From: a phage
Sequence record: PZ019083.1
Length of the DNA: 41,142 bases
Direction: 5' to 3' (one strand)
Part shown: piece after piece, positions 1-41,142 of the stretch
How the letters are laid out: the number at the start of each line of letters is the position of its first letter
Position numbering within the stretch: position 1 is the first letter of the stretch
Notes under the pieces: generated by a model
Told to the model about the DNA's origin: nothing
What the model saw: the letters and a program-made list of their open reading frames with translations, nothing else
Database searches by the model: none
Position numbers and translations under genes: made by a program

Positions 1-561
1 ATGCAAGGGGATTCTATGAAGCTGAAACTTAAGCAGCCATCGCCAGAGGTGGTGCAAGCTGCACATGAAGAAGCTGTTAGCGCAAACCGTCGCCGTAAAC
101 GACCGCGCGGTAAACAGAGCCTTTATCAATCATCCCGTAATTCCGCCGCATTGTGGGACCCGGACTATTGTGACGCGTTAATCGAGTTCTTCGACCGCAC
201 GTCATGGGAACTTGTACCTACGTCCAAGGGCGACGAACGCCCGTTGATTCAGGATAAGCCACCATCGCTGGCCCGCTTCGCCTTACACATCGGCGTAACT
301 ATCCCAATTATTAAGCTATGGCTGCGTGAGATTCCCGCATTTGCGGAAGCCTATGAGACAGCACAGGCGCTGGAAGAGGCATACTTCACTGAGACGGGGG
401 CGGCGGGCATCTCTGCTACATTTGCTGCCGCGAAACTGGGCCTTAGCAAAGAGAAACCGGTTGAGTCCACCGAAGAAACAGCACCGACCGAGATTGTTTT
501 CAGTGTTGCAGAGCCTGTAGGTAAAATCGTAACAACTAACATGGGCGAGGTAGAGGAATGA
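1..561 (+). CDS. terminase small subunit (may be 5'-incomplete at window edge; alternative ATG at 16)
   Basis: Basic N-terminus, 4-nt overlap with the downstream large terminase gene; position and size typical. Confidence 0.55.
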   Translation: MQGDSMKLKLKQPSPEVVQAAHEEAVSANRRRKRPRGKQSLYQSSRNSAALWDPDYCDALIEFFDRTSWELVPTSKGDERPLIQDKPPSLARFALHIGVTIPIIKLWLREIPAFAEAYETAQALEEAYFTETGAAGISATFAAAKLGLSKEKPVESTEETAPTEIVFSVAEPVGKIVTTNMGEVEE

Positions 562-1808
562 GTATTCAGCTATCCGCGCCCCAGGCTCTGTTCCTGAATT
601 GCGATAACAAGTACAAGGCCTACGTCGGTGGCTTCGGCAGCGGTAAGACATTTGTTGGTTGCCTTGACCTGCTTACGTTTATGCTAAAGCACCCCGGTAC
701 GCGCCTGGGCTACTTCGGCCCCACATACCCAGCTATCCGCGACATCTTCTACCCAACATTCGAGGAAGCGGCTAACCTGCTTGGCCTTGATGTGCTGGTT
801 AAATCCGGCGACAAAGAAGTCGTGGTTACTCGTGGTAAGACGGTGCTCGGGACCATTATCTGCCGTTCGATGGATAATCCCGGCTCGATAGTCGGTTTCA
901 AAATCGCGGCTGCGGTCGTGGATGAGCTCGATGTATTGAGCCGCGAGAAAGCCGAGCTGGCGTGGAACAAAATTGTTGCTCGTATGCGTCTGGTTATACC
1001 AGGTGTAATTAACCACATCTCCGTCACCACGACGCCGGAAGGGTTCAAGTTCGTCTATGCCAAGTTCAAAGAGAACCCGACGCCGAGTTACTCAATGGTG
1101 CAGGCATCAACTCACGAGAACGCGCGATTCCTGCCACCGGATTACATTAGCTCGCTGACAGAGACTTACCCCGCGCAACTGATTAACGCGTATCTGAACG
1201 GGGAGTTCGTTAACCTGACCTCCGGCAGCGTGTATTACGCCTATGAGCGCCGTAAGCACCGCAGTAAAGAGACAATTCAACCTGGCGACACGCTGTACAT
1301 CGGGCAGGACTTCAACGTTACGAAGAACGCAAGCGCCGTGTATGTGCAACGTAAAGATGGCTGGCACGCTGTAGCAGAACTGAAAGGCCTGTTCGACACA
1401 CCAGACACCGTGCGCGTAATTACTGAGAGGTGGAAGTCACAAGGCCACCGCATAGTCATTTACCCCGACGCCAGCGGCAAGAACCGCAAAACCAACTCGG
1501 CATCAATCTCAGATATTGCATTACTCCAGCAGGCTGGGTTTGATGTTCGCGCTAAATCCGCCAACCCCCCGGTTAAAGACCGTGTTTTAGCCGTGAATAC
1601 CGCGCTGGAAAAAGGTAAGCTGTGGGTTAACGACCACTTATGCCCTGAGATAGCGAAGACGCTGGAGCAGCAGGCATACGACGATAACGGAGAGCCAGCT
1701 AAAGACGGCATCATTGACCATATGGCAGATGCTCTCGGCTATCCTGTAGTTTACGAGATGCCGGTGGTTAAACCAGTAATCAACATCCCGGTGACTTTCG
1801 CACTTTAA
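558..1808 (+). CDS. terminase large subunit
   Basis: Walker A-like motif GGFGSGKT near N-terminus, ATPase plus nuclease-sized protein (416 aa), precedes portal. Confidence 0.85.
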   Translation: MSIQLSAPQALFLNCDNKYKAYVGGFGSGKTFVGCLDLLTFMLKHPGTRLGYFGPTYPAIRDIFYPTFEEAANLLGLDVLVKSGDKEVVVTRGKTVLGTIICRSMDNPGSIVGFKIAAAVVDELDVLSREKAELAWNKIVARMRLVIPGVINHISVTTTPEGFKFVYAKFKENPTPSYSMVQASTHENARFLPPDYISSLTETYPAQLINAYLNGEFVNLTSGSVYYAYERRKHRSKETIQPGDTLYIGQDFNVTKNASAVYVQRKDGWHAVAELKGLFDTPDTVRVITERWKSQGHRIVIYPDASGKNRKTNSASISDIALLQQAGFDVRAKSANPPVKDRVLAVNTALEKGKLWVNDHLCPEIAKTLEQQAYDDNGEPAKDGIIDHMADALGYPVVYEMPVVKPVINIPVTFAL

Positions 1809-1819
1809 GAGGACAACAA

Positions 1820-3313
1820 ATGGTTTCCGCAAACATTAACGCAGGGCAAGGGCAGAACGTTAAAACCCGCCACCGCCAGTACGAAGAATATTTTCCTAAG
1901 TGGCAGAAGGTGCGACATGCGCTTTCTGGTGACCTGACATCATATTTACGTGATGTCGGTAAGAACGAGCCAGACCCGGTTTACGGTCGCCAGCGTCAGG
2001 CCGAATATGAAGCGGGGGCTATTTGCTACAACTTCACCAAGCGAACGCTTTCCGGCATGGTAGGCAGCGTAATGCGCAAAGACCCTGAGATGATTATTCC
2101 GTCTCAGATGGAGTACCTGACCACTAACTGCGACGGCTCCGGCGTTGGCCTGTGGCAGCACGCGCAGGATACCCTGTATGAGATTGACGCCGTTGGGCGC
2201 GGCGGTTTGCTGGTGGACGCGCCCGCGGTAGAAGTCGCCACTATGGCGGAGCAAAACGAGGGCTTACTAAACCCTACAATTGCTTTCTACACAGCCGAGA
2301 ACATCATCAACTGGCGTCTTCAGCGCGTAGGGTCGGTCAATCGTGTTGTTATGGTAGTATTGCGTGAAGAATACGAGTACACCGACGGCACGGATGAGTT
2401 CAGCCCTAACTATGGTGAACAATACCGCGTCCTTGACATCTTCGAAGGCCAGTATCGCCAGCGTCTGTACCGCTTTAACCAGAAAGGCGCACTGATGGAA
2501 GGTGGCTATATCGAAATCTTCCCGAAACTCGGTAATATTCCGGTAGGGGTGATTCCGTTCACGTTCATCGGCGCGGGAAATAACGACTCAACCCCTGATG
2601 ATGCCCCTTTGCTGCCGTTGGCTGAACTTAATATCGGGCATTTCCGTAACAGCGCGGACAATGAGGAGTCCAGCTTCGTAGTAGGCCAGCCTACTTTGTT
2701 CATCGCCCCGGGCGAGAACATGAGCGCCGAGCAATGGGTGACAGCCAACCCTCACGGCGTGCGCATGGGGTCGCGTTCCGGCCATAACATCGGCTATGGC
2801 GGCAATGCGTTTCTGGTTCAGGCGGGGGAGAACAACCTCGCCAAACAGAACATGCTGGATAAAGAGAATCAGGCCATCCAGATTGGCGCACAGCTTATTA
2901 CCCCGACGCAGCAAATCACTGCTGAATCGGCGCGCCTGCAACGCGGCGCTGACACGTCCGTTATGGCAACAATCGCACGTAACGTAAGCATGGCGTATAC
3001 CGATGCGCTGAAATGGGTTGCGGGTATGCTTGGGATTAGTGACGGTACTGAAATTGAGTTCAAACTGAATATGGAGTTCTTCCTGCAGCCGATGACCGCT
3101 CAGGACCGCGCTCAGTGGATGGCAGATATTAACGCTGGCCTGCTACCTGCTACCGCTTACTACGCTGCGTTGCGTAAGGCGGGGGTAACAGACTGGACGG
3201 ACGAGGATATTCGGAACGCTATCGAGGATGCGCCACTGCCGTTAGGTGCTGCCGCGCAGGTGGCGGGAGAGATTCCGCAGTCGGCACAGCAACAAGACGC
3301 CGCTCAGCCGTAA
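1820..3313 (+). CDS. portal protein
   Basis: 497 aa ORF directly after terminase, followed by hairpin terminator. Confidence 0.7.
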   Translation: MVSANINAGQGQNVKTRHRQYEEYFPKWQKVRHALSGDLTSYLRDVGKNEPDPVYGRQRQAEYEAGAICYNFTKRTLSGMVGSVMRKDPEMIIPSQMEYLTTNCDGSGVGLWQHAQDTLYEIDAVGRGGLLVDAPAVEVATMAEQNEGLLNPTIAFYTAENIINWRLQRVGSVNRVVMVVLREEYEYTDGTDEFSPNYGEQYRVLDIFEGQYRQRLYRFNQKGALMEGGYIEIFPKLGNIPVGVIPFTFIGAGNNDSTPDDAPLLPLAELNIGHFRNSADNEESSFVVGQPTLFIAPGENMSAEQWVTANPHGVRMGSRSGHNIGYGGNAFLVQAGENNLAKQNMLDKENQAIQIGAQLITPTQQITAESARLQRGADTSVMATIARNVSMAYTDALKWVAGMLGISDGTEIEFKLNMEFFLQPMTAQDRAQWMADINAGLLPATAYYAALRKAGVTDWTDEDIRNAIEDAPLPLGAAAQVAGEIPQSAQQQDAAQP

Positions 3314-3323
3314 GTTCACCTAT

Positions 3324-3345
3324 AGCCCCGAAAGGGGCTTTCTTA
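3324..3345 (+). terminator. intrinsic terminator (AGCCCC-GAAA-GGGGCT + T-run)
   Basis: Perfect GC hairpin followed by T-rich tract after portal stop. Confidence 0.6.
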
Positions 3346-3349
3346 TAGT

Positions 3350-4426
3350 ATGCTATTAACTTTAGCACCACAGGGTTTAACTATGAGCTTACTTACATCC
3401 CTAATCAGCCACCAGATATGGCTGCAACGAACCGCATCCGGCGAAGTGAAAGACCTCGCACCGTTCATTCAGGAAATGCGGGACGAAATCAAACGGCAGG
3501 TGCTGTTATTCGGTGACGACGGGCGAAGCACCGCGCGGCTGAATAAACTGTTACGCGACCTTGAAGAAGCGCTAACCGGACTTACCGGCGACTGGCAAAC
3601 AAAGCTGACAGAAGACCTCAAGGAGCTGGCGGCGTATGAGGCTGAGTGGAACGTAAAGACGCTGGCCACCAACGTAGATGCGGAATTTGTCACGCCTACC
3701 GCCGAACAGGTGTGGGCTGCCGCTGAGTTTCAACCCTTATCATTAAGCGACAAGCCTGTTGATTTCACTAAGCTGATGTCGGGATGGGGTGAAACCGAAG
3801 TAGCACGTCTCGTAACCGGCGTTAAGATGGGCTTTGTTCAGGGTAAGACAACACGGCAGATTGTTACAGAAGTAGTCGGTAAAGGTGGGCTGGCTGACGT
3901 ATCAGAGAAATATGCGGCTACAGTAATCCGCACCGCGCTGTCCCACGTATCCAACGAAGCCCGTAACGAGACGTACCGCCAGAACGACGACATCATCGAG
4001 AAGTACGAGTGGGTGTCGACGCTGGACAGCCGTACCAGTACGATTTGTAGGGCCAGAGACGGAATGACGTGGGAAATCGGTAAGGGGCCGATGCCGCCAG
4101 CACATCCGAATTGCCGGAGTACCACTGCACCAGTAATCAGTTCGGAGTTCGACTTCCTCGATAAGGGAGCAAAACGAGCAGCTAAGGGTGCGGACGGCGG
4201 TATGCAGGTAAGTGCAGACACCACCTATTATGAGTTCCTGAAACAACAACCGGCATGGTTTCAGGACCAGGCTCTAGGCCCTGTTCGCGGTAAGATTTTC
4301 CGTAACAGCGGTATATCGCCGGAAGAGTTTCGCGTAATATCTGTAGATGGTTTCGGGAATCCGCTCACGCTTAAGCAGATGGCGGAACTCGATAAACGTG
4401 TTGCTGATTATCTGAAAGGGGAATAA
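3350..4426 (+). CDS. head morphogenesis / minor head protein (Mu F or SPP1 gp7-like)
   Basis: 358 aa ORF after portal; C-terminal Cys/His-containing region; start could instead be ATG 3371. Confidence 0.55.
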   Translation: MLLTLAPQGLTMSLLTSLISHQIWLQRTASGEVKDLAPFIQEMRDEIKRQVLLFGDDGRSTARLNKLLRDLEEALTGLTGDWQTKLTEDLKELAAYEAEWNVKTLATNVDAEFVTPTAEQVWAAAEFQPLSLSDKPVDFTKLMSGWGETEVARLVTGVKMGFVQGKTTRQIVTEVVGKGGLADVSEKYAATVIRTALSHVSNEARNETYRQNDDIIEKYEWVSTLDSRTSTICRARDGMTWEIGKGPMPPAHPNCRSTTAPVISSEFDFLDKGAKRAAKGADGGMQVSADTTYYEFLKQQPAWFQDQALGPVRGKIFRNSGISPEEFRVISVDGFGNPLTLKQMAELDKRVADYLKGE

Positions 4427-4887
4427 TGATGGGCTTTTTCAAAGTAACTGATGTACCGTCACGCCGCGTAGTACAGTACGCCCGTGTGTCTGGTTCCGGC
4501 GAGAACGTAACCTACGTTGAAGATGAAAGTGTACTAGGTACACCCGTAGACGAGATGCCCTACGCAGACAAGACAGGTATCGCGCTCTCTGCCGCTGGTA
4601 TGCTTTATGAGATTCCGTATCTGGCTGACGCAGGCGACGTGTACTTCTCGGCGCAACCGCAGGACGCTGAACTGGCAGACGGCAGCGCAACTATCACTGT
4701 CGAAGTTAAGGCGGGCAAAGCGCCGTATGCTCTTACCTGGTACAAAGACGGAAAGGAAGTTGTAAACGCACCTGAAGAGGCCTTGTCTCTGACGGTTAAC
4801 GCAGTAGGTGAATACTTCGTTAAAGTCACCGATGCCAATGGTGTGGAGACGGTAAGCAAAGCGGCGAAGGTCACTAAGCCAGAATAA
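4426..4887 (+). CDS. hypothetical virion-associated protein with Ig-like C-terminal region
   Basis: ATGA start-stop overlap with upstream gene; C-terminal beta-rich repeat-like segment. Confidence 0.4.
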   Translation: MMGFFKVTDVPSRRVVQYARVSGSGENVTYVEDESVLGTPVDEMPYADKTGIALSAAGMLYEIPYLADAGDVYFSAQPQDAELADGSATITVEVKAGKAPYALTWYKDGKEVVNAPEEALSLTVNAVGEYFVKVTDANGVETVSKAAKVTKPE

Positions 4888-4892
4888 ACTGA

Positions 4893-4913
4893 AGCCCCGA
4901 AAGGGGCTTTTTA
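4893..4913 (+). terminator. intrinsic terminator
   Basis: AAGCCCC-GAAA-GGGGCTT hairpin followed by TTTTT. Confidence 0.6.
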
Positions 4914-4963
4914 GTGCCTGTGATTATTCCAGTTATTCCACTCAATTGTAAATGTTGGAATAA

Positions 4964-4977
4964 ACTATTCGAATAGT
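4964..4977. promoter_or_regulatory. 14-bp perfect palindrome ACTATTCGAATAGT abutting a TTGACT -35-like hexamer (4977-4982)
   Basis: Perfect dyad; the half-site ACTATTC recurs in promoters elsewhere in the window. Confidence 0.4.
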
Positions 4978-5024
4978 TGACTTTTCACTGAAAATATGAT
5001 AAGCTCCACCTGAGCTTGTGAAGT

Positions 5025-5171
5025 ATGAACAAGCGACCGCGGCGCGGGCAGGTAACGGAGCGGGACGTAAGTCCTGAGTGTAGTTACGCTGACGCGTTCG
5101 GAAGGGCCATACTCTATTGCTTGTGTAAAAAAGTAACGGGTTTACTGAGATTACGCCGTTTCTATGTTTAA
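5025..5171 (+). CDS. possible 48-aa basic Cys-containing mini-protein (or noncoding RNA)
   Basis: ATG-initiated ORF between promoter-like site and hairpin 5187-5206; weak RBS. Confidence 0.2.
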   Translation: MNKRPRRGQVTERDVSPECSYADAFGRAILYCLCKKVTGLLRLRRFYV

Positions 5172-5230
5172 ATGATAAGGACTAGCGCCCCGCTTTAAGG
5201 CGGGGCTTTACTTATCGAGAAAGGGGAAAC

Positions 5231-5617
5231 ATGAATCTTAAAGCAACTGTCGTAGCCGGAGCATGTTTCGTTGTCCTGGCCTACGCACACAGCATTTATC
5301 AGTATCGCAGCGGCTGGAACGAAGGCCGGGCGAATCTCGTTTCGCAGCAACAGCAGAAAGCACAGGCTGAGTTAGCGAAGAAAACACAACGGCAGCAGCA
5401 GGATGAATCAAAGGCCGCAGCCGCTGACAACGAAGGCAAGACGAAATCAGAGGTGATTACACGTGAAGTCGTTAAGTACATTAAAACGCCTGGTCGCAGC
5501 GTGTGCACTTTCGACGATGCTCGCGTCCTGCTCAAGTCCCGCGCTGTTGCCAACGCCAATTCCATCCCCGGATACGACAATGATGCAGCCGCCGTGCAAG
5601 TTGGCCCCGCCAAGTAG
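5231..5617 (+). CDS. i-spanin (Rz-like inner membrane spanin)
   Basis: N-terminal TM helix, Q/A/K-rich coiled-coil region, strong RBS AAAGGGGA; contains start of overlapped lipoprotein gene. Confidence 0.6.
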   Translation: MNLKATVVAGACFVVLAYAHSIYQYRSGWNEGRANLVSQQQQKAQAELAKKTQRQQQDESKAAAADNEGKTKSEVITREVVKYIKTPGRSVCTFDDARVLLKSRAVANANSIPGYDNDAAAVQVGPAK

Positions 5618-5726
5618 TGATGCTGACGAGGATTTGGCTATCGACGTTCAGAACGCAGAATGCGCCCGCCAGAATCGTCTGAAGGTATTCCGGTTGCAGG
5701 ATTACGTGAGGAATATTCTGGAATAG
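5463..5726 (+). CDS. o-spanin (Rz1-like outer membrane lipoprotein), +1 frame overlapping i-spanin 3' end
   Basis: GTG start, signal peptide with lipobox LASC (Cys23), proline-rich mature region with extra Cys. Confidence 0.55.
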   Translation: MKSLSTLKRLVAACALSTMLASCSSPALLPTPIPSPDTTMMQPPCKLAPPSSDADEDLAIDVQNAECARQNRLKVFRLQDYVRNILE

Positions 5727-5805
5727 TTGCCTTGTATGTTGGAATAATTTATTCTTGACATGTAAATCCGGGTGGCCCGGGTTCCAACGTCCAGGGGACA
5801 TACTG

Positions 5806-6432
5806 ATGAGCGAAGAAGTGAAAGACGAAACTATCGAACAACAAGAGACTAAGACCACGTTTACCAAAGAGGAAGTTGACGCGCTGGTATCAGGTCTTAA
5901 AGCTAACAACGAGAAACTCTTGTCTGAAAAGAAAGCTGCTGCCGCTGCCGCTAAAGAAGCCGCAGATGCGAAGCTGAAAGCCGAACAGGAACGCGCAAAA
6001 CAGAACGGCGAACTTGAGGCATTCGAGAAAACGTTACGTAGTCAGTATGAGCCAGTACTAGCCGAGAAAGACGGTAAGATTAACAAAATGGCTGAGCGTA
6101 TCCTCGGCGCAGAACGTAAATCAGTTATCAGCCAGTTGTCTGGCATGTTGATTGATGAGAGCGCAGCGGATATCATCGCTATGATGGTCAAGACCGAATT
6201 CGACGGCGATGACGTTGTGACCAAGTTCACTGGTGCAGATGGTAACGTCATCACCACCGACGCAGAGCAATTTAAAAAGTATCTGCGTGAGCACAAAGCA
6301 TTCTCGCATCTGATTAAAGCAGATGCAGCAACCGGCGGCGGGGCTTCCGGTAACAAAAATTCTACTGGCGGGGCCGGTGGTACGGACGTAATCCAGCAAA
6401 AACTTAACGCCAAATACGGCAAACGAGGATAA
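5806..6432 (+). CDS. head scaffolding protein
   Basis: Acidic, K/E/A-rich coiled-coil protein immediately upstream of major capsid gene. Confidence 0.55.
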   Translation: MSEEVKDETIEQQETKTTFTKEEVDALVSGLKANNEKLLSEKKAAAAAAKEAADAKLKAEQERAKQNGELEAFEKTLRSQYEPVLAEKDGKINKMAERILGAERKSVISQLSGMLIDESAADIIAMMVKTEFDGDDVVTKFTGADGNVITTDAEQFKKYLREHKAFSHLIKADAATGGGASGNKNSTGGAGGTDVIQQKLNAKYGKRG

Positions 6433-6438
6433 CAGAAT

Positions 6439-7407
6439 ATGTCTCTGTCAGATATGAAGGTTTATAACGACGATATCGTCGGTACCACTATCGAACTGCT
6501 TGGTCAGAAAACTGACCAGTTTAACGCGGCCTCTGGTGGGGCAATTGTACTGTCTACCGCTTCATGGCGCGGTGACTTCTCCCGTGAGTCTTTCTTTAAC
6601 CAGATTGCCTCAGCTAAACGCCGCGTTGACCGTTACGCGGCTATCGCCTCTCAGGCCGCTACCGCTCTGACTCAGGGAGAGCATGTAGGCGTTAAAGTCG
6701 CTGGCGGCTTCGGTCCAGTACTGTTCGAGCCTGCGCAAATGACCTGGCTGAACGAAGACCCGGCAAGCGCGATTCGTGCTATTTCAGAAGGCTTCTCTGA
6801 CGCACTGTTGGCAGACCAGCTTAACACTGCTGTTGGTGCTGCGGTTGCCGCGGTATCCGGTCAGACCGCACTGGTTAACGACGTATCTGCGTCCGCGGGC
6901 CTGTCCCTGAACGTGCTGAACAACAGCCACGCTAAATTCGGCGACCAGTCTCAGTTGCTGATTACCGACATCATGACTGGCGCGGCTTACCACACTCTGG
7001 TAGACAAAGCGCTGACCAACGCAAACCAGCTGTTCGTTGCCGGTAACGTTATGGTTGTCGATGTTCTCGGTAAGCGTTACGTAATCTCCGACATCCCTGC
7101 GCTGTACGAAGCTGGTACTCCGAACAAGACTAAGGTCCTGTCCGTAGTTGCAAACGGCATCATCGTTGACAATGCTTCTGACATTATCAGCAACATTGAC
7201 ACCAGCAACGGTAACACCCGCATCCAGACCACCTGGCAGGCGGACTACAGCTTCGGCCTGAAACTGAAAGGCTATAGCTGGGATGCTACCAACGGCGGTA
7301 AATCTCCGCTGGATGCAGAACTGTTCACCGCATCCAACTGGGACAAAGCTGTTGCCGAGAACAAGCACACCCTCGGTACTCTGGCAATCGCTGACGCAGA
7401 CCTGTAA
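6439..7407 (+). CDS. major capsid protein
   Basis: 322 aa ORF with strong RBS, after scaffold, followed by strong terminator. Confidence 0.7.
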   Translation: MSLSDMKVYNDDIVGTTIELLGQKTDQFNAASGGAIVLSTASWRGDFSRESFFNQIASAKRRVDRYAAIASQAATALTQGEHVGVKVAGGFGPVLFEPAQMTWLNEDPASAIRAISEGFSDALLADQLNTAVGAAVAAVSGQTALVNDVSASAGLSLNVLNNSHAKFGDQSQLLITDIMTGAAYHTLVDKALTNANQLFVAGNVMVVDVLGKRYVISDIPALYEAGTPNKTKVLSVVANGIIVDNASDIISNIDTSNGNTRIQTTWQADYSFGLKLKGYSWDATNGGKSPLDAELFTASNWDKAVAENKHTLGTLAIADADL

Positions 7408-7426
7408 CACGGTTGATGGCAGAAAC

Positions 7427-7449
7427 AAAGGGGCTTCGGCCCCTTTTTA
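7427..7449 (+). terminator. intrinsic terminator
   Basis: AAGGGGC-TTCG-GCCCCTT hairpin + T-run after capsid gene. Confidence 0.65.
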
Positions 7450-7464
7450 CTAGGAGAAATTAAA

Positions 7465-7632
7465 GTGGAAATTAAATACGTACCAATGCCAATCACCATC
7501 GAGCAGAAGCGCGAATATAACCGTCAGGGGTTCCGCGTGGTAGATGCGCGTTTCGCACCAGAAGGTGCTGTGGTAGAATCGACTAAAGAAGAGACGCCAC
7601 GCCGCCAGCGTCGGGCGAAATCAGAGGAATAA
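7465..7632 (+). CDS. small hypothetical protein (55 aa, GTG start)
   Basis: AGGAG RBS 6 nt upstream of GTG; not in ORF track because under 60 aa. Confidence 0.35.
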   Translation: MEIKYVPMPITIEQKREYNRQGFRVVDARFAPEGAVVESTKEETPRRQRRAKSEE

Positions 7633-7635
7633 TTT

Positions 7636-8148
7636 ATGCCGCTAATCGTGGAAGATGGGTCGATAGTACCTGATGCCGACAGTTACGTTAGTCTGGCTGA
7701 CGCCCGCGCGTTAGCGGCTAATTATGGTCTTGAGCTACCTGCAGACGATACTGCCGCGGAGGTGGCCCTGCGCAACGGTGCTACTTATGTTGGGCTTGCG
7801 GAGCCGCAGATGTGCGGTCGCCGTGTATCCGCCGAGCAGTCTCTGGCATACCCACGTACCGGAACAACACTAAACGGCTTCACCGTAGCTGATAATGTTA
7901 TTCCGTCGCAGTTAATCCGGGCGCAAGTAATCGCTGCTGTTACGTACGGCGTAGGTACGGATGTTCGGGCTAACTCTGATGGACGTTCCGTGCAGACCGA
8001 ACGTGTCGAGGGTGCGGTGACAGTGACCTACTTCAACAACGGCAACAGTGGCGCTACAACCGCCATCACCGCTGCGGACGACGCCTTACGCCCGTTACGG
8101 TGCGGCGGCCTCAATAATGGCTTCTCATTTAACGTGTACCGGGGTTAA
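7636..8148 (+). CDS. head-tail connector / adaptor protein
   Basis: 170 aa, position after capsid gene. Confidence 0.45.
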   Translation: MPLIVEDGSIVPDADSYVSLADARALAANYGLELPADDTAAEVALRNGATYVGLAEPQMCGRRVSAEQSLAYPRTGTTLNGFTVADNVIPSQLIRAQVIAAVTYGVGTDVRANSDGRSVQTERVEGAVTVTYFNNGNSGATTAITAADDALRPLRCGGLNNGFSFNVYRG

Positions 8149-8150
8149 AA

Positions 8151-8765
8151 ATGGCGAAGACTAAAACAGAGATGTTTACCCTTATCGGTGCGAACCTCCC
8201 CGATAACACCACCGGACTTATTACCCCAGCCGCATTGCGCGAGGTAATGACGCAGATGGCTGACTCGCCTATTTACGCCACTCCAGGCGTTAAAGAGGTT
8301 GAAGTTCTCCGTGCCGCGTCGACCGTAACACAAGCGCCCACCGCATTAGATACGGCATTGCAGTTAACTTTTGGCGCTGCGCAGGGTGGCGCATCTGACC
8401 CGGTAATGATTAATGCCGCGGGGCTGGTTACGTTTAACACCGCAGGTAACTACGCCGTTCGCATCAAGTTACAGGCGGGTCGCACGGGCGCGAGCGGTAC
8501 ATCTATCCTGTTGTCACGGATTCTTCTGAACGGTTCTCAGTACGGGTCTCCCGCAGCTACTAAACTGGTAAGCGCCGACGTAACGATTCCGATTGAGTCT
8601 CGCGTCGTTATCAATCCAACCGCGGGCCAGACGTTTGCCGTTCAGATTATGCGGGATAGTGCCGGAAGCAACTACGGCGGCGTATACCCGCAAGCGGCTA
8701 CCGTAACTGCATGGGGGACAGCGCCCTCCGCACTACTGGTTATCTCGAGACTGGAGGCCGCGTAA
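8151..8765 (+). CDS. hypothetical structural protein
   Basis: 204 aa Ala/Thr/Gly-rich ORF in neck region, tightly packed. Confidence 0.4.
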   Translation: MAKTKTEMFTLIGANLPDNTTGLITPAALREVMTQMADSPIYATPGVKEVEVLRAASTVTQAPTALDTALQLTFGAAQGGASDPVMINAAGLVTFNTAGNYAVRIKLQAGRTGASGTSILLSRILLNGSQYGSPAATKLVSADVTIPIESRVVINPTAGQTFAVQIMRDSAGSNYGGVYPQAATVTAWGTAPSALLVISRLEAA

Positions 8766-9124
8766 TGAGCACCGCTTTCAGTAAACGTATGCAAGGCGTG
8801 GGCACACGCCTGCTAACCAAATTCGGTAGCACGGTATCTCTTGTTCGCGCTGGCTCAAAAGTGTGGGATGAAGTTCTCGGTGAGTACGTCTGGTCTTCGG
8901 ATGAAGTGTTGCCGTTGAAAGCGGTCCCGGTTCCGGTAAACGTGGGGCTGGTGAACGGTACGACGATTCAGGCTGGCGACATGATTGTTAAAGCCGATTG
9001 CAGCGTCGTTCCGAAGATGGAAGACAAGGTACAATTCGGCGGCGAGCAATGGTCTGTCGTAGCTATCGAGAAGAAGATGGTTAACGATGATGTCGTGGCC
9101 TACTTTATTCAGGTGAGAAAATGA
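8765..9124 (+). CDS. head closure / head-tail joining protein
   Basis: ATG 8765 overlapping upstream TAA; 119 aa. Confidence 0.4.
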   Translation: MSTAFSKRMQGVGTRLLTKFGSTVSLVRAGSKVWDEVLGEYVWSSDEVLPLKAVPVPVNVGLVNGTTIQAGDMIVKADCSVVPKMEDKVQFGGEQWSVVAIEKKMVNDDVVAYFIQVRK

Positions 9125-9516
9125 GTTTCGCGCTTGATGTCTCTAAGTTCGTGGAAAAGGCGAAGAAGAACCCTGAGACGGTGATGCGTCAGGTGTCTAT
9201 TAAGTTGTTTTCCGCTATTATAAAGGCGAGTCCGGTAGATACAGGCCGATTTCGCATGAACTGGATGGCATCTGGTGGCATTCCTGCTTCCGGGATTACG
9301 GACGCTACGGATAAATCAGGAAACATAGCTATCGGAAACGCTGCAAGTTTCGTACTGAAAGCTGCAGACTGGCGCGAGTTCACGTTGACAAATAATCTGC
9401 CGTATGCCCAACGACTGGAGTATGGCTGGTCGCAACAGGCCCCCGCCGGGGTTGTCAGGACTAACGTGTCCCGCTTCCAGCAACTCATTAACGAAGAAGC
9501 CAACAAGGTGAAATGA
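9121..9516 (+). CDS. neck / tail completion protein (HK97 gp10-like position)
   Basis: ATGA overlap with upstream gene; 131 aa. Confidence 0.4.
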   Translation: MSFALDVSKFVEKAKKNPETVMRQVSIKLFSAIIKASPVDTGRFRMNWMASGGIPASGITDATDKSGNIAIGNAASFVLKAADWREFTLTNNLPYAQRLEYGWSQQAPAGVVRTNVSRFQQLINEEANKVK

Positions 9517-9929
9517 TGGGCTACTTTGAGGACTTAACAAAAGCGTTCGATGTGCCGCTGGTAGCCTTCGGAACCGCAAACGGCATCAAGGTCGCGCTCG
9601 AAAACATCGACGCGCCGACGTCGACTGATACGCCGTATCTGGCGAGTTACATGTTGCTGGCAGATACGGAACAGGCGGATTTGTTCTTCACGGAACAACG
9701 CTCTGGTATTTATCAGGTAGACATTAACTACGCATCGGTGAAAGGTAGCGCGCCAATCAATAAAATGGCAGACTTACTTAACACGGCGTTTAAAGCAGGT
9801 AAGTCATTTTCGCGTAACGACATCTGCGCCGAGGTTCAATCGGTTAGCCTGGGGCCGCTGATTGTAGAAAACGGATGGGCCAAACGACCATTGTCAATTA
9901 ACTTTATTGCATTCACCAAGAGGCTGTGA
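9513..9929 (+). CDS. tail terminator-like protein
   Basis: ATGA overlap; 138 aa immediately upstream of major tail gene. Confidence 0.35.
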   Translation: MMGYFEDLTKAFDVPLVAFGTANGIKVALENIDAPTSTDTPYLASYMLLADTEQADLFFTEQRSGIYQVDINYASVKGSAPINKMADLLNTAFKAGKSFSRNDICAEVQSVSLGPLIVENGWAKRPLSINFIAFTKRL

Positions 9930-9931
9930 AT

Positions 9932-11098
9932 ATGGCTACAACTCCTTTTAAGGGCGTTAATACCGCGCAATTCTATGTGGCGGAGACTACCCCGGGCGTA
10001 ACCCCGGACAACCCTGTCTGGTCGCCGCTGCGTAACACTGGCGGCGTTCCGGCCATTACCCGCGACACGCTGACCTCCAACGAGCTGGACGGCAGCCGTG
10101 AAACTACGTCCATCCGCACAGGTAACAAGCAGGTTAGTGGGGAGTACGCTATTGAGCTTAGCTCGAAAAGTCAGGACGACTGGTTAGCCGGGGCTTTAGG
10201 TTCTACGTGGCAATCCGGTGTTTCTCTGTCAGGGCTATCTATTACCGTCGCACCGGCTGGTAAGACGTTTACCCGTGCTGATGGCAGCTTTATTACCGAC
10301 GGCGTTCAAGTGGGCGACCTGATCGCGTTCACCGACTTAACCGGCGATAACGCCAAACCGTTTATCGTAACCGAGGTAAGTGCGACTGTTGTCACCGGTG
10401 CTGGTATCCAACATACTCTGACCACTGAGACCGTAACTACCGCCGCTAAGACAGGTGACAAACTAGAAACGGGAAGCCAGTGTAAGACGTTCTCTATTCT
10501 TACCTGGTACAAAGGTCAGTGTGGCGGGACTGACGCGTACACGCTGACCAAAGGCGTGGAAGTTTCTGGTTTTACCATCGAACAGGCCGTAAACGCGATG
10601 GTAACCGGTAGTTTCCCGTTCATCGGGCGCAGCCAGGAGATTCTCACCACGCCCCCGACAGGTTCTGATTTCTCCTCGGTTACGTTTGGCGATGAGCCGT
10701 TCTCCTCGGTTGACGTTTCTGTGTTCGACGGTTCTACCCCGTTGCGTTGCGATAGCCTGACTATCACCAACGACAACAGCGCATCCGCGCAGTTCGAACT
10801 CGGCAACACTAACGTAGCGTTTGTGGAGCGTAGCCGTGCGGCTAACACCTTCTCCATCTCCGGCAAGCTGTATGACATGGCTATGATTCAGAAGTTTATC
10901 AACGAGCAGCAGGTAGAGATTAACTCTATTCTGGCGGGGGTAAATGGGGCTATGTCTTTCAGTTTGAAACGCGCAGAACTCACGGCGGTTACACCAGAAA
11001 TATCTGGTCCGGAATCAATCACTCAGTCCATTGAAGGCCAGGCTACCGGCAACCAGTACCAGTCGTCCATTATTATCCAGCGTATCACCTACGCATAA
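9932..11098 (+). CDS. major tail protein
   Basis: AAGAGG RBS then ATG 9932; 388 aa; followed by strong terminator. Confidence 0.6.
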   Translation: MATTPFKGVNTAQFYVAETTPGVTPDNPVWSPLRNTGGVPAITRDTLTSNELDGSRETTSIRTGNKQVSGEYAIELSSKSQDDWLAGALGSTWQSGVSLSGLSITVAPAGKTFTRADGSFITDGVQVGDLIAFTDLTGDNAKPFIVTEVSATVVTGAGIQHTLTTETVTTAAKTGDKLETGSQCKTFSILTWYKGQCGGTDAYTLTKGVEVSGFTIEQAVNAMVTGSFPFIGRSQEILTTPPTGSDFSSVTFGDEPFSSVDVSVFDGSTPLRCDSLTITNDNSASAQFELGNTNVAFVERSRAANTFSISGKLYDMAMIQKFINEQQVEINSILAGVNGAMSFSLKRAELTAVTPEISGPESITQSIEGQATGNQYQSSIIIQRITYA

Positions 11099-11102
11099 AA
11101 CT

Positions 11103-11126
11103 AAGGCCCCGAAAGGGGCCTTTTTC
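11103..11126. terminator. bidirectional intrinsic terminator
   Basis: AAGGCCCC-GAAA-GGGGCCTT flanked by A-run and T-run, between convergent operons. Confidence 0.6.
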
Positions 11127-11357
11127 TTACTCATCAATGTTACTCCTGTAGTCCCGTAACTTTTCCAGACTTTCAATTGCTTCCGCTAAGTCTGTTCCTG
11201 TGTCCTTGTGCCCGCGAAGGCCCAAGCACAATAGCTTCTTCAATGCGTGTTGCAACGCAGGGTCACGGATGTCGAAAGCACGGAGAACATCGTAAACGTC
11301 TACTGTCATGGTGCTGCCGTGTGTATTTGTCATTGTGCGGTTGTATTTTGAAGTCAT
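11127..11357 (-). CDS. hypothetical protein, DUF3310-like
   Basis: 76 aa; motif ALQHALKKLLCLGLRGHKDTGTDLAEAIESL resembles DUF3310 phage proteins (from memory); ATGA coupling to upstream gene. Confidence 0.4.
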   Translation of the reverse strand: MTSKYNRTMTNTHGSTMTVDVYDVLRAFDIRDPALQHALKKLLCLGLRGHKDTGTDLAEAIESLEKLRDYRSNIDE

Positions 11358-12484
11358 CCCAGCATCTCCGGTGAAATAGTTAAACGTGCGACCTCGCCGT
11401 ATTCGGCGCTATAAGTAATTACATTTGCACTACGGCCCGACATCCAACCGCCTCTGGATGCGTAGGCGTCTTTGGCCGCTAAGGTGCGGTGTTGCTCAAC
11501 AATCATGTTACGGCTTTCTACAATCTTTTGGTGGTGCAGGTGGCCTACGTGGGCGTAGCTATAAACGCTCTCGCCGAACGCTTTGCGGAACTTGGCGATC
11601 ATAACCGGTTCAATAGCGTCGAATCGTGCTTTATGCCCGTGGTGAAAGAACAACGTCGTTTTGCCGTGTTGCACCATCTTGTAAACGTCCGGCGACGTGT
11701 CGACGATCACTCGGCTGTCTTTTGAGTATAAAGTCGTGAACATTTCCGCCAACCACACAGACCCTACAGGGTCGTGATTTCCTTGCACGATAAGCAAGCG
11801 AACATTTTTGTGCTTAACGAGCGCCATATCAACAACACGGCGGACCATACGAATCATGTAACGTACAAGTTTCTGGTAGCGCGTATCTGCATCCAACACA
11901 TGGCGCGACTCAGGCGTAACGGCGTCCAGGCTATCGAAGTGCGCGAAGTCGCCCAGCAGGTTAATAACTCCAGTTCCCGCGTCTGGTGCTTTCTGAAACG
12001 CGGCATCAAACCACCGAGAAAACAGGTCTTCAGCAATCTTCATATCCCAGTCGTCGCCGCTCTCGTCGGCCCAGGCCAGCATGCCGAGATGGAAATCAGA
12101 TACCGTGTAAAGATTGAGTAGCTTGTCATCACGTTTGGCTCGAGTCGCTTTAACAGGGACAACCGGCGTAATCTCTGACTTCATGCCTTCAATTACGGCT
12201 TTCATCAACTCGACCTGACGTTCGGCGTCAGTATCGGTCTTAACCCATTGCAGTTTAGTGTTGCCAAACTCGTCCACTAGTGACGACGTTCCTTTAATCT
12301 TGTAGCCGTCTGGCACAAGGTGACTAACGTCACGTCCGTGGCCTACACCTTTCTTAGCCAGCTTCGCTTTACGGATACGAATAACGCGGTCCGAGATGCC
12401 GTATTTACGGGCGATGTCTACATTCTTCATCCCGGCGTTCAATTCTTCCTGTAACTGTTCGTCGGTTATTTTCTTATGGGCCAT
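11354..12484 (-). CDS. HTH-containing calcineurin-like metallophosphoesterase
   Basis: Motifs SDFHLG, GDFAHFD, GNHD, HHGH, GHLHH; N-terminal HTH-like segment; start at ATG 12484 (MAHKK) with GAGGAAG RBS. Confidence 0.6.
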   Translation of the reverse strand: MAHKKITDEQLQEELNAGMKNVDIARKYGISDRVIRIRKAKLAKKGVGHGRDVSHLVPDGYKIKGTSSLVDEFGNTKLQWVKTDTDAERQVELMKAVIEGMKSEITPVVPVKATRAKRDDKLLNLYTVSDFHLGMLAWADESGDDWDMKIAEDLFSRWFDAAFQKAPDAGTGVINLLGDFAHFDSLDAVTPESRHVLDADTRYQKLVRYMIRMVRRVVDMALVKHKNVRLLIVQGNHDPVGSVWLAEMFTTLYSKDSRVIVDTSPDVYKMVQHGKTTLFFHHGHKARFDAIEPVMIAKFRKAFGESVYSYAHVGHLHHQKIVESRNMIVEQHRTLAAKDAYASRGGWMSGRSANVITYSAEYGEVARLTISPEMLG

Positions 12485-12522
12485 GCTTACTTCCTCGTGT
12501 TTAGGATTTGTCTTATAGTAGC

Positions 12523-12714
12523 CTACTTCTCTTTCACGTTCGAGTTGCAAGCCCAGATTAAAATAAATACCCACGGCAGCAGAACCCAGCCAAGAAACAG
12601 GTTAGCCGTGAATATCGCTAACTTCGCTTTATGGTTACGGAAGTACGCAACCAGGAAAGGCGCGAAATAAGCGAGAAGTGCAAACAGAATCAAGGAAACT
12701 GGTAAACTGGACAT
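12523..12714 (-). CDS. superinfection-immunity-like small membrane protein (Imm_superinfect family-like)
   Basis: Two TM helices; motif YFAPFLVAYFRNHKAKLAIFTANLFLGWVLLPWVFILIWA; AAGGGG RBS before ATG 12714. Confidence 0.5.
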   Translation of the reverse strand: MSSLPVSLILFALLAYFAPFLVAYFRNHKAKLAIFTANLFLGWVLLPWVFILIWACNSNVKEK

Positions 12715-12744
12715 TTTAAACCCCTTCATTGTTGGTGTAAGTGA

Positions 12745-12773
12745 ATAGTACCCTATTATATTGGGGTGTGCAA
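12745..12773 (-). promoter_or_regulatory. sigma70-type promoter TTGCAC-17-TACTAT (class A) driving the antisense accessory operon
   Basis: Near-identical to promoters at 34294 and 35511. Confidence 0.55.
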
Positions 12774-12881
12774 GTAATGTGATAGAATAATTTTGCGCCT
12801 AGTGTCGCACACGAAAAGCGGGTGGTTCCCGTCTGGCGCATTTACCGTTAACCTGTAACCTCTTAACCAAAGGATTAAAGA

Positions 12882-13301
12882 ATGAAACTTTCTGATTTTT
12901 ATTTCGAAGAGAAAGCACTGGTAGGCAAGAAGATGCCTATTCTCCTGCCAAATGGCGAAGACTCAGGCGAGTGGCTTAACGTTGTAAGCCCCGATGCGGA
13001 TGCCGCCGTTAAAGCTGGGCGTGCGTTCATTATCGCGTACCGTCGCGGGTTGGCGCGTTTCGAAGAACTGGAAAAAGCCGCCAAAGAATCAGGCGACTAT
13101 ACTGAATATAACCTGGCTATTAACGAACTGGCGGAAGACCTCAACCGGCAACTCGCGGCAGAAGTTGTAAACGGCTGGAGCTTTGACGACGAGCCTTTCT
13201 CTAAGGAAGCATTTAACAAATTGCTCGACCAGTTCAAAGGGCTTGGAACCCAGGTGGCGGCGTTCCATAACGCTGAACGTAAAGCATTACAGGAAAAGTA
13301 G
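12882..13301 (+). CDS. tail assembly chaperone (G-like)
   Basis: 139 aa ORF immediately upstream of tape measure gene, followed by a -1 frame ORF. Confidence 0.5.
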   Translation: MKLSDFYFEEKALVGKKMPILLPNGEDSGEWLNVVSPDADAAVKAGRAFIIAYRRGLARFEELEKAAKESGDYTEYNLAINELAEDLNRQLAAEVVNGWSFDDEPFSKEAFNKLLDQFKGLGTQVAAFHNAERKALQEK

Positions 13302-13666
13302 ACGCGCTGTACAGGTTCGCCACCTACGAGTTTGTGGATAAGCATAAAATCAGAGAGTTTGATTCTATAGCTGACGGTCACGAACAGGCGCTTATCGCGA
13401 TGGGTGTAATCGATAAGAAAAAACGTGCAGCGCGACGGGGTGGGCCAGAATGCCCGCCCCTTTTTATATCCACCTTTGAAACGTACTGTGGCATTAAGTT
13501 TACGCGACACGTGCGCGAGGACGCTGTAGTATTGTTTGCAAGAGAATCCGTTACGTGGCAAGACCTGAAATCCTATCTCGATGTTACGCAAAAACAGCTT
13601 AGCCTGTTCGAGATAGACATTATCATGGGCTTAGAAGCAATCTTTGAAGGTAGAAATCATGGCTGA
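13283..13666 (+). CDS. -1 frame extension of tail assembly chaperone (GT-like frameshift product C-terminal part)
   Basis: Frame -1 open from 13283; shifty A_AAG codon directly before TAG stop of upstream ORF; ends 8 nt inside tape measure gene. Confidence 0.4.
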   Translation, partial: SITGKVDALYRFATYEFVDKHKIREFDSIADGHEQALIAMGVIDKKKRAARRGGPECPPLFISTFETYCGIKFTRHVREDAVVLFARESVTWQDLKSYLDVTQKQLSLFEIDIIMGLEAIFEGRNHG

Positions 13667-15932
13667 TACCGCTAGCTTGATAGTACGAGTATCCTCGACC
13701 GGCGTCGATAAAACCACATCGCAACTGAACGGCCTCACCAAAGCGGCTGGCGCTGCCGCCGCTGCCGTTGTTAGTCTGGAAACCGCTAAGCAGGTGTTCA
13801 GCGCACTGGTGGACTCCCAGCGCAATTTCGATAAGCTAAACTCCGGCCTAATCACAATGACCGGAAGCGCAGAGAACGCGGCTAAGGCTTTCAGCGTTCT
13901 GCAACAGTTCGCAAAAGAGACCCCATACGGTCTCAATCAGGCGGTAGAGGGATTTACCAAGCTCGTTGCGCTCGGTCTGAACCCCAGCAAAGAGGCGCTG
14001 ATTTCCTACGGCAACACCGCGGCGGCTATGGGTAAAGACCTTAATCAAATGATTGAGGCGGTGGCGGACGCCAGTACCTTTGAGTTTGAGCGACTGAAAG
14101 AGTTTGGCATCAAGTCGTCACAGCAGGCGGATACAGTTTCTTTCACGTTCCGCGGTGTTACCACCACGGTTAAAAAGAACTCCGAAGAGATTCAGAAATA
14201 TCTGTTAAACATCGGCAACACCGATTTCGCCGGGGCGATGGAGACGCGCTCGAAGACATTAGATGGTCAGTTGTCGAGCCTCGCTGACTCCTTCGACGGT
14301 CTCGTTCTTGCCGTAGCGCAGTCGGGTTTTGGCGACGCCGTAGGTGAGCAAGCAGCGACAGCGGAAGATGCTATTACCGCACTCACCGACGCCATAGCGT
14401 CTAATGAGATAGCCGCCACGCTCCAGGATTGGGTGACGCTGTTCAACGAGTCGTTCAAGTTTATTTCTGATGCCATGAATGACCTGGCATTCTATACAGA
14501 GGACAAATCAACGGACATGTCCGACTCGCTGGGGGCTATCCCTGACGCTATCCGAGAGTGGTTGCCTGAGATCCAAAGAATAGCGAAGGATATGTATGTA
14601 GAGTTCCAGGCTATCGACATGCAAGCGGCGCTTCTGGCGCAGTCTATTAAGGCTGCCTTCACTCCAGGAGAGACTGCGGAGGGTACATACGCCGCGGGTC
14701 AGGCCGCTATTCAGTTCTTCAAAGACACCGAAAGGGCAAAAAACAAGGCCGAGGCGGACGGGATAACCCAACGCTCGAAGCAGCGTAAAAAAGAAATTGA
14801 GGAACAGCGCAAGCAGTACGACGAGCGTAAGAAGCAAGAAATTGACTTAGCCAGCCTTGTTAATAAAAAGGGTGGAACCGGAGGAACCGGAAACACCAAC
14901 GACAAAGACGCGAAAGCCGCCGCTAAGAAAGCGGAGCAATTGCGTAAACAGGCGCAAGATTATCTCGACACTCTGGCCCGTCAGAACAACGACGAGTTAA
15001 AGGCTATTGATGCGCAGGAACAGCAGAAACTGGCTAAGGCAAAAGAGTTCTACAGCCAGGGCGCGCTGTCACTGAAAGAATACGAGCAAGCAAAAACGGC
15101 TATTGTCCTCGAAGCAGGGCAAAAACGACAAGATGAACTGGATAAACGCCAGAAAGAAGCCCAGGAAAAACAGCAGAAAGGCGACGACTTCATGGCTCAG
15201 ATTATGGGCCAGAACGCTACTGAGCTTGAGCTTCTCGACATCCAGGAACAGCAGAAACTGGCGGTAGCCGATAAGTACCGTGAGCAGGGGCTTATTAACG
15301 AGAAGCAGTATCAGGCCGCGCTTAACGCCATCAACGAGCAATACGCAACCAAGCGTGCCGATGCAACGGCAACGGCCTTCGGTAACATGGCTTCAAACAT
15401 CGGGTCTGCGTTGGGTGAGGCTTCTGGCGCGTACAAGGCATTCGCTATCGTACAGGCCACCATAGCCACGTACACCGCAGCTATCGAGGCGTACAAGTCC
15501 ACGGCGGCTATCCCTGTAGTCGGCCCGTTCCTGGCCCCTGTAGCCGCTGCCGCTGCCGTTGGGGCAGGTATGGCGCAGGTTTCCGCTATAAGGTCCGCAC
15601 GTGAACAGGGCGGTCAATTATCCGCGGGGCAGGCTTCCACCATCGCAGAACGCGGTAAACCAGAAGTTATCATGCCTGCTGGTGCATCACGTGTGCGCAC
15701 CGCGCAGCAGATGAAGGAAATTATGGGGCAAAACGGGTCTTCTTCCGGCCCGTCTAATGTTACCATCGTAAACAACACGAGTTCTCAAATCGGCAATGTA
15801 TCCACAGAACAGGATGATGAGGGCCGTCTACGCATCATCATCGAAGAGCAAGTGGCGGCATCTTTGCAGAACAGCAACAGTAAGATTAGCAAGGCCCGCA
15901 AGGCCACAAGAAATGCGCCGGGGTTCAAATAA
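13659..15932 (+). CDS. tail tape measure protein
   Basis: Long Ala/Gln/Lys-rich coiled-coil protein, ATG 13659 with AAGGTAG RBS. Confidence 0.8.
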   Translation: MADTASLIVRVSSTGVDKTTSQLNGLTKAAGAAAAAVVSLETAKQVFSALVDSQRNFDKLNSGLITMTGSAENAAKAFSVLQQFAKETPYGLNQAVEGFTKLVALGLNPSKEALISYGNTAAAMGKDLNQMIEAVADASTFEFERLKEFGIKSSQQADTVSFTFRGVTTTVKKNSEEIQKYLLNIGNTDFAGAMETRSKTLDGQLSSLADSFDGLVLAVAQSGFGDAVGEQAATAEDAITALTDAIASNEIAATLQDWVTLFNESFKFISDAMNDLAFYTEDKSTDMSDSLGAIPDAIREWLPEIQRIAKDMYVEFQAIDMQAALLAQSIKAAFTPGETAEGTYAAGQAAIQFFKDTERAKNKAEADGITQRSKQRKKEIEEQRKQYDERKKQEIDLASLVNKKGGTGGTGNTNDKDAKAAAKKAEQLRKQAQDYLDTLARQNNDELKAIDAQEQQKLAKAKEFYSQGALSLKEYEQAKTAIVLEAGQKRQDELDKRQKEAQEKQQKGDDFMAQIMGQNATELELLDIQEQQKLAVADKYREQGLINEKQYQAALNAINEQYATKRADATATAFGNMASNIGSALGEASGAYKAFAIVQATIATYTAAIEAYKSTAAIPVVGPFLAPVAAAAAVGAGMAQVSAIRSAREQGGQLSAGQASTIAERGKPEVIMPAGASRVRTAQQMKEIMGQNGSSSGPSNVTIVNNTSSQIGNVSTEQDDEGRLRIIIEEQVAASLQNSNSKISKARKATRNAPGFK

Positions 15933-17332
15933 TGACTGACTTATATTTCCCACGTAGCCTTAAGCCTATCGTATCGAAAGGCTACTCAATGACCAGACGT
16001 AACAACGTCTGGAGCGTTGATTTAGCCGGTGGCGGGGTGCGTCAGGGCCGCGACACGTATTACGACGTGTTCCCAATAAGCGTAACCCTGATTACATCGG
16101 CGCTGGGGCGGCAGGCGTTTCTGTCGTTCCTCGAAAAAGTAGACGGTGGTGCGTCAAGTTTCTGGATGGCGCACGACTTCGGCATGGGTATTGAGGATTA
16201 CCAGGTAACAATCACGTCCACCATCGCTGAGTCCACCGAAGATGGCATTAACTGGACGATTACTTTCACGGCAACCGCCGAGAAATCGCCGTTCCAGGAC
16301 CTTGAGAACCAGTGCCTGATTAACAATCTTCCGGATTTGTACGGTTGTTACGGGGACTGTCTGGGTAGTTTCCTGAAAATATATGCGAACTACGAGACGA
16401 CGTTCCCGCGCATCTGGAGCAATGAAGGGCCTGCAGGATACCCGCCGATTAACCTTCTGGCGTCGACTCTTGATAGCCGCATTGTGTATGACGGGCCGCA
16501 GGTTTATTACATCAACCGAAACGGCAATCTTGTGCAGTCCGCCGCCGGTGAATGGCCACTTACGTTTATCGATGGCTCGGCAGTTGGGCGTGTGCCGCCG
16601 GAGGCATCAGTAATTAACAGATTCCTATATTCAAGCAATTTCTCTTCGTCAAACTGGAACAAAGGTTTGGTGAGTGTATCAGTATCTGAAACAGGTGTTT
16701 TAACAGCCGCGGGCACGTACGACGTAACTGCTACCGCCACAAGAGGTAACCACCTAATAAACCAGACTGTAGATGTTAGCGTTGGTGTTGGCGACATGGT
16801 TACTTTTAGTTTCTTCGCAAAAGCAAACGGATACAATTTCATACGGATGTACGTGCGAGAACTTCCTACAGTATTAGGCTCAGCAGTTGTTGATTTGCGG
16901 GATGGTAGCATTTATTCCGGCCCAGGCGGTACAGATGTAACCGACGTAGGCGGAGGGTGGTTCCGAATATCGGAGACGATTACCGCAACAGAAGATAAAA
17001 CAATGAGCATACGGATGGACGCATGGATATATTCAGACGGAGTTACCGGGTCATTTACGGGGGATGGCGTTTCAGGGGTTAAATTATCCGCGGCTACTGT
17101 AGAGGTAAACCAAAATACAACATCCCCGGTAATAACCGATGCCGTTGTTGTCACCCGCTCGACAGCGTCCGCAAAAGTAACCATGAATGGCGCGACAAGC
17201 ATTGACATTACCTATTCCGACGGCACTGTGGTAAACGTTCCGTCTGTAGATGGTTACGCCACCATCCCGCAGGCCGATTCTGCGTGGGGTAGTAAGTACA
17301 TCACCCGTATTGATTTTAATGTGGACGGTTAA
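15932..17332 (+). CDS. minor tail protein (distal tail / tip component)
   Basis: ATGA overlap with tape measure; 466 aa beta-rich. Confidence 0.5.
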   Translation: MTDLYFPRSLKPIVSKGYSMTRRNNVWSVDLAGGGVRQGRDTYYDVFPISVTLITSALGRQAFLSFLEKVDGGASSFWMAHDFGMGIEDYQVTITSTIAESTEDGINWTITFTATAEKSPFQDLENQCLINNLPDLYGCYGDCLGSFLKIYANYETTFPRIWSNEGPAGYPPINLLASTLDSRIVYDGPQVYYINRNGNLVQSAAGEWPLTFIDGSAVGRVPPEASVINRFLYSSNFSSSNWNKGLVSVSVSETGVLTAAGTYDVTATATRGNHLINQTVDVSVGVGDMVTFSFFAKANGYNFIRMYVRELPTVLGSAVVDLRDGSIYSGPGGTDVTDVGGGWFRISETITATEDKTMSIRMDAWIYSDGVTGSFTGDGVSGVKLSAATVEVNQNTTSPVITDAVVVTRSTASAKVTMNGATSIDITYSDGTVVNVPSVDGYATIPQADSAWGSKYITRIDFNVDG

Positions 17333-17335
17333 TTT

Positions 17336-17851
17336 ATGAGTCAGGAATCAGTAGAAGCCGCCTATCGCCGCAAGCTGGCCTCAAATCCAGACGGCGAGAT
17401 GGATTACATCACGTTGCAAATCAGCCACCCGTTGCTGTCGAAGACGTACTATCTTGTGCGCGGGTTGCAGGAACTTACGGCAACACTGGAAACCGGCGAA
17501 ACAATCACGTTCGAACCTACTCCGATGGAGGCGTCGGGGGCCGCTAACAACAGCGATATGGACCAGACGACGACGTTTACTCTACCGGATATCCTCAATC
17601 AACTGGATGATGAGATGGATAAAATCCCGATGAGTAATACCGAGTTGCCGAAATTCGTCTTCCGCCGTTACGTCAGTACCGACCTGTCTTATCCAGCTGA
17701 CGGCCCGGTCGTGTACGAGTTACAGGCCATCAACCAGGAGAAGGGCGAGTTCTCCGCAGATGTCGGTACACCTATGCTGAACCAACGAAGCACTGGTATA
17801 CTAATGACACCTAAAGAGATACCGTTATTACGCGGCCTGTTGACCACATGA
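17336..17851 (+). CDS. minor tail protein (L-like position)
   Basis: 171 aa between tip proteins. Confidence 0.4.
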   Translation: MSQESVEAAYRRKLASNPDGEMDYITLQISHPLLSKTYYLVRGLQELTATLETGETITFEPTPMEASGAANNSDMDQTTTFTLPDILNQLDDEMDKIPMSNTELPKFVFRRYVSTDLSYPADGPVVYELQAINQEKGEFSADVGTPMLNQRSTGILMTPKEIPLLRGLLTT

Positions 17852-18213
17852 ATATTAACGACTACACGGGTATACCTTACGATTTTCGCAAACGTAATTG
17901 CTGGCATCACGTGCGCATTGTCCGCGCGGATGCCGGGTTAGAAACCCCTGCGTTCGACGTTACAAGCCCAACAGCAATTAACGAAGCGTTTGACGAAGGC
18001 CGCCGTGACACGAAGGGGCTTACAAAAATTGATAAGCCTGAAAACTTCTGTGCGGTGCTTATGGGGTATCGCCGTGGTGGTCGTATCGTGTGGCACGCAG
18101 GAGTTTACTTTGACGGGATGGTGAGTCATTGCGAGCTTGCGTCCCGTCAGGTACGGCTTGACAGGCTGGCGGACCTCAGAGACACGTACACGGAGATTGA
18201 ATTTTGGCGATAA
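17848..18213 (+). CDS. tail assembly protein, NlpC/P60-like (K-like)
   Basis: Conserved Cys (NCWHH) and His (HAGVY) spaced as in NlpC/P60 folds. Confidence 0.4.
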   Translation: MNINDYTGIPYDFRKRNCWHHVRIVRADAGLETPAFDVTSPTAINEAFDEGRRDTKGLTKIDKPENFCAVLMGYRRGGRIVWHAGVYFDGMVSHCELASRQVRLDRLADLRDTYTEIEFWR

Positions 18214-20774
18214 TCCTGCGCTACACGCGAAACGCCGACGGCGCTTTCGACCGTACAAAACACGTCGGGATGCCGATGGAGTTTGTCGTTAACCGTATCC
18301 CTGACGGCGTGCCAGTGCGCGTCTACCTCGGTGAGATCGGCGATGATACAGATGTAACAGACGACTTCGAAGCGCTCAAAGACGAGGACGCCGTGTACCA
18401 CATTATCGAGAGTGCCGGCGGTGGTATCGGCGACGCTATCGGGAGTGTATTCAGCTTCATCCTTAAGCCAATTGCCAAACTGTTCGGGCTTAACACAGCA
18501 GCTAACGCTAATTATTCCGCTACCAACAACCAAGCTACGTCGCCCAATAACAGCCTCACTGACCGCTCAAACAAGCCGCGTCCTTATGAGCGTTCTTATG
18601 ATATCTGTGGGACAGTGCAGACTATCCCCAATGACCTGATGCAGACGTACAAGGTGTTTAACGCCGCTGGTGCGCTTATCGAATACGCGTACTATGACGC
18701 CGGTCGAGGGTATCTGCATATTGAGGAAGACGGTGTAACTGAGGCAGATACCCGAATCAGCGAGATAACTGGCTCGTCGGTGACAGTGTATTCTCCTTAC
18801 ACGTCGCCGAATAATACCAATTCCCCGCAATTGCGCATTGGCGACCCGATAGACCAGAAATTGTACGTTACATTTAAAAACGCCGATGTCGATGGTGCTG
18901 TTCTTCCCGCCCCTAATGACATCGCTATAGACGTAGCCTTGTACACGGTACAACGGCAAGGCGCTACAGGTATTGTAGTTGGCAATGACGCTGGTTTTGA
19001 CGAGATTCTTTCCGTCGGGGATCTGGCCTATTTTGACAATGTATACGCGGACACCACACCCTCTTATCAGGGGGATGAAGTTAACCTGGACGGCCACTAC
19101 ACGGTTCTTTCGGTGAGCGAAACCACACTTGTAGTCGATATAAGTCCAAACCAGTCTGTATGGAACCAGATAGGAACAACCCAATGGGAAATAGACGCCA
19201 ACGTAGGGAATCATCTTATAGGTCCAGCGGACACTTACGCTGCTTCCCTCTCTGAGTGGGCGTACATCACCCGCGGTGCTGTCGACCGTGTTGTAGCCAA
19301 TGTCGCTGCCAGCAACGGCCTGTATAAATACAACGGCGACTATAACCGCGCTTCAGTGACGGTGGAACTGCAATATCAGATGGTGGACGAGTTGAAACAA
19401 CCTGTAGGTGGTATATTTACAGTACAAGGAACAGTAACAGGCAGGAACACAGATTACACGGGGATTACTCTTTATGGAAGTTTACCAACTGCTTCCAGAT
19501 TCCGCGCCCGTATGCGTCGTGTTTCCGACACCGATAAAGATTTTGAAGGTACTGTTAGCGACGAGGTTACTTTCACTAATCTGTATGGGCAGTCACTTGA
19601 CACAACGCCCCACTACGGCAACCGTACTACCGTACACTGCGCTCGTAAACAAACGCCACGTGCCGCGGAGGTGTCCGAACCGGAACTACGTATGATTGCC
19701 ACCGAGATGTGCTACAAATACTTAGGTAACGGCGTATTCGATACGGTAATGACCCCTAATACGCAGGCAGTACAATCACTAATCCGCTTGGCTCGCGACC
19801 CCGCGGTGGGTAATCTGGAACTGTCAACGGCAAACATGGACAAGTTACTTGCTGTGCAGGAAGAGATTGAGTCCTATTTCGGGAGTGAATTAGCGGGTCA
19901 GTTCTGCTACACGTTCGACGACTACGACACCACGATGCAGGACATCGTTCAAACTATAGCTGAGGCCGTGTTCTGTACCGCGTACCGTAAAGGCGCGGAT
20001 ATTATGCTGCGATTCGACCGTCCGGTAGCTGGGCCTGAGATGGTGTTCACCCACCGCAGCAAAACTACCGGTACAGAGAAATGGACGCGCACATTCAACG
20101 ATTCAACAACTTACGATAGCCTGTCGTTCTCATACATCGACCCGGATATAAACGTACAGGAAACGATTTATATCCCGGAAGAACTCGGCGCAAACACCGA
20201 GGAGTACGAATCTAAGGGCGTACGTAACTATCAGCAGGCGTACTGGCTTGCGTGGCGTCGTTACCAACGCAATGCGTTAAGTAAAGTTGTTGTAGAGTTC
20301 GAAGCTACTGAAGAAGGTGTGCTCGCTACCCCCGGCGGCGTAATCAGCGTGGTTAAAGGCTCACGTATCGCCCCGCAGGATGGTTATGTTGTTGCCGTTA
20401 ATGGGCTTACGCTGACGCTATCTCAGCCTGTTACGTTTACTCCTGGCGACGACCACTCCATCATCCTCAAGAAGCGCGATGGTTCCGTACAGAGTATCTC
20501 TGTTATCAAAGGAAGCCATGACCGCGAGGTGGTTATGCTCTCCGCGCCACAGGAGGCAATTTACACGGGGAATAGCGCACTAAAAACTGAGTTTTCATTC
20601 GGCAACGAAGCAAGGCATAATGCTCAGAAGATAGTTGTTTCTTCAATCGACCCGGGCGACGACCGCACGGTCAAGATTACGGGATACAACTATGACGACG
20701 GATTCTATAAATACGACGGCGTCGCGCCATATGGCAGCGGTTTCTCCGACGGATTCAGCAATGGTTTTAATTAA
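18204..20774 (+). CDS. host specificity / central tail fibre protein (J-like)
   Basis: 856 aa at the end of the tail tip module. Confidence 0.55.
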   Translation: MAIILRYTRNADGAFDRTKHVGMPMEFVVNRIPDGVPVRVYLGEIGDDTDVTDDFEALKDEDAVYHIIESAGGGIGDAIGSVFSFILKPIAKLFGLNTAANANYSATNNQATSPNNSLTDRSNKPRPYERSYDICGTVQTIPNDLMQTYKVFNAAGALIEYAYYDAGRGYLHIEEDGVTEADTRISEITGSSVTVYSPYTSPNNTNSPQLRIGDPIDQKLYVTFKNADVDGAVLPAPNDIAIDVALYTVQRQGATGIVVGNDAGFDEILSVGDLAYFDNVYADTTPSYQGDEVNLDGHYTVLSVSETTLVVDISPNQSVWNQIGTTQWEIDANVGNHLIGPADTYAASLSEWAYITRGAVDRVVANVAASNGLYKYNGDYNRASVTVELQYQMVDELKQPVGGIFTVQGTVTGRNTDYTGITLYGSLPTASRFRARMRRVSDTDKDFEGTVSDEVTFTNLYGQSLDTTPHYGNRTTVHCARKQTPRAAEVSEPELRMIATEMCYKYLGNGVFDTVMTPNTQAVQSLIRLARDPAVGNLELSTANMDKLLAVQEEIESYFGSELAGQFCYTFDDYDTTMQDIVQTIAEAVFCTAYRKGADIMLRFDRPVAGPEMVFTHRSKTTGTEKWTRTFNDSTTYDSLSFSYIDPDINVQETIYIPEELGANTEEYESKGVRNYQQAYWLAWRRYQRNALSKVVVEFEATEEGVLATPGGVISVVKGSRIAPQDGYVVAVNGLTLTLSQPVTFTPGDDHSIILKKRDGSVQSISVIKGSHDREVVMLSAPQEAIYTGNSALKTEFSFGNEARHNAQKIVVSSIDPGDDRTVKITGYNYDDGFYKYDGVAPYGSGFSDGFSNGFN

Positions 20775-20790
20775 AGAGGACTATATATAT

Positions 20791-22818
20791 ATGTCAAGCG
20801 GATGCGGTGACGTTTTAAGCCTGGCGGATTTACAGACCGCCAAGAAACACCAGATTTTCGAAGCCGAGGTTATCACCGGTAAATCCGGCGGTGTCGCTGG
20901 TGGTGCTGATATTGATTATGCGACCAATCAGGTAACCGGGCAGACGCAGAAGACGCTCCCCGCCGTGTTGCGTGATGCGGGTTTTAGGCCAGCATCTTTT
21001 ACCTTTGAAACAGGTGGGACCGTATCTGATGCGGGTACTATTGTTTTATGGCCTGAGCCAAGTGGAGATGGGATGTGGTATTACTGGACAGGAAGTCTAC
21101 CAAAAGTAATCCCTGCGGCATCATCCCCTATTGGAGACGCTAATTGGGTGCCAATTGATATCAACGGAGCAGGTAACGACGAGGAGCTATGGCGAACTGT
21201 TTTGAGCTACGTGGGTATTAACCTCGTACCCGGCAGCTTCGAACGCGGTGGTACTTTAAACAATCTTCGCGATGCTATTTGGTCTGAAAAAGAGGCGAAA
21301 GCATACGTTAACTATAACGCACAATTGTCGCCGGTGTTAGTTCCATCTGGCAGCACACCGAACGACATAATTGGTAGCGAAGATGTATCTAAATTCGTAG
21401 GTCATGGGGTAAACATAATTTCATCACCCCGTAAAATGCGTCTGTCGGAGGTAATAGACTTTGGTTCATCTAATGCCCTCGATACCGGTGTAGACCGTGC
21501 GCAATTTAATGGTTTTTCTAAGACTACAAATACCACGGTAGCCGTCGGGGCGACTACGGTAGACTGTGCGCTTTATGTAGACCCTGCATGGTACCAACTC
21601 CCCGGCGGTAGCTCCGGCGGTGTATACCCGCAAAAAGTACAGATAAGAAACACATCGGTGGTATGCGACGCCCCCGCAATCGGGCAAGCTGGCGTTTTTG
21701 TGGAGCAAGGTGGGTTTTTTAATTTCGAAAAAATGGATATTTATGACTTCACTAACGCCATCTGGTTAAAGGGCGCCTGGATTACAACAATCAGAAAAGT
21801 TGTCTCTAACGGTCGTCTTAGAATAGAAAGCGGTACGTCAATAAAGGTTGAACAATGCTCATTCGGCGGTGCGTCAACTAAATTTTCAGCCAACAACGGC
21901 GGTATCTACTTCACAGGGGTATCCTATAGCCACATAGATAACTGTACTAGTGACGGAGGGGCGTTAACTCCATACAAATTTAATGGGTGTAATGCCATTA
22001 AATTGACCGCATGCGGCTGCGAGGAGACAGGCTCATCTGATGCAAACGAGGGTAAAGCCCTGGCATTCGAGAGCAACAACCTTAACATTATAGTGGAGGG
22101 GTTTACTAACCGGCAGTTAGCACACGCCACCAAACCTGTAGCGTCATTTATATCTAACAATAAGGTTACATTCCGTAATTGCGTGTTCTCGCAGACAGGA
22201 ACCAGCCTGTCTAACAGAGATTTTTATATTGCTGAAAACGGTAATGTGATAAATGTTATTGATTGCCAATTCAGCAACGATTCTCTCGATAGCCCTAGAA
22301 TTAAATTCGAAAACGGCGTAACAACATCATCCGTCTATGTAACGGTAAACGGCAGAACATCAAGATACTATTCAAAGGGGGACGGGAAAACATACCGCGC
22401 CCGATTATACGACCAGGAAGGCTCTGACGCTAACGGTTCCTTCATCAAACACTGGAACGGTACAAAGACATGCCGTCATGCTTTCAGCGCTGCACTTTTT
22501 ACGGGTAACTCTAGCCAAGAGACAGTATCTGGCGTGACGATATATAAGTCTAATGGAGTGGCTTGGACGTTCCCGGATGGTGGTTTCTCCACACAACCCG
22601 TAATAACGGCTCAGATTTTATCAACGGGCGGGGCTGCGCCTGCGCTAACACAGGTCAATATCGACTCCACGGGTTTCGGTACTACATCCGCAGGCTCTTT
22701 TTTCCTTTCCGGGCTTAAATCATTTGCTTCTGGCGCCGGAGGTATATCCGCGGCGGTGCGTGTTATGGTAACTGCGTCCGGGACGTGGACTAACGAGGAA
22801 GACGTTACCCCAGCCTAG
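20791..22818 (+). CDS. tailspike / tail fibre with beta-helix-like (depolymerase-like) domain
   Basis: AAGAGGA RBS then ATG 20791; Gly/Asn/Ser/Thr-rich repetitive beta-strand region. Confidence 0.5.
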   Translation: MSSGCGDVLSLADLQTAKKHQIFEAEVITGKSGGVAGGADIDYATNQVTGQTQKTLPAVLRDAGFRPASFTFETGGTVSDAGTIVLWPEPSGDGMWYYWTGSLPKVIPAASSPIGDANWVPIDINGAGNDEELWRTVLSYVGINLVPGSFERGGTLNNLRDAIWSEKEAKAYVNYNAQLSPVLVPSGSTPNDIIGSEDVSKFVGHGVNIISSPRKMRLSEVIDFGSSNALDTGVDRAQFNGFSKTTNTTVAVGATTVDCALYVDPAWYQLPGGSSGGVYPQKVQIRNTSVVCDAPAIGQAGVFVEQGGFFNFEKMDIYDFTNAIWLKGAWITTIRKVVSNGRLRIESGTSIKVEQCSFGGASTKFSANNGGIYFTGVSYSHIDNCTSDGGALTPYKFNGCNAIKLTACGCEETGSSDANEGKALAFESNNLNIIVEGFTNRQLAHATKPVASFISNNKVTFRNCVFSQTGTSLSNRDFYIAENGNVINVIDCQFSNDSLDSPRIKFENGVTTSSVYVTVNGRTSRYYSKGDGKTYRARLYDQEGSDANGSFIKHWNGTKTCRHAFSAALFTGNSSQETVSGVTIYKSNGVAWTFPDGGFSTQPVITAQILSTGGAAPALTQVNIDSTGFGTTSAGSFFLSGLKSFASGAGGISAAVRVMVTASGTWTNEEDVTPA

Positions 22819-22831
22819 TTGACCTAAAACT

Positions 22832-22854
22832 AAGGCCCCAAACGGGGCCTTTTC
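22832..22854. terminator. bidirectional intrinsic terminator
   Basis: AAGGCCCC-AAAC-GGGGCCTT + T-run, between convergent late (+) and replication (-) operons. Confidence 0.6.
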
Positions 22855-22855
22855 T

Positions 22856-22993
22856 CTACTCTTCTGCTAACTTCTCCAGTACAAACGCCAGTTGCGCATT
22901 AGCGGCGTCTCTTTGCTGCCGTAGTCGTAGAACCTCTTCTTCGAGTTCCTTGATACGTTTTTGCAATGCTGGAATCGGCGCTACGATGTTCAT
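22856..22993 (-). CDS. small coiled-coil protein (45 aa)
   Basis: ATGA start-stop overlap with HNH gene; translation MNIVAPIPALQKRIKELEEEVLRLRQQRDAANAQLAFVLEKLAEE. Confidence 0.3.
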   Translation of the reverse strand: MNIVAPIPALQKRIKELEEEVLRLRQQRDAANAQLAFVLEKLAEE

Positions 22994-23304
22994 GCGGTTT
23001 CTCCGTGGTTTTCATGAAATCCGTAAGCAGCTTCCGCGGCTTTACGCGCGGCAACAGCTTCGTTAAAATCATCAAACCTTCCAATAGTTTTTGTCTTTCT
23101 AAATTTGGTTATCTGCACCAACCACTTGCACCGCTCTTTGTCAAATGACACCCCTACCGCCCCAGACCTATTACGCCCAGTAGCCAGCCTGTTCATAGCG
23201 TTTTCTTGCTTAGTAACTACTCTTAAATTTGCGAGCCTGTTATCCGCGCGATTATGATTCTGGTGGTCTATTTCCATGCCGTCTGGTATAGGGCCATTGA
23301 ACAT
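22990..23304 (-). CDS. HNH endonuclease with AP2-like DNA-binding domain; N-terminal part of the domain lies upstream behind in-frame stops
   Basis: Motif EIDHQNHNRADNRLANLR (HNH) then GVSFDKERCKWLVQ...GRFDDFNEAVAARKAAE (AP2-like). Confidence 0.55.
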   Translation of the reverse strand: MFNGPIPDGMEIDHQNHNRADNRLANLRVVTKQENAMNRLATGRNRSGAVGVSFDKERCKWLVQITKFRKTKTIGRFDDFNEAVAARKAAEAAYGFHENHGETA

Positions 23305-23481
23305 TTCCCATATGACTCGGTGCGCGCGGTAGATAACTCCATTGTAGCGAAACTGAATGTAGCCGAACTTGTTTAGTGTTCCCGCTACCGCACCTTTAGC
23401 AACATTTTTTAGCGGGTTTTATGATCCATATCAGATTTCCAGTCTCTGGTTCATACCGTAGGACATTCTTCCAGATAAACA

Positions 23482-24903
23482 TTATCGTTTCCTTCTCTTC
23501 ATATAATTAAGTAGTTCGTCCTGTACAGACCTTTTCTCGTCTGTACGCGCGGCGACAACTTCATCAAGAGTATTTCGGGCTATTATTTGATAAATGAATA
23601 CAGACCGTTTGTATCCAGATTGCATCTGCCTTACCGGGCCTATACGCTCGATAACCTGCAGATAATGTTCCAGGTTCCACCCCTGACTAATAAATGCCAT
23701 GTGGTGTCCGCCATGTTGTAGCGACAGCCCGTGGCCCGCAGAAGCTGGGTGTATCAGGAGCATAGGTATCTCACCGCGGTTCCACGCTTCCATCTGCTTA
23801 TTGCCCTTAGCACCTTTTGCAAATGCCTGTGCTTGGGGGAATCGCTTAAGGATGCGCTCCAGTTCGTGCTTGAACTGATAGGCGACCAGTAACGGCGCAC
23901 CCTGTAACTCCTCAACAATTGACTCAAGCGCATCCAGTTTCGTGTCGTGCACTTTCTCCCATTCTTTGGTTGCTTCGCCGTCTTCGCCCGTCACATACAC
24001 AGCACCGGAAGCAATCTGCAAGCACTTAGCCGTTTTAGCGGCGGCGTTGGCGGCCTGCACCTCCCCACTCTCCAGTTCCGCGATTAACTTTTTCTCCATG
24101 TCGTCGTACGCCTGACGCGCTTTCTTCGGCAGGTCGATTTCAACCGGTACAATAATCGGCGCTTCACAACCAAACCACTCGGCGGGGTCGATGGTCAGGC
24201 TGATGTCTTTCATCTTCTGATGAATCTCATTATCGGCACCAGGTCGCGCGTGATATTCACGCGCCATAGCCGACTTACCTTTCTGTACCGAGTTAAACCA
24301 GCGGTCGGTGAATGCTGTGTACGATGAACCGAGTCGCTCACCGGCGTCGATAAACCAGTTCTGACCCCACAAGTCTTTGAGGCCGTTTGGCGACGGCGTA
24401 CCAGTCAGGTTGATGAAACGCCTAACCTTACCGAACGCCACTTTACTAAGCGCCTTTGCTCGCTTGCTTCCGCCAGAACGGCTACGGAATGATTTAAGCT
24501 TCGTGCTTTCATCAGCAACAATAACGGTAAAAGGCCAGTCGTCTTTGCCGTAGTAGTCAATCAGCCACTCGATAACCTCGTAGTTGGTGCATACCACGTT
24601 AGCGTCTGACTCCAGAGCCGCGATGCGGCGCTTCTCCGAACCTGTTGCATCGGCGACACTCAGACACGGGAAACCCCACTTAGTTTGTTCTGCGGGCCAC
24701 GTACCAGACGCAACGCGCAACGGGGCAAGGATTAACACGCGGTCCTCTTCGGTAAGCTGCCCGTTGCGAAACAGTCGGTTGAGCACCCACATAGTAGAGG
24801 AGGTTTTACCCCCTCCCATGCCGCACCAGATATTACAGCGAGGGTGTTGCAACATGAACGAAGTCATGAGCTTCTGGTATTCACGCCTTTGAAACTTACT
24901 CAT
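23482..24903 (-). CDS. SNF2/DEAD-like superfamily 2 DNA helicase
   Basis: Walker A GMGGGKT, DExx box VADEST, helicase C-terminal motifs. Confidence 0.8.
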   Translation of the reverse strand: MSKFQRREYQKLMTSFMLQHPRCNIWCGMGGGKTSSTMWVLNRLFRNGQLTEEDRVLILAPLRVASGTWPAEQTKWGFPCLSVADATGSEKRRIAALESDANVVCTNYEVIEWLIDYYGKDDWPFTVIVADESTKLKSFRSRSGGSKRAKALSKVAFGKVRRFINLTGTPSPNGLKDLWGQNWFIDAGERLGSSYTAFTDRWFNSVQKGKSAMAREYHARPGADNEIHQKMKDISLTIDPAEWFGCEAPIIVPVEIDLPKKARQAYDDMEKKLIAELESGEVQAANAAAKTAKCLQIASGAVYVTGEDGEATKEWEKVHDTKLDALESIVEELQGAPLLVAYQFKHELERILKRFPQAQAFAKGAKGNKQMEAWNRGEIPMLLIHPASAGHGLSLQHGGHHMAFISQGWNLEHYLQVIERIGPVRQMQSGYKRSVFIYQIIARNTLDEVVAARTDEKRSVQDELLNYMKRRKR

Positions 24904-25091
24904 TTTGCCACCAGAACTAACTCTTTACGTCCGAACGCCGTAACGTTACCAGTTACATCTTCGATAACCAGTTTACCGTTCGACTCGACAAACACCGTAT
25001 CTACGGCAACAGGGCGACGGGTCTTAACGTTGAAAATCAGGTCACCAGGTACGATGTCACGTGCTGGTTTGCGGTCATATTCGTGTTTCAT
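24900..25091 (-). CDS. hypothetical protein (63 aa)
   Basis: ATGA coupling to helicase gene; immediately downstream of promoter at 25125-25153. Confidence 0.4.
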   Translation of the reverse strand: MKHEYDRKPARDIVPGDLIFNVKTRRPVAVDTVFVESNGKLVIEDVTGNVTAFGRKELVLVAK

Positions 25092-25121
25092 TTCTCAATT
25101 CCTTATATTGTTGGTGTAGGG

Positions 25122-25406
25122 CTAACTATAATAGTTAGCTATTAGGTCGTCAACCTGTTTAAACGAACCAACGACAAAAACATTCGCGCCACGTTTACGC
25201 ATCCGCGCGTGTTCACGTAGCTGGTGCGGGTCTGGCTTCGTGTTTTCGTCTTTCTTAACCTCGACGAACCAGACTATGCCGCCGGGGAGAATTACCAGCA
25301 GGTCAGGAGCGCCTGAGCGCCCCTCGTAAGACAGCTTACGAACGAGGCCACCAATGGCCTCGAACATCTCTTTTGCGTATTTCTGAATCTTGCCTTCCGG
25401 GGTCAT
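25122..25406 (-). CDS. VRR-NUC domain nuclease
   Basis: Motif GAPDLLVILPGGIVWFVEVK typical of VRR-NUC PD-(D/E)XK fold. Confidence 0.65.
   Translation of the reverse strand: MTPEGKIQKYAKEMFEAIGGLVRKLSYEGRSGAPDLLVILPGGIVWFVEVKKDENTKPDPHQLREHARMRKRGANVFVVGSFKQVDDLIANYYS
25125..25153 (-). promoter_or_regulatory. sigma70 promoter TTGACG-17-TATAGT (class B) embedded in 3' end of VRR-NUC gene
   Basis: Same architecture as promoters at 28680 and 30799. Confidence 0.5.
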
Positions 25407-25555
25407 GAGCGCAGAACCCAGGTTATAAACGCTCCTCCGAGAACGGCAACGCCAACAAACTTAAAGAACAGGCCGTAACAGAACATCGCAGCTATTCCCG
25501 CGCCGAGTAACAGTGCGAGCATGGTTACTATCGCCCAAAATACAAACATTGTCAT
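25403..25555 (-). CDS. small membrane protein (50 aa)
   Basis: Two hydrophobic helices; ATGA overlaps on both sides. Confidence 0.35.
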   Translation of the reverse strand: MTMFVFWAIVTMLALLLGAGIAAMFCYGLFFKFVGVAVLGGAFITWVLRS

Positions 25556-25641
25556 AATACGCACCCCTCGCGTTTCGTGTGCTCAATACCGCAGCGCGGA
25601 CAGATTCGGCAGTCTTCTTCGTAGAACCAGTAAATTTTCAT
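25552..25641 (-). CDS. mini zinc-ribbon-like protein (29 aa)
   Basis: Translation MKIYWFYEEDCRICPRCGIEHTKREGCVL (C-x2-C-x2-C ... C); ATGA overlaps on both sides. Confidence 0.3.
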   Translation of the reverse strand: MKIYWFYEEDCRICPRCGIEHTKREGCVL

Positions 25642-25769
25642 TCCAGCACCCACAGATAAATTGCGATGAACATTCCCAATACCGCAGCCATCATGCCGTA
25701 TTGGCCCTCGTGACAATAGACACCGGCGGCAAATCCTGCCAGTAACGCGATAATCAGTTTACTTAGCAT
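25638..25769 (-). CDS. small membrane protein (43 aa)
   Basis: Hydrophobic; starts 11 nt inside DNA polymerase 3' end. Confidence 0.3.
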   Translation of the reverse strand: MLSKLIIALLAGFAAGVYCHEGQYGMMAAVLGMFIAIYLWVLE

Positions 25770-27939
25770 AGCGCTTCATCTCCGCACCTTCTGCCACAAG
25801 AGGGAACCCTTCGGCCCATTCCGGTAATTCGCACATTAATTTTTCCAGTTCAGCCACCGTGTACTCAGGTGTGTCTGGAGTTTCACACACTAATTCATCG
25901 TGTACCGAAAGCACGATGGGGTACCCGCCGCCCTCAACATTAATCATCGCGTATGCGAGTAAATCACGGCACAGCGCCTGAGTGCAGTTTTCCACCAGTT
26001 TACCGGAGTAGGTGTACTGGAAGCCCCACTGACGGGTTAACTGGTTTTCGCCCTGGTACTTGATGCGCACGTTAGTGGACACCTTCCCGTCTTCGTCTGC
26101 CTCTTTAGACACACTTAACCCGACGCCCGGATAAGACATAACGCGGCCCGACGGCAACGTCATGCGCAGCCACCAACCAGCGACTTTGTTGCCGTTGTTA
26201 TCTGTTTCTACGTTACGCGAAAACTTAACTCCCCGCGGACCTGCAGTGAACTCTTTACCTGGGTTGCGGATAGCCGCCATAGCTGCGTCTTCAATATCAC
26301 GCCAGAATGCTACTGTTTCAGGGTGAGACTCCCGCCACATGCGCTTGATAGCGTCACAGGTGCGCCACACTTTCTTATCAAGAATATATGACGGCCGGTC
26401 GTCTTTTTCACCAGGACGTGGTTGTCGCTTGGCTTCCTGAATACGTGCCCACTCATATCCACGTGCGGTAGCGGTCCAGATGTGGTCGGGGAAAGTACCG
26501 TCCATTGTTTTAGCCATATCAACCAGGTCAAGGCCGAGGTTCTTGGCGAACTGTACGAATGCGCCGACACCGCCCGCGTAGCCAAGACCCAATTCACAGG
26601 CTTTACCAATCTGGCGTAAGTCTTTACGTTCTTTCTTAATGTAATCCGGATCCATGCCAAACATCTTACCCGCGGTTACACAGTAAATATCCAGCCCAGC
26701 GCGGAACGTATCGAGCGCGGTTTCTTCTCCCGCCAGCCACGCAAGCCCACGGCCTTCAACGTTAGAGTAATCGGCAACGACAAACTTATGCCCTGCTTCC
26801 GGGATAATGCAGCTACGAACTGTCGATGCCGTCAGCTTGGCTACGTCAAATCGGCGGTGAGCACGACCCTTAAGTAACGCTGAAATGCCTTTATCCAGTT
26901 CATCATCATGATAGTACCCGCGGGCCAGGTTCTGCGGCTGAAAGCCTTTACCCGCCCATCGCAAAGTACGTTTTGCCCCGCCGTACTGTAAACAACCGCG
27001 GCGTCGGTCGTCCGACGAGCGGCCCAACAGCAGCGGGTTATATTTCGTTGATGCGGTGGATGCGGCCCCGAGGCGCATTTCGATAATCGTGCGAGCGTCG
27101 TCCGGTAAATCATCATCCGCCAGCAGGTCGTTAAGCGTCGACTTCTGCGCATTGTGGATGCGGTGCGCTGGCGCAAGTTCACGCAGAATCGGAAGGAAGT
27201 CTTTACCGGTAAGTGAGCCGCCGTATTTGCGTTGGGCTTCTTCCTGTAACTGTGCCTTGTGCTTCTCCACGGCTTCAATCGCTGCTTCTGCCAGCGCTAC
27301 GTCAACCTTAAACCCGCGGTCGTTGATTAACTGGTCCAGTTCCAGTACACGGTCTTCAAACTCGGAGTTACCCCACCGCGGCAGCTTATGGAAGACTTCC
27401 CGCATCGCAGTGATGTCGCTCACGGCGTACTTGATGAACAGCGCCCACTCATCGGGATGTGTTTCAGCGGTGTAGCGGCGGATTTTGTAGTTCTTAGGTG
27501 TCGGTTTAGAAAAACGCTGAATCAGCGCCTTGCCGCGTTTGTCTTTTGCGTTGTCCGCAGACACGCCCAGCACTTCGCACAATGCGTCAAGTGAACCCGG
27601 CAGCGCGTGGCGAAACGCCCAAATCATCGTATCAATGGTGTTGCTTACCGGAATATCAAAGTCCCAGCAGTGTTTCATGATGAGCCTGTCGAACATTGAG
27701 CCGTTGTGCCACACCATCTTAATGCGGCTGTTTGGCTTAACCAGACGGCGTAAGGCGCGGTGCAAATCCCCCGGCATGTCGCTGCCGTCTGTGCAATCCC
27801 ATACCTGCACAGGCTCGTCGTCAAAAGCGTATGTGCAGATAAGCACTTCGGTAGTTGGGTGCTCTGCGTAAGCGTATGAACCGACTTTCTTTAAATCGGC
27901 TTCGGAGAATGTTTCAAAGTCTAAGAACAGGTAACTCAT
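25759..27939 (-). CDS. DNA polymerase, family A with N-terminal 3'-5' exonuclease
   Basis: N-terminal LDFETFS exo motif, 726 aa, Pol A-like C-terminal region. Confidence 0.8.
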   Translation of the reverse strand: MSYLFLDFETFSEADLKKVGSYAYAEHPTTEVLICTYAFDDEPVQVWDCTDGSDMPGDLHRALRRLVKPNSRIKMVWHNGSMFDRLIMKHCWDFDIPVSNTIDTMIWAFRHALPGSLDALCEVLGVSADNAKDKRGKALIQRFSKPTPKNYKIRRYTAETHPDEWALFIKYAVSDITAMREVFHKLPRWGNSEFEDRVLELDQLINDRGFKVDVALAEAAIEAVEKHKAQLQEEAQRKYGGSLTGKDFLPILRELAPAHRIHNAQKSTLNDLLADDDLPDDARTIIEMRLGAASTASTKYNPLLLGRSSDDRRRGCLQYGGAKRTLRWAGKGFQPQNLARGYYHDDELDKGISALLKGRAHRRFDVAKLTASTVRSCIIPEAGHKFVVADYSNVEGRGLAWLAGEETALDTFRAGLDIYCVTAGKMFGMDPDYIKKERKDLRQIGKACELGLGYAGGVGAFVQFAKNLGLDLVDMAKTMDGTFPDHIWTATARGYEWARIQEAKRQPRPGEKDDRPSYILDKKVWRTCDAIKRMWRESHPETVAFWRDIEDAAMAAIRNPGKEFTAGPRGVKFSRNVETDNNGNKVAGWWLRMTLPSGRVMSYPGVGLSVSKEADEDGKVSTNVRIKYQGENQLTRQWGFQYTYSGKLVENCTQALCRDLLAYAMINVEGGGYPIVLSVHDELVCETPDTPEYTVAELEKLMCELPEWAEGFPLVAEGAEMKRYAK

Positions 27940-27954
27940 TATTTTCGACCCTTA

Positions 27955-27979
27955 GTAAAAAGGCCCAATGAAGGGCCTT
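27955..27979 (-). terminator. intrinsic terminator / attenuator between DUF2815-like gene and DNA polymerase
   Basis: On minus strand: AAGGCCC-TTCATT-GGGCCTT followed by TTTTT. Confidence 0.45.
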
Positions 27980-27998
27980 AGTTAAATTGATTCAGATA

Positions 27999-28625
27999 TT
28001 AGCGGCGACGACGTTCGCGGCGCGGTGCTTCATCTTCTTCGTCGTCTTCCAGGTCATTGACGCTTGCGGCGACTTTAGAACCACCAAACGCCTTACCTTC
28101 GCCGACGTATTTAATTCCCAGCAGTTTAACACCGAGGACTTTATATTTCTGGCTGAACCAGATTTCAACGCTTACGTTAGCGACGCATCCGCTGTAAACC
28201 TGTTCGCCTTCAATCTGTTCACCGTCTACATTGAAGTCCTGTTCTACCTGAGTCTCACCTTTTTTAGAGGTTATAATCAGCGGCTGTTTCTGCGCCTTCG
28301 CTTTGAAGTAGAAGCCTTCCGGGAAGTCTTCAAAGGGATTGTCACGCTCGGCAATGTCTTTAACAGCACATTTATCCATGTGCTTACCTTCGCCGTAGTT
28401 GGACCTCATCCACTTCTCTGCGGCGGCAGCACCTAACGCTTCTTCAACTACGGCGTAAACAGTGTCGTAAAGCGCATCGATTTGCGCATGGTCTGGCGGC
28501 AGGATAATAGTCGCGCTGTACTGGCCTTTAGTAATTGAGCCATCATCGTTTTCGCGGTCTTTTTCGCGTTCGAATACGTTAACCCAAGCAGTGTTTACTT
28601 TACGCAGATTTAATGTCAGTCCCAT
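27999..28625 (-). CDS. putative ssDNA-binding protein (DUF2815-like)
   Basis: 208 aa with acidic C-terminal tail, adjacent to polymerase and Cas4-like nuclease. Confidence 0.45.
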   Translation of the reverse strand: MGLTLNLRKVNTAWVNVFEREKDRENDDGSITKGQYSATIILPPDHAQIDALYDTVYAVVEEALGAAAAEKWMRSNYGEGKHMDKCAVKDIAERDNPFEDFPEGFYFKAKAQKQPLIITSKKGETQVEQDFNVDGEQIEGEQVYSGCVANVSVEIWFSQKYKVLGVKLLGIKYVGEGKAFGGSKVAASVNDLEDDEEDEAPRRERRRR

Positions 28626-28679
28626 CTTGATTTCTCGCTTTTAAGTTTACTCCGGGAAGCTGCCCGGCCAGTGATTAGA

Positions 28680-28708
28680 ACTATAATAGCTAACTATTCA
28701 GGTGTCAA
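28680..28708 (-). promoter_or_regulatory. sigma70 promoter TTGACA-17-TATAGT (class B)
   Basis: Consensus -35, 17-bp spacer containing GAATAGT element. Confidence 0.6.
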
Positions 28709-28712
28709 CACT

Positions 28713-29954
28713 TTATTCTAAATCTTCTCCACTAACCTGATTCCACTCAGGCCGTTTGTCGTCTGCCGTTGCAACGCATGGCGCTCCCGGCTTACGGGTA
28801 ATGAAGTCTTTCAGTTCTTCTTCCGGTATTACTTTAACAGCTTCGGTCGGTGTCATTAGCACTTCTTTAGTTAGCTTGTCGCCGTAGAGTTCTGTTACTT
28901 TCTCCGCGTCTTTCCACGCACGATTACTGGGACGGCCTTCAACCAGTTTGTACCCAGGCACTTTCTTACCTGAATGCAAAGCGGCGGCCATCGCTTTTTC
29001 AACCTTGTCGATGTGCTGGCGCAACAGCGGCAACTTCTCATACTCAGCTACGAGTTGCTCAGGCGTAAGTTCCAGCGCAAAGTCGTCCTCCAGTTCTTCC
29101 GCCAGTACCGCGTTAACGGTTTTTGTACGCGCGGCGCACTGTTCTGAGAACCGACACCACTGACAACCATCTGCAGAAGGCTTGAAGTCCGACGCTTTCA
29201 GGTTCTTCTTGCCGCGGGAATAAGCATCAAGAGCCAACAGCGCGCGTTTATGTGCGAACTTAGCGAACAGTTCCAGACCTTCAACCGAGATGTCCCACTC
29301 CGACGCACCGCCAGCATACGGCTGGAAGATTACCAGACGAACGGTTGTTATGTTATAACGTCTCTTGAGTCGGCGATAAACACCGAGAGCGTAAAGCATA
29401 AGCTGCTTGTTTTCTTTCGCTTCGACGCGATGTCGCCCGGTTTTAAGGTCCCCAATAATGAGCATGTGCTCGTCGGTGTTAGCCAGTTCCTGAACGGCAA
29501 CAAGGTCAGCGGTCCCGAACGTCTCAACGCCTTCATACCCAGGATGCAATACCTCAGTGAGATTGACGCGCATTTCCAGCTTGGCGTAAGTCGCAACGTC
29601 GATAATCGCTTTGCAGTAGTCGGTATACTTGCGCACCTGCTCAATCATGTCAGCCGTAATCAGTACCGCGCCTTTCACCGGGCTGATTAGAGCCTTAATC
29701 TGACCTTTGCCCTCATCCAACACGTAAGCACCAACTTCACGCTCTAATGGAAACGCAGTGCCTTTGATGTACTGGTTAAGGTGCATTTCCGCTATGGTGT
29801 GCATAGTCGTACCTAATACTGCGGCCTTACCGGACGTGTTAGGAATATCTTTTTCACAGGCCAGTGATGCAGCACAGCTTAGCCACTTTTTAGCGCCAGA
29901 CGGCGACAGCAGGGCGTGCACATCGTTATTGCCGCCGCGTTCTTTTAAAATCAT
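28713..29954 (-). CDS. Cas4-like PD-(D/E)XK exonuclease (DUF2800-like) with C-terminal Cys cluster
   Basis: N-terminal LSPSGAKKWLSC, C-terminal CQWCRFSEQC; ATG 29954 with GGGAGA RBS and ATGA coupling. Confidence 0.55.
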   Translation of the reverse strand: MILKERGGNNDVHALLSPSGAKKWLSCAASLACEKDIPNTSGKAAVLGTTMHTIAEMHLNQYIKGTAFPLEREVGAYVLDEGKGQIKALISPVKGAVLITADMIEQVRKYTDYCKAIIDVATYAKLEMRVNLTEVLHPGYEGVETFGTADLVAVQELANTDEHMLIIGDLKTGRHRVEAKENKQLMLYALGVYRRLKRRYNITTVRLVIFQPYAGGASEWDISVEGLELFAKFAHKRALLALDAYSRGKKNLKASDFKPSADGCQWCRFSEQCAARTKTVNAVLAEELEDDFALELTPEQLVAEYEKLPLLRQHIDKVEKAMAAALHSGKKVPGYKLVEGRPSNRAWKDAEKVTELYGDKLTKEVLMTPTEAVKVIPEEELKDFITRKPGAPCVATADDKRPEWNQVSGEDLE

Positions 29955-30223
29955 ACCCTGTTCTCCCACTGGTCGATTAAATGTCGTGTCTTATGCCCAC
30001 AATGCATAGCCCACCCATACATCGACTCAAAAACATAAAAGTCAGGCTTGGCGAAAGTCGTGCGCTTAATCTGTGACACGTGACGGCCTAAAGATATAGG
30101 CCGCGGTACTTTGCCTAAGTACGCCATCTCTTCCATCTGGTGCGCACCGGACGGCGCACGCAACAGCCATAGTGCCTCCGTGTTGTCCCGCCTGTCTACG
30201 GCCCGGTAGAGTTGGTAAATCAT
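29951..30223 (-). CDS. hypothetical protein (90 aa)
   Basis: Coupled upstream of nuclease gene. Confidence 0.35.
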   Translation of the reverse strand: MIYQLYRAVDRRDNTEALWLLRAPSGAHQMEEMAYLGKVPRPISLGRHVSQIKRTTFAKPDFYVFESMYGWAMHCGHKTRHLIDQWENRV

Positions 30224-30266
30224 AATTCCGACCCTCAGTTAAAGCGGCCCGAAGGCCGCGAGATAG

Positions 30267-30767
30267 TTAGTCTTCTTCGAAATACTTGTTCTTGATTGCC
30301 GTCAGGCGTTCAAGGTACTCAGCAAGGTCTTCATCTTTAATCGCGGCAATCTTCATCTTCTTACCGGTGAACTCCTCCAGCAGTTCATCAGAATCATCAC
30401 ACGCGGCATCGCTCGGACCTTCGTTAATGGCGTCGTCGATAGCCTGAATCTGGTCACGCAGAGACTGGTAATCGACTTCTTCTTTCTCTTCTTCCGGCTC
30501 TGGTGTCGGCTCCTCTACTTTAGCTTTACGCGGCTTGCGTTTTGGCTTCTCTTCTTCAACCGGTTTAGTATCAACTACGTCTTCACCTTCGACCGGGATT
30601 TCTTTTGATCCTTCTTCTGCACACTTGGCTACTGCTTCTTTGGTATACGCTACCGTCTCTACTTCCAGAGGCGCGGAAACCTGAACAACTTGTTTCACGC
30701 TGTTCGCAGCAATCAGTTCATGAGCAACTACGAAACGTTCCAGTAATACTAAGAATTTCTCTAACAT
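30267..30767 (-). CDS. highly acidic hypothetical protein with short basic patch
   Basis: E/D-rich (PEPEEEKEE, DDSDELLEE) plus KPKRKPRKAK. Confidence 0.4.
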   Translation of the reverse strand: MLEKFLVLLERFVVAHELIAANSVKQVVQVSAPLEVETVAYTKEAVAKCAEEGSKEIPVEGEDVVDTKPVEEEKPKRKPRKAKVEEPTPEPEEEKEEVDYQSLRDQIQAIDDAINEGPSDAACDDSDELLEEFTGKKMKIAAIKDEDLAEYLERLTAIKNKYFEED

Positions 30768-30798
30768 TTGTTTCTCTCCTCTCGTTTGGTATGGGCTA

Positions 30799-30827
30799 AC
30801 TATAATAGCGAACTATTCACATGTCAA
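30799..30827 (-). promoter_or_regulatory. sigma70 promoter TTGACA-17-TATAGT (class B), overlaps operator repeat R1
   Basis: Consensus hexamers; spacer carries ACTATTCACATGTCAA. Confidence 0.6.
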
Positions 30828-30855
30828 TGGGCTTTTCTAAAATAATTAATATGGT

Positions 30856-30871
30856 ACTATTCACATATCAA
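30856..30871 (+). promoter_or_regulatory. operator repeat R2 (ACTATTCACATATCAA) overlapping -10 TACTAT of the Cro-like gene promoter
   Basis: 15/16 identical direct repeat of 30812-30827, 44 bp apart. Confidence 0.45.
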
Positions 30872-30891
30872 CTGACTAAGGAGTAATTGAC

Positions 30892-31107
30892 ATGCAACCA
30901 TCTGAACTAGGCATTCGTGTAGAACAACGCCGTAAAGAACTTGGCATCTCCCAGCGCCGTCTGGCTGTCCTGACCGGGGTTTCCCAGGGCGCGATTAACC
31001 AGCTTGCGCTCGGGGTAACTCAGGACGTCCGCCCGGCGACGCTGTTTAAACTGGCGGAAGTGCTGCAAGTAGACGCCAAGTGGCTGGCGTTAGGTGAAGG
31101 GGCTTAA
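30892..31107 (+). CDS. Cro/CI-type (XRE family) HTH transcriptional regulator
   Basis: Motif GISQRRLAVLTGVSQGAINQLALG; 71 aa. Confidence 0.65.
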   Translation: MQPSELGIRVEQRRKELGISQRRLAVLTGVSQGAINQLALGVTQDVRPATLFKLAEVLQVDAKWLALGEGA

Positions 31108-31122
31108 CGCCCCTTTCTTTTT
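31098..31122 (+). terminator. intrinsic terminator
   Basis: AGGGGC-TTAAC-GCCCCT + TTTCTTTTT, stop codon inside loop. Confidence 0.55.
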
Positions 31123-31124
31123 AT

Positions 31125-33395
31125 CTATTCCAAATCCTCCTCTGTCACCACCAGCATTTCATTCGGTTCGTATATTGTCTTCGGAATCTTGTTATCGTTT
31201 ATACCCCACGGCAATCGGTATTGCTTAGGGATAGGCCTGTTGTTGTTACCCAGACCTGAGACGATAACCCCGGCCTCGTGCATCTCTTCCAGTTTCTTTC
31301 GAAGGTCGTTATTAGCGTTAATCGGTACGCCGTAACTATCTTCTTTCGCTGCTTTGACGATAGCCGACATGGAAAACCCCCGCTTGTCGTCACCCTGCTC
31401 CTGCAATTTACCTAACGCGTAAATAACCGTAGCTTCTTTGGTATCCAGTTTCTCGAACTGACCTACCTTTTCTTTAACAGCCGCTTTACCTTCCTTTGTC
31501 AGCCCTTCTTCCCGCTCTTTCTCCTCGTCGGTCTTGAATGGTTCGAAACCCCACGGCATCAGCACAAGCGCCTTGTGTGGTTCAGGCAGGTCGAGGTTTA
31601 CGATTGTGCCGTATTCCTCCGTGCTTCCGAGGAACTCAACCGCGCGGTACTCTTTCGGTGGTGGCGCTTCACGGAACTGTACCGACTCCAGTACCATGCC
31701 AACCGTCTTCTGTTGAGGCCCGTGCTTAAATTTCGAGTGGTATACATTTATTTGACGTTCGGTCGCGCGTTCGATTGTTAGTTCCACGTCGACACCAGCG
31801 TACAGCGCCCCACTGCCACGGGCTTTCTTTCCACCTTTCGGCGTATGGTGGACAACGCCTACCGCGGCTTTAGTTGCGTCGCGTACTTCTTTCAGGATGG
31901 CGATAACTTTACCCATGCCGATTGTCGTTGATGAACTGTTCTCGTCGAACTTATCAATCGTCAGGGCCAGCGTCTGGTTGAGGGTGTCGAACGCAACCAT
32001 ACCAATAGGCTCGTCGCCCGCAGTTTCGCGCATTAACTTAATCAGGCTTTTCAGTTTCCCGACTTCGCCCATGTCGATAACATGTACATAATCTTTACCT
32101 TCCTCGCCATATTTAGCCGCTAGTGCGTCGATACGTGTGCGCGTAGCTGCGCCACCTTCACCGTCGATATAGAAATGGTGGCAACGCTGGGTATCTGCCC
32201 CGGCAAATCTGTATCCGGCGGCGCTAAGGTACATCATCCCCAGCGTATAAAACGATTTGTACGTTCCAGACTCCCCGACGATATCCCAGATGCAGTCTGT
32301 CGGCATGTATCCTTCTACGACGAAATCAGCCTTTACCGGTTCCGGTAACTCGTCCTCCTCTGAGTCCTCGTCGTCTTCCAGGTCGTCCAGACTGCATGAA
32401 ACTGACTCACGCGCACCCCAGCCGATGGCCTCGGCGACTTCACTGAATGGAAGACCAGTCGCATCACACGCATACTTCCACACCTCTTTCGGTGACATGC
32501 CCTCGGTTGCCGTGATGTCTGTGTCGTGAATCATGGTTACGTTAGGTGCTTCGTACCCCTCGCGCGGGAAGCACAGCAGGAAGTCGTCCGGGCGCGGGGT
32601 CGGGTCGCTGTAGTTTTCTGCGTGTTCCGGTGTGGCGGGCATCTTAAGTCCACGCGGCGTCATGATGCCGCCGTATTCGAACGCCAGTGCCTCGAACGCA
32701 TCAGTAAATGCCGTGCGCAGTTCTTCTGGTATCTGGTAATCCGATGCGCTGCTCACCTCGTAATCCGGGATGCCTTCCAGTAACTCGTCCGGGTCAATCA
32801 GGTCGTTACGGCGCGACCAGATAACGGTAGAGCCGACAGGCGGCAGGTACATCGGCTGCGACAGAGTGAACCCGCTGTGGTCCGCACCCATGCCTTTGAA
32901 GAAGTGCTCCAGCAATCCATGACGAACACGGATGATGCCACCACCTTCGACCGGGCGGCCCAGCGGCATGACGACGCGAAAGCGCGGTGACTCATCGGTA
33001 TGTGATGCCGTGGTGTAGAGGCACATAGCCAGGCGGCTACGCTTAACCAATCGCACCGCCTCCTGATACTCGTCAGGTGTTGCACTGTCGAAGTCCAGAT
33101 ACGCCAGCGACGATTTGTTTACAGACGCATCGCAGCGATAGAAGAAGCCTTTACGCGCCTGCTTAAAGTCCCCAGTTTCCGGGTCTTTTACGGTGCTGTG
33201 CGTTGAGTCGCACGCGGCGGTGATATACCCCGGCGCGGTCTTCGGGTTAATTCCGTCGCGAACAGCATCGAGCGGCTGGATTAACTCTTTCAGGTCGTCC
33301 AGTGTTGCCGTGTGTGTGGTTCTGACGTTTATATCCTTTTTCTCCGCCCGCGCGTTGCGACGAGACCACGAGTAGGATAAAATTACATCGGACAT
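31125..33395 (-). CDS. primase-polymerase domain fused to RecA/DnaB-like ATPase (replicative primase-helicase)
   Basis: Walker A GESGTYKS, Walker B-like VAFDT, N-terminal primase-polymerase-like region. Confidence 0.65.
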   Translation of the reverse strand: MSDVILSYSWSRRNARAEKKDINVRTTHTATLDDLKELIQPLDAVRDGINPKTAPGYITAACDSTHSTVKDPETGDFKQARKGFFYRCDASVNKSSLAYLDFDSATPDEYQEAVRLVKRSRLAMCLYTTASHTDESPRFRVVMPLGRPVEGGGIIRVRHGLLEHFFKGMGADHSGFTLSQPMYLPPVGSTVIWSRRNDLIDPDELLEGIPDYEVSSASDYQIPEELRTAFTDAFEALAFEYGGIMTPRGLKMPATPEHAENYSDPTPRPDDFLLCFPREGYEAPNVTMIHDTDITATEGMSPKEVWKYACDATGLPFSEVAEAIGWGARESVSCSLDDLEDDEDSEEDELPEPVKADFVVEGYMPTDCIWDIVGESGTYKSFYTLGMMYLSAAGYRFAGADTQRCHHFYIDGEGGAATRTRIDALAAKYGEEGKDYVHVIDMGEVGKLKSLIKLMRETAGDEPIGMVAFDTLNQTLALTIDKFDENSSSTTIGMGKVIAILKEVRDATKAAVGVVHHTPKGGKKARGSGALYAGVDVELTIERATERQINVYHSKFKHGPQQKTVGMVLESVQFREAPPPKEYRAVEFLGSTEEYGTIVNLDLPEPHKALVLMPWGFEPFKTDEEKEREEGLTKEGKAAVKEKVGQFEKLDTKEATVIYALGKLQEQGDDKRGFSMSAIVKAAKEDSYGVPINANNDLRKKLEEMHEAGVIVSGLGNNNRPIPKQYRLPWGINDNKIPKTIYEPNEMLVVTEEDLE

Positions 33396-33453
33396 GTTGT
33401 ATTTCCTTCAGCAAGTAATTTGGCCTCGGCGTTCACCGCGTCGGGGCTTTCTT

Positions 33454-33729
33454 TTATTCCAGGTCGCGGGAGATATTACCCTCGGGGACCAACACTTTTC
33501 CAATACTTCTCGCTTTCCCGTTAAGCGGCGTTGCTCTTGTTGCCCGATAAAACTTTCCTTTATTAAGAACCTCTCCGTGTTGCTCAAGAACACTTAAAGC
33601 ATGTTTAATCGGATTTACACCGTAATTATCTAACCGGTATCTACGAAGCCCGTCTAGTGTAAAAGCGCCGTTCGCCTCGGTCAGTCTGCGTGCGCACATT
33701 AATACGTGTTTCTGGAATTTAGTTAGCAT
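33454..33729 (-). CDS. hypothetical protein (91 aa)
   Basis: Coupled downstream of small HTH gene. Confidence 0.35.
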   Translation of the reverse strand: MLTKFQKHVLMCARRLTEANGAFTLDGLRRYRLDNYGVNPIKHALSVLEQHGEVLNKGKFYRATRATPLNGKARSIGKVLVPEGNISRDLE

Positions 33730-33898
33730 CTTTTACGTTCTCCTTAATCCAAGCCTCCACGGTAGCGCGGTCAAATGTGCCTGGCTGCCGGTAGCCGTTA
33801 ATAACCCGGCAACACTCGGGGAACTTACCTGACCGAAGCCAGCGATTAAGTGTCATAGGGGAAACTCCGATTAAGTCTGCTACTTCTTTCTGTGTCAT
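33719..33898 (-). CDS. small HTH DNA-binding protein (AlpA/excisionase-like fold)
   Basis: MTQKEVADLIGVSPMTLNRWLRSGKFP; ATG 33898 with AGAGGG RBS. Confidence 0.5.
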   Translation of the reverse strand: MTQKEVADLIGVSPMTLNRWLRSGKFPECCRVINGYRQPGTFDRATVEAWIKENVKDAN

Positions 33899-33927
33899 TT
33901 TACACACCCTCTTTATCAAGTGAAACA

Positions 33928-33956
33928 ACTATAACACCTACAATAACTAAACACAA
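33928..33956 (-). promoter_or_regulatory. candidate promoter TTGTGT-17-TATAGT for minus-strand replication operon
   Basis: -10 identical to class B promoters; weak -35. Confidence 0.35.
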
Positions 33957-33960
33957 CCTA

Positions 33961-33988
33961 TTGACAAAATAAAATGTAGCTGTAAAAT
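33961..33988 (+). promoter_or_regulatory. sigma70 promoter TTGACA-16-TAAAAT
   Basis: Consensus -35; faces a 350-bp noncoding stretch. Confidence 0.5.
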
Positions 33989-34210
33989 CAACGTATCGAA
34001 GGACCTTAGTTCAGAATTACTTAGAAACAGTATTCTTAAGTCTCTGGTGACCAAAGCCCGGCCCATAAAGGACGGGCGCTGAGAGTCACTTCGACAACGT
34101 TAGTATCTAAGTTTCCTCAAAGTAACAGCAAGTAGCAAGAAAGCCCCCGTCTATTTAAATTTTGCCATATGGTATAAATCATTGATTTGCAAGCTCACTC
34201 ACTCACTCTT

Positions 34211-34226
34211 GGTGCCTTCGGCACCA
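34211..34226 (+). other. GGTGCC-TTCG-GGCACC hairpin (UUCG tetraloop)
   Basis: Perfect 6-bp stem, followed by GTTCGTTTCGTTTCG. Confidence 0.4.
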
Positions 34227-34293
34227 CGTTCGTTTCGTTTCGCTCGCTACCCCCATTAAACGAAAGAATCACAACGGCAACGTAACTATTCTC

Positions 34294-34322
34294 TTGCACA
34301 CCCCAACATAATAGGATACTAT
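34294..34322 (+). promoter_or_regulatory. sigma70 promoter TTGCAC-17-TACTAT (class A)
   Basis: Near-identical to 35511 and 12745(-); ACTATTC copies at 34285 and 34318. Confidence 0.55.
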
Positions 34323-34356
34323 TCACTTATCGGAACGAGACAGAGGAGTGAGGGTT

Positions 34357-34542
34357 ATGTTTAAGAAGGGTCAGTTGGTGAGAATTTTGGAGACAGGGGG
34401 GTTAGCGGTTATTTCATTCGCACACCACAAAGAATGTAGTGTTTATTTTGCAAAATCTTTAACGGGGTCCTATCTCACCGTGTTATACGCACAAGATATG
34501 AAACTCATCGGCAACAATTTTAAATTCAAAGGGGCGAAGTGA
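34357..34542 (+). CDS. hypothetical protein (61 aa)
   Basis: GAGGAG RBS 7 nt upstream. Confidence 0.45.
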   Translation: MFKKGQLVRILETGGLAVISFAHHKECSVYFAKSLTGSYLTVLYAQDMKLIGNNFKFKGAK

Positions 34543-34745
34543 TGGAAGAATTATTTGAAGAACTGAAACATCATGAGTTCGAGGAGATATATTTTGTAGC
34601 TGAACGCTACGAGGTGCATTTAGTGGACGGGGTTACAATTATTACAATGGATAGCCAGCAAATGCTAAATAGCTTACGGGCTATACGAACGGCATCTAAT
34701 CATGATGCTCGTGCCGACGACTCCGAGGGAGGTTGCCGTGAATAA
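34542..34745 (+). CDS. hypothetical acidic protein (67 aa)
   Basis: TGATG overlap coupling; AAGGGG RBS. Confidence 0.4.
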   Translation: MEELFEELKHHEFEEIYFVAERYEVHLVDGVTIITMDSQQMLNSLRAIRTASNHDARADDSEGGCRE

Positions 34746-34805
34746 TTACCCGTTCATTTTAATTGTCAGCGCCGTTTATGTGGTGCACGCGTTGCGGGGG
34801 TTGGT

Positions 34806-35000
34806 ATGAGTCCCTATAACGAATCCCGCTTACGCCGTCTGATTGGTGGTCTGCGCGCCGCCGAGTTTGTTGTTGAATGTTGGGAGAAGGTGCAATATGC
34901 CCCATGGAAGTCGTGGCATTTGGCTCATGCTAAGGAGGTAGCACAGTACCGTGAGTACAAGTTAAACAGTTTCCTTAAACACCACGGGGTTGAGTTATGA
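34806..35000 (+). CDS. hypothetical protein (64 aa)
   Basis: ORF with ATG start. Confidence 0.4.
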   Translation: MSPYNESRLRRLIGGLRAAEFVVECWEKVQYAPWKSWHLAHAKEVAQYREYKLNSFLKHHGVEL

Positions 35001-35140
35001 GAGAAGCATTTGAACGGTGGGCCGTAGTCGAGGGTCTGCCGGTTAACAAGGGTTCAAAGAAAGAGTACCTGAACGTTAAGACGCGTCTCGCGTGGCGGGC
35101 GTGGAAAGCTGGTGTGCAAGCTGTGATGAATAAGGGGTGA
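34997..35140 (+). CDS. hypothetical protein (47 aa)
   Basis: ATGA overlap with upstream stop. Confidence 0.35.
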   Translation: MREAFERWAVVEGLPVNKGSKKEYLNVKTRLAWRAWKAGVQAVMNKG

Positions 35141-35143
35141 GAC

Positions 35144-35350
35144 ATGAGTGAGTGGGTTAAGTGTAGTGAGCGGATGCCGGGGCTAGGCAAACCAGTTTTG
35201 GTCGTCAGTAGTATGGGCGGTGTGGTCCAGAACAATGTGTACGAGTGGGATGGGGTAACTTGGTGTGATTTCCGGGCGGACTACGGGGAACACGCGAAGG
35301 AAGTGTTTTCTCACTGGATGCCGTTACCCGAGCCGCCGTCGCTGGTGTAA
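35144..35350 (+). CDS. DUF551-like protein
   Basis: C-terminal SHWMPLPEPP signature recalled from DUF551; AAGGGG RBS. Confidence 0.45.
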   Translation: MSEWVKCSERMPGLGKPVLVVSSMGGVVQNNVYEWDGVTWCDFRADYGEHAKEVFSHWMPLPEPPSLV

Positions 35351-35510
35351 CAGGTGGTGTAACAGGTCAATAGTTTGAGATTTTACTGAGTGACTTACGC
35401 TGCTACACAGCAGCGTATCATTTTTCTCATTTTTGTTCTATTTCACCAAACGCAACAATCGAAGCGACTATTGCAGGAGATGCAACAATACAAACACCAA
35501 TAAAATTTAC

Positions 35511-35539
35511 TTGCACGCTAATATAGAATAGGTTACTAT
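35511..35539 (+). promoter_or_regulatory. sigma70 promoter TTGCAC-17-TACTAT (class A)
   Basis: Consensus-like; ACTATTCA overlapping -10/+1. Confidence 0.55.
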
Positions 35540-35570
35540 TCATTTACACAAACGAGAGGAGAGGCGGAAG

Positions 35571-35720
35571 ATGGTTACTTTAATGGTTATGGAGTTCGAA
35601 AACAGCGCAGCAACTTACCGCGAGATGACTATGGCACAGGCGTACCACCTGGCCTCAAACGGCAACTTCTACAAGGCGCAAATCATCAACGAGTTCGGGG
35701 TAATTGACTATGAATTTTAG
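35571..35720 (+). CDS. hypothetical protein (49 aa)
   Basis: GAGGAGAGG RBS. Confidence 0.4.
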   Translation: MVTLMVMEFENSAATYREMTMAQAYHLASNGNFYKAQIINEFGVIDYEF

Positions 35721-35982
35721 AAGCTACACCGTTACCGTTGATTTTGAGGGGCTGGAGTTGCCCCTCCCGAACAACTACCGATATATCTCACGTGACCGTT
35801 TCGGTTTTATCCAGGCGTGGAGGAACAAGCCAACAGACACTGAGTTCGGGATGTCAGGCGGAGAAGAGTTGCCGATCACTTTCGGGCATCAGAGTAGTCA
35901 CGACGAACTTAAAACTGTGATTCGTAAGTATCGCCGCCGAGGTAACACCGGGCTTATAGCTATAACCGGCGCTGTTGAGTAA
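35710..35982 (+). CDS. hypothetical protein (90 aa)
   Basis: Overlaps upstream ORF by 11 nt. Confidence 0.4.
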   Translation: MNFRSYTVTVDFEGLELPLPNNYRYISRDRFGFIQAWRNKPTDTEFGMSGGEELPITFGHQSSHDELKTVIRKYRRRGNTGLIAITGAVE

Positions 35983-36001
35983 ACGAGAGGAGAGACAGAA
36001 G

Positions 36002-36520
36002 ATGGGTAACAAAAACGAAGTATTTGAGTACCTGATTGACCAACTACGGCAGCAGGTAAACAGCAACCAGTGTGAAGACCTGGCGCACGAGGTGCAGTCA
36101 CTTAAGAATCAGTTACGTGATGCTTCGGCGCTGGTGGCCGAGTTACAGCGAGAGCTGCAACATCAGATTGACCTGGCGTCGGGTGTGTATAGATGGTCTA
36201 CCGCACATTTCGACGAGAAAGGTAAAGTCACCAAGGTCGAGAGTGGGGTTAAGACAGAGCAATCCGGTTGCCGTAAAGAAGACGTGCAGGAATGTGAGAA
36301 CGATTGGGTTGAGTTTCACGGTTTGTTTATTGCAGAGGGGGACCTGCGAAATGAACCTGGGTATACCTTCTGCCGTAAATGCGGGCTGAAAGAATACTCC
36401 CGTAAATGTGAACATGAATGGTCCATGGTAACTGGCGACGGCCCAAGTTTCTATGAGTGCGATGTGTGCGGAGCCCGTAGTAAAGATTTACCGTACGACT
36501 TACGGTGGTTGGCACTATGA
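36002..36520 (+). CDS. hypothetical protein with coiled coil and C-terminal zinc-ribbon-like Cys pairs
   Basis: GAGGAGAG RBS; CRKCG ... CDVCG. Confidence 0.45.
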   Translation: MGNKNEVFEYLIDQLRQQVNSNQCEDLAHEVQSLKNQLRDASALVAELQRELQHQIDLASGVYRWSTAHFDEKGKVTKVESGVKTEQSGCRKEDVQECENDWVEFHGLFIAEGDLRNEPGYTFCRKCGLKEYSRKCEHEWSMVTGDGPSFYECDVCGARSKDLPYDLRWLAL

Positions 36521-36720
36521 CCAGCATCTTATTTATCTGGGTATTGTCCGCAGGCCAGATGCAACTCGCAGCATCAGAAACGTTTTATTCGATGGGGGCG
36601 TGCCAGTCAGCGGCACGCGCCGCGGAGAACGCGCACTTCATGTTTCAGGGCGACAAACCAAACGATTCAGAGGTACGCGCTATCTGCTCACCTAAGCGAC
36701 TTGGTAAACAGGAGAAGTGA
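36517..36720 (+). CDS. putative secreted small protein (signal peptide-like N-terminus)
   Basis: ATGA coupling; hydrophobic N-terminus MTSILFIWVLSAGQ. Confidence 0.35.
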   Translation: MTSILFIWVLSAGQMQLAASETFYSMGACQSAARAAENAHFMFQGDKPNDSEVRAICSPKRLGKQEK

Positions 36721-36722
36721 TT

Positions 36723-36905
36723 ATGGTTGCTCGTAAAGGCTTTTATGAAGATGGTCATTTCGATAGCAAAGTAAACGGTGAATACGTCACATACGAAGAC
36801 TACGCGAAACTTGAAGCCGAGTTACAGAAATACAAAGACCAGTTCCCGGATTACGTCGAGTGCGCGAACTGTGGGTCAGTTACACATGTGGAGGGGGTGG
36901 AGTGA
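36723..36905 (+). CDS. hypothetical protein (60 aa) with CxxC
   Basis: GGAGAAG RBS 5 nt upstream of ATG. Confidence 0.4.
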   Translation: MVARKGFYEDGHFDSKVNGEYVTYEDYAKLEAELQKYKDQFPDYVECANCGSVTHVEGVE

Positions 36906-37198
36906 TGTCTCTGGCTACTGATATCCTGAAACGTAGCGGCCTCGCGCCGCTGTCACCGAGAGCGAACACCCGGATATACAAGCGCCGCCGTAATGCGCTG
37001 TACCCTGAGATTCAGGCCAGGCGCAAAGCGGTACGCGCCTGTGGATTCCAGAACGGGAAGGCCGTGAATCTTAGTGAGTTTAAAACCCAGGAACGCGCAG
37101 CAATCGCTAATCGGTTATTTAATTACTGGAAGTCGCTGGGGTACGATGATATTCCAACGAAACCACAGAGACGACAATACATCTGGCGTCATAAATAA
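36905..37198 (+). CDS. hypothetical basic protein (97 aa)
   Basis: TGATG coupling. Confidence 0.4.
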   Translation: MSLATDILKRSGLAPLSPRANTRIYKRRRNALYPEIQARRKAVRACGFQNGKAVNLSEFKTQERAAIANRLFNYWKSLGYDDIPTKPQRRQYIWRHK

Positions 37199-37228
37199 AC
37201 CGTTATTAAGATAATTCCTAACCGTGCT

Positions 37229-37268
37229 ATCCTCCAGTTACTGCATACTTAATACGCACCTGGAGGAT
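37229..37268 (+). promoter_or_regulatory. stem-loop pairing ATCCTCCAG with CCTGGAGGAT, sequestering the holin Shine-Dalgarno
   Basis: 9-bp inverted repeat, 21-nt loop; second arm contains GGAGGA 6 nt before holin TTG start. Confidence 0.4.
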
Positions 37269-37273
37269 TCATC

Positions 37274-37582
37274 TTGGATAAATTTACTGAAACAGTGACG
37301 GGGTGGCTTCTCGCTGCCGCACTGGTCGGTGGATTGGTCGGACTAAGACAACATAAAAAGTCTATATCCGGGCCGATTGACGGACTGGTATTTCTTCTAA
37401 CCGGCTTTGCGTGTGCCATTTTCGGTGCACCTCTTGCCGCTCAATGGTTCGGTATTACCGGTGAGCGTGAGATAGCTGGCCTCGGATTCATCATTGCCAT
37501 TCTCTGGATGCCTATCTATTCCCGCCTTTCTGGCATCGTATCGGGTGGAGATATTTCCCGTCCGGGAGGACCTCATGACTGA
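37274..37582 (+). CDS. holin (3 predicted TM segments)
   Basis: Small protein with three hydrophobic helices and charged C-terminus, TTG start after GGAGGA. Confidence 0.55.
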   Translation: MDKFTETVTGWLLAAALVGGLVGLRQHKKSISGPIDGLVFLLTGFACAIFGAPLAAQWFGITGEREIAGLGFIIAILWMPIYSRLSGIVSGGDISRPGGPHD

Positions 37583-37847
37583 GCTATTCTGGTTTGTCGT
37601 AATGCTTTCAATGGGCGCTTCGTCCCTGTTCAACGTGTATAATGAGCGTGTGGACGACGGGCTGTTCGGGCGTGTTCTCTATATCCTGACCGCTATTGTC
37701 TGCGCCGCCGGGTGTATCCACCTGTTACAGGGCGGCATGTCGCCTACGTTGCCCGAGACATTAATCACATTAGTTGCGCTGCGTCAGATTCGTCAGGCGT
37801 GGCTGTCGTACGGAGGACATAAGCGTGTCTCGAAACATTTCAGATAA
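37575..37847 (+). CDS. second holin / antiholin-like membrane protein (2 TM)
   Basis: GGGAGGA RBS; two hydrophobic helices; overlaps neighbours. Confidence 0.45.
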   Translation: MTELFWFVVMLSMGASSLFNVYNERVDDGLFGRVLYILTAIVCAAGCIHLLQGGMSPTLPETLITLVALRQIRQAWLSYGGHKRVSKHFR

Positions 37848-38310
37848 TGGATTGCATTTTACCTCTGCATTTGAGGGATTCCGCGGAACTGCGTATCGTG
37901 CTACCCCAAACGAGAAGTACCTTACTATTGGGTACGGACATTACGGGCCGGACGTAACCCCGGGTAAGACCATCACACCGGGGCAGGGCTTGCTGTTACT
38001 GAATCGCGATATGGCTAAGGCTGTAGCTGCGGTTGACGCGGCAGCACACCATTCGCTGACACAGGCACAGTTTGATGCAGTGTGCGACCTGGTCTATAAC
38101 GCGGGTGCTGGTGTGATTGCAGCTACTACAGGCACGGGTAAGGCGCTGCGTTCTGGTGATATTGCAACGCTGCGGGCTAAGCTGGCGCTGTTTATCAACC
38201 AGAACGGCAAACCGTTACTCGGCCTGCGTCGCCGTACAGCCGGACGCCTTGCACTGTTCGACGGTAAACCGTGGCAGGAGGCTGAGGCTATTGGGAGGGC
38301 TGTTAAATGA
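37825..38310 (+). CDS. endolysin, lysozyme-like (glycoside hydrolase, T4/lambda-type fold)
   Basis: Motif FEGFRGTAYRATPNEKYLTIGYGH with catalytic Glu context; GTG start after GGAGGA. Confidence 0.65.
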   Translation: MSRNISDNGLHFTSAFEGFRGTAYRATPNEKYLTIGYGHYGPDVTPGKTITPGQGLLLLNRDMAKAVAAVDAAAHHSLTQAQFDAVCDLVYNAGAGVIAATTGTGKALRSGDIATLRAKLALFINQNGKPLLGLRRRTAGRLALFDGKPWQEAEAIGRAVK

Positions 38311-38455
38311 TGGAAGAGAACTGGGACGTATAGTACAATTGCAGCGCCGCTTGTGCTTGCGAAGGATTGAAGTGATGATGGACGAATACGAAGGCGTTTA
38401 GTAAACTTACATCACGCTGCTTGTGCTTGCACCACCCCGAAACCCGGACCCCGAA

Positions 38456-38484
38456 ACCCGGACCGCGAATCCGGGTTTTATTTT
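38456..38484 (+). terminator. intrinsic terminator
   Basis: ACCCGGA-CCGCGAA-TCCGGGT + TTTTATTTT. Confidence 0.55.
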
Positions 38485-38613
38485 GCCCGCAGTTTGATAG
38501 ACTAACGGCAACAGAAGATTAAACAACATTGAGGGCACTCCGGGTATCATCACCCTCATGGACCTGTAACAAGGTCTGGCCAAAGTGCGGTAACGCGTGC
38601 CGGAGAATCTCTG

Positions 38614-38642
38614 TTGACACCTAAGACTAATCCGACGATACT
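38614..38642 (+). promoter_or_regulatory. candidate promoter TTGACA-17-GATACT
   Basis: Consensus -35, 4/6 -10. Confidence 0.35.
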
Positions 38643-38648
38643 TAAATC

Positions 38649-38714
38649 ACCTCCTGTTCCATCCCTCTACTCTCCAGTTTTATCCCGGCCCTGACCCAGC
38701 CGGGATTTTTTTTT
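38649..38714 (+). ncRNA. candidate short RNA (about 65 nt) ending in strong terminator
   Basis: Promoter-like site upstream, TCCCGGC-9nt-GCCGGGA hairpin + T9; carries ATCACCTCCT. Confidence 0.25.
38683..38714 (+). terminator. intrinsic terminator
   Basis: 7-bp GC stem, 9-nt loop, nine consecutive T. Confidence 0.65.
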
Positions 38715-38736
38715 ATTTATTTTCTGCAATGACTAG

Positions 38737-38765
38737 TTGACTATTACCTTCGACCCTATTATATT
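38737..38765 (+). promoter_or_regulatory. sigma70 promoter TTGACT-17-TATATT
   Basis: Near-consensus hexamers upstream of gene at 38800. Confidence 0.55.
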
Positions 38766-38799
38766 TACTGCATCGACAACGAGAACGGAGTAGAGAGAA

Positions 38800-38940
38800 A
38801 TGAGAATTTACAAGGTTGAGCTTCACGGTAAAGTACTTGGTCATTATAACTTTGGCGAGTACATCTCCGCCGATTGCGCACGTGACATCCTGATTAGCGA
38901 AGGTTTTAGTCAATACATCAAAGTCACGGAGATTAAATAA
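38800..38940 (+). CDS. hypothetical protein (46 aa)
   Basis: GGAG RBS; not in ORF track (under 60 aa). Confidence 0.4.
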   Translation: MRIYKVELHGKVLGHYNFGEYISADCARDILISEGFSQYIKVTEIK

Positions 38941-39089
38941 TGAAAATCACAGATACCGAAGCATTCAAAGACGCACAACTGATGGCACGCATCGCCGTTA
39001 GTAACCTGAGCAACAGCATTCCGGCTGACGCGTTCTGGTTCGCTGCGATGCAGACACTGAAAGCAGCTTATGCAGGAGAGAAGAAATGA
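38940..39089 (+). CDS. hypothetical protein (49 aa)
   Basis: Start-stop overlap TAATG. Confidence 0.35.
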   Translation: MKITDTEAFKDAQLMARIAVSNLSNSIPADAFWFAAMQTLKAAYAGEKK

Positions 39090-39247
39090 GCGAACAAGGT
39101 CAAGTAAGCCAGCCATTACGAGTAGGCCGTAAAGTAAATCACACCCCGTTCCCAACACGCGAGGAACTGATGAAACGTAACGGTTTCCCTGGGCCAGACA
39201 AGAACAAGTATCTCAATCGCATGTGGGGAGAGCGTAAAAATGACTGA
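39086..39247 (+). CDS. hypothetical protein (53 aa)
   Basis: ATGA overlap. Confidence 0.35.
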   Translation: MSEQGQVSQPLRVGRKVNHTPFPTREELMKRNGFPGPDKNKYLNRMWGERKND

Positions 39248-39425
39248 CCGCGACTACGAAAAGATGATGGTAGAGGCCGTTAACAGCGGCATAGACATTG
39301 GCCACGTGATGCACGTCCTGAATACTAAAATCGCGGTAGCCGAGCAAATGGTAGAGTCGCTATATGAGACGCGCCGCGAGCTGATTAACCGCTTCAACCT
39401 GAACAAAGGTGACACCAATGCCTAA
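39240..39425 (+). CDS. hypothetical protein (61 aa)
   Basis: ORF track; overlaps upstream by 8 nt. Confidence 0.4.
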   Translation: MTDRDYEKMMVEAVNSGIDIGHVMHVLNTKIAVAEQMVESLYETRRELINRFNLNKGDTNA

Positions 39426-39666
39426 AATAACAATCGCATCACTCGAGCGCCGTATTCTGGTGCTTGAGTCAGAGAAACAGACGTTAGGCGGGCAACTGTC
39501 AATTAACGGTGAGTACCAGTTAGCCGCATTTAAGGTTCTTCTCATGTTGTTGAGAGGAGAAGAGGAAAAGATGAACGCCTGCGAGCATGATTACCGCCTG
39601 CATTTAGTTGATGGGGTACATCGAGTCACATGCTTAAAATGTGGTAAAGCGTATGGAGTCGCCTGA
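39418..39666 (+). CDS. hypothetical protein with C-terminal Cys/His cluster
   Basis: CEHDYRLH ... CLKCG. Confidence 0.4.
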   Translation: MPKITIASLERRILVLESEKQTLGGQLSINGEYQLAAFKVLLMLLRGEEEKMNACEHDYRLHLVDGVHRVTCLKCGKAYGVA

Positions 39667-39835
39667 GCCGGTAGTTATTGACGGTGTCCTGTGGAAACCT
39701 TACTCGGTTAACCACATCGACGCCGACGGGAAGAAGTTCAGCTTCTACATTTTTGCAATTAGCCGTGAGCACGCCGCCTGTGTGGTTGACGATATACGAG
39801 AAACGGCGTGGCTTGGTGATGAGATAGTGGGGTGA
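39653..39835 (+). CDS. hypothetical protein (60 aa; start uncertain, GTG 39641 possible)
   Basis: ORF track frame. Confidence 0.3.
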   Translation: MESPEPVVIDGVLWKPYSVNHIDADGKKFSFYIFAISREHAACVVDDIRETAWLGDEIVG

Positions 39836-39839
39836 GAGT

Positions 39840-39932
39840 ATGAGTCTTGAGGTTGTTATTGGTCTTGTAGCCACCGGTTATTTTATCGGCGTATTGATTG
39901 GCTTTCTGTGGGGTAAAGACAGTGTTCAGTGA
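39840..39932 (+). CDS. 30-aa single-TM peptide
   Basis: MSLEVVIGLVATGYFIGVLIGFLWGKDSVQ. Confidence 0.3.
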   Translation: MSLEVVIGLVATGYFIGVLIGFLWGKDSVQ

Positions 39933-40092
39933 CATCAACGCAGCAATCGAAGAAGCAATCTGGCGTCGCTACAATGGCGAGCAACAGCGGCACTTTTGCC
40001 TCGTGCAACGCGGTAACATGGTTGCCGCGTTGCAGGACCGCGATAACAAATACCCGAATGCGATGTGGACAACGAGGAATTTCTTAGGATGA
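39898..40092 (+). CDS. hypothetical protein (start uncertain, GTG 39922 possible)
   Basis: ORF track. Confidence 0.3.
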   Translation: MAFCGVKTVFSDINAAIEEAIWRRYNGEQQRHFCLVQRGNMVAALQDRDNKYPNAMWTTRNFLG

Positions 40093-40286
40093 AACATTTC
40101 TTAATTGGTTTCAATTGGGCGGACAATACCGGACGTAGTGGTTTCGGGAATAGCGAACGTACACCTACCAACGGCGATAAATTTACATACGACGAACTAA
40201 GGAAAATTGAACAGAGCATCGCAAAGTCTCTCCCCTACGGTGCCGAAGTGATTATTCTTAGCGTATCGGAGATTGCCGCAGAATGA
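40089..40286 (+). CDS. hypothetical protein (65 aa)
   Basis: ATGA overlap with upstream stop. Confidence 0.3.
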   Translation: MKHFLIGFNWADNTGRSGFGNSERTPTNGDKFTYDELRKIEQSIAKSLPYGAEVIILSVSEIAAE

Positions 40287-40519
40287 TTACCAGCATTCCT
40301 AACCTGATTAAAGAATTCGGCACGATGGCGGAGACATGCCGACAAACCGGCATCAACGAAATGACGATTGCGAAGTACAGCAAAGACGTGAACTGCGAGC
40401 GCCACGTAATTTATAACAACCGTCTCATGACGCACGTTAAGACAAGCCCGGTATTATTCACGCGCCGTGGTATCACTAAAACAGAGCAACGCATTGCTAA
40501 AGAGGAGAGCGGAGAATGA
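40283..40519 (+). CDS. hypothetical protein, possible HTH (78 aa)
   Basis: ATGA overlap; segment CRQTGINEMTIAKYSKD. Confidence 0.35.
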   Translation: MITSIPNLIKEFGTMAETCRQTGINEMTIAKYSKDVNCERHVIYNNRLMTHVKTSPVLFTRRGITKTEQRIAKEESGE

Positions 40520-40698
40520 TTGAGGTTTTAGAGTTTCTTAGCCGTTTTGGAAATAATGTATTTATTATGGCGTTCGCATGGGCGCTTATATCAAGTTGGT
40601 CTGTAGTGAAGCAACTACCAAAGATTCAATTATGGATGATTGTTGGTGGGTTATATGTATCTGGTATCGCGGGCATCCTTTTGTGGTTTTTCAAATGA
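40516..40698 (+). CDS. small membrane protein (2 TM)
   Basis: GGAG RBS, ATGA overlap, hydrophobic helices. Confidence 0.4.
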   Translation: MIEVLEFLSRFGNNVFIMAFAWALISSWSVVKQLPKIQLWMIVGGLYVSGIAGILLWFFK

Positions 40699-40796
40699 GA
40701 TTATTAATCATCCCTAACGCCTGGACCATTCCTGTAGCTAACGACCATTACGGCGGCGATGGTAAAAGAGCGCCACGACACGGCCTGTATAACTGA
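40695..40796 (+). CDS. hypothetical protein (33 aa)
   Basis: ATGA overlap. Confidence 0.25.
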   Translation: MRLLIIPNAWTIPVANDHYGGDGKRAPRHGLYN

Positions 40797-40810
40797 TTGG
40801 AGAGTAAGAG

Positions 40811-41032
40811 ATGAAAATTCAGCTAATATCAGATGATGATGTTATGAATTGTGTAGGTAAGATGCACCACGGAGAGCCTACTTATTACATCCGTAACGTA
40901 TTAAAATACACATATCCGAATTTAGACACACCATCAGTTCTCCGTAAGCTTAAGGATATGGAGAAAAGAGGCCTCGTAAAGCGAACTAAAAGTCCGCTCT
41001 TCAAAAATAACATAACCTGGACCTCGGTATAG
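40811..41032 (+). CDS. hypothetical protein (73 aa)
   Basis: GGAGAG RBS; followed by terminator. Confidence 0.45.
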   Translation: MKIQLISDDDVMNCVGKMHHGEPTYYIRNVLKYTYPNLDTPSVLRKLKDMEKRGLVKRTKSPLFKNNITWTSV

Positions 41033-41041
41033 CCGCTACTT

Positions 41042-41063
41042 GCCCTCTACGGAGGGCTTTTCT
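41042..41063 (+). terminator. intrinsic terminator
   Basis: GCCCTC-TACG-GAGGGC + TTTTCT. Confidence 0.55.
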
Positions 41064-41142
41064 GTACATCCCGCCCAATCCCCTTATATAATCCATTTAG
41101 ACGCGTAGGGCGCGTCTGGTGCGCTCTGATGGTCAGACGCAT

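Follow-up and report, generated by a model that had tools for sequence, protein, structure and literature searches.

What is encoded between the genes for a DNA polymerase and a VRR-NUC nuclease in the window (the whole stretch of phage DNA analysed, 41,142 nt, sequence record PZ019083.1), and what might the products do? The window is the genome of a Guernseyvirinae (Kagunavirus-like) phage, a virulent siphophage; it is matched by 626 phage records, of which Escherichia phage P AB-2017 (Kagunavirus, 89%) ranks first, and the gene order of phage Bas73 is collinear with it. The gap between the two enzyme genes, within a 367-base stretch of the minus strand (25403-25769), is tiled by three micro-genes, designated orfA, orfB and orfC (Table 1), which sit, between polymerase and VRR-NUC, within the replication/recombination gene block. 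The initial annotation had described three consecutive minus-strand ORFs of 43, 29 and 50 aa, each starting on the stop of the one before it (ATGA), the first beginning inside the polymerase 3' end and the last ending on the VRR-NUC start. All coordinates and junctions were confirmed, with an 11-nt overlap between the orfA start and the polymerase 3' end. The Pfam VRR_NUC match of the downstream flank was weak; relatives carry the same nuclease annotation.

Table 1. Positions of the micro-genes, their flanking genes and putative expression signals in the window
Feature	Position	Strand	Remarks
Family A DNA polymerase gene, upstream flank	25759..27939	-	stop TAA 25761-25759; annotated as DNA polymerase in relatives
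orfA	25638..25769	-	ATG 25769 to TGA 25638; 43 aa; MLSKLIIALLAGFAAGVYCHEGQYGMMAAVLGMFIAIYLWVLE; predicted two-helix membrane hairpin
orfB	25552..25641	-	ATG 25641 to TGA 25552; 29 aa; MKIYWFYEEDCRICPRCGIEHTKREGCVL; Cys-rich soluble peptide
orfC	25403..25555	-	ATG 25555 to TGA 25403; 50 aa; very hydrophobic
VRR-NUC / Holliday-junction-resolvase-like nuclease gene, downstream flank	25122..25406	-	ATG 25406; phrog_93, phrog_5702
ATGA 4-nt overlap, orfA/orfB	25638-25641	-	
ATGA 4-nt overlap, orfB/orfC	25552-25555	-	
ATGA 4-nt overlap, orfC/VRR-NUC	25403-25406	-	
GGAG Shine-Dalgarno (SD) for orfA	25780..25783	-	in last polymerase codons, 9-10 nt before ATG
GAGGGG SD for the gene after orfB (here orfC)	25564..25569	-	in orfB codons E25-G26; -8.1 kcal/mol
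Promoter-like site	28680..28708	-	TTGACA-17-TATAGT, 11/12; nearest strong upstream candidate; consensus scan only

Coding status of the three ORFs

The ratio dN/dS was calculated from pooled pairwise estimates that ignore phylogeny in two genome sets (the second matched), and in frame it was 0.20-0.22 for orfA, 0.05-0.12 for orfB and 0.17-0.18 for orfC, compared with 0.09 for the polymerase C-terminus, 0.14 for VRR-NUC, and 0.86-2.3 for the micro-ORFs read out of frame. Internal stops were absent from all unique alleles of orfA (n = 43), orfB (n = 47) and orfC (n = 24). Conservation of the frames and of their overlaps in relatives, which the initial annotation had named as a check, was found both in the synonymous-site pattern and in the -4 ATGA junctions, which are kept across architectures. 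Judged from this pattern of substitutions, orfA, orfB and orfC are genuine protein-coding genes and encode real micro-proteins, as had been proposed.

That the frames are open by chance, or that the real gene is a 74-aa ORF on the plus strand (25521-25745), has next to no probability. The ORFs are very short, and in relatives the antisense frame stays open over 52-97 codons; however, when the gap was shuffled 20,000 times with dinucleotides preserved, 131 of the shuffles were loosely tiled by ORFs and a single one had exact 4-nt overlaps at all junctions, and the selection is in the frames of the micro-genes. The antisense ORF itself was rejected as a gene (dN/dS of 1.28; 5 of the 13 collinear relatives have stops in it).

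The micro-genes are already known as hypothetical proteins in related phage records and as PHROG families. Profile matches were obtained for orfA with phrog_10404 (residues 1-43 of 43, E = 2.3e-30), for residues 1-28 of orfB with positions 5-32 of the 36 of phrog_38225 (E = 2.5e-22), and for orfC with phrog_14925 (residues 1-50 of 50, E = 2.6e-33). Micro-genes are annotated as CDSs, labelled hypothetical proteins in GenBank, in Bas73, SE124_2FR and P AB-2017. The Guernseyvirinae counterparts (Bas73_0041/0040/0039; P_59/P_60 of P AB-2017; ORF38/ORF37 of LSPA1) are arranged in the same order and with the same junctions, again between polymerase and VRR-NUC, and their protein identities are 82-100%; nothing of substance differs, and the copies in the window are new alleles. 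Since the micro-genes are already listed in these records, the finding is correct but ordinary. All three families are limited to Guernseyvirinae, and distant homologues, fusions or named relatives were not found. Searches of Pfam, NCBIfam and PADLOC with the micro-proteins gave no significant matches, and a search of the stretch against Rfam gave no element. No discussion of these ORFs was found in papers on Guernseyvirinae, among them that on the expanded BASEL collection (bioRxiv 10.1101/2024.09.12.612763).

A variable slot with a conserved core gene

Judged from the gene content of relatives, the micro-genes occupy a hypervariable slot in which orfB is the conserved core and orfA and orfC are optional cassettes. 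Essentially all Jerseyvirus/Kagunavirus relatives carry orfB (about 445 phage records), about half carry orfA (222 phage records by tblastn) and about a quarter carry orfC (121 phage records). The 54 loci compared comprised 5 with orfB alone, 2 with orfB and orfC, 24 with orfA and orfB, and 23 with all three, the last two groups with or without other inserts. Even among loci whose VRR-NUC proteins are at least 95% identical, five architectures were present (ABC, AB, BC, AB+E and AB+D), and orfA and orfC are gained and lost in exact gene-sized units. Other occupants of this slot in relatives are HNH homing endonucleases and small ORFs of 64 aa (soluble) and 23-25 aa (single-TM). Synonymous diversity is lower in orfA and orfC. 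Phage morons and accessory cassettes likewise show gene-sized presence and absence among close relatives, but classical morons have their own promoter and terminator, whereas no strong site resembling either was detected for orfA and orfC within 25403-25769.

In the form lacking orfA, a 116-nt deletion joins the first seven codons of orfA in frame to orfB, which argues that orfB is kept under selection; in such Jersey-type genomes orfB reuses the orfA start. Residues 8-27 of orfB are almost invariant across the 54 loci while the Cys codons vary between TGC and TGT; orfB is conserved and probably required. The truncated orfA copy in ER11 (33 aa) and the copy at 70% identity in LSPA1 suggest, on the other hand, that orfA is dispensable. 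N-terminally extended forms of orfB (54 aa from a TTG or 33 aa from a GTG start) were rejected, the upstream extension being interrupted in most relatives. Rare A-B fusion proteins of 72-73 aa are frameshift variants represented by one to three sequences each, and inspection of orfA by eye revealed no slippery heptamer.

These combinations bear on the small membrane complex that the initial annotation had suggested. Because the three genes occur independently (B alone, A+B, B+C, A+B+C, and A+B with other inserts), an obligate three-part complex is excluded. The phi29 proteins p16.7 and p1 are membrane organisers of phage DNA replication, and p16.7 has a soluble DNA-binding domain. A model in which orfA and orfC anchor orfB in an obligate three-subunit membrane complex, possibly tethering replication as p16.7/p1 do, was rated as very improbable. 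The genes are neighbours in the replication operon and stoichiometrically coupled, and the phi29 proteins are likewise membrane proteins encoded with replication genes; nevertheless, orfB stands alone in most Jerseyviruses, pairings of orfB with either orfA or orfC are frequent as well, and orfA decays in some lineages. Moreover, many relatives dispense with orfA and orfC, and the two, unlike p16.7, are hydrophobic over nearly their full length, with no soluble domain for binding DNA or protein.

Probable translational coupling and transcript

The candidate SD of orfA (best anti-SD duplex, -6.6 kcal/mol) and the one embedded in orfB are both placed within the preceding coding sequence (Table 1). 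In the latter, GAG is conserved at all 54 loci and GGG at 53 of them, with synonymous variation in the adjoining codons, and the distance from GAGGGG to the next ATG is 7-8 nt regardless of which gene comes next. The SD matches of orfB (-3.7 kcal/mol) and VRR-NUC (-3.1 kcal/mol) are weak, and together with the ATGA overlaps they point to coupling by re-initiation. In the proposed scheme, orfA would be translated from the GGAG within the polymerase 3' end, orfB, with its poor SD, would be reached by re-initiation at the ATGA overlap, and the gene after orfB would initiate from the invariant GAGGGG in the last codons of orfB. As orfC displaces VRR-NUC from GAGGGG and the SD of VRR-NUC itself is poor, VRR-NUC would depend here on re-initiation at the ATGA of orfC. 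The chain of ATGA overlaps is real but not unusual, since ATGA junctions are the normal style of this genome: 34 candidate junctions have long open frames on both sides, several of them at obvious gene boundaries (558, 9121, 9513, 17848 and 24903).

The same weak SDs could mean that the chain merely relays ribosomes from polymerase to VRR-NUC by termination and re-initiation, the peptides being functionless. Tight tiling in the architectures of all relatives (junctions of -11 to +5 nt), which extends to fillers that seem to have decayed, like the 23-25-aa ORF (loci L009, L018 and L054) and an HNH remnant (L051), also speaks for this relay. It was nonetheless judged improbable, because purifying selection on the amino acids (dN/dS of 0.05-0.22) matches that on the flanking enzymes in strength and the 20-residue core of orfB is almost unchanged between loci that differ in its codons. 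In addition, VRR-NUC has a good SD (GAGGGG) when it directly follows orfB, so a relay through orfC is not needed.

With respect to transcription, no strong promoter-like or terminator-like site was detected within 25403-25769, where a 9/12 match to a promoter and a 5-bp stem, itself weak, were the only candidates, and the micro-genes are therefore probably read from the polymerase transcript. The strongest terminator-like site on the minus strand is at 22851-22832. If the upstream candidate promoter in Table 1 is active, an SSB-like gene, the polymerase gene, orfA-orfC and VRR-NUC would be placed on one transcript.

Possible roles of the encoded peptides

The initial annotation had assigned orfB a zinc ribbon with four Cys in a C-x2-C-x2-C...C arrangement. 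The arrangement is present (C11-x2-C14-x2-C17-x9-C27; GRAVY, -0.43), whereas the class assignment was not supported. A zinc ribbon has two CxxC-type knuckles with four ligands, and orfB has a single CPxCG knuckle (CPRCG, C14 and C17) plus the isolated C11 and C27; C11 is variable, being replaced by R or F in 6/54 loci. By its Cys spacing, orfB is thus not a canonical zinc ribbon. No significant match was obtained in Pfam (top, zf_C2H2_ZNF598, E = 0.22) or among PDB profiles (top, S27ae, E = 0.082, covering the 6-7-residue knuckle alone). The knuckle 'ICPRCG' has the same form as the CPxCG knuckles of zinc-knuckle/zinc-ribbon mini-proteins (S27ae, RpoM, Nop10), but those have two knuckles, whereas the other candidate ligands of orfB are single residues (C11, H21 and C27), and orfB, with 29 aa, falls below all of these domains in length (all E >= 0.08). 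A single-sequence AF2 model of orfB, with low confidence (pLDDT 60) and no secondary structure, was uninformative about the beta-hairpin that unites the ligands of a zinc ribbon. When its 33-aa form was searched against 1.84 billion representatives, the matches were limited to its own cluster, a single frameshifted fusion of A with B and a single spurious repeat protein. A derivation of orfB as a zinc-finger relic of the neighbouring HNH endonuclease was rejected (hhalign probability, 3%; 'CxRCG' alone aligns).

Tentatively, orfB may be a knuckle peptide that coordinates a metal through C14, C17, C27 and either C11 or H21, and may act as a small accessory protein or regulator of the replication/recombination proteins co-translated with it. 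That it holds an iron-sulfur cluster instead of zinc appears unlikely: C11-x2-C14-x2-C17 with the distal Cys has the spacing of a ferredoxin-type motif, and one of the weak PDB matches is to the rubredoxin-like iron site of 3-hydroxyanthranilate dioxygenase, but V or I, in place of the P of that motif, comes after the distal Cys, the first Cys is Arg or Phe in the six loci noted above, CPxCG is the classic signature of a zinc knuckle, and none of the PDB matches is significant. Resemblance to that iron site is the likely reason why orfB is labelled '3-hydroxyanthranilate 3,4-dioxygenase' in phage JSSK01. orfB lacks an annotation in many Jerseyvirus records, and the same holds for P AB-2017, a close relative in Kagunavirus.

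The claim that the other two ORFs are strongly hydrophobic was upheld by GRAVY values of +1.40 for orfA and +1.82 for orfC. A two-helix hairpin is predicted for orfA by an AF2 model built from 71 sequences (helices 2-18 and 23-42, pLDDT 79), and orfC has two hydrophobic segments with K32 between them; K and R together account for no more than one or two residues in orfA and orfC. Homologue searches returned near-identical phage proteins only, in 79 protein clusters for orfA (nearly all at least 79% identical) and 102 for orfC (all at least 70% identical). A paralogy of the two, suggested by eye (ALLxG...C-[HY]-G...AVLG..FI..WVL), was rejected, since their hhalign score of 9.3 was below that of column-shuffled controls (10.9 +/- 2.4), 147 of 200 shuffles scoring at least as high as the real alignment.

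Given their small size and one or two hydrophobic helices, orfA and orfC could be lysis proteins (holin, antiholin or pinholin-like), yet this was considered extremely improbable. In Bas73, two holins and an endolysin are clustered on the other strand at 40.6-41.8 kb, about 13 kb away from the micro-genes in the replication block (27.2-27.5 kb), and a third locus carries the annotated spanins. Both peptides lack a charged C-terminal tail, ending in '...WVLE' (orfA) and '...WVLRS' (orfC) with one charge each, and many fully lytic relatives do without these two genes of the replication block.

Superinfection exclusion or host takeover is the role of small accessory membrane proteins of phages such as T4 Imm and HK97 gp15. 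Like these tiny one- or two-TM proteins, orfA and orfC are variably present and are not needed by every phage of the group, but they share no sequence similarity with them and are encoded inside a replication operon with no strong promoter-like site of their own. With low confidence, orfA and orfC may be dispensable inner-membrane micro-proteins that stay outside the replisome and act on the host envelope, for instance in superinfection exclusion, host takeover or counter-defence; for a link of either to exclusion or defence, no PADLOC matches and no homologues of known function were found.

As one explanation, three genuine genes in a variable slot, with the expression scheme and functions proposed above, are regarded as the probable account of the locus. 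A bolder reading, to which a rather low probability was assigned, is that orfB is a hitherto unrecognised metal-binding core micro-subunit of Guernseyvirinae replication and recombination, partnering polymerase or VRR-NUC, and that an HNH-associated hot spot next to it swaps membrane effectors; jointly with such a subunit, and at the same rather low level, orfA, orfC and the 23-25-aa ORF would be interchangeable host-interaction effectors, e.g., for exclusion or counter-defence. A recurrent coupling of small TM ORFs upstream of VRR-NUC in unrelated phages was not upheld: some cases were seen, and in a crude matched control they amounted to 2/14 lineages upstream compared with 1/14 downstream, which does not demonstrate enrichment.

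The practical value of the present account, in which three genuine genes share a variable slot, lies in annotation: a core gene, orfB, has been left out of many GenBank records and mislabelled in at least one. As Jerseyvirus and Kagunavirus phages are candidates for therapy and biocontrol and small chassis for synthetic biology, the conservation of orfB, the dispensability of orfA and orfC and the ribosome-binding site embedded in orfB are useful to know, and the location of the next gene's ribosome-binding site in the orfB 3' end matters for genome engineering. The current view of phage biology is unchanged by these findings; the slot between polymerase and VRR-NUC is a tidy natural case of gene-sized gain and loss with the putative translational coupling preserved.

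Layout of the locus and coding status of the three ORFs

The interval between the family A DNA polymerase and VRR-NUC nuclease genes (hereafter the slot) was read on the minus strand, and the chain of three ATGA-coupled micro-ORFs described in the initial annotation (orfA, orfB and orfC) was borne out at the positions listed below. When the gap was shuffled 20,000 times with dinucleotides preserved, only one shuffle showed ORF tiling with a 4-nt overlap at each junction; ATGA junctions, in which the next ATG lies on the preceding TGA stop, are the normal style across this genome, and the coupling of orfA-C is therefore unremarkable by itself.

Positions of features in and around the slot
Feature	Position	Strand	Remark
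Promoter-like site	28708-28680		closest strong site upstream of the slot (consensus scan)
Family A DNA polymerase	27939-25759	minus	TAA stop at 25761-25759
Slot	25403-25769
orfA, 43 aa	25769-25638	minus	ATG at 25769, 11 nt inside the polymerase gene; TGA at 25640-25638
Antisense ORF, 74 aa	25521-25745
orfB, 29 aa	25641-25552	minus	ATG within ATGA of orfA
orfC, 50 aa	25555-25403	minus	start at ATGA of orfB
VRR-NUC	start 25406	minus	ATG in last ATGA, on orfC stop
Promoter-like match	25125-25153	minus	TTGACG-17-TATAGT, within VRR-NUC 3′ end
63-aa ORF	25091-24900	minus	phrog_4879; ATGA-coupled to SNF2-type helicase gene
Terminator-like hairpin	22851-22832		strong (consensus scan)

The window covers all or nearly all of the genome of a Guernseyvirinae siphophage near Kagunavirus. 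It is collinear in gene order with phage Bas73: the plus strand carries the terminase and structural genes, the minus strand has a block of primase-helicase, exonuclease, Gp2.5-like SSB, polymerase, orfA-C, VRR-NUC, the 63-aa ORF and SNF2-type helicase, and the holins and endolysin lie away from this block. The 1-kb region matched 626 phage records (top, Escherichia phage P AB-2017, 89%) and none of the complete E. coli genomes. Inside the slot, the consensus scan turned up neither a strong promoter-like nor a strong terminator-like site, and Rfam gave no match. Downstream, a sigma-70-like promoter match (10/12) lies just upstream of the 63-aa ORF.

Full-length, highly significant PHROG matches were obtained for orfA (phrog_10404), orfB (phrog_38225) and orfC (phrog_14925), all families without assigned function, and GenBank records of relatives list the three as hypothetical proteins. 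From 79 IMG/VR loci collected through VRR-NUC, Nei-Gojobori dN/dS was pooled over the relatives carrying each ORF, giving in-frame values of 0.20 (orfA), 0.12 (orfB) and 0.18 (orfC), compared with 0.09 for the polymerase C-terminus, 0.14 for VRR-NUC, and 0.86-2.3 in the two other same-strand frames. The picture was unchanged in the 19 genomes having all five segments (orfB, 0.05), and no internal stop occurred in 43 orfA, 47 orfB and 24 orfC unique alleles. With dN/dS low in frame and stops absent, the lack of frame conservation in relatives that the initial annotation had named as evidence against the micro-proteins was therefore not found, and on these comparative grounds the three are real genes. 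The antisense ORF was rejected (dN/dS 1.28; stops interrupt it in 5 of 13 collinear relatives).

Content and turnover of the slot

Slot contents were tallied over 54 loci. Five have orfB alone, in a gap of 89-90 nt (Jersey type), two orfB and orfC, 24 orfA and orfB, and 23 all three. Some loci of the last two classes carry further inserts, namely a soluble 64-aa ORF containing CxxC, a 23-25-aa single-TM ORF, HNH homing endonucleases or a decayed HNH fragment. Where VRR-NUC shares at least 95% identity with that of the window, five architectures occur, and in four loci (L016, L020, L032 and L039) near-identical A-B-C genes stand beside a polymerase C-terminus only 67% identical; the slot therefore turns over by recombination and is a hot spot for the exchange of gene-sized units. 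Synonymous divergence (pS) in the 19 matched genomes was 0.20 for orfA and 0.28 for orfC, and higher for the polymerase C-terminus (0.57), orfB (0.38) and VRR-NUC (0.36). Together with the four mosaics, the low orfA and orfC values suggest either recent horizontal spread of cassettes or extra constraint at synonymous sites.

In orfA-less genomes orfB begins 'MLSKLII-YYFREEDC...', a 116-nt deletion having linked orfB in frame to the start and initial seven codons of orfA; this fusion indicates selection retaining orfB, with orfA expendable. In addition, phage ER11 has a shortened orfA of 33 aa, and the LSPA1 copy shares only 70% identity. Phage-database records number about 445 for orfB, 222 for orfA (199 full length) and 121 for orfC, all from Salmonella, Escherichia and related Guernseyvirinae phages. 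The distribution marks orfB as the core gene and orfA and orfC as accessory. Since the three vary independently across loci, the small membrane complex proposed initially is excluded in an obligate three-part version, and the membrane-complex reading in general finds no support.

Free-standing HNH/endonuclease-VII-type homing endonuclease genes (168-235 aa) lie at two slot junctions in some relatives, polymerase-orfA (L002/L006; a different gene in L030) and orfB-VRR-NUC (L045/L047), and also in L053, making the slot a landing site for such genes; L051 retains a 43-aa N-terminal remnant. The soluble ORF (63-64 aa; MSNKPFSKKLAALVDMPEWEF...CAGCTHKG...; no PADLOC match) is another optional cassette with ATGA at both ends, replacing orfC in L004, L011, L049 and L050 and lying between orfB and orfC in L019, L021, L027, L032 and L035. 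The 23-25-aa ORF, in the place of orfC in L009, L054 and L018, has the first codons (MTM...) in common with orfC, and in L009 and L054 also 'GVAVL'; it may derive from orfC by internal deletion, the nucleotide alignment being suggestive only. The more distant relatives L053, L055 and L056 (polymerase C-terminus 65-72% identical) carry in the slot a 111-133-aa protein overlapping the VRR-NUC start, with an HExxH motif (HECYH, HEAMH, HECVH), which may be a small metallopeptidase-like protein.

The three families are confined to Guernseyvirinae. Searches of 5.8 billion proteins returned 79 orfA clusters (identity 79% or more in nearly all) and 102 orfC clusters (70% or more in all), none with a functional name; those having long contigs were on phage-sized ones (about 40-45 kb). 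With orfB as query, an exhaustive HMMER search across 1.84 billion representatives recovered its own cluster, a single A-B frameshift fusion, one spurious repeat protein and no others, and nothing significant was found for orfA-C in Pfam, NCBIfam or PADLOC. Rare 72-73-aa proteins (P0072, P0075, P0076, P0077 and P0079; 1-3 sequences each) combine the orfA N-terminal part with full orfB through a frameshift in the second orfA helix; the probable cause is sequencing error or natural frameshift mutation, not programmed frameshifting. In distant phages (L060, L064/L067/L070/L073, L068 and L083; VRR-NUC homologues 37-46% identical), unrelated small hydrophobic ORFs of 40-69 aa lie directly upstream of VRR-NUC, most of them with an overlap of 4-8 nt (the VRR-NUC start of L068 is uncertain), and L079 has a 26-aa CCHC knuckle ORF there; a crude control counted small hydrophobic ORFs in 2/14 lineages upstream vs 1/14 downstream, no clear enrichment.

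Translation signals and predicted products

The predicted Shine-Dalgarno (SD) sequence of orfA (GGAG, 9-10 nt upstream, -6.6 kcal/mol) lies inside the polymerase gene. Anti-SD matches are weak for orfB (-3.7 kcal/mol) and VRR-NUC (-3.1 kcal/mol), which would probably be translated by ribosomes that terminate at the ATGA overlaps and re-initiate there. The strong predicted SD of orfC (GAGGGG, -8.1 kcal/mol) is made of orfB codons E25-G26, fixed at synonymous positions (GAG 54/54, GGG 53/54 loci) while those of R24, C27, E20 and T22 vary freely, and is always 7-8 nt ahead of the next ATG, whether of orfC, the 64-aa ORF, the 23-25-aa ORF, an HNH gene or VRR-NUC; the orfB 3′ end therefore serves two purposes. 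With orfC inserted, VRR-NUC would be parted from GAGGGG and depend on orfC translation. Constraint at the amino-acid level contradicts a pure ribosome-relay role for orfA-C.

The hydrophilic orfB product has Cys residues at 11, 14, 17 and 27. Residues 8-27 (EEDCRICPRCGIEHTKREGC) are almost invariant over the 54 loci while Cys codons switch between TGC and TGT; of the candidate ligands, C14 and C27 are conserved in 54/54, C17 in 53/54, H21 in 52/54 and C11 in 48/54 (R in five, F in one), C11 and H21 never being changed together. The initial label of zinc ribbon is not warranted: there is one CPxCG knuckle, to which the only PDB and Pfam matches, all insignificant, were made, and the AF2 model was uninformative. 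OrfB is a Cys-rich, probably metal-binding knuckle peptide, its site possibly binding Fe-S rather than Zn. It is a soluble core product with conserved Cys/His residues, translated together with polymerase and nuclease; our best guess, at low confidence, is that it serves replication/recombination as a metal-stabilised peptide, either accessory or regulatory. A 32-aa form in phage JSSK01 (L087, OQ442786.1 30160-30258) is labelled '3-hydroxyanthranilate 3,4-dioxygenase', likely because of an insignificant likeness to that enzyme's rubredoxin-like CPxCG site; orfB is unannotated in many Jerseyvirus records and in Kagunavirus P AB-2017.

OrfA and orfC are strongly hydrophobic, as initially described (GRAVY 1.40 and 1.82). 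AlphaFold2 (71 sequences, pLDDT 79) placed orfA helices at 2-18 and 23-42 around a C19-H20-E21-G22 linker, a predicted hairpin of two short hydrophobic helices with presumed membrane insertion and topology. In orfC, K32 separates two hydrophobic segments and R49 is the sole other charge. A holin role conflicts with their position, the lack of a charged tail and their absence from many lytic relatives. Being optional, hydrophobic, horizontally shuffled and sometimes decayed, they may, as a tentative guess, be accessory inner-membrane effectors in host takeover, superinfection exclusion or counter-defence.

OrfA-C belong to catalogued, uncharacterised phage protein families annotated in related genomes. 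The additions are modest: the division into core orfB and accessory orfA and orfC, a slot that recombines in gene-sized units, and an orfB that bears the SD of its downstream neighbour.

Follow-up and report, generated by a model that had tools for sequence, protein, structure and literature searches.

The DNA analysed here is a stretch of 41,142 nt (PZ019083.1, hereafter the window) from a lytic E. coli phage, a K1G/K1H-like Kagunavirus, and its replication region matches 462 deposited genomes. Within the minus-strand replication block, a single gene lies on the plus strand (30892..31107). It encodes a 71-aa XRE/HTH_3 protein, which Pfam, PDB and fold matches make a candidate repressor, and it forms a one-gene unit closed by a terminator-like hairpin (31086..31117, plus strand) between the convergent HTH and helicase-primase genes. 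Leftward, a promoter with the structure TTGACA-17-TATAGT (30799..30827, minus strand; 11/12) drives a 166-aa gene, a 90-aa gene and a gene for a DUF2800/PD-(D/E)XK exonuclease. The core of the HTH gene's own promoter, as read from the sequence, is an extended -10, TGgTACTAT (30852..30860, plus strand), with no good -35; the -10 occupies the same position in Jerseyvirus and more distant groups, where TTGnnn is found 17-18 bp before it. Wherever a related locus encodes a homologue (63/64), the HTH gene and the first replication promoter are divergent, and this synteny holds even for groups whose neighbouring gene has fallen to 31-42% identity.

A first-pass annotation of the sequence had called this gene Cro-like, and our searches bear this out. 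The 71-aa protein matches HTH_3 (PF01381) with 48.2 bits against a cut-off of 23 (E=1.1e-12), and its top sequence matches in the PDB are 434 Cro (71 aa) and the N-terminal domain of the 434 repressor (E about 7e-6). The alignment with 434 Cro spans residues 6-68, as expected of a single-domain protein with no C-terminal oligomerisation or cleavage domain. An AF2 model (pLDDT 77.5) predicts a five-helix HTH fold (helices at 5-17, 21-28, 32-39, 48-57 and 62-66), whose best fold match is 2cro (TM 0.69/0.75, 40% identity), and the controller (C) proteins of R-M systems are also among its top fold matches. As had been noted before, no integrase and no CI-like repressor, which would be the partner of CI length in a lysis-lysogeny switch, was found in Pfam/PHROGs scans of the window's ORFs, in the annotation of relatives or in PMC9825357. 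The 71-aa protein may work like Cro, yet outside any bistable CI/Cro switch.

Three minus-strand promoters of the form TTGACR-N17-TATAGT had been proposed, and all three are present as exact matches (25125-25153, 28680-28708 and 30799-30827). They are the top minus-strand matches of our consensus scan (11/12, 11/12 and 10/12, all with 17-bp spacers), and at one mismatch or fewer the window holds four matches to the pattern against 0.25 expected, a number that no shuffle reached. Near-consensus hexamers, a spacing within 16-18 bp and a place upstream of genes identify them as sigma-70 promoters, with starts predicted from sequence, and their -35 and -10 are conserved in orthologous alignments. 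The promoter at 28680..28708 (TTGACA-17-TATAGT) drives the gene for an Enc34-type SSB and then, past a terminator, that for DNA polymerase, while the one at 25125..25153 (TTGACG-17-TATAGT) lies inside the last VRR-NUC codons and drives a 63-aa gene and the helicase gene.

The spacer element (G/T)AATAG(T/C) ascribed to these promoters is indeed there, as one of the two arms of a 14-bp dyad, AATAG-N4-CTATT. Similarly, the 16-nt direct repeat described beside the HTH gene exists (ACTATTCACATGTCAA at 30812-30827 and ACTATTCACATATCAA at 30856-30871, 44 bp apart and identical at 15/16 positions), and there are two copies of a putative operator at this gene; the operator itself, however, would be the inverted repeat and not the direct one. 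The tail of the 16-mer, CACATRTCAA, corresponds in the first copy to variable spacer plus the leftward promoter's -35. This tail differs between Kagunaviruses and has no repeat in Jerseyvirus, so that the unit conserved in relatives is the dyad and not the 16-mer. The first site, O1, is an exact dyad (AATAGCGAACTATT, 30804..30817) in the spacer of the leftward promoter, abutting its -10 (about -25 to -12). The second, O2, has one mismatch (AATATGGTACTATT, 30848..30861; PWM score 16.6) and lies over the -10 of the HTH gene's own promoter, 44 bp from O1 centre to centre. Predicted dyad operators thus overlap promoter cores beside the regulator gene, its own promoter included, with the weaker copy on the latter, which upholds the proposed repressor-operator layout with autoregulation.

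We then asked how the dyad is distributed in the window. A blind count of gapped palindromes, covering all dyads of a 5-mer, a gap of 0-8 and the reverse complement, ranks AATAG-N4-CTATT first. With at most one mismatch it occurs 10 times (six exact copies, four with one mismatch) against 0.86 expected, and none of 100 shuffles reached 10 copies. In nine of the 10 copies, the dyad overlaps a sigma-70-type promoter core at its -35 or -10, at a distance of 25-75 nt from the start codon downstream. Placements over the spacer, the -10 and the -35 all occur, which makes three registers, and copies face either way with respect to transcription; the dyad is therefore not part of the promoter consensus itself. 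Exact dyads have PWM scores of 23-25 and one-mismatch dyads of 15.6-17.5, against a maximum of 18.5 in shuffled sequence; the one-mismatch sites, scoring within the range of the best shuffled matches, rest on context and conservation and not on score alone.

In the replication block, the dyad and alignment scans place further copies in the 28680..28708 promoter (AATAGCTAACTATT, 28685-28698) and the 25125..25153 promoter (AATAGTTAGCTATT, 25130-25143). The sites had been described for this module (25125-30871), to which they are not confined, as more copies begin at 4972, 12744, 34310, 35527 and 38732. They extend the set to a superinfection-immunity gene, two rightward accessory-gene units, one of which reaches the lysis genes, and two further promoters. 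The first is served by a TTGCAC-17-TACTAT promoter (12745..12773, minus strand) ahead of superinfection-immunity (Imm_superinfect, 3e-12) and metallophosphoesterase genes, with the dyad (12744-12757) overlapping its -10 (about -19 to -6). Two plus-strand promoters with the same hexamers carry the dyad over the -10. One (34294..34323; AATAGGATACTATT at 34310-34323), with many orthologous copies among relatives, precedes the first of the small rightward genes downstream, and the other (35511..35540; AATAGGTTACTATT at 35527-35540) drives a unit reaching the holin and endolysin genes. A dyad promoter ahead of holin and endolysin genes fits poorly with a pure 'early shut-off'. At the two remaining plus-strand promoters, the dyad has one mismatch and covers the -35: ACTAGTTGACTATT (38732-38745) is centred on the -35 of TTGACT-17-TATATT (38732..38765), its place being taken in relatives by AATAGTTGACTAGT or ACTAGTCAACTATT, and AATAGTTGACTTTT (PWM score 15.6) lies in the same register in TTGACT-17-TAAGCT (4972..5005). 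The promoter family with a shared element in or beside the promoter core is thus real; because its sites cover at least nine promoters genome-wide, both the 'replication module' and the simple early/late 'temporal control' previously suggested are too narrow.

Comparison with relatives supports the dyad as the conserved unit. In each of the 51 Kagunavirus and Jerseyvirus sequences examined, it ranks first among gapped palindromes. Alignments anchored on genes, and not on the motif, show preserved half-sites, with variation in the central 4 bp and in the spacer between the -35 and the dyad; at the 28680..28708 promoter, for example, the -35, half-sites and -10 are conserved and the central 4 bp vary. 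O2 is conserved in all Kagunavirus upstream alignments, and the O1-O2 spacing is, depending on the lineage, 43-45, 55 or 64-65 bp (~4.2, 5.2 and 6.2 helical turns). Distant groups with other recognition helices have different dyads, both in front of their own HTH gene and at the same promoters: two loci have three copies each of TTAGC-N2-GCTAA, and AATAC-N4-GTATT is also found. Just outside the half-site, 40/40 Jerseyvirus arms have T, whereas 44/118 Kagunavirus arms have G, a difference that parallels their different helix 3 sequences, with few independent clades behind these lineage comparisons. Helix 3 differs at 4/6 positions between Kagunavirus (SQGAINQ) and Jerseyvirus (SQSLITH) and the AATAG/CTATT core is common to both; a simple helix-to-base code therefore fails, a point against the HTH protein as the binder.

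Based on these findings, we propose that AATAG-N4-CTATT is the operator of the phage's 71-aa 434-Cro-like HTH protein, a reading to which we give a probability of about 55%. Operators of phage 434 comprise 14 bp with 5+5 contacted bases and four uncontacted central ones (PMC1636474). In the same architecture, a dimer of the 71-aa protein would occupy each 14-bp site by placing a recognition helix on each 5-bp arm, leaving the central 4 bp unread, and would obstruct RNA polymerase, since every site overlaps the -10, spacer or -35 of a host sigma-70 promoter. The protein would be produced from the start of infection via its own extended -10 promoter. As it accumulates, it would lower at least eight other promoters, i.e. 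those of three replication units, the immunity gene, two rightward accessory units, one of them including the lysis genes, and two more, and would lower its own promoter last, its site being the weakest. The predicted outcome is negative feedback across much of the genome of a phage without lysogeny genes. The literature searched reports neither binding nor expression measurements on any member of this phage subfamily.

The dyad could also be a real operator with another binder, which we consider unlikely: a transcription factor of the E. coli/Salmonella host, or a different phage protein, for example the 59-aa HTH_17 (excisionase-like) product encoded at 33719-33898. A dyad core shared by groups whose XRE proteins differ in helix 3 would be accounted for in this way, the hosts of Kagunavirus and Jerseyvirus are closely related enterobacteria, and HTH_17 homologues were found in no loci other than those of Kagunavirus and Jerseyvirus, which are also precisely the carriers of the AATAG dyad. 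Nevertheless, HTH_17 is absent or replaced in two relatives (L021 and L009) that retain six and three exact dyads, its recognition helix varies within Kagunavirus while the dyad is unchanged, and it is a lone small winged-helix domain without a dimerisation module. The lack of the dyad in Cornellvirus SP-031 and phage SE1, which infect Salmonella, argues against a host factor, and we know of no E. coli regulator with an AATAG-N4-CTATT consensus. We also considered an AlpA-type promoter-loaded antiterminator as in P. aeruginosa, defined by a Q-like protein of >140 aa with an N-terminal segment in the RNA exit channel, a 6-bp monomer spacer site and a sigma-dependent pause, and rejected it: the HTH_17 product consists of 59 aa with an HTH domain only, L021 and L009 do without it, and AlpA's own element, GGGACG, is asymmetric (PMC9371919).

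Explanations that dispense with a regulator, in which promoter cassettes were copied by duplication or recombination or the sequence in the spacer and next to the -10 simply makes a strong sigma-70 promoter, appear less probable still. In their favour, the sites also have 5' leaders in common (ACACCAACAAT..AAGG and AACGAGAGGAGAG), several inserted genes on the minus strand of a relative come with an identical 20-mer, and at most sites the -10 and the right arm, CTATT, run into each other, this arm alone persisting in groups that have lost the left one. Such accounts leave unexplained that the arms are symmetric when only one of them can act as a -10, that the dyad takes its three registers and both orientations, that two genera retain both arms despite divergence of the central 4 bp and the adjacent spacer, and that other lineages carry different perfect dyads in the same place. 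The motif itself has been published: the PHIRE motif of the related Escherichia phage fBC-Eco01, with seven matches at equivalent positions and the consensus tgAATAGTa-ccTATTat-T, is the same sequence as the dyad and was labelled 'Phage RNAP promoter' (PMC9825357). That report lists the 20-mer of the 12745..12773 site, TGAATAGTACCCTATTATAT, three times and the 4972..5005 promoter as host promoter HP1; it does not mention the dyad symmetry, the link to the XRE gene or the overlap with sigma-70 cores. For vB_EcoS-Golestan, a PHIRE 'phage promoter' motif was reported without its sequence in the main text (PMC7203180). We regard a phage polymerase promoter as highly improbable, as the motif is symmetric, is found in either orientation with respect to the gene downstream and in every case lies within a canonical -35/-10 pair spaced by 17-18 bp. 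A phage RNA polymerase gene was found neither in Pfam/PHROGs scans of the window's ORFs nor in the annotation of K1H or Ent1, which makes the published label a misattribution.

The proposed operator-repressor pair most closely resembles the 434 system, in which Cro is likewise a single-domain HTH_3 protein of 71 residues, the operator a 14-bp dyad with 5-bp arms and four variable central bases, and the operators lie over divergent promoters beside the regulator gene, one of them its own. In contrast to 434, the phage studied here has no CI partner and no lysogeny genes, its sites are scattered singly over at least nine promoters instead of forming tandem triple operators, and the two at the regulator gene are 44 bp apart rather than adjacent. 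The half-site is AATAG as opposed to ACAAG in 434, and the protein is only ~40% identical to 434 Cro, with a two-residue insertion before the conserved Arg-Pro. C.AhdI and C.BclI are comparable as small XRE-fold dimers with dyads over their own promoter and concentration-dependent autoregulation; however, a C protein controls a single promoter through two adjacent dyads, activating before repressing, whereas here many separate promoters carry sites whose positions are ill-suited to activation. In the temperate mycobacteriophage L5, the repressor gp71 binds dispersed 'stoperator' sites in short intergenic regions, which are asymmetric, orientation-dependent 13-mers acting mainly downstream of promoters. 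One small phage repressor with many site copies across the genome is the common feature, while the sites described here are symmetric and lie on promoter cores in a phage without lysogeny genes.

It is conceivable, though we think it doubtful, that in the strictly lytic Guernseyvirinae most non-structural transcription is under one Cro-like master repressor of lineage-diverged specificity. If so, the specificities AATAG/CTATT, AATAC/GTATT and TTAGC-N2-GCTAA would define 'immunity groups' among virulent phages: a cell filled with repressor would keep an incoming genome silent if it belonged to the same group and not if it belonged to another, and competition among lytic phages infecting the same cell would consequently drive operator switching. 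Cooperative binding or looping at the control region would then explain why O1 and O2 keep their helical phasing (~4.2, 5.2 and 6.2 turns).

For therapy and biocontrol of E. coli and Salmonella, few phages are isolated as often as Kagunaviruses and Jerseyviruses, and we found nothing on the timing of their gene expression in the literature searched. Our analysis corrects the annotation of a motif whose single mention in print attributes it to a polymerase that these phages were not found to encode. It also provides a candidate circuit, consisting of one 71-aa protein and about nine sites in a lytic siphovirus dependent on host RNA polymerase, that bears on the control of replication, immunity and lysis genes. 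Such a circuit would offer compact, strong, repressible promoter/operator parts and is a possible basis of interference between related therapeutic phages combined in cocktails.

An exact match to TTGACR-N17-TATAGT was found at each of the three minus-strand promoters that the first-pass annotation had placed in the replication module (25125-25153, 28680-28708 and 30799-30827), and the same three were the best minus-strand matches in a consensus scan (11/12, 11/12 and 10/12). The element (G/T)AATAG(T/C), described as common to their spacers, is present but is actually the left arm of an inverted repeat, AATAG-N4-CTATT, hereafter the dyad. Six exact copies lie at 12744, 25130, 28685, 30804, 34310 and 35527, and four copies with one mismatch at 3344, 4972, 30848 and 38732; these ten compare with 0.86 expected, and 0 of 100 shuffles reached ten. 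A blind count in the window of every combination of 5-mer, gap of 0-8 and reverse complement also returned AATAG-N4-CTATT as the commonest. The original observation is thus confirmed and enlarged.

A recognisable sigma-70-type promoter core accompanies nine of the ten dyads, with a start codon 25-75 nt downstream, and the position of the dyad relative to the promoter is not fixed. At the three replication promoters it takes up the spacer as far as the -10 (about -25 to -12). At three TTGCAC-17-TACTAT promoters, located at 12773-12745 (minus strand) and at 34294-34322 and 35511-35539 (plus strand), its right arm contains the -10 (about -19 to -6) and its orientation to transcription is reversed compared with the spacer register. 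In a third register, seen at 38732 and 4972, the middle of the dyad falls on the -35 TTGACT. Where the promoter corresponding to that at 30827 has an 18-bp spacer, as in some Kagunaviruses, the dyad keeps its distance to the -10 and not to the -35. Because the dyad is symmetric, shifts register and occurs in both orientations, it is not part of the sequence recognised by polymerase; it looks like a candidate protein-binding site placed wherever polymerase would be obstructed. A position weight matrix trained on the six exact sites is circular for those and served only to rank secondary sites.

The one-mismatch dyad at 4972 is overlapped by a perfect 16-bp palindrome, AACTATTCGAATAGTT (4963-4978), which holds the same half-sites everted (CTATT-CG-AATAG) immediately upstream of the -35 TTGACT. 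The 20-mer TGAATAGTACCCTATTATAT (12744-12763), which precedes the immunity gene, recurs without a change at two sites of the related phage fBC-Eco01, both in the half of its genome that carries the structural genes; a third fBC-Eco01 site, at the expected immunity-gene position, differs from it by two bases (PMC9825357, Table S2). Promoter-operator cassettes seem to travel along with inserted genes such as the immunity gene, and the one-mismatch site at 3344, directly after the portal-gene terminator and lacking a -35, may be a remnant of one.

The gene order of the window was derived from Pfam, PHROGs and the annotation of K1H, which, like K1G and K1ind (Escherichia phages of the genus Kagunavirus, subfamily Guernseyvirinae), shares about 90% identity with the 10-kb stretch surrounding the finding; 462 deposited phage records match this stretch, mostly Salmonella Jerseyviruses and E. 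coli Kagunaviruses. Structural genes occupy the plus strand to about 22.8 kb, interrupted by a minus-strand pair for a superinfection-immunity protein and a metallophosphoesterase (11354-12729). A minus-strand replication block (22.9 to 33.9 kb) encodes helicase, VRR-NUC nuclease, DNA polymerase, Enc34-type SSB, DUF2800 exonuclease and helicase-primase; its sole plus-strand gene (30892-31107) encodes a 71-aa HTH protein. The plus-strand block of small genes from 34.3 kb includes the holins and endolysin (37274-38310). The reported lack of an integrase or CI-like repressor holds: neither an integrase nor a CI-length repressor was found in the window with these annotations, and the literature on fBC-Eco01, a close relative, agrees (PMC9825357). 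An HNH endonuclease ORF is present at 22990-23304 (minus strand). Comparison of 24900-25125 with K1H (1906-2730 in locus L001) shows that the window lacks a cytosine DNA methyltransferase gene, which in K1H lies between the helicase gene and a 63-aa gene. A mosaic slot upstream of the helicase-primase gene (33454-33898, minus strand) holds a 59-aa excisionase-like HTH_17 protein and a 91-aa protein (PHROG 5169); the related loci L021 (3566-4151) and L009 have a 47-aa zinc-ribbon-like ORF and a 149-aa ORF there instead. The HTH_17 of the window is unlike that of other Kagunaviruses, which resembles the Jerseyvirus version. Minus-strand hairpins with short T-runs follow the SSB gene (27955-27985) and a 166-aa gene (30240-30262), and the genome of Jerseyvirus Ent1 has annotated terminators at both positions; as they lie inside the replication operons, read-through would be needed to express polymerase and exonuclease.

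We then compared relatives, collected as 64 viral contigs by a locus search with the neighbouring 166-aa protein. AATAG-N4-CTATT is the commonest gapped dyad, or tied for it, in each of 49 Kagunavirus and Jerseyvirus loci and in the complete Ent1 genome, and it recurs at orthologous promoters of the SSB gene, the 63-aa gene, the immunity gene and a rightward unit. Alignments anchored on genes and not on the motif show conservation of the -35, the -10 and both arms, whereas the central four bases and the stretch between -35 and dyad vary. Cornellvirus SP-031 and phage SE1 keep the -10-proximal arm alone. More distant lineages carry other dyads. Two loci (group H: L066, L068) have TTAGC-N2-GCTAA three times each inside promoters, plus a one-mismatch copy before their own HTH gene. 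Locus L063 has AATAC-N4-GTATT, in which the fifth base is changed symmetrically in each arm, at the promoter of the 166-aa gene and one other, and a one-mismatch copy precedes its HTH gene; a protein-based search for further members of this lineage returned the same contig only, and a pattern scan of viral contigs with AATACNNNNGTATTATAGT gave more than 120 unrelated AT-rich matches, none usable. A further locus (L055) carries four copies of TAATAN-N4-CTATTA. Every related group keeps a further element between the SSB promoter -10 at 28680 and the ATG at 28625, the small hairpin CCGGG-CAGCTT-CCCGG within CACTGGCCGGGCAGCTTCCCGGAGTAAAC (28652-28667, minus strand). Its stem reads CTCGG/CCGAG in the two groups furthest away, where two of five pairs are changed on both sides and still pair (4/11 sequences); folding energy by itself does not set the hairpin apart. 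It may serve the SSB message as a translational operator or a processing site.

Two dyads precede the HTH gene. O1 (30804-30817) is the exact dyad in the spacer of the leftward promoter, and O2 (30848-30861; AATATGGTACTATT) is a one-mismatch copy covering the -10 of the HTH gene promoter, which in Kagunaviruses consists of an extended -10, TGgTACTAT (30852-30860, plus strand), without a usable -35. Jerseyvirus and more distant relatives have TTGnnn 17-18 bp before the same position, so the -10 inside O2 (TACTAT/TATAGT) is the real HTH promoter. An alternative from the consensus scan, TTCACA-16-TAAAAT (30816-30843, plus strand), was rejected, since neither Jerseyvirus nor the distant groups conserve it. 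A hairpin terminator lies at the end of the HTH gene and also serves the convergent helicase-primase gene, which makes the HTH gene a one-gene unit. The 16-nt direct repeat previously noted here is real, with its two 16-mers at 30812 and 30856, but it amounts to the right dyad arm plus ten further bases. In the first 16-mer these ten belong to the leftward promoter, being its variable spacer and its -35; they vary among Kagunaviruses (CACTTGTCAA, CACCTGTCAA, CATGATGTCAA) and are unrepeated in Jerseyvirus, so the near-identity is partly incidental. The centres of O1 and O2 are 43-45 bp apart in Kagunavirus; Jerseyvirus has a spacing of 55 bp and four distant groups one of 64-65 bp. These spacings correspond to about 4.2, 5.2 and 6.2 helical turns, which would keep both on roughly the same helix face as whole turns come and go. 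With three spacing classes, this constant phasing is a suggestive hint of function only.

Which protein would bind the dyad? The 71-aa protein matches HTH_3 (E=1e-12), and the solved proteins nearest to it in sequence are 434 Cro, which likewise has 71 aa, and the DNA-binding domain of 434 repressor. An AlphaFold2 model (pLDDT 77.5) is a five-helix fold whose best structural match is 434 Cro (2cro, 40% identity). Operators of 434 span 14 bp, of which the outer 5+5 bases are contacted and the central four are not (PMC1636474), and the dyad has the same 5+4+5 architecture. Wherever a related locus encodes a homologue (63 of 64; L054 gave no ORF match), the HTH gene is divergent from the first replication promoter, the most distant loci included, and its recognition helix differs between groups with different dyads. 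The weak point of the HTH protein as binder is that Kagunavirus (SQGAINQ) and Jerseyvirus (SQSLITH) helices differ at four of six positions despite a shared AATAG core. Their operators do differ slightly: all 40 of 40 Jerseyvirus arms have T as the adjoining outer base, and 44 of 118 Kagunavirus arms have G, usually with one G arm and one T arm per site, although these counts are not phylogenetically independent. A word-indexed protein search returned only near-identical HTH proteins and no characterised homologue. The second candidate is the HTH_17 protein (33719-33898), which co-occurs with the AATAG dyad at genus level; however, its helix varies within the genus, and unrelated genes replace it in two loci that retain six and three exact dyads. 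A host factor is less likely, because SP-031 and SE1 also infect Salmonella yet lack the dyad. The terminators inside the operons also raised the idea that an AlpA-like antiterminator loads at the dyad, but this reading was rejected: AlpA of P. aeruginosa is larger and Q-like and has an asymmetric site of 6 bp (PMC9371919), whereas the HTH_17 protein here has 59 aa only and is dispensable, being missing from two dyad-keeping loci.

With the HTH protein as binder, the predicted effect would be repression and not activation, because the three promoters with the dyad in the spacer are close to consensus as they stand, with an optimal spacing of 17 bp, and each of the sites covers at least part of a core element. 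The protein would be produced from the onset of infection off its own promoter; its dimer would fill the exact sites first, blocking polymerase at the replication, immunity and accessory promoters, and its own weaker site, O2, would be filled last. A dyad is lacking at the divergent pair of promoters near 33.9 kb, one for the HTH_17/helicase-primase unit and the other the very strong promoter at 33961, and at the promoter ahead of the packaging genes (41063). The element at 33961-34230 (plus strand) comprises the 33961 promoter (TTGACA-16-TAAAAT, 11/12), the best on its strand in the region, and about 300 nt that hold no plausible ORF and end in the hairpin TGGTGCCTTCGGCACCA (34210-34226). In Ent1 the corresponding region is a gap of 1 kb in which no genes are annotated, and an Rfam scan of the whole window, this region included, matched no family; it may be a non-coding RNA or a replication origin.

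The earlier interpretation, a repressor-operator switch giving temporal control, is partly supported. One dyad-bearing unit continues into the lysis genes, with no terminator between them and the 35511 promoter, so the circuit would not simply shut off early genes; a better fit is a homeostatic brake acting on all non-structural transcription. In the same unit, a 9-bp stem, AUCCUCCAG...CUGGAGGAU (37229-37268, plus strand; -18.8 kcal/mol, z = -2.8 against shuffles), pairs the Shine-Dalgarno of a TTG-initiated holin gene, which suggests translational control of lysis timing.

The motif itself has been published under another label. The genome paper of fBC-Eco01 lists seven PHIRE matches (consensus tgAATAGTa-ccTATTat-T) as 'phage RNA polymerase promoters' (PMC9825357), and the Golestan paper gives seven PHIRE promoters without comment (PMC7203180); neither mentions that the motif is symmetric, lies in a sigma-70 context or accompanies an XRE gene. 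Neither the window nor the annotated relatives yielded a gene for a phage RNA polymerase, and the literature searched gave no transcriptomic, operator or binding studies of the subfamily. We infer a Cro-type repressor/operator arrangement in unusual use, with no CI partner and with single operators dispersed over most non-structural promoters of a lytic phage. Its regulatory logic would be familiar; the putative circuit is clean and testable, belongs to a group of phages in wide use, and corrects what has been published on the motif.

Follow-up and report, generated by a model that had tools for sequence, protein, structure and literature searches.

Results

Genomic setting of the intergenic region

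The window, i.e., the whole 41,142-nt stretch of phage DNA analyzed here (record PZ019083.1), was identified by BLAST as a Kagunavirus (Guernseyvirinae) genome, with K1H, K1ind2/3, and K1G as the nearest phages; its source is a virulent Kagunavirus-type coliphage. According to the same searches, parts of the region under study are common to hundreds of Escherichia and Salmonella (Jerseyvirus) phages. The gene order runs from the terminase genes through the structural genes to a leftward replication block, followed by rightward small early genes and lysis genes. The replication block encodes a DNA polymerase, an exonuclease, and a 756-aa helicase-primase. The latter is preceded in its leftward operon by a gene for a 59-aa helix-turn-helix (HTH) protein and a gene of 91 aa, in this order. 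The 59-aa protein matches the PHROG family phrog_66, "excisionase and transcriptional regulator" (E 2.6e-11), and its homologues match the Pfam family PF12728 (HTH_17). Searches for tRNA and tmRNA found none. The features discussed below are collected in Table 1.

Between the replication operon, which is read leftward, and the early genes, which are read rightward, there is a non-coding gap at positions 33899-34356. A preliminary description of this DNA stated that the gap holds no plausible ORF, and indeed the ORFs found within 33899-34356 do not exceed 43 aa, none of them being conserved. A minus-strand ORF of 39 aa (33947-34066) was rejected as a conserved gene, its ATG being lost in K1H, and so were the small ORFs annotated in the corresponding gaps of relatives, which are not common to these relatives. 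The cumulative GC skew reaches its minimum at about 34000, in agreement with an origin here; this minimum, however, coincides with the switch in gene orientation and thus is not independent evidence.

Table 1. Features of the intergenic region and of the genes on either side, in the coordinates of the window
Feature	Position	Strand	Basis
XRE-type repressor gene; one P2-type promoter copy precedes the gene	30892-31107		
Helicase-primase, 756 aa	31125-33395	-	ORF list
C-terminal cassette of the helicase-primase, residues about 630-756	31128-31508	-	
Predicted winged-helix domain, residues about 652-727	31215-31442	-	predicted structure
HTH_17/excisionase-like DNA-binding protein, 59 aa, first gene of the leftward operon	33719-33898	-	ORF list, PHROG, PF12728
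Candidate leftward promoter, TTGTGT(33956-33951)-17-TATAGT(33933-28), back to back with P1	33928-33967	-	scan and sequence reading
Alternative candidate leftward promoter, TTGTCA(33967-62)-16-TATTGT(33945-40)	33928-33967	-	scan and sequence reading
P1, near-consensus sigma-70 promoter, rightward, TTGACA(33961-33966)-16-TAAAAT(33983-33988)	33961-33988	+	scan
Left cassette, type A, untranslated, about 90% common with K1H/K1ind3	33989-34165	+	alignment
Hairpin 1 of left cassette A, GCCCGGCC-CATAAA-GGACGGGC	34056-34077	+	
Hairpin cassette, type X, between ...TGAT (left) and the invariant box (right)	34187-34262	+	comparison with relatives
CTCA repeat, 3.75 copies	34194-34208	+	TRF
Perfect palindrome/hairpin, TGGTGCC-TTC-GGCACCA, 7-bp stem, 3-nt loop	34210-34226		
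Pentanucleotide run after the hairpin, GTTCG-TTTCG-TTTCG	34228-34242	+	
Invariant 17-mer, GAATCACAACGGCAACG	34266-34282		comparison with relatives
P2, TTGCAC(34294-34299)-17-TACTAT(34317-34322)	34294-34329	+	93-99% conserved, 192 phage records
Inverted repeat spanning the P2 -10 element, AATAGGATACTATT	34310-34323		
Shine-Dalgarno sequence of the 61-aa early gene, GAGGAGTGAGGG	34343-34354	+	
First rightward early gene, 61 aa, phrog_12538	34357-34542	+	ORF list, PHROG

Promoters and the conserved right end

The gap is very probably a region of divergent early promoters, of which two, P1 and P2, point rightward, in agreement with its earlier description as a divergent control region with promoters. 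P1, the TTGACA-16-TAAAAT promoter proposed in that description, matches the consensus at 11 of 12 positions. Sites of this grade number 4 in the window, versus 0.37 +/- 0.66 expected from first-order Markov simulations. P1 has the hexamers of a sigma-70 promoter, a spacer within the 16-18 nt range, and a position conserved in relatives: throughout the approximately 60 related loci, exactly one rightward TTGAC[AT] is present, 270-337 nt to the left of the invariant box. Transcription from P1 is expected to start at about 33995. We infer that leftward promoters are located at 33928-33967, where scanning and reading of the sequence yielded two candidates. Relatives carry TTGCTT-17-TATACT or TTGATT-17-TATACT at the same distance from the start of the HTH gene as the leftward candidates of the window, and these sequences are consistent with such an assignment. 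The extended -10-like site noted previously, TGGTATAAA, is present at 34170-34178, but it is not a conserved promoter, because at this position the RP180-type relatives have AAATATCTAAGT and one further relative (L063) has ATTAACCTAAGT.

The most conserved part of the gap is its right end. Positions 34258-34356, which include a short leader with the Shine-Dalgarno sequence, are 93-99% identical in 192 phage records from two genera. An exact copy of the 17-mer is present in the isolates fetched and in about 35 IMG/VR contigs of Guernseyvirinae, Kagunavirus and Jerseyvirus both being represented. P2 occurs four times in the genome, with further copies at 12742(-), 30845(+), and 35524(+), each located 25-30 nt before a ribosome-binding site and an ATG; the 17-mer is absent at these other P2-type promoters of the window. 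In reverse complement, P2 corresponds to the "phage promoter" consensus that PHIRE was reported to find seven times in Kagunavirus fBC-Eco01 (PMC9825357). We read P2 as a member of the phage's own early promoter/operator family, which would serve the rightward early genes. The preliminary description overlooked these best-conserved parts of the region, namely the invariant 17-mer and the promoter TTGCAC-17-TACTAT.

Mosaic of left and right cassettes

The comparison covered about 60 related loci, which were taken from GenBank phages, IMG/VR, ENA, and Logan. Between P1 and the invariant box, the region is a mosaic of four left cassettes (A-D) and three right cassettes (X, Y, and Z); the left cassettes are mutually non-alignable, and so are the right ones. 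The combinations observed are DZ (15 loci), BY (10), BX (9), AY (5), DY (3), CZ (3), and AX (1). Thus, left and right cassettes exchange independently of each other. The boundaries of the swaps are sharp and are formed by a conserved CTGAT on the left and by the GAATCAC of the invariant box on the right. The window combines A with X, being K1H-like to about 34165 and RP180-like (97.6%) at 34187-34262, and its flanks at 29000-31100 are equally similar to K1H and RP180. An alternative description of the window's own pattern is a mosaic in which a single internal patch is K1H-like. Within left cassette A, the pairing of hairpin 1 is kept in K1H despite a change from G:C to C:G, as seen in the K1H/K1ind3 alignment.

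The right cassette of the window, type X, is 97.6% identical to that of RP180/Sciku and is replaced in K1H. The CTCA tandem repeat reported earlier was recovered by TRF at approximately 3.8 copies; in type-X phages, its copy number ranges from 2.75 to 6.75. The palindrome that follows had been described as a GGTGCC-UUCG-GGCACC hairpin. The hairpin is indeed perfect, but this reading contained one G too many: the loop consists of the three nucleotides UUC, and a UUCG loop of the cUUCGg tetraloop kind would leave a C.C mismatch. The sequence said to follow the hairpin, GTTCGTTTCGTTTCG, is present as described. It forms a pentanucleotide (GTTTC) run, with 2-3 copies in type-X phages and no second copy of the run in the window, and part of it, TTTCGTTT (34233-40), is able to pair with AAACGAAA (34258-65). 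No second copy of the cassette motifs was found elsewhere in the genome.

A scan for terminator-like hairpins found one, versus 0.7 expected in shuffled sequences. This number is within chance, and the case for the hairpin as a real element comes from comparison with relatives and not from the single-sequence scan. Each type of right cassette carries a different GC-rich perfect palindrome in the same place, the one of type Y being GGGTGGGC-TAAC-GCCCACCC. Locus L080, which has X-type flanks, carries the stem GGCCCC-TGC-GGGGCC, i.e., two compensatory pairs. Among the variants of type Z, a C:G pair of the stem is changed to T:A, and loops vary while stems hold (for example, a TCC loop in L082). 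In our reading of these comparisons, the hairpin is a selected structure.

The GC content over the cassette is 0.47-0.55, with no AT-rich center. A k-mer cluster scan detected no iteron cluster at the cassette. Iterons in opposite orientation around an AT-rich center were likewise not seen there, the only repeats being CTCA (x3.75) and GTTTC (x3), which lie on the same strand and vary in copy number. The possibility that CTCA acts as an anti-Shine-Dalgarno sequence was considered and rejected. The minimum free energy fold of the leader pairs CTCA with the Shine-Dalgarno sequence, but this duplex is no better than those of shuffled leaders (z about -0.8; 54/300 for the window), and the idea also fails in relatives that have another first gene.

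The exchangeable C-terminus of the helicase-primase

The helicase-primase is a mosaic as well. Residues 1-625 of the window protein are 96-100% identical to K1H, while residues 630-756 are only 17-40% identical to K1H and 96-100% identical to RP180; the first 615 residues of RP180, in turn, are only about 25% identical to the window. The swap point is located at residue 625-630, approximately. Pfam detects AAA_25 in the core only, and a search of PDB chain sequences returned no homologue for the whole protein and nothing significant. A single-sequence AF2 run on the C-terminus reached a pLDDT of 39 and gave no usable model. With an alignment of 12 sequences, AlphaFold (overall pLDDT 59.7) modeled residues of about 652-727 as helix-helix-helix-strand-strand with a pLDDT of 75-80. 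We assign the C-terminal cassette, with moderate confidence, as a predicted winged helix (WH) nearest to that of Cdc6/Orc1 and also similar to linker histones and to the WH domains of MCM. According to this model, the protein is a helicase with a C-terminal winged helix, as are the initiators of the SaPI Rep, P4 alpha, and pRN1 type.

Covariation of the hairpin cassette with the C-terminal cassette

The relationship between the two cassettes was analyzed in 444 Guernseyvirinae records within a collection of 50,697 phage records, and in contigs. The 20 records that carry hairpin cassette X are the same 20 in which the C-terminal 127 aa of the helicase-primase are at least 93% identical to those of the window; for the other 424 records this identity is at most 46%. 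Analogously, all cassette Y records (32/32) are among the 34 records with the C-terminal type cY. Among the contigs, Y occurs with cY in 10/10 cases, across left cassettes A, B, and D and N-terminal types 1 and 2; X occurs with cX in 5/5, in addition to the window, and Z with cZ in 8/9. The totals are 20/20 isolate records, 9 contigs, and the window for X with cX, and 32/32 records and 11 contigs for Y with cY. All exceptions involve type Z, which is carried by two cY isolates and by two cX contigs and thus has been seen with cZ, cY, and cX.

The hairpin-cassette type does not track the type of the N-terminal domain or the left cassette, and the intervening DNA (helicase core, N-terminal domain, two small genes, and left cassette) does not track the hairpin-cassette type. 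N2+cY contigs carry B+Y and N2+cZ contigs carry C+Z. Window-like proteins from four independent metagenomes (L062-65) are accompanied by A+X, and L080 carries X with its compensated stem. Coupled differences at both ends, with conserved DNA between them, are seen when the window is compared with K1H, when L049, L057, L066, and L067 or L054 and L072-79 are compared with the RP180 group, and when L038 is compared with the D+Z group. It should be noted that, because the sequences are related, independent events are fewer than the counts suggest; we distinguish about six genomic contexts that are independent of each other, all of them concordant.

The association is not due to linkage with a neighboring gene, because the XRE gene beside the C-terminal cassette is 94-99% identical in X, Y, and Z phages. 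For the same reason, the XRE repressor was rejected as the partner of the palindrome. Complementarity between the hairpin cassette and the WH-coding mRNA was rejected as well, since a word-7 self-BLAST of 34186-34262 versus 31125-31520 showed no similarity. Because the type of the hairpin cassette changes with that of the winged helix across freely recombining DNA, the simplest account of these data is that the cassette would be the cognate site of the WH domain of the helicase-primase.

Discussion

A candidate replication origin

The preliminary description offered two readings of the region, a replication origin and a small structured RNA. The former is strengthened by the covariation of cassette and winged-helix types, whereas the latter has gained no support. 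In our opinion, the hairpin cassette, i.e., the right half of the region, is on balance probably a replication origin or a helicase-loading site of the helicase-primase, because it appears to be the cognate site of the WH domain of this protein. The winged helix would bind the hairpin cassette and load the hexameric helicase-primase there, in a manner comparable with SaPI Rep/PriRep, P4 alpha, and pRN1 ORF904. Transcription from P1 through the site may open or activate it, as in the origins of lambda, T7, and T4, and the hairpin may also stop or pause the P1 transcript ahead of P2 (34294-34322). The window yielded no further candidate origin; its sole other repeat cluster (38440-38480) sits in a window-specific insert that is absent from K1H and RP180. 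The lack of an iteron array, of an AT-rich center, and of a second motif copy, together with the location upstream of the operon, departs from the picture of a classical origin and speaks against this reading. A description of a Guernseyvirinae replication origin was not found in the searchable literature.

Several known systems resemble the proposed arrangement in part. In phage P4, the alpha protein unites a primase, a helicase, and a C-terminal sequence-specific DNA-binding domain that recognizes the origin in one polypeptide. In P4, ori and crr each consist of octamer iterons and lie apart from each other, while here neither iterons nor a second copy were found in the genome. Origins activated by transcription include lambda ori with pR, the primary origin of T7 behind phi1.1A/B, and the R-loop origins oriF and oriG of T4. 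The likeness to the present region consists of a strong promoter fixed upstream of the putative origin and of early transcription of the site; the difference is that those origins have an AT-rich unwinding element beside the promoter or iterons.

A parallel in terms of specificity is provided by the SaPI Rep and PriRep proteins, in which a C-terminal WH reads the cognate ori and different elements possess different, matched WH/ori pairs (PMC9371898). Like SaPI Rep and PriRep5, a helicase (fused to a primase in SaPI5) that uses a C-terminal WH as its origin-recognition module (PMC9371898), the protein described here is a primase-helicase with an exchangeable predicted WH, and, judged from sequence types, the matched pairs of SaPIs have a counterpart in the matching type of the non-coding cassette. 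The SaPI ori, however, lies directly downstream of rep, whereas the hairpin cassette is part of a divergent promoter region and is separated from the start codon, on the upstream side, by about 0.8 kb with two small genes. Furthermore, the SaPI ori is built from 6-12 iterons of five or six nucleotides that are oppositely oriented on the two sides of an AT-rich center, in contrast with the GC palindrome and same-strand simple repeats found here, and the SaPI ATPase is SF3/MCM-like, while that of the helicase-primase is AAA_25 (RecA/DnaB-like).

Another parallel is ORF904 of plasmid pRN1, a multifunctional replication protein that combines a primase-polymerase, a helicase, and a winged helix and acts on a stem-loop origin. 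The integrity of the pRN1 stem-loop matters, and a similar protein architecture together with stem-loops was noted in several bacteriophages (PMC4234260). In the present case, the stem is kept by compensatory changes. It measures 7-8 bp, whereas the stem-loop of pRN1 is about 100 nt and is located downstream of the gene; moreover, pRN1 is an archaeal plasmid, and the genome described here is that of a virulent coliphage. A self-loading initiator-helicase with a WH domain and a cognate cis site would be of a known kind; what would be new is the family in which it occurs, as well as the location and shape of the putative site, for which no description was found in the literature.

Other readings of the region

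The hairpin could instead serve chiefly as an RNA terminator or pause site that limits the P1 transcript to about 235 nt from its start and insulates P2 and the early genes, a function that may coexist with an origin. The hairpin is the only terminator-like site of the region in the scan (7 pairs, 3-nt loop, 5 T in 8), and its stem, with 5 GC pairs, lies about 215 nt beyond the point at which P1 transcription is expected to start. Its position between P1 and P2 is constant. The energies of the RNA hairpin are well under those of shuffled sequences for all types (z -2.6 to -4.8), and the compensatory pairs of X versus L080 and of the Z variants, with their variable loops, speak for an RNA element, and so does the one G.T variant (L025), which is tolerated on the plus strand only. 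The constellation resembles lambda pR'-6S RNA-tR', in which a constitutive promoter, a short untranslated transcript, and a GC hairpin precede an operon. What differs from lambda pR'-tR' and from intrinsic terminators in general is the poor or absent U tract. In type Z, the stem is followed at once by UUU (UUUAGUU), but the tail of the window (ACGUUCGUUUCG; CGUUCGUUUC) lacks an uninterrupted U run at this place, and the tail of type Y, ACUGCGUUGCG, lacks any U tract. In addition, the downstream operon has its own promoter, and the hairpin type covaries with the replication protein; there is no reason why the type of a terminator should change in step with that of a protein domain whose coding sequence lies at a distance of 2.7 kb. 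Consensus folding without a plus-strand preference and the number of terminator-like sites expected in shuffles also weigh against this function, which we regard as rather unlikely to be the chief one. A dual use of the cassette, in which the DNA would act as a structure- and sequence-specific loading site for the WH and the RNA as an attenuator of the strong P1 transcript before P2, so that binding of newly made helicase-primase would switch early transcription to replication and the cassette and WH would form an exchangeable specificity pair, is a doubtful extension of these readings.

It is improbable, in our estimate, that P1 produces a trans-acting structured RNA of approximately 235 nt (33995 to about 34240) directed at host or phage targets. 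The strong conserved promoter, followed by 270-337 gene-free nucleotides in every relative, would suit such an RNA, and so would two features of the D+Z relatives: parts of their leader are nearly invariant across two genera, and their stem-loops contain 5 compensatory pairs, with a covariation score of 0.100 versus at most 0.062 when slid. However, no Rfam 15 family matched at the gathering threshold in the whole window (0 matches), and only noise was returned at E <=10; within 33850-34420, the best sub-threshold match scored 16.3 bits versus a gathering score of 50. For the plus strand of the window, folding did not surpass that of shuffled sequences (z -0.97). The minus strand does fold better (z -3.5), and the scan and reading of the sequence found no minus-strand promoter for it. 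The consensus energy of the D+Z group is equal on both strands (-45.5 for the reverse strand against -44.1). The terminator is weak, and cassettes A and X, whose counterparts are swapped independently, cannot be aligned with D and Z. Because the two halves recombine freely, they do not form one co-folded RNA. The earlier proposal of a small structured RNA is thus not borne out.

Finally, the WH domain might bind the cassette only to regulate P1 and P2, either by autoregulation or as an early-to-replication switch, with replication starting elsewhere. The covariation of cassette and WH fits a regulatory operator equally, the cassette is located downstream of P1 and 30 nt from the -35 element of P2, and the tolerance of type Z for non-cognate WH types is easier to reconcile with a modulatory site than with an essential origin. 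Against this stands the C-terminal WH of P4 alpha, which reads an origin. The WH of other characterized helicase initiators of this architecture, such as SaPI Rep/PriRep, reads the origin as well (PMC9371898), and the lack of another candidate origin in the window points the same way. We hold a purely regulatory operator to be improbable.

Implications

The Guernseyvirinae, which comprise the Jersey-, K1G-, and SETP3-like phages, are widely isolated and are used for therapy and biocontrol of Salmonella and E. coli. The present analysis is an example of how the covariation of a protein cassette with a distant non-coding cassette can be used to assign a function to an intergenic region. If the dual use of the cassette is real, the specificity pair could decide which co-infecting relatives replicate each other's genomes. 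If the hairpin cassette is indeed the origin or loading site, the origin of these phages would be pinned to a cassette of 75-125 bp, the domain that reads it would be identified, and both would be swapped as a pair in nature, which would provide a handle for engineering or typing Guernseyvirinae phages.

Promoter copies and the genes they precede

The conserved rightward early promoter P2 belongs to a promoter/operator family that is repeated in the window with the pattern cTTGCAC-N10-TAnAATAGGnTACTATTCA, in which an inverted repeat, AATAG-N4-CTATT, spans the -10 element. The pattern has four matches in the window versus 0.00 expected, and every copy is followed, 25–30 nt downstream, by an RBS and an ATG. 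When reverse-complemented, the P2-type sequence gives the "phage RNA polymerase promoter" consensus that PHIRE yielded in the published work on fBC-Eco01 (PMC9825357). A casual reading of the annotations of the window and of the related Kagunavirus phages K1H and RP180 brought no phage RNA polymerase gene to notice.

One P2-type promoter drives a 71-aa gene of the XRE family, which is oriented convergently with the helicase-primase gene and is 94–99% conserved among Kagunavirus types; it was missing from the ORF list because that list was limited to ORFs of at least 90 aa. The copy at 12742, within the tail-gene block, lies immediately upstream of a 62-aa hydrophobic ORF (MSSLPVSLILFALLAYFAPFLVAYF...), which is itself upstream of the DNA repair exonuclease gene.

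Three more sites match the sigma-70 consensus at 11 of 12 positions, two of them as TTGACA-17-TATAGT and one as TTGACA-16-TTTAAT; those at 30827 and 28708 are each upstream of a leftward replication-gene block.

Features located in the window
Feature	Position	Strand
P2-type copy	12742-12760	-
P2-type copy	30845-30863	+
P2-type copy	34307-34325	+
P2-type copy	35524-35542	+
XRE-family gene (HTH_3/HTH_19/HTH_31)	30892-31107	+
Hydrophobic ORF	12526-12714	-
Sigma-70 site	30827	-
Sigma-70 site	28708	-
Sigma-70 site	20797	-
Helicase-primase gene	31125-33395	-
Invariant 17-mer	34266-34282	
Non-coding insert	38402-38612	
Candidate small RNA	38615-38716	+

The mosaic helicase-primase, a candidate small RNA and a non-coding insert

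The helicase-primase is a natural three-part mosaic. Its N-terminal 300 aa occur in Kagunavirus as two types (N1 and N2) with a mutual identity of only 21%, the helicase core is common to both, and the C-terminal winged-helix cassette (cX, cY or cZ) is swapped independently of the other parts. All six combinations are found: N1 and N2, each with cX, cY and cZ.

Immediately after the endolysin gene, a stretch at 38613-38800, conserved at 95% in K1H and 89% in RP180, holds a candidate small RNA in which TTGACA-17-GATACT is followed by the CU-rich segment CACCTCCTGTTCCATCCCTCTACTCTCC and this in turn by a strong terminator (CCCGGC...GCCGGG followed by T9). The non-coding insert, missing from K1H and RP180, carries two direct copies of CCCCGAAACCCGGA and an inverted TCCGGGTTT; these repeats make a hairpin, followed by TTATTTT.

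The invariant 17-mer and a possible history of the leader

The invariant 17-mer (GAATCACAACGGCAACG), placed immediately between the variable cassette and P2, is retained in Kagunavirus and Jerseyvirus (loci L001-L057) and is missing from the other P2 copies in the window. Left cassette B, one of the exchangeable non-coding types (RP180, Sciku and Golestan; L003-L005), includes ATGAACAAGCGACCGCGG, which is similar to the start (ATGAACAAAGCGACCGCAA) of an alternative first early gene found downstream of P2 in other Kagunaviruses (L022, L037-39). In BEU33 (L006), a duplicated piece of the ATGAACAAGCGACCGCGG-containing sequence adjoins the 17-mer. This likeness, together with the BEU33 duplication, suggests that the leader was assembled through earlier duplications of the promoter region.

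Follow-up and report, generated by a model that had tools for sequence, protein, structure and literature searches.

A block of eleven small genes in a Kagunavirus genome is probably an early-type, two-operon mosaic of conserved and exchangeable genes

Introduction

What does a run of eleven small genes, none of which has a recognisable enzymatic domain, do for the phage that carries it? We asked this of a phage DNA of 41,142 nucleotides (PZ019083.1, the whole of which we call the window), a Kagunavirus (Guernseyvirinae) genome in which eleven plus-strand open reading frames of 47-172 amino acids (aa), read from the sequence and a list of its open reading frames, occupy positions 34357-37198. 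The block, with genes g1 to g11, lies between the replication genes and the lysis genes, as is usual for Kagunavirus-type phages, and an equivalent is found in hundreds of deposited relatives, in which almost all of the products are labelled hypothetical protein. An earlier, sequence-only reading had given the same coordinates and gene sizes, which our analysis confirms, and had taken the block for a serially coupled set of early genes that, typically for lytic phages, would encode host-takeover or anti-defence proteins. Here we find that the block is ordinary in kind: some of its genes are conserved housekeeping genes of the phage, others are swappable accessories, and together they are not a uniform host-takeover arsenal.

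Results

The block probably consists of two operons

All genes and elements of the block lie on the plus strand. A purine-rich Shine-Dalgarno sequence precedes each of the eleven starts by 5-13 nt, and GC skew is positive throughout the block. Five neighbouring pairs overlap at stop and start (g1/g2 and g10/g11 as TGATG, g3/g4 and g8/g9 as ATGA, g6/g7 by 11 nt), g4/g5 and g9/g10 are separated by 3 and 2 nt, and wider gaps lie between g7 and g8 (19 nt) and between g2 and g3 (60 nt). The latter is possibly bridged by a candidate hydrophobic micro-ORF of 23 codons (34738..34809; GTG start, Shine-Dalgarno GAGGGAGG), the end of which overlaps the g3 start as ATGA; its translation is 87-91% conserved in two relatives (L001 and L005), and the L001 copy stops exactly at the g4 start. 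We propose it only tentatively as a coding gene. The gap between g5 and g6 is 220 nt long and contains both a predicted terminator and a predicted promoter. We conclude that the block is two operons, one running from promoter P1 through g1-g5 to the terminator and the other from promoter P2 through g6-g11. The serial translational coupling claimed earlier is consistent with the five overlaps and the two gaps of at most 3 nt, but would operate within two operons and not along one coupled unit. Two genes of relatives are missing from the window: a small gene between the terminator and P2, which has been deleted, and an NTN-hydrolase gene that precedes the holin gene in RP180 and in Jerseyvirus.

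The predicted promoters P1 (34294..34323) and P2 (35511..35540) contain exact copies of the motif TTGCAC-N17-TACTAT (34294-34322 and 35511-35539), and their regions have a 53-nt repeat in common. This motif matches the sigma-70 consensus at 7 of 12 positions, including the most conserved TTG and TA...T, and scores below the threshold of a generic promoter scan. It also stands upstream of the g1 orthologue in L001-L006, and the positions of the P1 and P2 motifs are kept in six relatives. The "class A promoters" of the sequence-only reading correspond to these two exact copies, which are predicted to act as promoters. At each of them a palindrome of the form AATAG-N4-CTATT overlaps the -10 element (AATAGGATACTATT at 34310-34323 in P1; AATAGGTTACTATT at 35527-35540 in P2). 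The palindrome occurs six times in the window, against 0.03 copies expected, every copy lies at a promoter-like site, and the equivalent block of two Jerseyviruses contains it twice. The genes that follow the other palindrome-bearing promoters encode Imm_superinfect, an Enc34-type ssDNA-binding protein and an SNF2 helicase. As both replication genes and a superinfection-immunity gene thus have the palindrome in their promoters, P1 and P2 fit the early class.

The predicted intrinsic terminator at the end of operon 1, found by a terminator scan (35396..35427), has a 9-bp stem (TACGCTGCT/AGCAGCGTA), of which 5 pairs are GC, together with a loop of 4 nt and a T-rich tail (TCATTTTTCT), and hence the GC-rich stem-loop followed by a U tract by which such terminators are recognised; the 80-nt stretch around it folds at -21.6 kcal/mol. 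The stem is kept in Jerseyvirus locus L007, where the loop differs, and the record of phage Schulenburg annotates a terminator here; this predicted element is conserved across the subfamily. Folding also reveals a hairpin between g11 and the holin gene (37229..37268), the 3' arm of which holds the holin Shine-Dalgarno GGAGGA (37262-37267) ahead of a TTG start at 37274. The 92-nt stretch with this hairpin folds at -18.8 kcal/mol (z -2.25) and the region is 97-99% conserved in Kagunavirus; in Jerseyvirus a clear intrinsic terminator takes its place.

Conserved core genes are interspersed with exchangeable cassettes

We compared the block with those of the Kagunavirus phages K1G, Ro145clw, Schulenburg, Bas70-76 and RP180 and of the Jerseyvirus phages Shelanagig and SS5. 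All are flanked by a helix-turn-helix (HTH) gene and control region at one end and by the holin and endolysin genes at the other, and all have the two-operon layout with an internal terminator; the Kagunavirus blocks have the same P1/P2 motif and the Jerseyvirus blocks the same palindrome. Across Kagunavirus the products of g4, g6, g7, g9 and g11 are 88-100% identical. The window nevertheless differs from these relatives in its own combination of alleles, including an uncommon g1 allele and a DUF551 allele of Akiravirus/Skatevirus type, and no single deposited phage covers more than 67% of this mosaic.

We measured dN/dS against the orthologues in six relatives. The ratio is about 0.02-0.2 for g3, g4, g6, g7, g9 and g11 (g4 once 0.34) and 0.2-0.6 for the divergent g1, g5, g8 and g10, with a single value of 1.16 (g1 versus L005). 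The core genes g4, g6, g7, g9 and g11 are under strong purifying selection, and g1, g2, g3, g5, g8 and g10 behave, as judged from their sequence divergence and distribution, like exchangeable accessory cassettes. These values bear on the view that most of the reading frames are non-functional filler, arisen by chance or left over from decaying genes in the space that separates the control region from the lysis genes. Such a view would suit genes of which none has a known function and several are shorter than 70 aa, and a gene content that varies among close relatives down to the loss of the small gene before P2. It is already contradicted, however, by dN/dS, which lies far below 1 in every gene that could be tested and rests on many synonymous changes, and further by the ribosome-binding sequence before every start, by the annotation of the frames as coding sequences by independent groups in deposited relatives and by PHROG or Pfam families for 10 of the 11 genes; we find it hardly credible.

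Operon 1 is made up mostly of cassettes. Gene g1 (34357-34542; 61 aa, basic, pI 9.8; phrog_12538, of unknown function) is a divergent-allele cassette, 29-48% identical to its positional orthologues in L001-L007 and without a match in the other two of the nine loci compared (L008 and L009); only 35 phage records match this allele, the best at 88%. The acidic g2 product (34542-34745; 67 aa) has only its C-terminal ~18 aa in common with most relatives, with full-length matches in L003 (70%) and L006 (85%). The sporadic cassette g3 (34806-35000; 64 aa) belongs to no Pfam or PHROG family and is present in 2 of the 9 loci and in 24 phage records, with dN/dS of 0.09-0.20. The next gene, g4 (34997-35140; 47 aa, basic; phrog_15836, 5e-35), belongs to the Kagunavirus core, with 89-100% identity in six Kagunavirus loci and five dN/dS values of 0.00-0.16 beside a single one of 0.34. 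The last, g5 (35144-35350; 68 aa), is the DUF551-like protein noticed in the sequence-only reading, and it belongs to that family with 53.5 bits against a cutoff of 22 (PF04448, 4.6e-14), residues 3-65 aligning to positions 1-67 of 68; its C-terminus (...SHWMPLPEPPSLV) contains the HWMPLPEPP motif. The g5 product is only 40-45% identical to its Kagunavirus positional orthologues, compared with 85% (86% in nucleotides) to an Akiravirus gene and 79% to a Skatevirus gene. The nucleotide similarity to these phages spans exactly the gene, and the alignments show g5 to be horizontally exchanged, an allele of Akiravirus/Skatevirus type.

Operon 2 opens with two core genes. Gene g6 (35571-35720; 49 aa) encodes a DUF7170 protein (PF23776, 5.8e-18; 65.2 bits against a cutoff of 27, residues 1-49 on positions 1-50 of 52) that is 94-98% identical in 4 relatives (dN/dS 0.03-0.09), and g7 (35710-35982; 90 aa; phrog_1972, 3.5e-13) belongs to a narrow, conserved family with only 12 clusters in 5.8 billion proteins (dN/dS 0.04-0.08). 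Further downstream, the cassette g10 (36723-36905; phrog_29624, 1.3e-29) encodes an acidic protein of 60 aa with one helix and a single CxxC; it is variable, with 62-93% identity in relatives, and is duplicated in some of them, such as L002, which has a second copy.

The most diverse gene is g8 (36002-36520; 172 aa; phrog_6094, 3.8e-43), which follows a 28-nt leader that duplicates the leader of g6. Its product consists of a coiled coil, a beta-hairpin and two zinc modules of the form CxHxW...CxxCG. The coiled-coil/zinc-ribbon protein proposed earlier for this position is borne out by a predicted N-terminal helix of 57 residues (3-59 in the AF2 model, in which the zinc part is of low confidence) and by CxxC...CxxC motifs. 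In the family alignment the N-terminal coiled coil is conserved, and C98, H100, W102, C124, C127 and G128 show little or no variation. Of the two modules in the window, the first carries Asn where the His is expected; the second (CEHEW...CDVCG) is intact, with its four family-conserved, predicted metal ligands (CHCC) on two knuckles. All matches to Pfam zinc-ribbon families are below threshold, and comparison of the model with known folds gave no informative match. Relatives carry 0-4 zinc modules each, with 126 distinct module sequences among 211, and clusters of 110-260 aa number 1336, compared with 42 for g11 and 12 for g7. By these sequence comparisons, g8 is hypervariable and its zinc modules are shuffled.

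Two genes upstream of the lysis cassette are conserved throughout the subfamily

Of the eleven genes, only g9 and g11 have a counterpart in every one of the nine Guernseyvirinae loci. Their place is always just ahead of the lysis cassette, and in Jerseyvirus SS5 they are directly adjacent to each other. Gene g9 (36517-36720; 67 aa; phrog_3766, 4.3e-35) encodes a protein with a hydrophobic N-terminus and a cysteine pair, all of which are conserved in 9 of 9 loci (dN/dS 0.03-0.19). It is matched by 475 phage records, nearly all from Salmonella and Escherichia phages, and those examined are all Guernseyvirinae. The sequence-only reading had counted a signal-peptide protein in the block, and the N-terminus of g9 (MTSILFIWVLSAGQMQLAA; peak KD15 1.59 at residue 4) agrees with this in its hydrophobic core (ILFIWVLSAG) and possible cleavage site between LAA and SE, but it has no basic n-region. 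The protein may be exported; but a cleaved signal would not usually be as conserved as this N-terminus, which makes a membrane anchor just as likely.

The g11 product (36905-37198; 97 aa) is strongly basic (pI 11.2, net charge +15.6), consistent with a predicted role in DNA binding, and begins with an invariant MSLATDILK. By itself it matches no Pfam family at E values up to 0.1. Within its family, 13 of 35 aligned members match the AP2/ERF domain (PF00847; best 1e-5), the family profile finds the AP2 proteins WRI1 (8.8e-4) and TEM1 (0.037) in the PDB, the family signature is GV...W.A....LG.F.T.E.A..A, and among known folds AP2 domains give the best superposition with the predicted hairpin-plus-helix core; the first strand of the AP2 sheet is absent from Kagunavirus g11. 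From profile and model together we propose as a new assignment that g11 is most likely a truncated AP2-like DNA-binding protein. AP2/ERF domains occur in phages in HNH homing endonucleases and in stand-alone "AP2/ERF domain-containing proteins". Unlike the former, g11 has no nuclease domain and is a syntenic core gene rather than a mobile element, and it differs from AP2 domains in its extra N-terminal MSLATDILK peptide and basic linker.

The position of this pair could mean that the far end of the block (g9-g11, or perhaps g8-g11) is a control module for lysis and late genes. In it, g11 would promote transcription into the holin, endolysin and late genes, by activation or antitermination, and g9 would modulate the timing of lysis, by analogy with lambda Q just upstream of S-R-Rz. 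The subfamily-wide conservation of both genes, the basic AP2-like character of g11, the potentially membrane-targeting N-terminus of g9 and the terminator (Jerseyvirus) or Shine-Dalgarno-masking hairpin (Kagunavirus) before the holin gene are all in keeping with such a role. Yet we identified no late promoter or g11 binding site, nor any resemblance to known late activators such as Q and Ogr/Delta; many relatives have an NTN-hydrolase/HslV-like gene between the g11 homologue and the holin gene, and phage AP2 domains are best known from homing endonucleases, not regulators. We consider this role rather improbable.

Evidence for and against a host-takeover block

In agreement with the sequence-only reading, searches of Pfam, PHROGs, NCBIfam and PADLOC gave no gene of the block a recognisable enzymatic domain; nor did they reveal kinship of most members to structural or replication proteins, which would have spoken against a takeover role. 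The view that the whole block encodes effectors, small proteins that would each bind a host or defence target at an early stage of infection and inhibit it, also draws on the early-like promoter context, on the six variable or exchangeable members and on the strong diversification of g8, as an arms race would predict. These six genes and the promoters are the part of the earlier proposal that holds. Against its extension to the whole block stand the five near-invariant core genes (dN/dS at most 0.2 save the one g4 comparison) and the conservation of g9 and the DNA-binding-like g11 across the subfamily; such near-invariance fits fixed, phage-internal roles better than an arms race. Moreover, no block gene matched a known anti-defence or takeover family above threshold in Pfam, PHROGs or PADLOC.

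Two candidates suggested by marginal similarities were rejected. The small, CxxC-containing g10 product weakly resembles Lar, the restriction alleviation protein of the Rac prophage (PF14354, 13.7 bits against a cutoff of 28.6; phrog_3592, E 0.0033), but it has 2 cysteines rather than 4, and hence one CxxC where Lar forms a zinc ribbon from two. Likewise, the coiled-coil N-terminus of g8 resembles the T7 RecBCD inhibitor gp5.9 (phrog_9014, E 0.0088, with no qualifying stretch; PDB 8b1r_P, E 0.52) at the level of noise, among many unrelated coiled-coil matches. Both are below every threshold and have none of the defining features. Finally, in published phenotyping (10.1101/2024.09.12.612763) Kagunavirus phages proved highly sensitive to restriction-modification, with a sensitivity to Old that varied; this speaks against potent anti-restriction genes in the block. 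On balance, we judge it unlikely that the block as a whole is an effector array.

Discussion

We favour, with a probability of about 0.6, the reading that the block is a rightward, non-structural "early" transcription unit of two operons, a mosaic of a conserved backbone and replaceable cassettes, with the divergent control region on one flank and the lysis cassette on the other. Transcription by host RNA polymerase would begin at two phage-specific promoters of sigma-70 type and cover g1-g5 from P1 up to the intrinsic terminator and g6-g11 from P2 up to the hairpin, which would also mask the holin ribosome-binding site. As the leftward replication genes and the superinfection-immunity gene also have the AATAG-N4-CTATT palindrome in their promoters, one dimeric phage regulator probably switches all of these units, with the neighbouring HTH_17 protein as the likeliest candidate. 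Overlaps or gaps of at most 3 nt, together with a Shine-Dalgarno of its own for each start, would couple the translation of most neighbours. The backbone (g4, g6, g7, g9 and g11) would serve the phage's own programme, with g11 as an AP2-like DNA-binding protein and g9 as a small exported or membrane-anchored protein, and the cassettes are plausible host-interaction genes.

Comparable regions are known in other phages. The lambda exo-xis and nin-type regions are likewise early-transcribed runs of small, mostly uncharacterised ORFs subject to mosaic exchange, although the phage group of the window is described as lytic, unlike lambda. The lambda-type protein Ea22 has a conserved N-terminus, a coiled coil and a swappable C-terminal domain, which in one variant is accompanied by DUF551 (PMC10834534). 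DUF551 behaves as a portable module; in the window it is a stand-alone protein of 68 aa. The architecture of g8, in which variable C-terminal modules follow a conserved N-terminal coiled coil, is analogous to that of Ea22, but the two differ in sequence and g8 has no Ead_Ea22 Pfam match. The class I genes of T7 (0.3-1.3) are also small ORFs behind host-polymerase promoters, and the block, like them, would be transcribed early, before the late genes. It has no homologues in common with them, however; its expression appears to depend on host polymerase, with a predicted operator built into the promoters.

Two further, linked ideas we regard jointly as a long shot. A single small phage regulator may time all non-structural transcription in Guernseyvirinae, with the palindrome as its operator and g11 either as that regulator or as a lysis/late switch, and g8 may be a dimeric scaffold that displays an array of rapidly shuffled mini zinc modules. 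If so, g11 would be a bacteriophage developmental transcription factor with an AP2 fold, rather than a homing-endonuclease module, and g8 would be the phage equivalent of diversifying zinc-finger arrays, its evolution directed against host targets that vary, for instance defence proteins.

A Kagunavirus-type block of eleven small genes

We queried the region 34000-37400 by megablast against 50,697 phage records and obtained matches to 374 of them at 80-95% identity. The top matches were all Guernseyvirinae siphoviruses of Escherichia, Raoultella or Salmonella, mostly of the genus Kagunavirus (Ro145clw, DUEC01, Bas70-76, Schulenburg, Golestan and RP180). Coverage by any one record never exceeded 67%, indicating that the region is mosaic. 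Both flanks fit a Kagunavirus-type assignment, with a primase-helicase gene (31125-33395; AAA_25), a gene for a 91-aa protein and an HTH_17 gene (33719-33898) upstream on the minus strand; downstream, the plus strand carries two genes for holins and one for a lysozyme-type endolysin. The block itself (34357-37198) is an early/accessory region of an ordinary kind that is carried by every Kagunavirus and Jerseyvirus; homologous blocks have been deposited hundreds of times, and the window holds a new combination of alleles. Rfam searches, run at gathering scores on the whole window and at E up to 1 on 33300-37400, returned no match, as did a tRNA scan.

The sequence-only reading had described a run of small ORFs with start-stop overlaps, and our reading of the sequence confirmed that eleven ORFs of 47-172 aa (g1-g11, numbered in order) fill 34357-37198 exactly. 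Overlaps were found at five of the ten junctions (TGATG, ATGA, 11 nt, ATGA and TGATG), with the other five consisting of two gaps of 2-3 nt, one of 19 nt, one of 60 nt (g2/g3) and a 220-nt intergenic region (g5/g6). The genes of the block are real. All 11 starts are preceded by a purine-rich Shine-Dalgarno (SD) sequence, and independent groups have annotated the same CDSs in relatives. Using orthologous codons from six relatives and the Nei-Gojobori method, we obtained dN/dS values of 0.02-0.2 for g3, g4, g6, g7, g9 and g11 (4-33 synonymous differences per comparison; a single g4 comparison gave 0.34), and values of 0.2-0.6, with dS saturated, for the divergent g1, g5, g8 and g10 (a single g1 comparison gave 1.16). 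NCBIfam and PADLOC searches, on ten block proteins each, produced noise only, and we found no functional study of the block's genes in the literature searched.

Predicted promoters and a terminator split the block into two operons

The "class A" promoters to which the block's expression had been attributed correspond to a genuine repeated motif, TTGCAC-N17-TACTAT, which has exactly three copies in the window. P1 (34294-34322) lies 35 nt upstream of g1, P2 (35511-35539) lies 32 nt upstream of g6, and the third site is on the minus strand (12773-12745). A 53-nt direct repeat takes in both P1 and P2 together with the leader, and the two sites occur at matching positions in six Kagunavirus relatives. 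The motif retains TTG and TA...T but shares only 7 of the 12 sigma-70 consensus positions, which is why a generic promoter scan missed it; we infer that P1 and P2 have promoter activity.

An intrinsic terminator (35396-35417), consisting of a 9-bp stem followed by TCATTTTTCT, is located between g5 and P2. Even a Jerseyvirus retains this stem, with a different loop, and a terminator is annotated at this position in phage Schulenburg. This internal terminator and P2 define two operons, g1-g5 and g6-g11. The start-stop overlaps point to translational coupling within the block, but the single serially coupled run that had been proposed does not hold, since the terminator and P2 interrupt it.

Several smaller features were observed at the gene junctions. 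A candidate micro-ORF of 23 codons (34738-34809), with a hydrophobic product (VNNYPFILIVSAVYVVHALRGLV) and a strong SD sequence (GAGGGAGG), overlaps the end of g2 and terminates in ATGA at the g3 start. Its translation is conserved in two relatives, and the copy in comparison locus L001 stops precisely where g4 starts. A small membrane peptide and a coupling bridge are possible roles for it. Between the operon-1 terminator and P2, an extra gene of ~55 aa is present in DUEC01 (L003, 2696-2863) and in loci L004 (2953-3120) and L001 (3574-3750). It is deleted in the window, where only its ribosome-binding region (...gcaggagatgcaacaATA... at 35485-35495) remains. A 28-nt leader with its SD sequence, AAACGAGAGGAGAG(R)C(R)GAAGATGG, occurs twice, before g6 (35550-35577) and before g8 (35981-36008), and its 13-nt core is also found on the minus strand at 30774-30786, ahead of a 166-aa gene (30267-30767). 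This duplicated leader may be a recombination junction. In Jerseyvirus the g8 homologue comes straight after the P2-equivalent promoter, which suggests that g6-g7 were inserted at the duplicated leader.

A palindrome recurs at promoter-like sites across the window

The conserved spacer and -10 element of P1 and P2 together form the palindrome AATAG-N4-CTATT. Six exact copies are present in the 41-kb window (12744-12757, 25130-25143, 28685-28698, 30804-30817, 34310-34323 and 35527-35540), compared to 0.03 expected and a maximum of one in any shuffle, with near-copies at 3344-3357 and 30848-30861. All six exact copies fall in promoter-like sites, which form two classes of three. At the class A sites the palindrome overlaps the -10 element TACTAT, and at the leftward class B sites (TTGAC(A/G)-N4-AATAGnnnnCTATT-ATAGT at 25153, 28708 and 30827) it fills the spacer of near-consensus promoters that match sigma-70 at 10-11 of 12 positions. 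The gene downstream of the 28708 promoter encodes an Enc34-type ssDNA-binding protein, and the 25153 promoter is followed by a 63-aa ORF and then a SNF2 helicase gene; thus two of the three leftward promoters are tied to identifiable replication-type genes. The 166-aa ORF downstream of the 30827 promoter had no Pfam match. The palindrome is also present twice inside the equivalent block of two Jerseyviruses.

The simplest reading of this distribution is that a single dimeric phage regulator acts on all non-structural promoters, with AATAG-N4-CTATT probably being the operator of this phage-wide regulator. The HTH_17 protein encoded next to the block is the obvious candidate for this putative regulator. 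The HTH gene is among the four early genes named in the sole Kagunavirus transcriptome (PMC12645636); the text of that RNA-seq paper reports no per-gene data for the block's ORFs. The description of the block as "early-type" gains support by association, through the palindrome that it shares with non-structural promoters.

The class A copy at 12773 lies in the structural gene region, at a moron-like reverse-strand unit (12526-12714 and 11354-12574, both minus). It stands ahead of the gene for a 63-aa Imm_superinfect protein (PF14373, 46.9 bits), which is followed by the gene for a 406-aa protein that weakly matches metallophosphoesterases.

The divergent intergenic region (33929-34293) contains an 11/12 sigma-70 promoter on the plus strand (33961-33988), about 370 nt upstream of g1, as well as a hairpin (GGUGCC-UUCG-GCACC, 34210-34226) and short repeats (CTCA three times, CGTTT twice). 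Positions 34189-34290 are 97-99% identical in relatives such as RP180, Sciku and Shashou, far above the identity of the g1 coding sequence, and 33930-34189 is common only to the K1G/K1H group. This region could contain an origin or sites bound by a regulator, or it could give rise to a leader RNA.

Core genes and exchangeable cassettes

We compared nine Guernseyvirinae loci and on this basis divided the eleven plus-strand genes into five core genes and six cassettes. Within Kagunavirus, the core genes are 89-100% (g4, 34997-35140), 94-98% (g6, 35571-35720; DUF7170, above the Pfam threshold), 92-93% (g7, 35710-35982), 88-97% (g9, 36517-36720) and 92-98% (g11, 36905-37198) identical. A deep search for g7 yielded a narrow family of 12 clusters and no domain clue. 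Identity of g9 is 56-88% in Jerseyvirus and an unclassified relative, and its 475 matching phage records are nearly all Salmonella and Escherichia phages; g11 is about 30-36% identical to longer Jerseyvirus homologues. Only g9 and g11 were found in all nine loci, where they are adjacent or nearly adjacent and always immediately ahead of the lysis cassette. Having a hydrophobic N-terminus and two invariant cysteines, g9 is predicted to be either exported or membrane-anchored.

Among the cassettes, g1 (34357-34542) alleles are 29-48% identical across the seven loci that carry the gene, and the window's allele is found in 35 records only. Just the last ~18 aa of g2 (34542-34745) are common to most relatives, and g3 (34806-35000) is present in two of the nine loci and in 24 records. 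The remaining cassette genes are g5 (35144-35350), g8 (36002-36520) and g10 (36723-36905). The g10 protein is a helix with one CxxC; its matches to Lar, a restriction alleviation protein, were all sub-threshold, the defining features of Lar are absent, and a membership test placed it outside that family.

The DUF551 identity proposed for g5 was borne out by a match above the Pfam threshold; a sequence search against the PDB gave nothing significant. The g5 allele is only 40-45% identical to the Kagunavirus genes at the same position, but over exactly the gene it matches one from Salmonella phage Akira (Akiravirus) with 85% aa and 86% nt identity, and it matches a Skatevirus gene with 79% aa identity. 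In Akiravirus and Skatevirus these genes belong to a moron-like cluster on the reverse strand, located among tail genes. Sharing of this allele is direct evidence of horizontal cassette exchange. A joint g4 and g5 cassette with Akiravirus was rejected, as the 47-aa gene preceding DUF551 there is unrelated to g4.

g8 combines a constant coiled coil with shuffled zinc modules

The g8 family is large, with 1336 clusters at 90% identity compared to 42 for g11 and 12 for g7 using the same search tool, and its members are 110-260 aa long. There is almost no variation in the N-terminal ~55 residues, which are predicted to form one long helix. The C-terminus carries zero to four modules of the form C-x-H-x-W ... 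C-x-x-C-G, each following a (K/R)EDxQE linker, and we counted 126 distinct sequences among 211 modules from 121 proteins. The window's g8 has two modules, the first with Asn at the His position. That module (36098-36100 region, residue 100) reads CENDW where the family has CEHxW, and the only other such case among the 211 modules is CENSW in protein P0002; judging from this substitution, the first module may no longer bind zinc.

Pfam searches on all g8 relatives gave just sub-threshold coiled-coil and zinc-ribbon matches, and a sequence search of g8 against the PDB returned nothing significant. We make no fold-based claims for g8, since the zinc part of the predicted structure is of low confidence (pLDDT about 50-60) and Foldseek found no PDB match at E 0.001 or below. 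Assignment of the coiled coil to the family of gp5.9, the T7 RecBCD inhibitor, was also rejected, because the match was sub-threshold and the defining features are absent. In organization, g8 resembles lambda Ea22 (PMC10834534), which likewise joins a constant oligomerising N-terminus to swappable C-terminal units, although g8 is not a member of that family by sequence.

g11 is likely an AP2-like DNA-binding protein

The window's g11 protein had no Pfam match, and its sequence retrieved nothing significant from the PDB. When distant relatives were gathered by an exhaustive HMMER search, the family alignment revealed the AP2 signature PGV...W.A....LG.F.T.ERA.IA, and 13 of 35 members matched Pfam AP2 (best 1e-5). 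The family profile retrieved from the PDB the AP2 crystal structures WRI1 (8.8e-4) and TEM1 (0.037) and nothing else, and BFVD matches were mostly phage AP2/ERF proteins and AP2-bearing HNH endonucleases. The agreement of these lines of evidence suggests that g11 is likely an AP2-like DNA-binding protein. The Kagunavirus form has lost the first strand. Its N-terminal MSLATDILK is invariant, and the protein is very basic (pI 11.2). This is the first domain assignment for this subfamily-wide core gene.

The boundary with the lysis genes

Downstream of g11, a 9-bp hairpin (37229-37268; AUCCUCCAG...CUGGAGGAU) holds the holin SD sequence GGAGGA in its 3' arm, and the holin start codon, TTG, lies just past it at 37274. 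The hairpin region is 97-99% identical in Kagunavirus, making covariation uninformative, and in Jerseyvirus this position is occupied by a clear intrinsic terminator. Possible effects of the hairpin are masking of holin translation, weak termination of transcription, or a combination of the two. The lysis neighbourhood is variable among relatives. In DUEC01 the holin and endolysin genes are separated by an inserted HNH homing endonuclease gene (L003, 5231-5746), and in RP180 (L005, 4587-5027) and Jerseyvirus (L007, 4411-4845) an NTN-hydrolase/HslV-like gene separates the g11 homologue from the holin gene; both genes are absent from the window.

As g9-g11 always adjoin the lysis cassette, and are set off from it by the terminator in Jerseyvirus or the putative SD-masking hairpin in Kagunavirus, these genes might control entry into lysis and late expression, a proposal that we consider improbable.

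A conserved backbone with proposed host-interaction cassettes

We favor, with a probability of roughly 0.6, the reading that the block is a two-operon, operator-controlled non-structural unit combining a conserved regulatory/housekeeping backbone with exchangeable host-interaction cassettes. The backbone would probably run the phage's own programme, and the cassettes would be the genes that interact with the host. The sequence-only reading had assigned the entire block to host takeover or anti-defence. That proposal is reasonable for the six variable cassettes but fits the five core genes poorly, given their strong conservation and the probable DNA binding of g11. In published phenotyping, seven Kagunavirus isolates were highly sensitive to restriction-modification systems and variably sensitive to Old (10.1101/2024.09.12.612763), results that speak against the conserved part of the block having strong anti-restriction functions.

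As such a block is an ordinary feature of Kagunavirus and Jerseyvirus, finding it changes little by itself. What our analysis adds is the partition into core and cassette genes, the assignment of g11 as AP2-like and a palindrome enriched at promoter-like sites. Among eleven "hypothetical proteins", the six cassettes are the first place to seek anti-host functions, and the palindrome makes the regulatory circuit of this phage group directly testable. Kagunavirus-type phages are widely isolated and are a candidate group for phage therapy and synthetic biology.

Follow-up and report, generated by a model that had tools for sequence, protein, structure and literature searches.

A conserved promoter-to-terminator unit of Guernseyvirinae phages as a candidate gene for a small non-coding RNA of Hfq-type layout

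The stretch of DNA analysed in this work, hereafter the window (41,142 bp), is a near-complete genome of a Kagunavirus (Guernseyvirinae) that starts at the small terminase gene, and its closest relatives are the Escherichia phages Ivi, EcoPhCCP1 and the K1G group. Its gene order was read from annotated relatives. On the plus strand, small early ORFs, two holin genes and an endolysin gene (ending at position 38310) lie 5' of the region of interest, and very small ORFs (38800-41032), followed by the terminase and structural genes, lie 3' of it; the replication genes are carried on the minus strand. No tRNAs were found. Between the lysis genes and the very small ORFs stands a compact module. Its elements are, from 5' to 3', promoter P1, a segment of about 60 nt specifying a C/U-rich RNA, the terminator, another promoter (P2) and a 5'-untranslated region (5'UTR) of 28 nt. 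The features of the module and of its surroundings are compiled in Table 1.

Table 1. Positions of the module's features and of neighbouring transcription signals in the window.
Feature	Position	Strand	Remarks
Separate terminator upstream of P1	38453-38484		Found in the window; K1G-type phages also have one, with the whole unit retained
Promoter P1	38614-38642	+	-35 TTGACA (38614-38619), 17-nt spacer, -10 GATACT (38637-38642); 10/12 match to consensus
ATCACCTCCT, 10-nt identity to the 16S 3' tail	38646-38655	+	Only 38649-38655 (ACCUCCU) predicted to be transcribed
Predicted small RNA, ~58-66 nt	38649-38714	+	From A38649 to a 3' end within the T-run; start placed from the -10 spacing
Core CATCCCTCT	38660-38668	+	In the single-stranded region; identical in the Kagunavirus and Jerseyvirus consensus
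Third C/U motif, CTCTCC	38670-38675	+	3' of the CATCCCTCT core
Internal U-rich stretch (UUUU-A)	38678-38681	+	Directly 5' of the hairpin; UUUUA in Kagunavirus, UUUA in Jerseyvirus
Intrinsic terminator	38682-38714	+	Stem A38682-C38689 with G38699-U38706, loop 38690-38698, T9 38706-38714
Promoter P2	38737-38765	+	-35 TTGACT (38737-38742), 17-nt spacer, -10 TATATT (38760-38765); 10/12 match
P2 5'UTR, 28 nt (AUCGACAACGAGAACGGAGUAGAG...)	38772-38799	+	Shine-Dalgarno GGAG (38787-38790), ATG at 38800; near-invariant
Second terminator-then-promoter pair	41042-41092		Just before terS

A conserved module behind the lysis genes

A search with a 211-nt query found the block 38613-38796 conserved in 445 phage records, and in 382 of these at least 80% of the query was covered. 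The phages concerned infect E. coli and Salmonella, and the identity of the module is ~95% in Kagunavirus and ~76% in Jerseyvirus; it was also found in IMG/VR and metagenome contigs. A search of IMG/VR for more distant homologs with patterns of the terminator and the UTR returned only Kagunavirus and Jerseyvirus variants together with unrelated terminators. Among relatives, homology ends at the Shine-Dalgarno (SD) of the next gene and begins exactly at the -35 hexamer of P1, despite different upstream DNA. Since conservation sets in at this hexamer whatever stands upstream, P1 is part of the module. That the unit formed by P1, the RNA and the terminator is real is supported by comparative rather than statistical evidence.

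The initial annotation of this DNA had pointed to a promoter-like TTGACA-17-GATACT, and this element is indeed present in the window, with a 10/12 match to consensus and with hexamers that are conserved between the two genera. Both the hexamers and the 17-nt spacing of P1 are effectively invariant between Kagunavirus and Jerseyvirus (divergence 0-0.01), as are those of P2 (hexamers 0-0.01), whereas the spacers have diverged by 0.45 (P1) and 0.35 (P2) and the discriminator of P1 by 0.66. Such invariance of hexamers and spacing next to spacers that have diverged by 35-45% argues that both promoters are used. The P2 5'UTR is likewise constrained, with a between-genus divergence of 0.046 as compared to 0.3-0.45 for neighbouring non-hexamer DNA. 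Because the ORF behind this UTR differs among relatives, the module is a conserved regulatory cassette placed before a variable accessory-gene slot. Paired DNA operator sites flanking P2 were considered and rejected: the T-run of the terminator is 7 to 14 long among relatives, so that neither the spacing nor the helical phase of such sites would be kept. Neither P2 with its hyper-conserved 5'UTR, immediately downstream of the unit, nor the Hfq-type 3' module described below had been noted in the initial annotation.

On the upstream side, the stop codon of the endolysin gene abuts or overlaps the -35 hexamer of P1 in Jerseyvirus and in most Kagunavirus phages. The terminator of the unit is the first one after the lysis genes in most relatives, and for this reason it certainly also ends the lysis operon. 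The window and the K1G-type phages carry, between the endolysin gene and P1, an insert of 0.15-0.3 kb with a terminator of its own.

Start, 5' region and terminator of the predicted RNA

When the start is placed at a purine 7 nt after the -10 hexamer, the usual spacing, transcription from P1 is predicted to begin at A38649 in the window and at a G in the equivalent position of Jerseyvirus. The 10-nt identity to the anti-SD tail of enterobacterial 16S rRNA, on which the initial annotation had centred, is an exact match in the DNA, with a single exact copy in the window. It is, however, confined to Kagunavirus, and three of its bases are probably untranscribed. By calculation, 1.44 occurrences with at most one mismatch are expected, at least one was present in 75 of 100 shuffled sequences, and 0.75 occurrences of the 8-mer CACCTCCT are expected, so that the 10-mer alone is not beyond chance. 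An RNA that starts at A38649 would carry ACCUCCU (7 nt) and not the full 10 nt, the remaining three bases (AUC) lying, probably, upstream of the transcription start. Nearly all Kagunavirus copies of the unit have the 10-mer; Jerseyvirus has (C/T)GCTCCTG instead, and among the homologs an extended identity to GAUCACCUCCUUA was seen in Kagunavirus only, Jerseyvirus sharing just CUCCU. As an identity to 16S rRNA, the match is a detail of one genus and, judging by the predicted start, partly untranscribed.

The 5' end of the predicted RNA is nevertheless anti-SD-like in both genera, reading ACCUCCUG in Kagunavirus and GCUCCUG in Jerseyvirus. A survey of ~86 loci yielded 19 haplotypes of the discriminator and 5' region (13 from Kagunavirus and 6 from Jerseyvirus), and the 5' heptamer or octamer proved to be the least variable part of the 5' region within each genus: ACCUCCUG is invariant in 12 of the 13 Kagunavirus haplotypes, and GCUCCUG (+1 to +7) is found in all six of those from Jerseyvirus. 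The Jerseyvirus discriminator, directly upstream of +1, exists in four versions, whereas positions +1 to +7 never vary, so that constraint resumes at the predicted start. For selection acting on the RNA sequence itself, these patterns are real but modest evidence.

Further into the RNA, Kagunavirus sequences follow the pattern ACCUCCUG-(Y3)-CAUCCCUCU(A/G)CUCUCCAGUUUU and Jerseyvirus sequences the pattern GCUCCUG-(CUUAUU or UUGAUU)-CAUCCCUCUAGCUCCUUU. Common to both are a 5'-terminal CUCCUG, the CAUCCCUCU core and a CUCC, as well as marked pyrimidine richness, an absence of structure and a U-rich stretch before the hairpin. The core varies in 5 of the 13 Kagunavirus haplotypes (CATACC, CACACC, CATTCC, CCATCT and CCTATG). 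Pyrimidines occupy 27 of the first 33 positions in Kagunavirus, and the corresponding region of Jerseyvirus is similarly rich in spite of indels; these 33 nt are predicted to be unpaired, the whole RNA folding into a 33-nt open region followed by the terminator hairpin. Divergence of the C/U-rich region between the genera is ~0.43, as measured on a MAFFT alignment that is partly misregistered by indels, and if the 5' heptamer and the core of 9-10 nt are set aside, between-genus conservation of the 5' region does not exceed that of the promoter spacers.

These features bear on the proposal that an abundant RNA of this kind is a global mimic of the 16S 3' end, one that would titrate SDs or some factor recognising the 16S tail and thereby reprogram translation broadly. 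The 10-nt identity in DNA, 7 nt of which are predicted in the RNA, would fit such a role, and so would the presence of three anti-SD-like motifs within 27 nt of the 5' region, the retention in both genera of CUCCUG in its least variable part, and predicted duplexes of -18 to -26 kcal/mol with many SD-containing sites. We nevertheless regard global mimicry as highly improbable, given that the extended identity is genus-specific, with CUCCU alone left in Jerseyvirus, that AUC probably lies upstream of the start, that a match of 5-7 nt arises by chance (the plus strand of the genome has 18 copies of CCTCC and 20 of CTCCT), and that it is quantitatively implausible for a single sRNA to titrate every SD site in the cell. 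We attach scarcely any probability to the idea that these virulent phages use one of their strongest host-type promoters to produce an abundant RNA whose exposed 5' end imitates the anti-SD tail so as to compete for SDs, or to serve as a decoy for a factor or defence nuclease recognising the 16S 3' end. Were an imitation of the 16S tail true, translation in the infected cell would shift in favour of the phage.

At the 3' end, the GC stem and the nine T with which the initial annotation had closed a unit of roughly 65 nt are present; the stem measures 8 bp, of which 6 are G-C, encloses a loop of 9 nt and is followed by T9. The fold of the unit's RNA has a predicted energy of -13.8 kcal/mol (z = -2.6). 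One pair of the terminator stem covaries (C:G in 10 sequences, U:A in 7), no broken pairs were observed, and the divergence of the 5' stem arm between genera is 0.13. The T-run is 7-14 long in all relatives, and in the window it is the sole run of seven or more T or A on either strand of the 41 kb. Terminators of Hfq-type sRNAs contain more than 7 T, as compared to usually fewer than 6 in most others, and the functional Hfq-binding module combines an internal U-rich sequence with a hairpin and a poly-U tail at the 3' end (PMC4509938). The unit has each of these elements in conserved form, 3' of the 5' region that is predicted to be single-stranded.

P2, a second strong promoter, begins 23 nt past the T-run, so that the terminator also serves as an insulator. 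It is conceivable that insulation is all there is to it, in that the hairpin and T-run end the lysis operon and shield P2 from read-through, P1 is an auxiliary promoter whose effect lies in the binding of polymerase or in transcription as such (for instance a roadblock, supercoiling, or leakage that boosts P2), and the RNA sequence itself has no function. The abutment of the endolysin stop codon and the -35 hexamer of P1 in Jerseyvirus and most Kagunavirus, the position of the terminator as the first past the lysis genes, and the recurrence of a terminator-then-promoter junction before terS are all consistent with this explanation, as is the fact that much of the RNA body is conserved between genera no better than the spacers. 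It leaves unexplained, however, why P1 hexamers and spacing should be perfectly conserved if the transcripts are useless, why constraint should resume at +1 past a variable Jerseyvirus discriminator, why pyrimidine richness and lack of structure should persist through indels, and why an sRNA-type tail of 7-14 U and a U-rich stretch should occur on this terminator alone. Furthermore, the whole unit persists in phages of the K1G and window types, although in these a separate terminator precedes P1. We therefore judge a purely insulating role to be distinctly unlikely.

An alternative that retains a use for P1 is a regulated leader or attenuator like lambda PR'-tR'. P1 would then be constitutive, its transcripts ending at the terminator until a phage or host factor renders the polymerase terminator-resistant; read-through would next pass the terminators of the unit and of the downstream small-gene and structural operon, and the short RNA would be largely a by-product. 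The order of elements does fit, in that a strong promoter is followed by a short leader and a strong terminator ahead of the small-ORF, terminase and structural genes. The structural region (1-22.8 kb, plus strand) contains strong intrinsic terminators at 3324, 5187, 11103, 13437 and 22832 and no promoter of at least 10/12 match, which makes some read-through mechanism plausible. That such leaders exist and can double as sRNAs is illustrated by StxS, the short PR'-tR' transcript of Stx phages, which binds Hfq and regulates rpoS, in trans, as well as the adjacent stx1 (PMC7547250). Like the unit, StxS and lambda 6S RNA are phage-encoded and are specified by a strong promoter with a terminator tens of nucleotides on, before a long operon. 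Unlike them, the unit has a second promoter after its terminator, and it has no sequence similarity to either; moreover, its phages are virulent siphoviruses with the lysis genes upstream, whereas the phages of StxS and 6S RNA have theirs downstream.

Several further observations speak against attenuation. Neither the Q antiterminator nor the sigma-dependent pause element of the StxS and 6S systems was found: comparison of 21 small or early proteins with Pfam and PHROGs revealed no Q-, N- or other antiterminator family, the two best candidates had no sequence match in the PDB, none is annotated in curated relatives, and TACTCT, the window's only -10-like candidate for a pause element in the initially transcribed region, is not conserved, most Kagunavirus having TGCTCT and Jerseyvirus TAGCTC. 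A 181-aa zinc-ribbon protein (35975-36520) and an arginine-rich protein of 112 aa (36860-37198) would be candidates for a cryptic antiterminator. The only hairpin of the leader is the terminator, with nothing like boxB or put. P2, immediately downstream, would express the operon without read-through, and another terminator-plus-promoter pair precedes terS (Table 1). Taken with the points in its favour, we hold attenuation to be an unlikely explanation, albeit one to be reckoned with. If the unit were only an insulator or an attenuator, it would represent routine phage transcription architecture.

Coding potential, RNA families and predicted targets

The initial annotation had considered a coding explanation weak. 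In support of this view, the predicted RNA has no start codon, the unit holds no conserved ORF on either strand, and indels of 1-4 nt break every frame; the plus strand has a single ORF, which begins at a TTG within the -35 hexamer and has its frame shifted by indels between genera. The initial annotation had overlooked an SD and ATG look-alike (GGAGAG-N7-ATG) on the minus strand, upstream of AGGAGGTGAT. The minus-strand mini-ORF reads MEQEVI and stop in the window, and MNKQEQV and stop, or longer, in Jerseyvirus; no minus-strand promoter was predicted for the look-alike. With no conserved frame and no conservation of the mini-peptides, coding explanations were rejected for both strands.

A search of Rfam 15 gave no family at the gathering threshold. 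The best sub-threshold matches, RF02278 (24.7 bits as compared to a threshold of 50, E = 0.002) and anti-hemB, both fall on the terminator only, that to RF02278 covering the terminator and the UCUCC before it and skipping the internal hairpin of the family. Identity with a known RNA family was accordingly rejected, these matches being terminator look-alikes. In RF02278, a toxic sRNA of Betaproteobacteria, and in the staphylococcal UCCC-loop sRNAs, C-rich motifs are located in hairpin loops. The unit resembles such C/U-rich sRNAs with anti-SD motifs (RF02278, RsaE, RNAIII) in having pyrimidine motifs complementary to ribosome-binding sites (RBSs), but its own C-rich motifs lie in a linear 5' region, unlike the loop-borne ones of those RNAs. 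The literature on promoters, sRNAs and transcriptomes of Guernseyvirinae yielded nothing beyond automated predictions, and the putative sRNA family is most likely previously undescribed.

The initial annotation had further suggested that an exposed anti-SD sequence could pair with SD regions of phage or host mRNAs. Phage targets were scanned with RNAduplex over six whole genomes, each with its own version of the sRNA, and on phage mRNAs the pairing turned out to be generic, with no conserved target. The best duplex was in a different gene in each of the six genomes, the top sites including the interior of the helicase gene in the window, the tape-measure region in Bas72, the helicase RBS in SS3e, the antisense of the tailspike gene in LSPA1 and the portal gene in Ent1. 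The site in the window (24053-24080, minus strand, -38 kcal/mol) has an energy that was equalled by 1 of 80 dinucleotide shuffles; it ranks fourth in Bas72 and is absent from the top matches of K1G. It coincides with a conserved coding stretch (ELESGE) that is unmatched by the Jerseyvirus sRNAs, and we treated it as a chance match. The RBS of orf 40811 is complementary (-23 kcal/mol), but the gene is absent from all other loci compared, and pairing with the RBSs of the lysis genes is weak (-12 to -14 kcal/mol); both were set aside as targets.

The RBS closest to hand is that of the first P2 gene, and the sRNA might be a cis-acting or local regulator whose C/U segment pairs with the SD and AUG of the adjacent 5'UTR (GGAGUAGAG...AUG against CAUCCCUCUACUCUCC), either in trans on the P2 mRNA or within read-through transcripts from P1, thus silencing the first gene of the cassette. 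Minimum free energy folds of hypothetical read-through transcripts place the 5' region on the RBS in both genera (-38.2 kcal/mol, z = -1.7 in the window; -44.4 kcal/mol, z = -4.1 in SS3e), duplexes of approximately -20 kcal/mol are predicted in both, and the UTR is the most conserved of all non-hexamer segments though the ORF behind it varies. Yet among ~100 SD-containing start-like sites the P2 RBS ranks only between 15 and 43 in the six genomes, and the helix was not recovered by RNAalifold. Nor do the two partners covary: the UTR variants GGAGTAGCG, GGAGTAGGC, GGAGTATAG and GGGGTAGAG occur with an unchanged sRNA, and the sRNA variants CATACC, CCTATGCGC and CCATCT occur, uncompensated, with an unchanged UTR. 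Specific pairing with this RBS was therefore rejected, and local regulation of the first P2 gene appears improbable to us.

When the sRNA was compared by BLAST with 5,426 E. coli genomes, no match of ~20 nt or more was obtained. A composite pattern, AGAGGGATG-N2-7-CAGGAG, was also sought in genome contigs, and the matches listed come mostly from unrelated genomes; the single E. coli match among them lies inside an ORF, which we take to resemble a yagK/yfjJ-like cryptic-prophage gene.

A candidate phage sRNA gene

The explanation that we tentatively prefer, while granting it somewhat less than an even chance, is that P1, the terminator and the DNA between them form a gene in its own right, conserved across Guernseyvirinae, whose product is a non-coding RNA of ~60 nt with an Hfq-type layout. 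Of the short RNA proposed by the initial annotation, the predicted non-coding unit is very likely, in view of its conserved promoter, strong terminator and lack of an ORF, whereas its role as a global 16S mimic found no support; the sequence features had been read correctly, and the type of explanation was the right one.

According to this model, the host sigma-70 RNA polymerase would initiate at about A38649 from the near-consensus P1 and would stop, some 60 nt on, at the 8-bp hairpin and poly-U. The product would consist of an unstructured, pyrimidine-rich 5' seed with the anti-SD-like motifs (A/G)C(C)UCCUG, CAUCCCUCU and CUCC, followed by the U-rich stretch, the terminator hairpin and a poly-U tail of at least 7. 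The 5' region would pair with the purine-rich RBSs of particular mRNAs and thus block initiation of their translation, the targets being more probably host than phage mRNAs; competition for Hfq may be an additional effect. What the sequences show is the anatomy of the unit, its pattern of conservation, its lack of coding potential and the lack of a known family to which it belongs; we infer that the RNA is produced, where its exact 5' end lies, that it binds Hfq and of what kind its targets are. We also infer that the unit is expressed early, since near-consensus host-type promoters are followed here by a cassette of small, variable ORFs.

Among known systems, RybB and OmrA/B are enterobacterial Hfq-dependent sRNAs with a 5'-terminal seed, and sRNAs of this 5'-seed class share with the unit a length of ~60-90 nt and a single-stranded, conserved 5' end, which in the unit is predicted to be unpaired and is conserved in part. 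The unit also agrees with the module of the SgrS/RyhB type in its U-rich stretch before a GC-rich terminator hairpin and its tail of at least 7 U. It differs from the enterobacterial Hfq sRNAs in its phage origin and in the lack of homology to them. A further class for comparison comprises the type I 3'UTR-derived sRNAs (of the DapZ and MicL kind), which have a promoter of their own at the end of the upstream gene and share its terminator. The unit would be similar in most relatives, where the sRNA and the lysis mRNA would share one terminator because the endolysin stop codon abuts or overlaps the -35 hexamer of P1; it departs from this arrangement in the window and in K1G-type phages, with their terminator-bearing insert of 0.15-0.3 kb before P1.

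Phages of the genera Kagunavirus and Jerseyvirus are widely isolated and are used for therapy and biocontrol of E. coli and Salmonella. Provided that the RNA is indeed produced, virulent enterobacterial phages would possess an sRNA that extends across a whole subfamily and is transcribed from a near-consensus host promoter. To our knowledge, the phage sRNAs characterised so far come almost all from temperate phages and prophages, and the unit would for that reason offer a tractable case of RNA-based host takeover. The module as a whole would represent a compact, portable cassette composed of a promoter, an sRNA, a terminator, a promoter and a strong, invariant 5'UTR, behind which highly variable accessory genes are swapped in.

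In all records inspected, the 185 bp of the module either lack annotation or are labelled as a terminator or as spurious small ORFs; the record of phage Ent1, for instance, has at the site of the unit only a "putative rho-independent terminator".

Predicted pairing sites of the proposed sRNA, and the P2 leader

Within this genome, the most stable duplex predicted for the sRNA, the C/U-rich RNA of about 60 nt that would be made from promoter P1, lies on the minus strand at 24053-24080 (-38 kcal/mol) and contains 15 consecutive pairs, two of them G-U; one of 80 shuffles matched this energy. The site falls inside the DNA helicase gene (23482-24903), where the coding sequence is conserved; other phages do not preserve the pairing. 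The ribosome binding site of orf 40811-41032 approximates the reverse complement of the sRNA along its entire length (-23 kcal/mol). This orf, which is missing from all other loci examined, shows a weak match to MarR-like winged-helix proteins.

The 5'UTR of the transcript from P2, the promoter that follows the sRNA terminator, shows a divergence of 0.046 between Kagunavirus and Jerseyvirus, the lowest among the non-hexamer segments of the promoter-sRNA module, and is followed by an ORF that varies among phages. It may serve as a strong portable leader for translation initiation or as a site bound by a regulator.

Features discussed in this section, with window coordinates unless a contig locus (L) is named
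Feature	Position	Sequence or remark
RBS of orf 40811-41032	40785-40813	AACUGAUUGGAGAGUAAGAGAUG
P2 5'UTR	38772-38799	AUCGACAACGAGAACGGAGUAGAG
Mosaic insert, endolysin gene to P1	38311-38612	about 45 Kagunavirus records only
Terminator of mosaic insert	38453-38484	
100-nt insertion	L041 81-180 (IMGVR_UViG_3300015181_000003)	single Kagunavirus contig
Promoter-to-terminator unit	L306 ~7990-8095; L314 ~12760-12870; L317; L318 ~7250-7360	unrelated IMG/VR contigs
Near-consensus sigma-70 promoters (-)	25125-25153, 28680-28708, 30799-30827, 30842-30871, 34309-34333	TTGACA-17-TATAGT
Repeated terminator family, partly bidirectional	3320-3344, 4889-4913, 11101-11125, 22830-22854	GCCCCGAAAGGGGC
181-aa early protein	35975-36520	coiled-coil and zinc-ribbon
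Basic 112-aa early protein	36860-37198	arginine-rich stretch RIYKRRRNALYPEIQARRKAVRA
Second terminator-then-promoter junction	41042-41092	GCCCTCTACGGAGGGC-TTTT, then TGTACA-18-TATAAT

Insertions flanking P1 and a further promoter-to-terminator unit

The mosaic insert upstream of P1 carries two direct repeats, GCTTGTGCTTGC and CCCGAAACCCGGAC, each present twice, and its fold is unremarkable (z = -1.1). The 100-nt insertion sits precisely at the junction between the P1 -10 element and CACCTCCTG. Perfect inverted repeats of 13 nt (TTAGGCGAGTAGT...ACTACTCGCCTAA) mark its limits, its predicted fold is a long hairpin (z = -3.5), and neither an Rfam family nor a second IMG/VR copy was found for it.

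In the promoter-to-terminator unit of four other contigs, the first hairpin covaries (GTAGCT...AGCTAC versus GTAGATG...CATCTAC), CUACUCUCC(UU) is single-stranded and the terminator is of the same UUAUCCCGGC...GCCGGGAUUUUUUU type. This unit, which has no match in Rfam, may represent a separate phage sRNA family.

Promoters and terminators elsewhere in the window

The five minus-strand promoters share an inverted repeat, GAATAGT...CTATTAT, within the spacer, and could form an operator-bearing set serving the replication genes. They resemble the "phage promoter" consensus derived with PHIRE for fBC-Eco01, tgAATAGTa-ccTATTat-T (PMC9825357).

The structural operon is interrupted by the repeated terminators and is devoid of strong plus-strand sigma-70 promoters, a combination that poses the problem of how late transcripts get past these terminators. 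Neither of the two early proteins could be assigned to a family or matched in sequence to known antiterminators. The second terminator-promoter junction adjoins terS on its upstream side, so that terminators stand on both sides of the small-ORF cassette (38800-41032).

Follow-up and report, generated by a model that had tools for sequence, protein, structure and literature searches.

Does the run of very small genes at 38800-41032 of sequence record PZ019083.1 represent a new type of phage system, and what might its products do? The window analysed here (the whole 41,142 nt stretch) comprises the full ~41 kb genome of a K1G-like E. coli phage from the genus Kagunavirus (Guernseyvirinae) and matched 378 phage records by megablast, known phages showing ~90% identity to it. 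The sequence-only reading had placed the run downstream of the lysis cassette, and the endolysin gene (37774-38310) was indeed found 5′ of it, while the 3′ neighbour is terS (phrog_3064; window 1-561, with its start at position 1 or 16), i.e. the run sits between the lysis genes and the DNA-packaging genes. All relatives without exception have it directly 5′ of terS, and the GenBank records of these relatives label the same run, from endolysin to terS, as hypothetical, NinH or DUF2737 proteins. Since the same slot, with reshuffled genes labelled hypothetical, occurs in relatives, it constitutes an ordinary accessory region and no new system type. All Guernseyvirinae (Kagunavirus and Jerseyvirus) carry an accessory-gene region in this slot, bounded by the lysis cassette and the gene for the small terminase, and 38800-41032 is a standard, previously annotated region of these genomes with a mosaic backbone-plus-cassette layout. 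Its direct importance is accordingly small, as the region is standard in a well-sampled phage subfamily and is present in GenBank as hypothetical proteins.

In total, 13 ORFs (designated here o1 through to o13) were identified in 38800-41032, all on the plus strand. The sequence-only reading had counted twelve; its size range of 30-82 aa was reproduced, as was its remark that several are missing from a 60-aa ORF track (six are shorter than 60 aa). The 12 junctions comprise five ATGA overlaps, one TAATG overlap, four longer overlaps (8, 8, 14 and 11 nt) and two short gaps (4 and 14 nt). The claim that almost all genes are linked by ATGA or TAATG was therefore overstated, with half of the junctions (6/12) being of these types, although overlaps as such are found at 10/12. 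The ORF chain covers 99.2% of the region, with 18 non-coding bases within the 2.2 kb unit; none of 2000 dinucleotide-preserving shuffles reached this coverage (mean 58%, maximum 87%). The own frame of each ORF gave the best coding score of the six frames in 13/13 cases, and PHROG families were matched by ten of the 13. Conservation, on which the earlier proposal depended, was evident for the 12 ORFs with homologues among related loci (o2-o13): dN/dS values ranged from 0.07 to 0.39, substitutions were concentrated at the third codon position, and the ORFs were mostly intact with the position of the start codon kept. These comparisons indicate that the 13 micro-genes are genuine protein-coding genes under purifying selection.

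The proposed promoter, TTGACT-17-TATATT, was located on the plus strand at 38737-38765 (10/12 match), followed by a predicted leader at ~38772-38799, the 3′ end of which is the RBS GGAGTAGAGAGAA. In an alignment of ~40 relatives, both hexamers are invariant or nearly so, whereas the spacer diverges (TTACCTTCGACCCTAT vs TTACTCTTACACCAAT), and the leader and RBS are kept whichever gene occupies the first slot. The left-hand boundary is formed by an upstream terminator on the same strand (AUCCCGGC-9 nt-GCCGGGAU plus U9; 38682-38714; -13.8 kcal/mol, z -2.6), the T-rich tract of which directly precedes the promoter. It is kept in three relatives (L034, L046 and L047) with a compensatory C:G to T:A change, and is predicted to insulate the cluster from the lysis cassette. 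A conserved CU-rich short RNA (38649-38714) adjoins the cluster at this end. The terminator at which the run had been said to end was likewise found: a Rho-independent hairpin, GCCCTC-TACG-GAGGGC followed by TTTTCT, closes the cluster at 41042-41063 (plus strand), with its position kept in aligned relatives and its stem changes compensatory (GCCCGC...GCGGGC in L047/L049 and CCCGC...GCGGG in L040/L041). The right-hand boundary is the next plus-strand promoter, TGTACA-18-TATAAT (41063-41092), which belongs to the terminase/structural operon. The count of promoters and terminators in a scan was by itself at chance level, yet both sites are conserved across relatives.

By comparison across relatives, one promoter and one terminator thus bracket a set of co-oriented genes. 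The cluster is probably a self-contained, translationally coupled operon running from a sigma-70-type promoter to its terminator and constituting an accessory-gene region, and the co-regulation suggested earlier draws good support, by inference, from the single conserved promoter, the single terminator, the 18 non-coding bases and the overlaps. Transcripts that run on from the lysis operon, or that start at internal promoters, may also cover the cluster. Weak promoter matches occur within it at 38807 and 39400. An RNA-seq study of Kagunavirus vB_Eco_K1B4 annotates 57 genes only and does not resolve the micro-genes of the cluster; its NinH gene was grouped as 'middle' with lysozyme and structural genes (PMC12645636), so that an 'early host-takeover' timing is unsupported.

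To describe the diversity of the slot, 34 related clusters were compared. Slot length ranged from 1073 to 2515 bp, with ~41 small-protein families represented. The order of the backbone is fixed and the insertion points are defined; insertion slots at gene boundaries exchange unrelated small genes. Eight backbone families (o2, the DUF2737 protein o3, o4, the N-terminal module of o5, o6, o8, the NinH-like o10 and o12) were each observed in 26-34 of the 34 clusters, while o1, o7, o9, o11 and o13 represent the swappable cassettes of PZ019083.1. From presence and absence among relatives we infer that cluster genes may be individually dispensable, although backbone genes present in 34/34 clusters could be essential. 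For engineers of Kagunavirus chassis, the split between backbone and cassettes indicates which sequence is probably dispensable.

Among the backbone genes, o2 (38940-39089; 49 aa; phrog_2180, E=5.5e-27), joined to o1 by the TAATG junction, was present in 34/34 clusters, with a dN/dS of 0.24 and 42 of 46 distinct homologues intact. The basic protein o3 (39086-39247; 53 aa; pI 10.3; 34/34 clusters, dN/dS 0.21) belongs to DUF2737, its residues 20-46 matching PF10930 with 35.9 bits against a gathering score of 25 (E=7e-9), and its C-terminal half is common to P22 (ea region), Sf6 and HK lambdoid phages. The acidic, helical o4 (39240-39425; 61 aa; phrog_1402, E=4.8e-22; 34/34 clusters, dN/dS 0.31) resembles the C-terminus of P22 NinZ in its C-terminal 21 aa (57% over 23 aa, E=2e-4 in a 22-protein database), and its N-terminus gave a weak NinF-like match (E=0.007-0.019). 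In o5 (39418-39666; 82 aa; 27/34 clusters, dN/dS 0.26), an N-terminal coiled-coil module of ~50 aa precedes a zinc-ribbon-like C-terminal head (CxH...CxxC). The alignment showed the module to be conserved among relatives, with the head missing or swapped for several unrelated sequences; phrog_9023 was matched over the full length (E=4.4e-47) and phrog_10200 by the N-terminus only. The most constrained gene of the cluster is o6 (39653-39835; 60 aa; pI 4.5), with a dN/dS of 0.07 and 29 of 31 homologues intact. It was found in 32/34 clusters, with homologues in close relatives only, and is predicted to adopt a beta3-alpha-beta fold (AF2 pLDDT 84), for which a fold search against PDB and viral folds returned nothing significant outside its own family. 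The family of o8 (39922-40092; 56 aa; phrog_5407, E=6.8e-23) is present in 31/34 clusters; its start, GTG here, has the same position in relatives (21 ATG, five GTG), with 26 of 27 homologues intact and a dN/dS of 0.13. Finally, o12 (40695-40796; 33 aa; phrog_32259; 26/34 clusters), for which 24/24 distinct homologues are intact and dN/dS is 0.12, always overlaps its upstream neighbour by ATGA and, because it has no Shine-Dalgarno sequence, would have to rely on translational coupling.

The remaining backbone gene, o10 (40283-40519; 78 aa; 34/34 clusters, dN/dS 0.14), is one of two candidates for the HTH protein anticipated by the sequence-only reading, the other being o13. BLASTP aligned o10 with lambda NinH (NC_001416) at 31% identity over 51 aa (E=4e-9) and with P22 NinH at E=3.7e-6, and phrog_268 was matched at E=4e-30. 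Its PF06322 score lies below the Pfam gathering score (22.0 vs 29.8 bits, E=1.6e-4), although eight cluster representatives 60-97% identical to o10 carry a precomputed match to this family. Judging from these alignments, o10 is homologous to lambda NinH across the HTH. Lambda NinH is a Fis-like, nucleoid-associated protein, the dimer of which binds and bends DNA and which is toxic on over-expression; mutagenesis identified N18, R30, T32, K35, H45, H55 and R56 as residues that its DNA binding requires (PMC7166090). T32, K35, H45 and H55 are kept in o10 as T28, K31, H41 and H51, invariant or nearly so, whereas N18 corresponds to T14, R30 to an invariant E26 and R56 to V52. The AF2 model of o10 (pLDDT 72) consists of three helices and a beta hairpin; its best Foldseek PDB matches were HTH regulators (LysR, MntR, Cro and Stl), all at E>=0.39 and hence not significant, and Fis was absent from the top matches.

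The cassettes differ in origin and frequency. For o1 (38800-38940; 46 aa), which occupies the first slot, no homologue was found in 57 related loci. Three Kagunavirus-like contigs carry a copy with 98% identity in this slot, and outside such contigs relatives were found in T-even-like phages only, namely as small ORFs between denB and ndd of Gaprivervirus/JS98-like phages (66-68% aa identity; pN 0.21 and pS 0.76 in a single, saturated comparison). This distribution suggests that o1 comes from a gene pool on which T-even-like phages also draw. The two small membrane peptides noted earlier correspond to o7 (39840-39932; 30 aa), a predicted single-pass peptide with one TM segment (mean Kyte-Doolittle hydropathy over 19 residues, KD19, 2.39), and o11 (40516-40698; 60 aa; phrog_10956, E=4.8e-14), predicted to contain one or two TM segments (residues 41-59 at the C-terminus, KD19 2.0, with a weaker hydrophobic stretch at the N-terminus). 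The former was found in 16/34 clusters, with 12/12 distinct homologues intact with ATG and a dN/dS of 0.15; the latter was found in 10/34 (dN/dS 0.39). No PHROG or Pfam family was matched by o9 (40089-40286; 65 aa; 5/34 clusters, dN/dS 0.14). Its relatives occur in 34 phage records at 41-78% identity, and all those inspected lie in the same slot, directly before the NinH-like gene. The last slot holds a rare cassette, the basic o13 (40811-41032; 73 aa; phrog_9799, E=5.7e-25; 2/34 clusters, dN/dS 0.14), with a weak winged-helix signal (Pfam MarR, E=6e-4, below the gathering score).

By analogy, the region matches in kind the lambda/P22 nin and ea regions and the T4 hyperplastic early regions. 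Like the cluster, the nin region strings together genes that are mostly small and non-essential by 4-nt ATGA-type overlaps (the same junctions are apparent from lambda nin coordinates), is bracketed by terminators and varies in content among lambdoid phages; moreover, NinH resembles o10 and the C-terminus of NinZ that of o4. However, the nin region (ninA-ninZ) has the replication genes on one side and the Q/23 antiterminator on the other, in the pR operon, whereas the Kagunavirus cluster lies between endolysin and terS of a virulent siphovirus, with its own sigma-70-type promoter and no N/Q antitermination context. Nin relatives were found for two of the 13 genes, with no NinB/Orf, NinG/Rap or NinI, and o10 differs from lambda NinH in key DNA-contact residues (R30 to E, N18 to T and R56 to V). 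Besides o10/NinH and o4, none of 22 lambda/P22 nin and post-lysis proteins was matched at E<=0.01, the next matches being o10/Rha (0.031) and o1/NinI (0.038). The cluster was rejected as a lambdoid nin module, as neither its position nor the shared gene set (NinB, NinD/E/F, NinG, NinH and NinI) corresponds, a convincing match being seen for NinH only. The T4-like hyperplastic early regions (rIIB-denB to ndd) are dense in very small genes of unknown function and variable content, and hold the o1 homologues. They belong to a different phage family, and the T4 early and middle promoters are remodelled by phage factors; an ordered backbone with slots, enclosed by a single promoter and a single terminator, is not known from these regions. 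The moron slot of P22-like/lambdoid phages similarly carries non-structural accessory genes after lysis and before terS (rha, orf25, orf80 and orf59c in P22), but these are fewer and larger, do not form a coupled micro-gene operon and showed no sequence similarity to the cluster proteins.

As an accessory-gene operon, the cluster would be transcribed by host RNA polymerase into one polycistronic mRNA, on which ribosomes would move from gene to gene via the overlapping stop/start junctions. The products would be non-structural, individually dispensable modulators of the infected cell rather than parts of one multi-subunit machine: a Fis/NinH-like DNA-binding protein, a second winged-helix protein, a zinc-ribbon protein, two membrane peptides and several small soluble proteins. 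Named families were matched by o10 (lambda NinH homologue, and the one protein with a characterised relative) and o3 (DUF2737, a family without known function) only; for the other 11 proteins, no named family, solved structure or PADLOC model was matched. As 11/13 proteins are without a characterised relative, a role in modulating the infected cell is proposed by analogy, and it is plausible that they are small effectors.

A rather unlikely alternative is that the cluster is an anti-defence island encoding small inhibitors of immune systems, with o10 or o13 acting as an Aca-like autorepressor of the strong promoter. Like Acr operons with an Aca-type HTH repressor, it combines a promoter that is both strong and conserved with numerous very small genes, fast cassette turnover and an HTH gene near its 3′ end, and there is gene flow between unrelated virulent phages. 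Furthermore, o6 is small and acidic (pI 4.5), as are many protein inhibitors, and phi29 p56 and RB69 Dmd appeared among the weak matches to its fold, at non-significant values (E ~1-3, TM 0.4-0.5). However, neither sequence nor fold matched characterised inhibitors, Acr and Aca proteins included: searches of Pfam, NCBIfam, PHROGs, PDB sequences and fold libraries found no inhibitor homologue, the PHROGs all being of 'unknown function'. In BASEL phenotyping, Kagunavirus isolates were highly sensitive to restriction-modification and variably sensitive to Old, making a broad anti-restriction activity unlikely. The cluster promoter also lacks the full inverted repeat present at other promoters of the genome, and most cluster genes, i.e. 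the strongly constrained backbone families, are unlike typical cargo.

A further, broader proposal that we consider unlikely is that the slot is a cassette-exchange site, integron-like without an integrase. Exchange would then proceed via the conserved leader/RBS and the overlaps at gene boundaries, and unrelated virulent coliphages (Kagunavirus and T-even-like) would trade micro-proteins for counter-defence or host takeover. Proteins of the o5 type would serve as modular adaptors, in which the N-terminal coiled coil stays constant and the C-terminal heads can be exchanged, and the CU-rich short RNA (38649-38714) or a cluster HTH protein would tune expression.

It is improbable that the small DNA-binding proteins (NinH-like o10, winged-helix o13 and zinc-ribbon o5) and their neighbours are late helpers assisting terminase, pac-site recognition or late gene control. 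Such a role would explain the fixed position directly upstream of terS, invariant in every relative, and would agree with the bending of DNA by NinH-type proteins (PMC7166090), the K1B4 RNA-seq data, in which NinH falls into a group shared by middle and structural genes, and the conserved hairpins between the cluster and terS. Nonetheless, a conserved terminator and a separate promoter part the cluster from terS, most of its content varies among phages with nearly identical terS regions, and the lambda/P22 homologues of o10, o3 and o4 lie in nin/ea regions and not in packaging modules.

Highly improbable is an extension of the lysis cassette, with o7 and o11 as spanins, antiholins or lysis-timing factors. 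Both are predicted membrane proteins close to the upstream holin and endolysin genes, and the lysis genes annotated in relatives include no evident spanin; yet neither contains a cysteine or, therefore, a lipobox, which excludes o-spanins and u-spanins. As spanins they were rejected, since they also offer no periplasmic coiled-coil domain as in an i-spanin, being 30 and 60 aa in length and consisting almost wholly of hydrophobic segments. Moreover, both are optional cassettes, and a terminator and separate promoter divide the lysis genes from the cluster. The idea that the ORFs arose by chance in non-coding DNA, or are shadows cast by opposite-strand genes, has practically no probability left, for although each of them, taken singly, could be a chance product given its length and the minus strand carries overlapping ORFs of 82-94 aa, it is already refuted by the intact ORFs and purifying selection across dozens of relatives, together with the tiling unmatched by shuffles, the PHROG matches and reverse frames that score below each ORF's own frame.

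For the accessory-gene operon, a shortlist for functional screens comprises o6 (the most constrained), o10 (NinH-like), o5 (for its exchangeable heads) and o1 (for its homologues in T-even-like phages). The gene map of the region was corrected to 13 genes. One of these, the conserved membrane peptide o7 of 30 aa, is missing from published annotations of relatives, which at times lack o8 and o12 as well; among the GenBank relatives that were checked, o7 homologues sit in unannotated gaps of EC3-1, JSSK01 and Golestan. The counterpart of o13 in the EC3-1 record is labelled 'ferric uptake regulation protein'.

Megablast searches with the micro-gene region and with the first 25 kb identified the window as a complete genome of ~41 kb belonging to the genus Kagunavirus, subfamily Guernseyvirinae, with ~90% identity to the nearest records; its Kagunavirus relatives are K1G/K1H-like Escherichia coli siphoviruses. 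The micro-gene cluster (38800-41032, + strand) is flanked by the lysis cassette (holins, 37274-37847; endolysin, 37774-38310, PF00959) and the small terminase gene terS (1-561, phrog_3064), the genome being circularly permuted in the window. In the GenBank relatives EC3-1, JSSK01, Golestan and VIPECOTH07, the same stretch is annotated as 9-12 hypothetical proteins, a few of them labelled, for example as NinH family, DUF2737 family or 'NinZ-like'. A blastn comparison of the cluster with 5,426 complete E. coli genomes returned no DNA-level match to any part, indicating that, at the DNA level, these genes are not carried by prophages. No Rfam family was detected in the whole window at gathering thresholds or in 38250-41142 at permissive thresholds, where the weak matches were all terminator-like, and a tRNA search found none.

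When read together with homologues, the cluster was shown to comprise 13 + strand genes (o1 to o13). The sequence-only reading had listed twelve ORFs of 30-82 aa, of which the size range holds and the count does not. Its dense coupling was also observed, though not its claim that almost all genes are joined by ATGA or TAATG overlaps: five ATGA and one TAATG occur among 12 junctions, the remainder being four longer overlaps (8, 8, 14 and 11 nt) and two gaps (4 and 14 nt). Within the chain, 18 of 2233 bases are non-coding, corresponding to a coverage of 99.2%; across 2000 dinucleotide-preserving shuffles, coverage averaged 58% and never exceeded 87%. A Shine-Dalgarno sequence is recognisable in ten or eleven of the 13 ORFs; o12 (40695-40796) lacks one and has an ATGA overlap with its upstream neighbour, as it also does in relatives that carry another gene in front of it. 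For every ORF, codon-usage log-odds scoring, with 16 long genes of the same genome as the training set, ranked the proposed frame first; this is taken as supporting evidence only, because stop codons penalise the other frames.

The cluster was compared with 54 IMG/VR loci, fetched with the endolysin as bait, and with GenBank loci. For o2 to o13 (38940-41032), substitutions relative to the window accumulate at third codon positions, and most distinct homologues are intact ORFs with a start codon at the matching position. Pooled dN/dS ranged from 0.07 (o6, 39653-39835) to 0.39 (o11, 40516-40698), values that derive from pairwise counts and are not phylogenetically independent, although the signal is uniform. 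Conservation of the micro-ORFs, for which comparative genomics had been proposed as a check, was thus confirmed for these twelve, and a chance-ORF reading of the cluster is excluded. For o7 (39840-39932, 30 aa), all 12 distinct homologues are intact, with a dN/dS of 0.15. This conserved gene for a 27-30 aa transmembrane peptide (L001 2688-2765, L002 1878-1967, L003 2644-2721) is left out of the GenBank annotations of EC3-1, JSSK01 and Golestan, where it sits in stretches without an annotated feature. Further genes missing from annotation are o8 (39922-40092) in EC3-1 and o12 in Golestan.

A census of 34 clusters with both anchors retained revealed promoter-to-terminator spans of 1073-2515 bp and, following clustering of the tiled ORFs, about 41 protein families. 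The o2, o3, o4 and o10 families were present in all 34 clusters, and the o6, o8, o5 and o12 families in 26-32 each, with a constant backbone order of o2-o3-o4-o5-o6-o8-o10-o12. Other families sit in defined slots, located before o2, at o2/o3, o6/o8, o8/o10 or o10/o12, or after o12; the occupants in the window are o1 (38800-38940), o7, o9 (40089-40286), o11 and o13 (40811-41032). The first of these, o1, has no homologue in the IMG/VR and GenBank comparison loci. In three other Kagunavirus-like contigs, the same first slot encodes a protein with 98% identity to o1, and small ORFs sited between denB and ndd in T-even-like phages (Gaprivervirus, JS98/JS10-type) show 66-68% identity to it. This T-even-like homologue is labelled a hypothetical protein in some records (2492-2638 in locus L058, phage UPEC07); the JS98/JS10 records have no annotated feature beneath the match.

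The small protein o5 (39418-39666) is itself modular and polymorphic. A coiled-coil segment of about 50 aa at its N-terminus is conserved and nearly identical among homologues, and its C-terminal part in this phage and a dozen others is a zinc-ribbon-like head (CxH...CxxC). In homologues from loci L002-L047, the C-terminal part is either missing or one of at least five unrelated sequences, and in one database protein (P0017) the o5 N-terminus is fused directly to o6.

Among the encoded proteins, o3 (39086-39247) scored above the Pfam threshold for DUF2737, and its C-terminal half is common to P22 (ea region), Sf6 and HK-type lambdoid phages. The C-terminus of o4 (39240-39425) resembles that of P22 NinZ. 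Candidates for the possible HTH protein noted from the sequence are o10 (40283-40519), which is NinH-like, and o13, whose weak winged-helix (MarR) matches were sub-threshold. Although o10 scored below the Pfam threshold for NinH, it is homologous to lambda and P22 NinH (31% identity over 51 aa; pairwise E 4e-9). In lambda, NinH is a Fis-like dimer with DNA-binding and DNA-bending activity, and its over-production is toxic (PMC7166090). Four of seven NinH DNA-binding residues are kept in o10 (T32, K35, H45 and H55) and three are changed (N18, R30 and R56). The AF2 model of o10 (pLDDT 72) predicts an HTH of three helices with a β-hairpin after it; the top PDB structures in Foldseek were all HTH regulators, none of them significant, and no significant PDB match was obtained outside its own family.

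The most constrained gene, o6, encodes an acidic protein whose homologues are restricted to close relatives. Its AF2 fold is confident (pLDDT 84), and Foldseek returned no significant match outside its own family in the PDB and BFVD; the weak fold neighbours p56, Dmd and 'RNA polymerase inhibitor' were set aside (E≥0.19). PDB sequence searches with o5, o6, o10 and o13 and a profile search with o10 gave no match, and scanning ten of the proteins against NCBIfam and PADLOC yielded nothing meaningful. The remaining proteins belong to PHROG families of unknown function or had no match. The EC3-1 labels 'host nuclease inhibitor' (o6 homologue) and 'head protein' (o2 homologue; o2, 38940-39089) are treated as annotation noise, since no search supports them.

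The best-supported reading is that the cluster represents an accessory operon of the kind seen in lambdoid nin/ea and T4-like hyperplastic regions, a kind long known. Such an operon would consist of small, translationally coupled, non-structural genes, in which a conserved core is combined with cassettes exchanged by recombination at gene boundaries. P22 holds accessory genes in the same lysis-to-terS position. The cluster differs from the nin region sensu stricto in position, control and gene set. The more interesting points are the cassette-exchange architecture, the swappable o5 heads, the sharing of one gene with T-even-like phages, the micro-genes missing from annotation and a pair of regulatory elements near the cluster. 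An anti-defence role of these genes is possible but not favoured; Kagunavirus isolates, however, were highly sensitive to restriction-modification systems in BASEL phenotyping.

In an alignment of about 40 relatives, the cluster promoter (38737-38765) has an invariant -35 (TTGACT) and an invariant -10 (TATATT) hexamer with a diverging 17-nt spacer, and the leader, including the RBS (AACGGAGTAGAGAGAA), is conserved regardless of which gene comes next. The position of the terminator (41042-41063) is conserved too, and compensatory substitutions alter its stem in more distant loci; a second conserved promoter, for terS, comes directly after it. As another terminator (38682-38714) divides the cluster from the lysis genes, the cluster is insulated on both sides. 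We infer that it is transcribed as one mRNA and co-regulated, in partial support of the earlier interpretation, in which the genes would be putative small effectors. In the only Kagunavirus transcriptome found, that of vB_Eco_K1B4 (57 annotated genes), the NinH gene is among the 'middle' genes (PMC12645636), which argues against assuming immediate-early expression of the cluster. A role as packaging helper for the adjacent terminase is less likely still than an anti-defence role, given the variable content of the cluster and the terminator and promoter that separate it from terS. The two small membrane peptides noticed previously were confirmed as o7 and o11, both hydrophobic; spanin or other lysis roles for them are unlikely and were rejected, as both are cysteine-free, optional members of the cluster.

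Directly upstream of the cluster, a candidate tiny transcription unit (38614-38714, + strand) was observed. The hexamers of its promoter (TTGACA-17-GATACT, 38614-38642) are conserved even in distant loci, while the spacer varies. The promoter is followed by a 33-nt C/U-rich, G-poor single-stranded stretch (ACCUCCUGUUCCAUCCCUCUACUCUCC...), which starts with a 16S-like anti-Shine-Dalgarno sequence, (AU)CACCUCCU, and then by the terminator at 38682-38714. This unit, which matched no Rfam family, may encode a phage sRNA of about 65 nt; alternatively, it may belong to the lysis operon as a rut-like 3' element. Pairing of the CU-rich RNA with the RBS of the first cluster gene was unsupported (complementarity of just 8-9 bp, no clear co-variation in a distant clade, joint fold z=-1.7). 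In most relatives the 38614 promoter abuts the endolysin stop codon directly, and the intervening ~300 nt (38311-38612) are absent; in the window these hold a CCCCGAAACCCGGA repeat in tandem and a hairpin resembling a terminator (about 38440-38495), both common to only 11 loci.

Six copies of an inverted repeat, AATAG-N4-CTATT, joined to a -10 element (CTATTATAGT), are present in the window against 0.01 expected, one on the + strand (12744-12760) and five on the - strand (25127-25143, 28682-28698, 30801-30817, 34307-34323 and 35524-35540). Near-perfect promoters on the - strand (TTGACA/G-17-TATAGT) start at 30827, 28708 and 25153, ahead of the replication-gene block, and three of the copies lie inside their spacers. 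The repeat is a probable operator for a phage regulator. The cluster promoter contains only its right half in the window, compared with the full repeat in some Jerseyvirus-like loci (L040-L042 and L049).

The terS 5' leader (41098-41142, + strand, running into 1-16) encompasses two adjacent conserved hairpins, AGACGCG(UA)-GGG-CGCGUCU and UGCG-CUCUGA-UGG-UCAGA-CGCA, with a fold of -24.4 kcal/mol (z -2.6) and conservation out to Jerseyvirus-like loci. The true terS start is probably the ATG at position 16, behind the Shine-Dalgarno sequence AAGGGGA, rather than that at position 1. Finally, a further run of small + strand ORFs (35-68 aa), presumably the first run implied by the sequence-only reading, is located upstream of the lysis genes, at 34348-35720.
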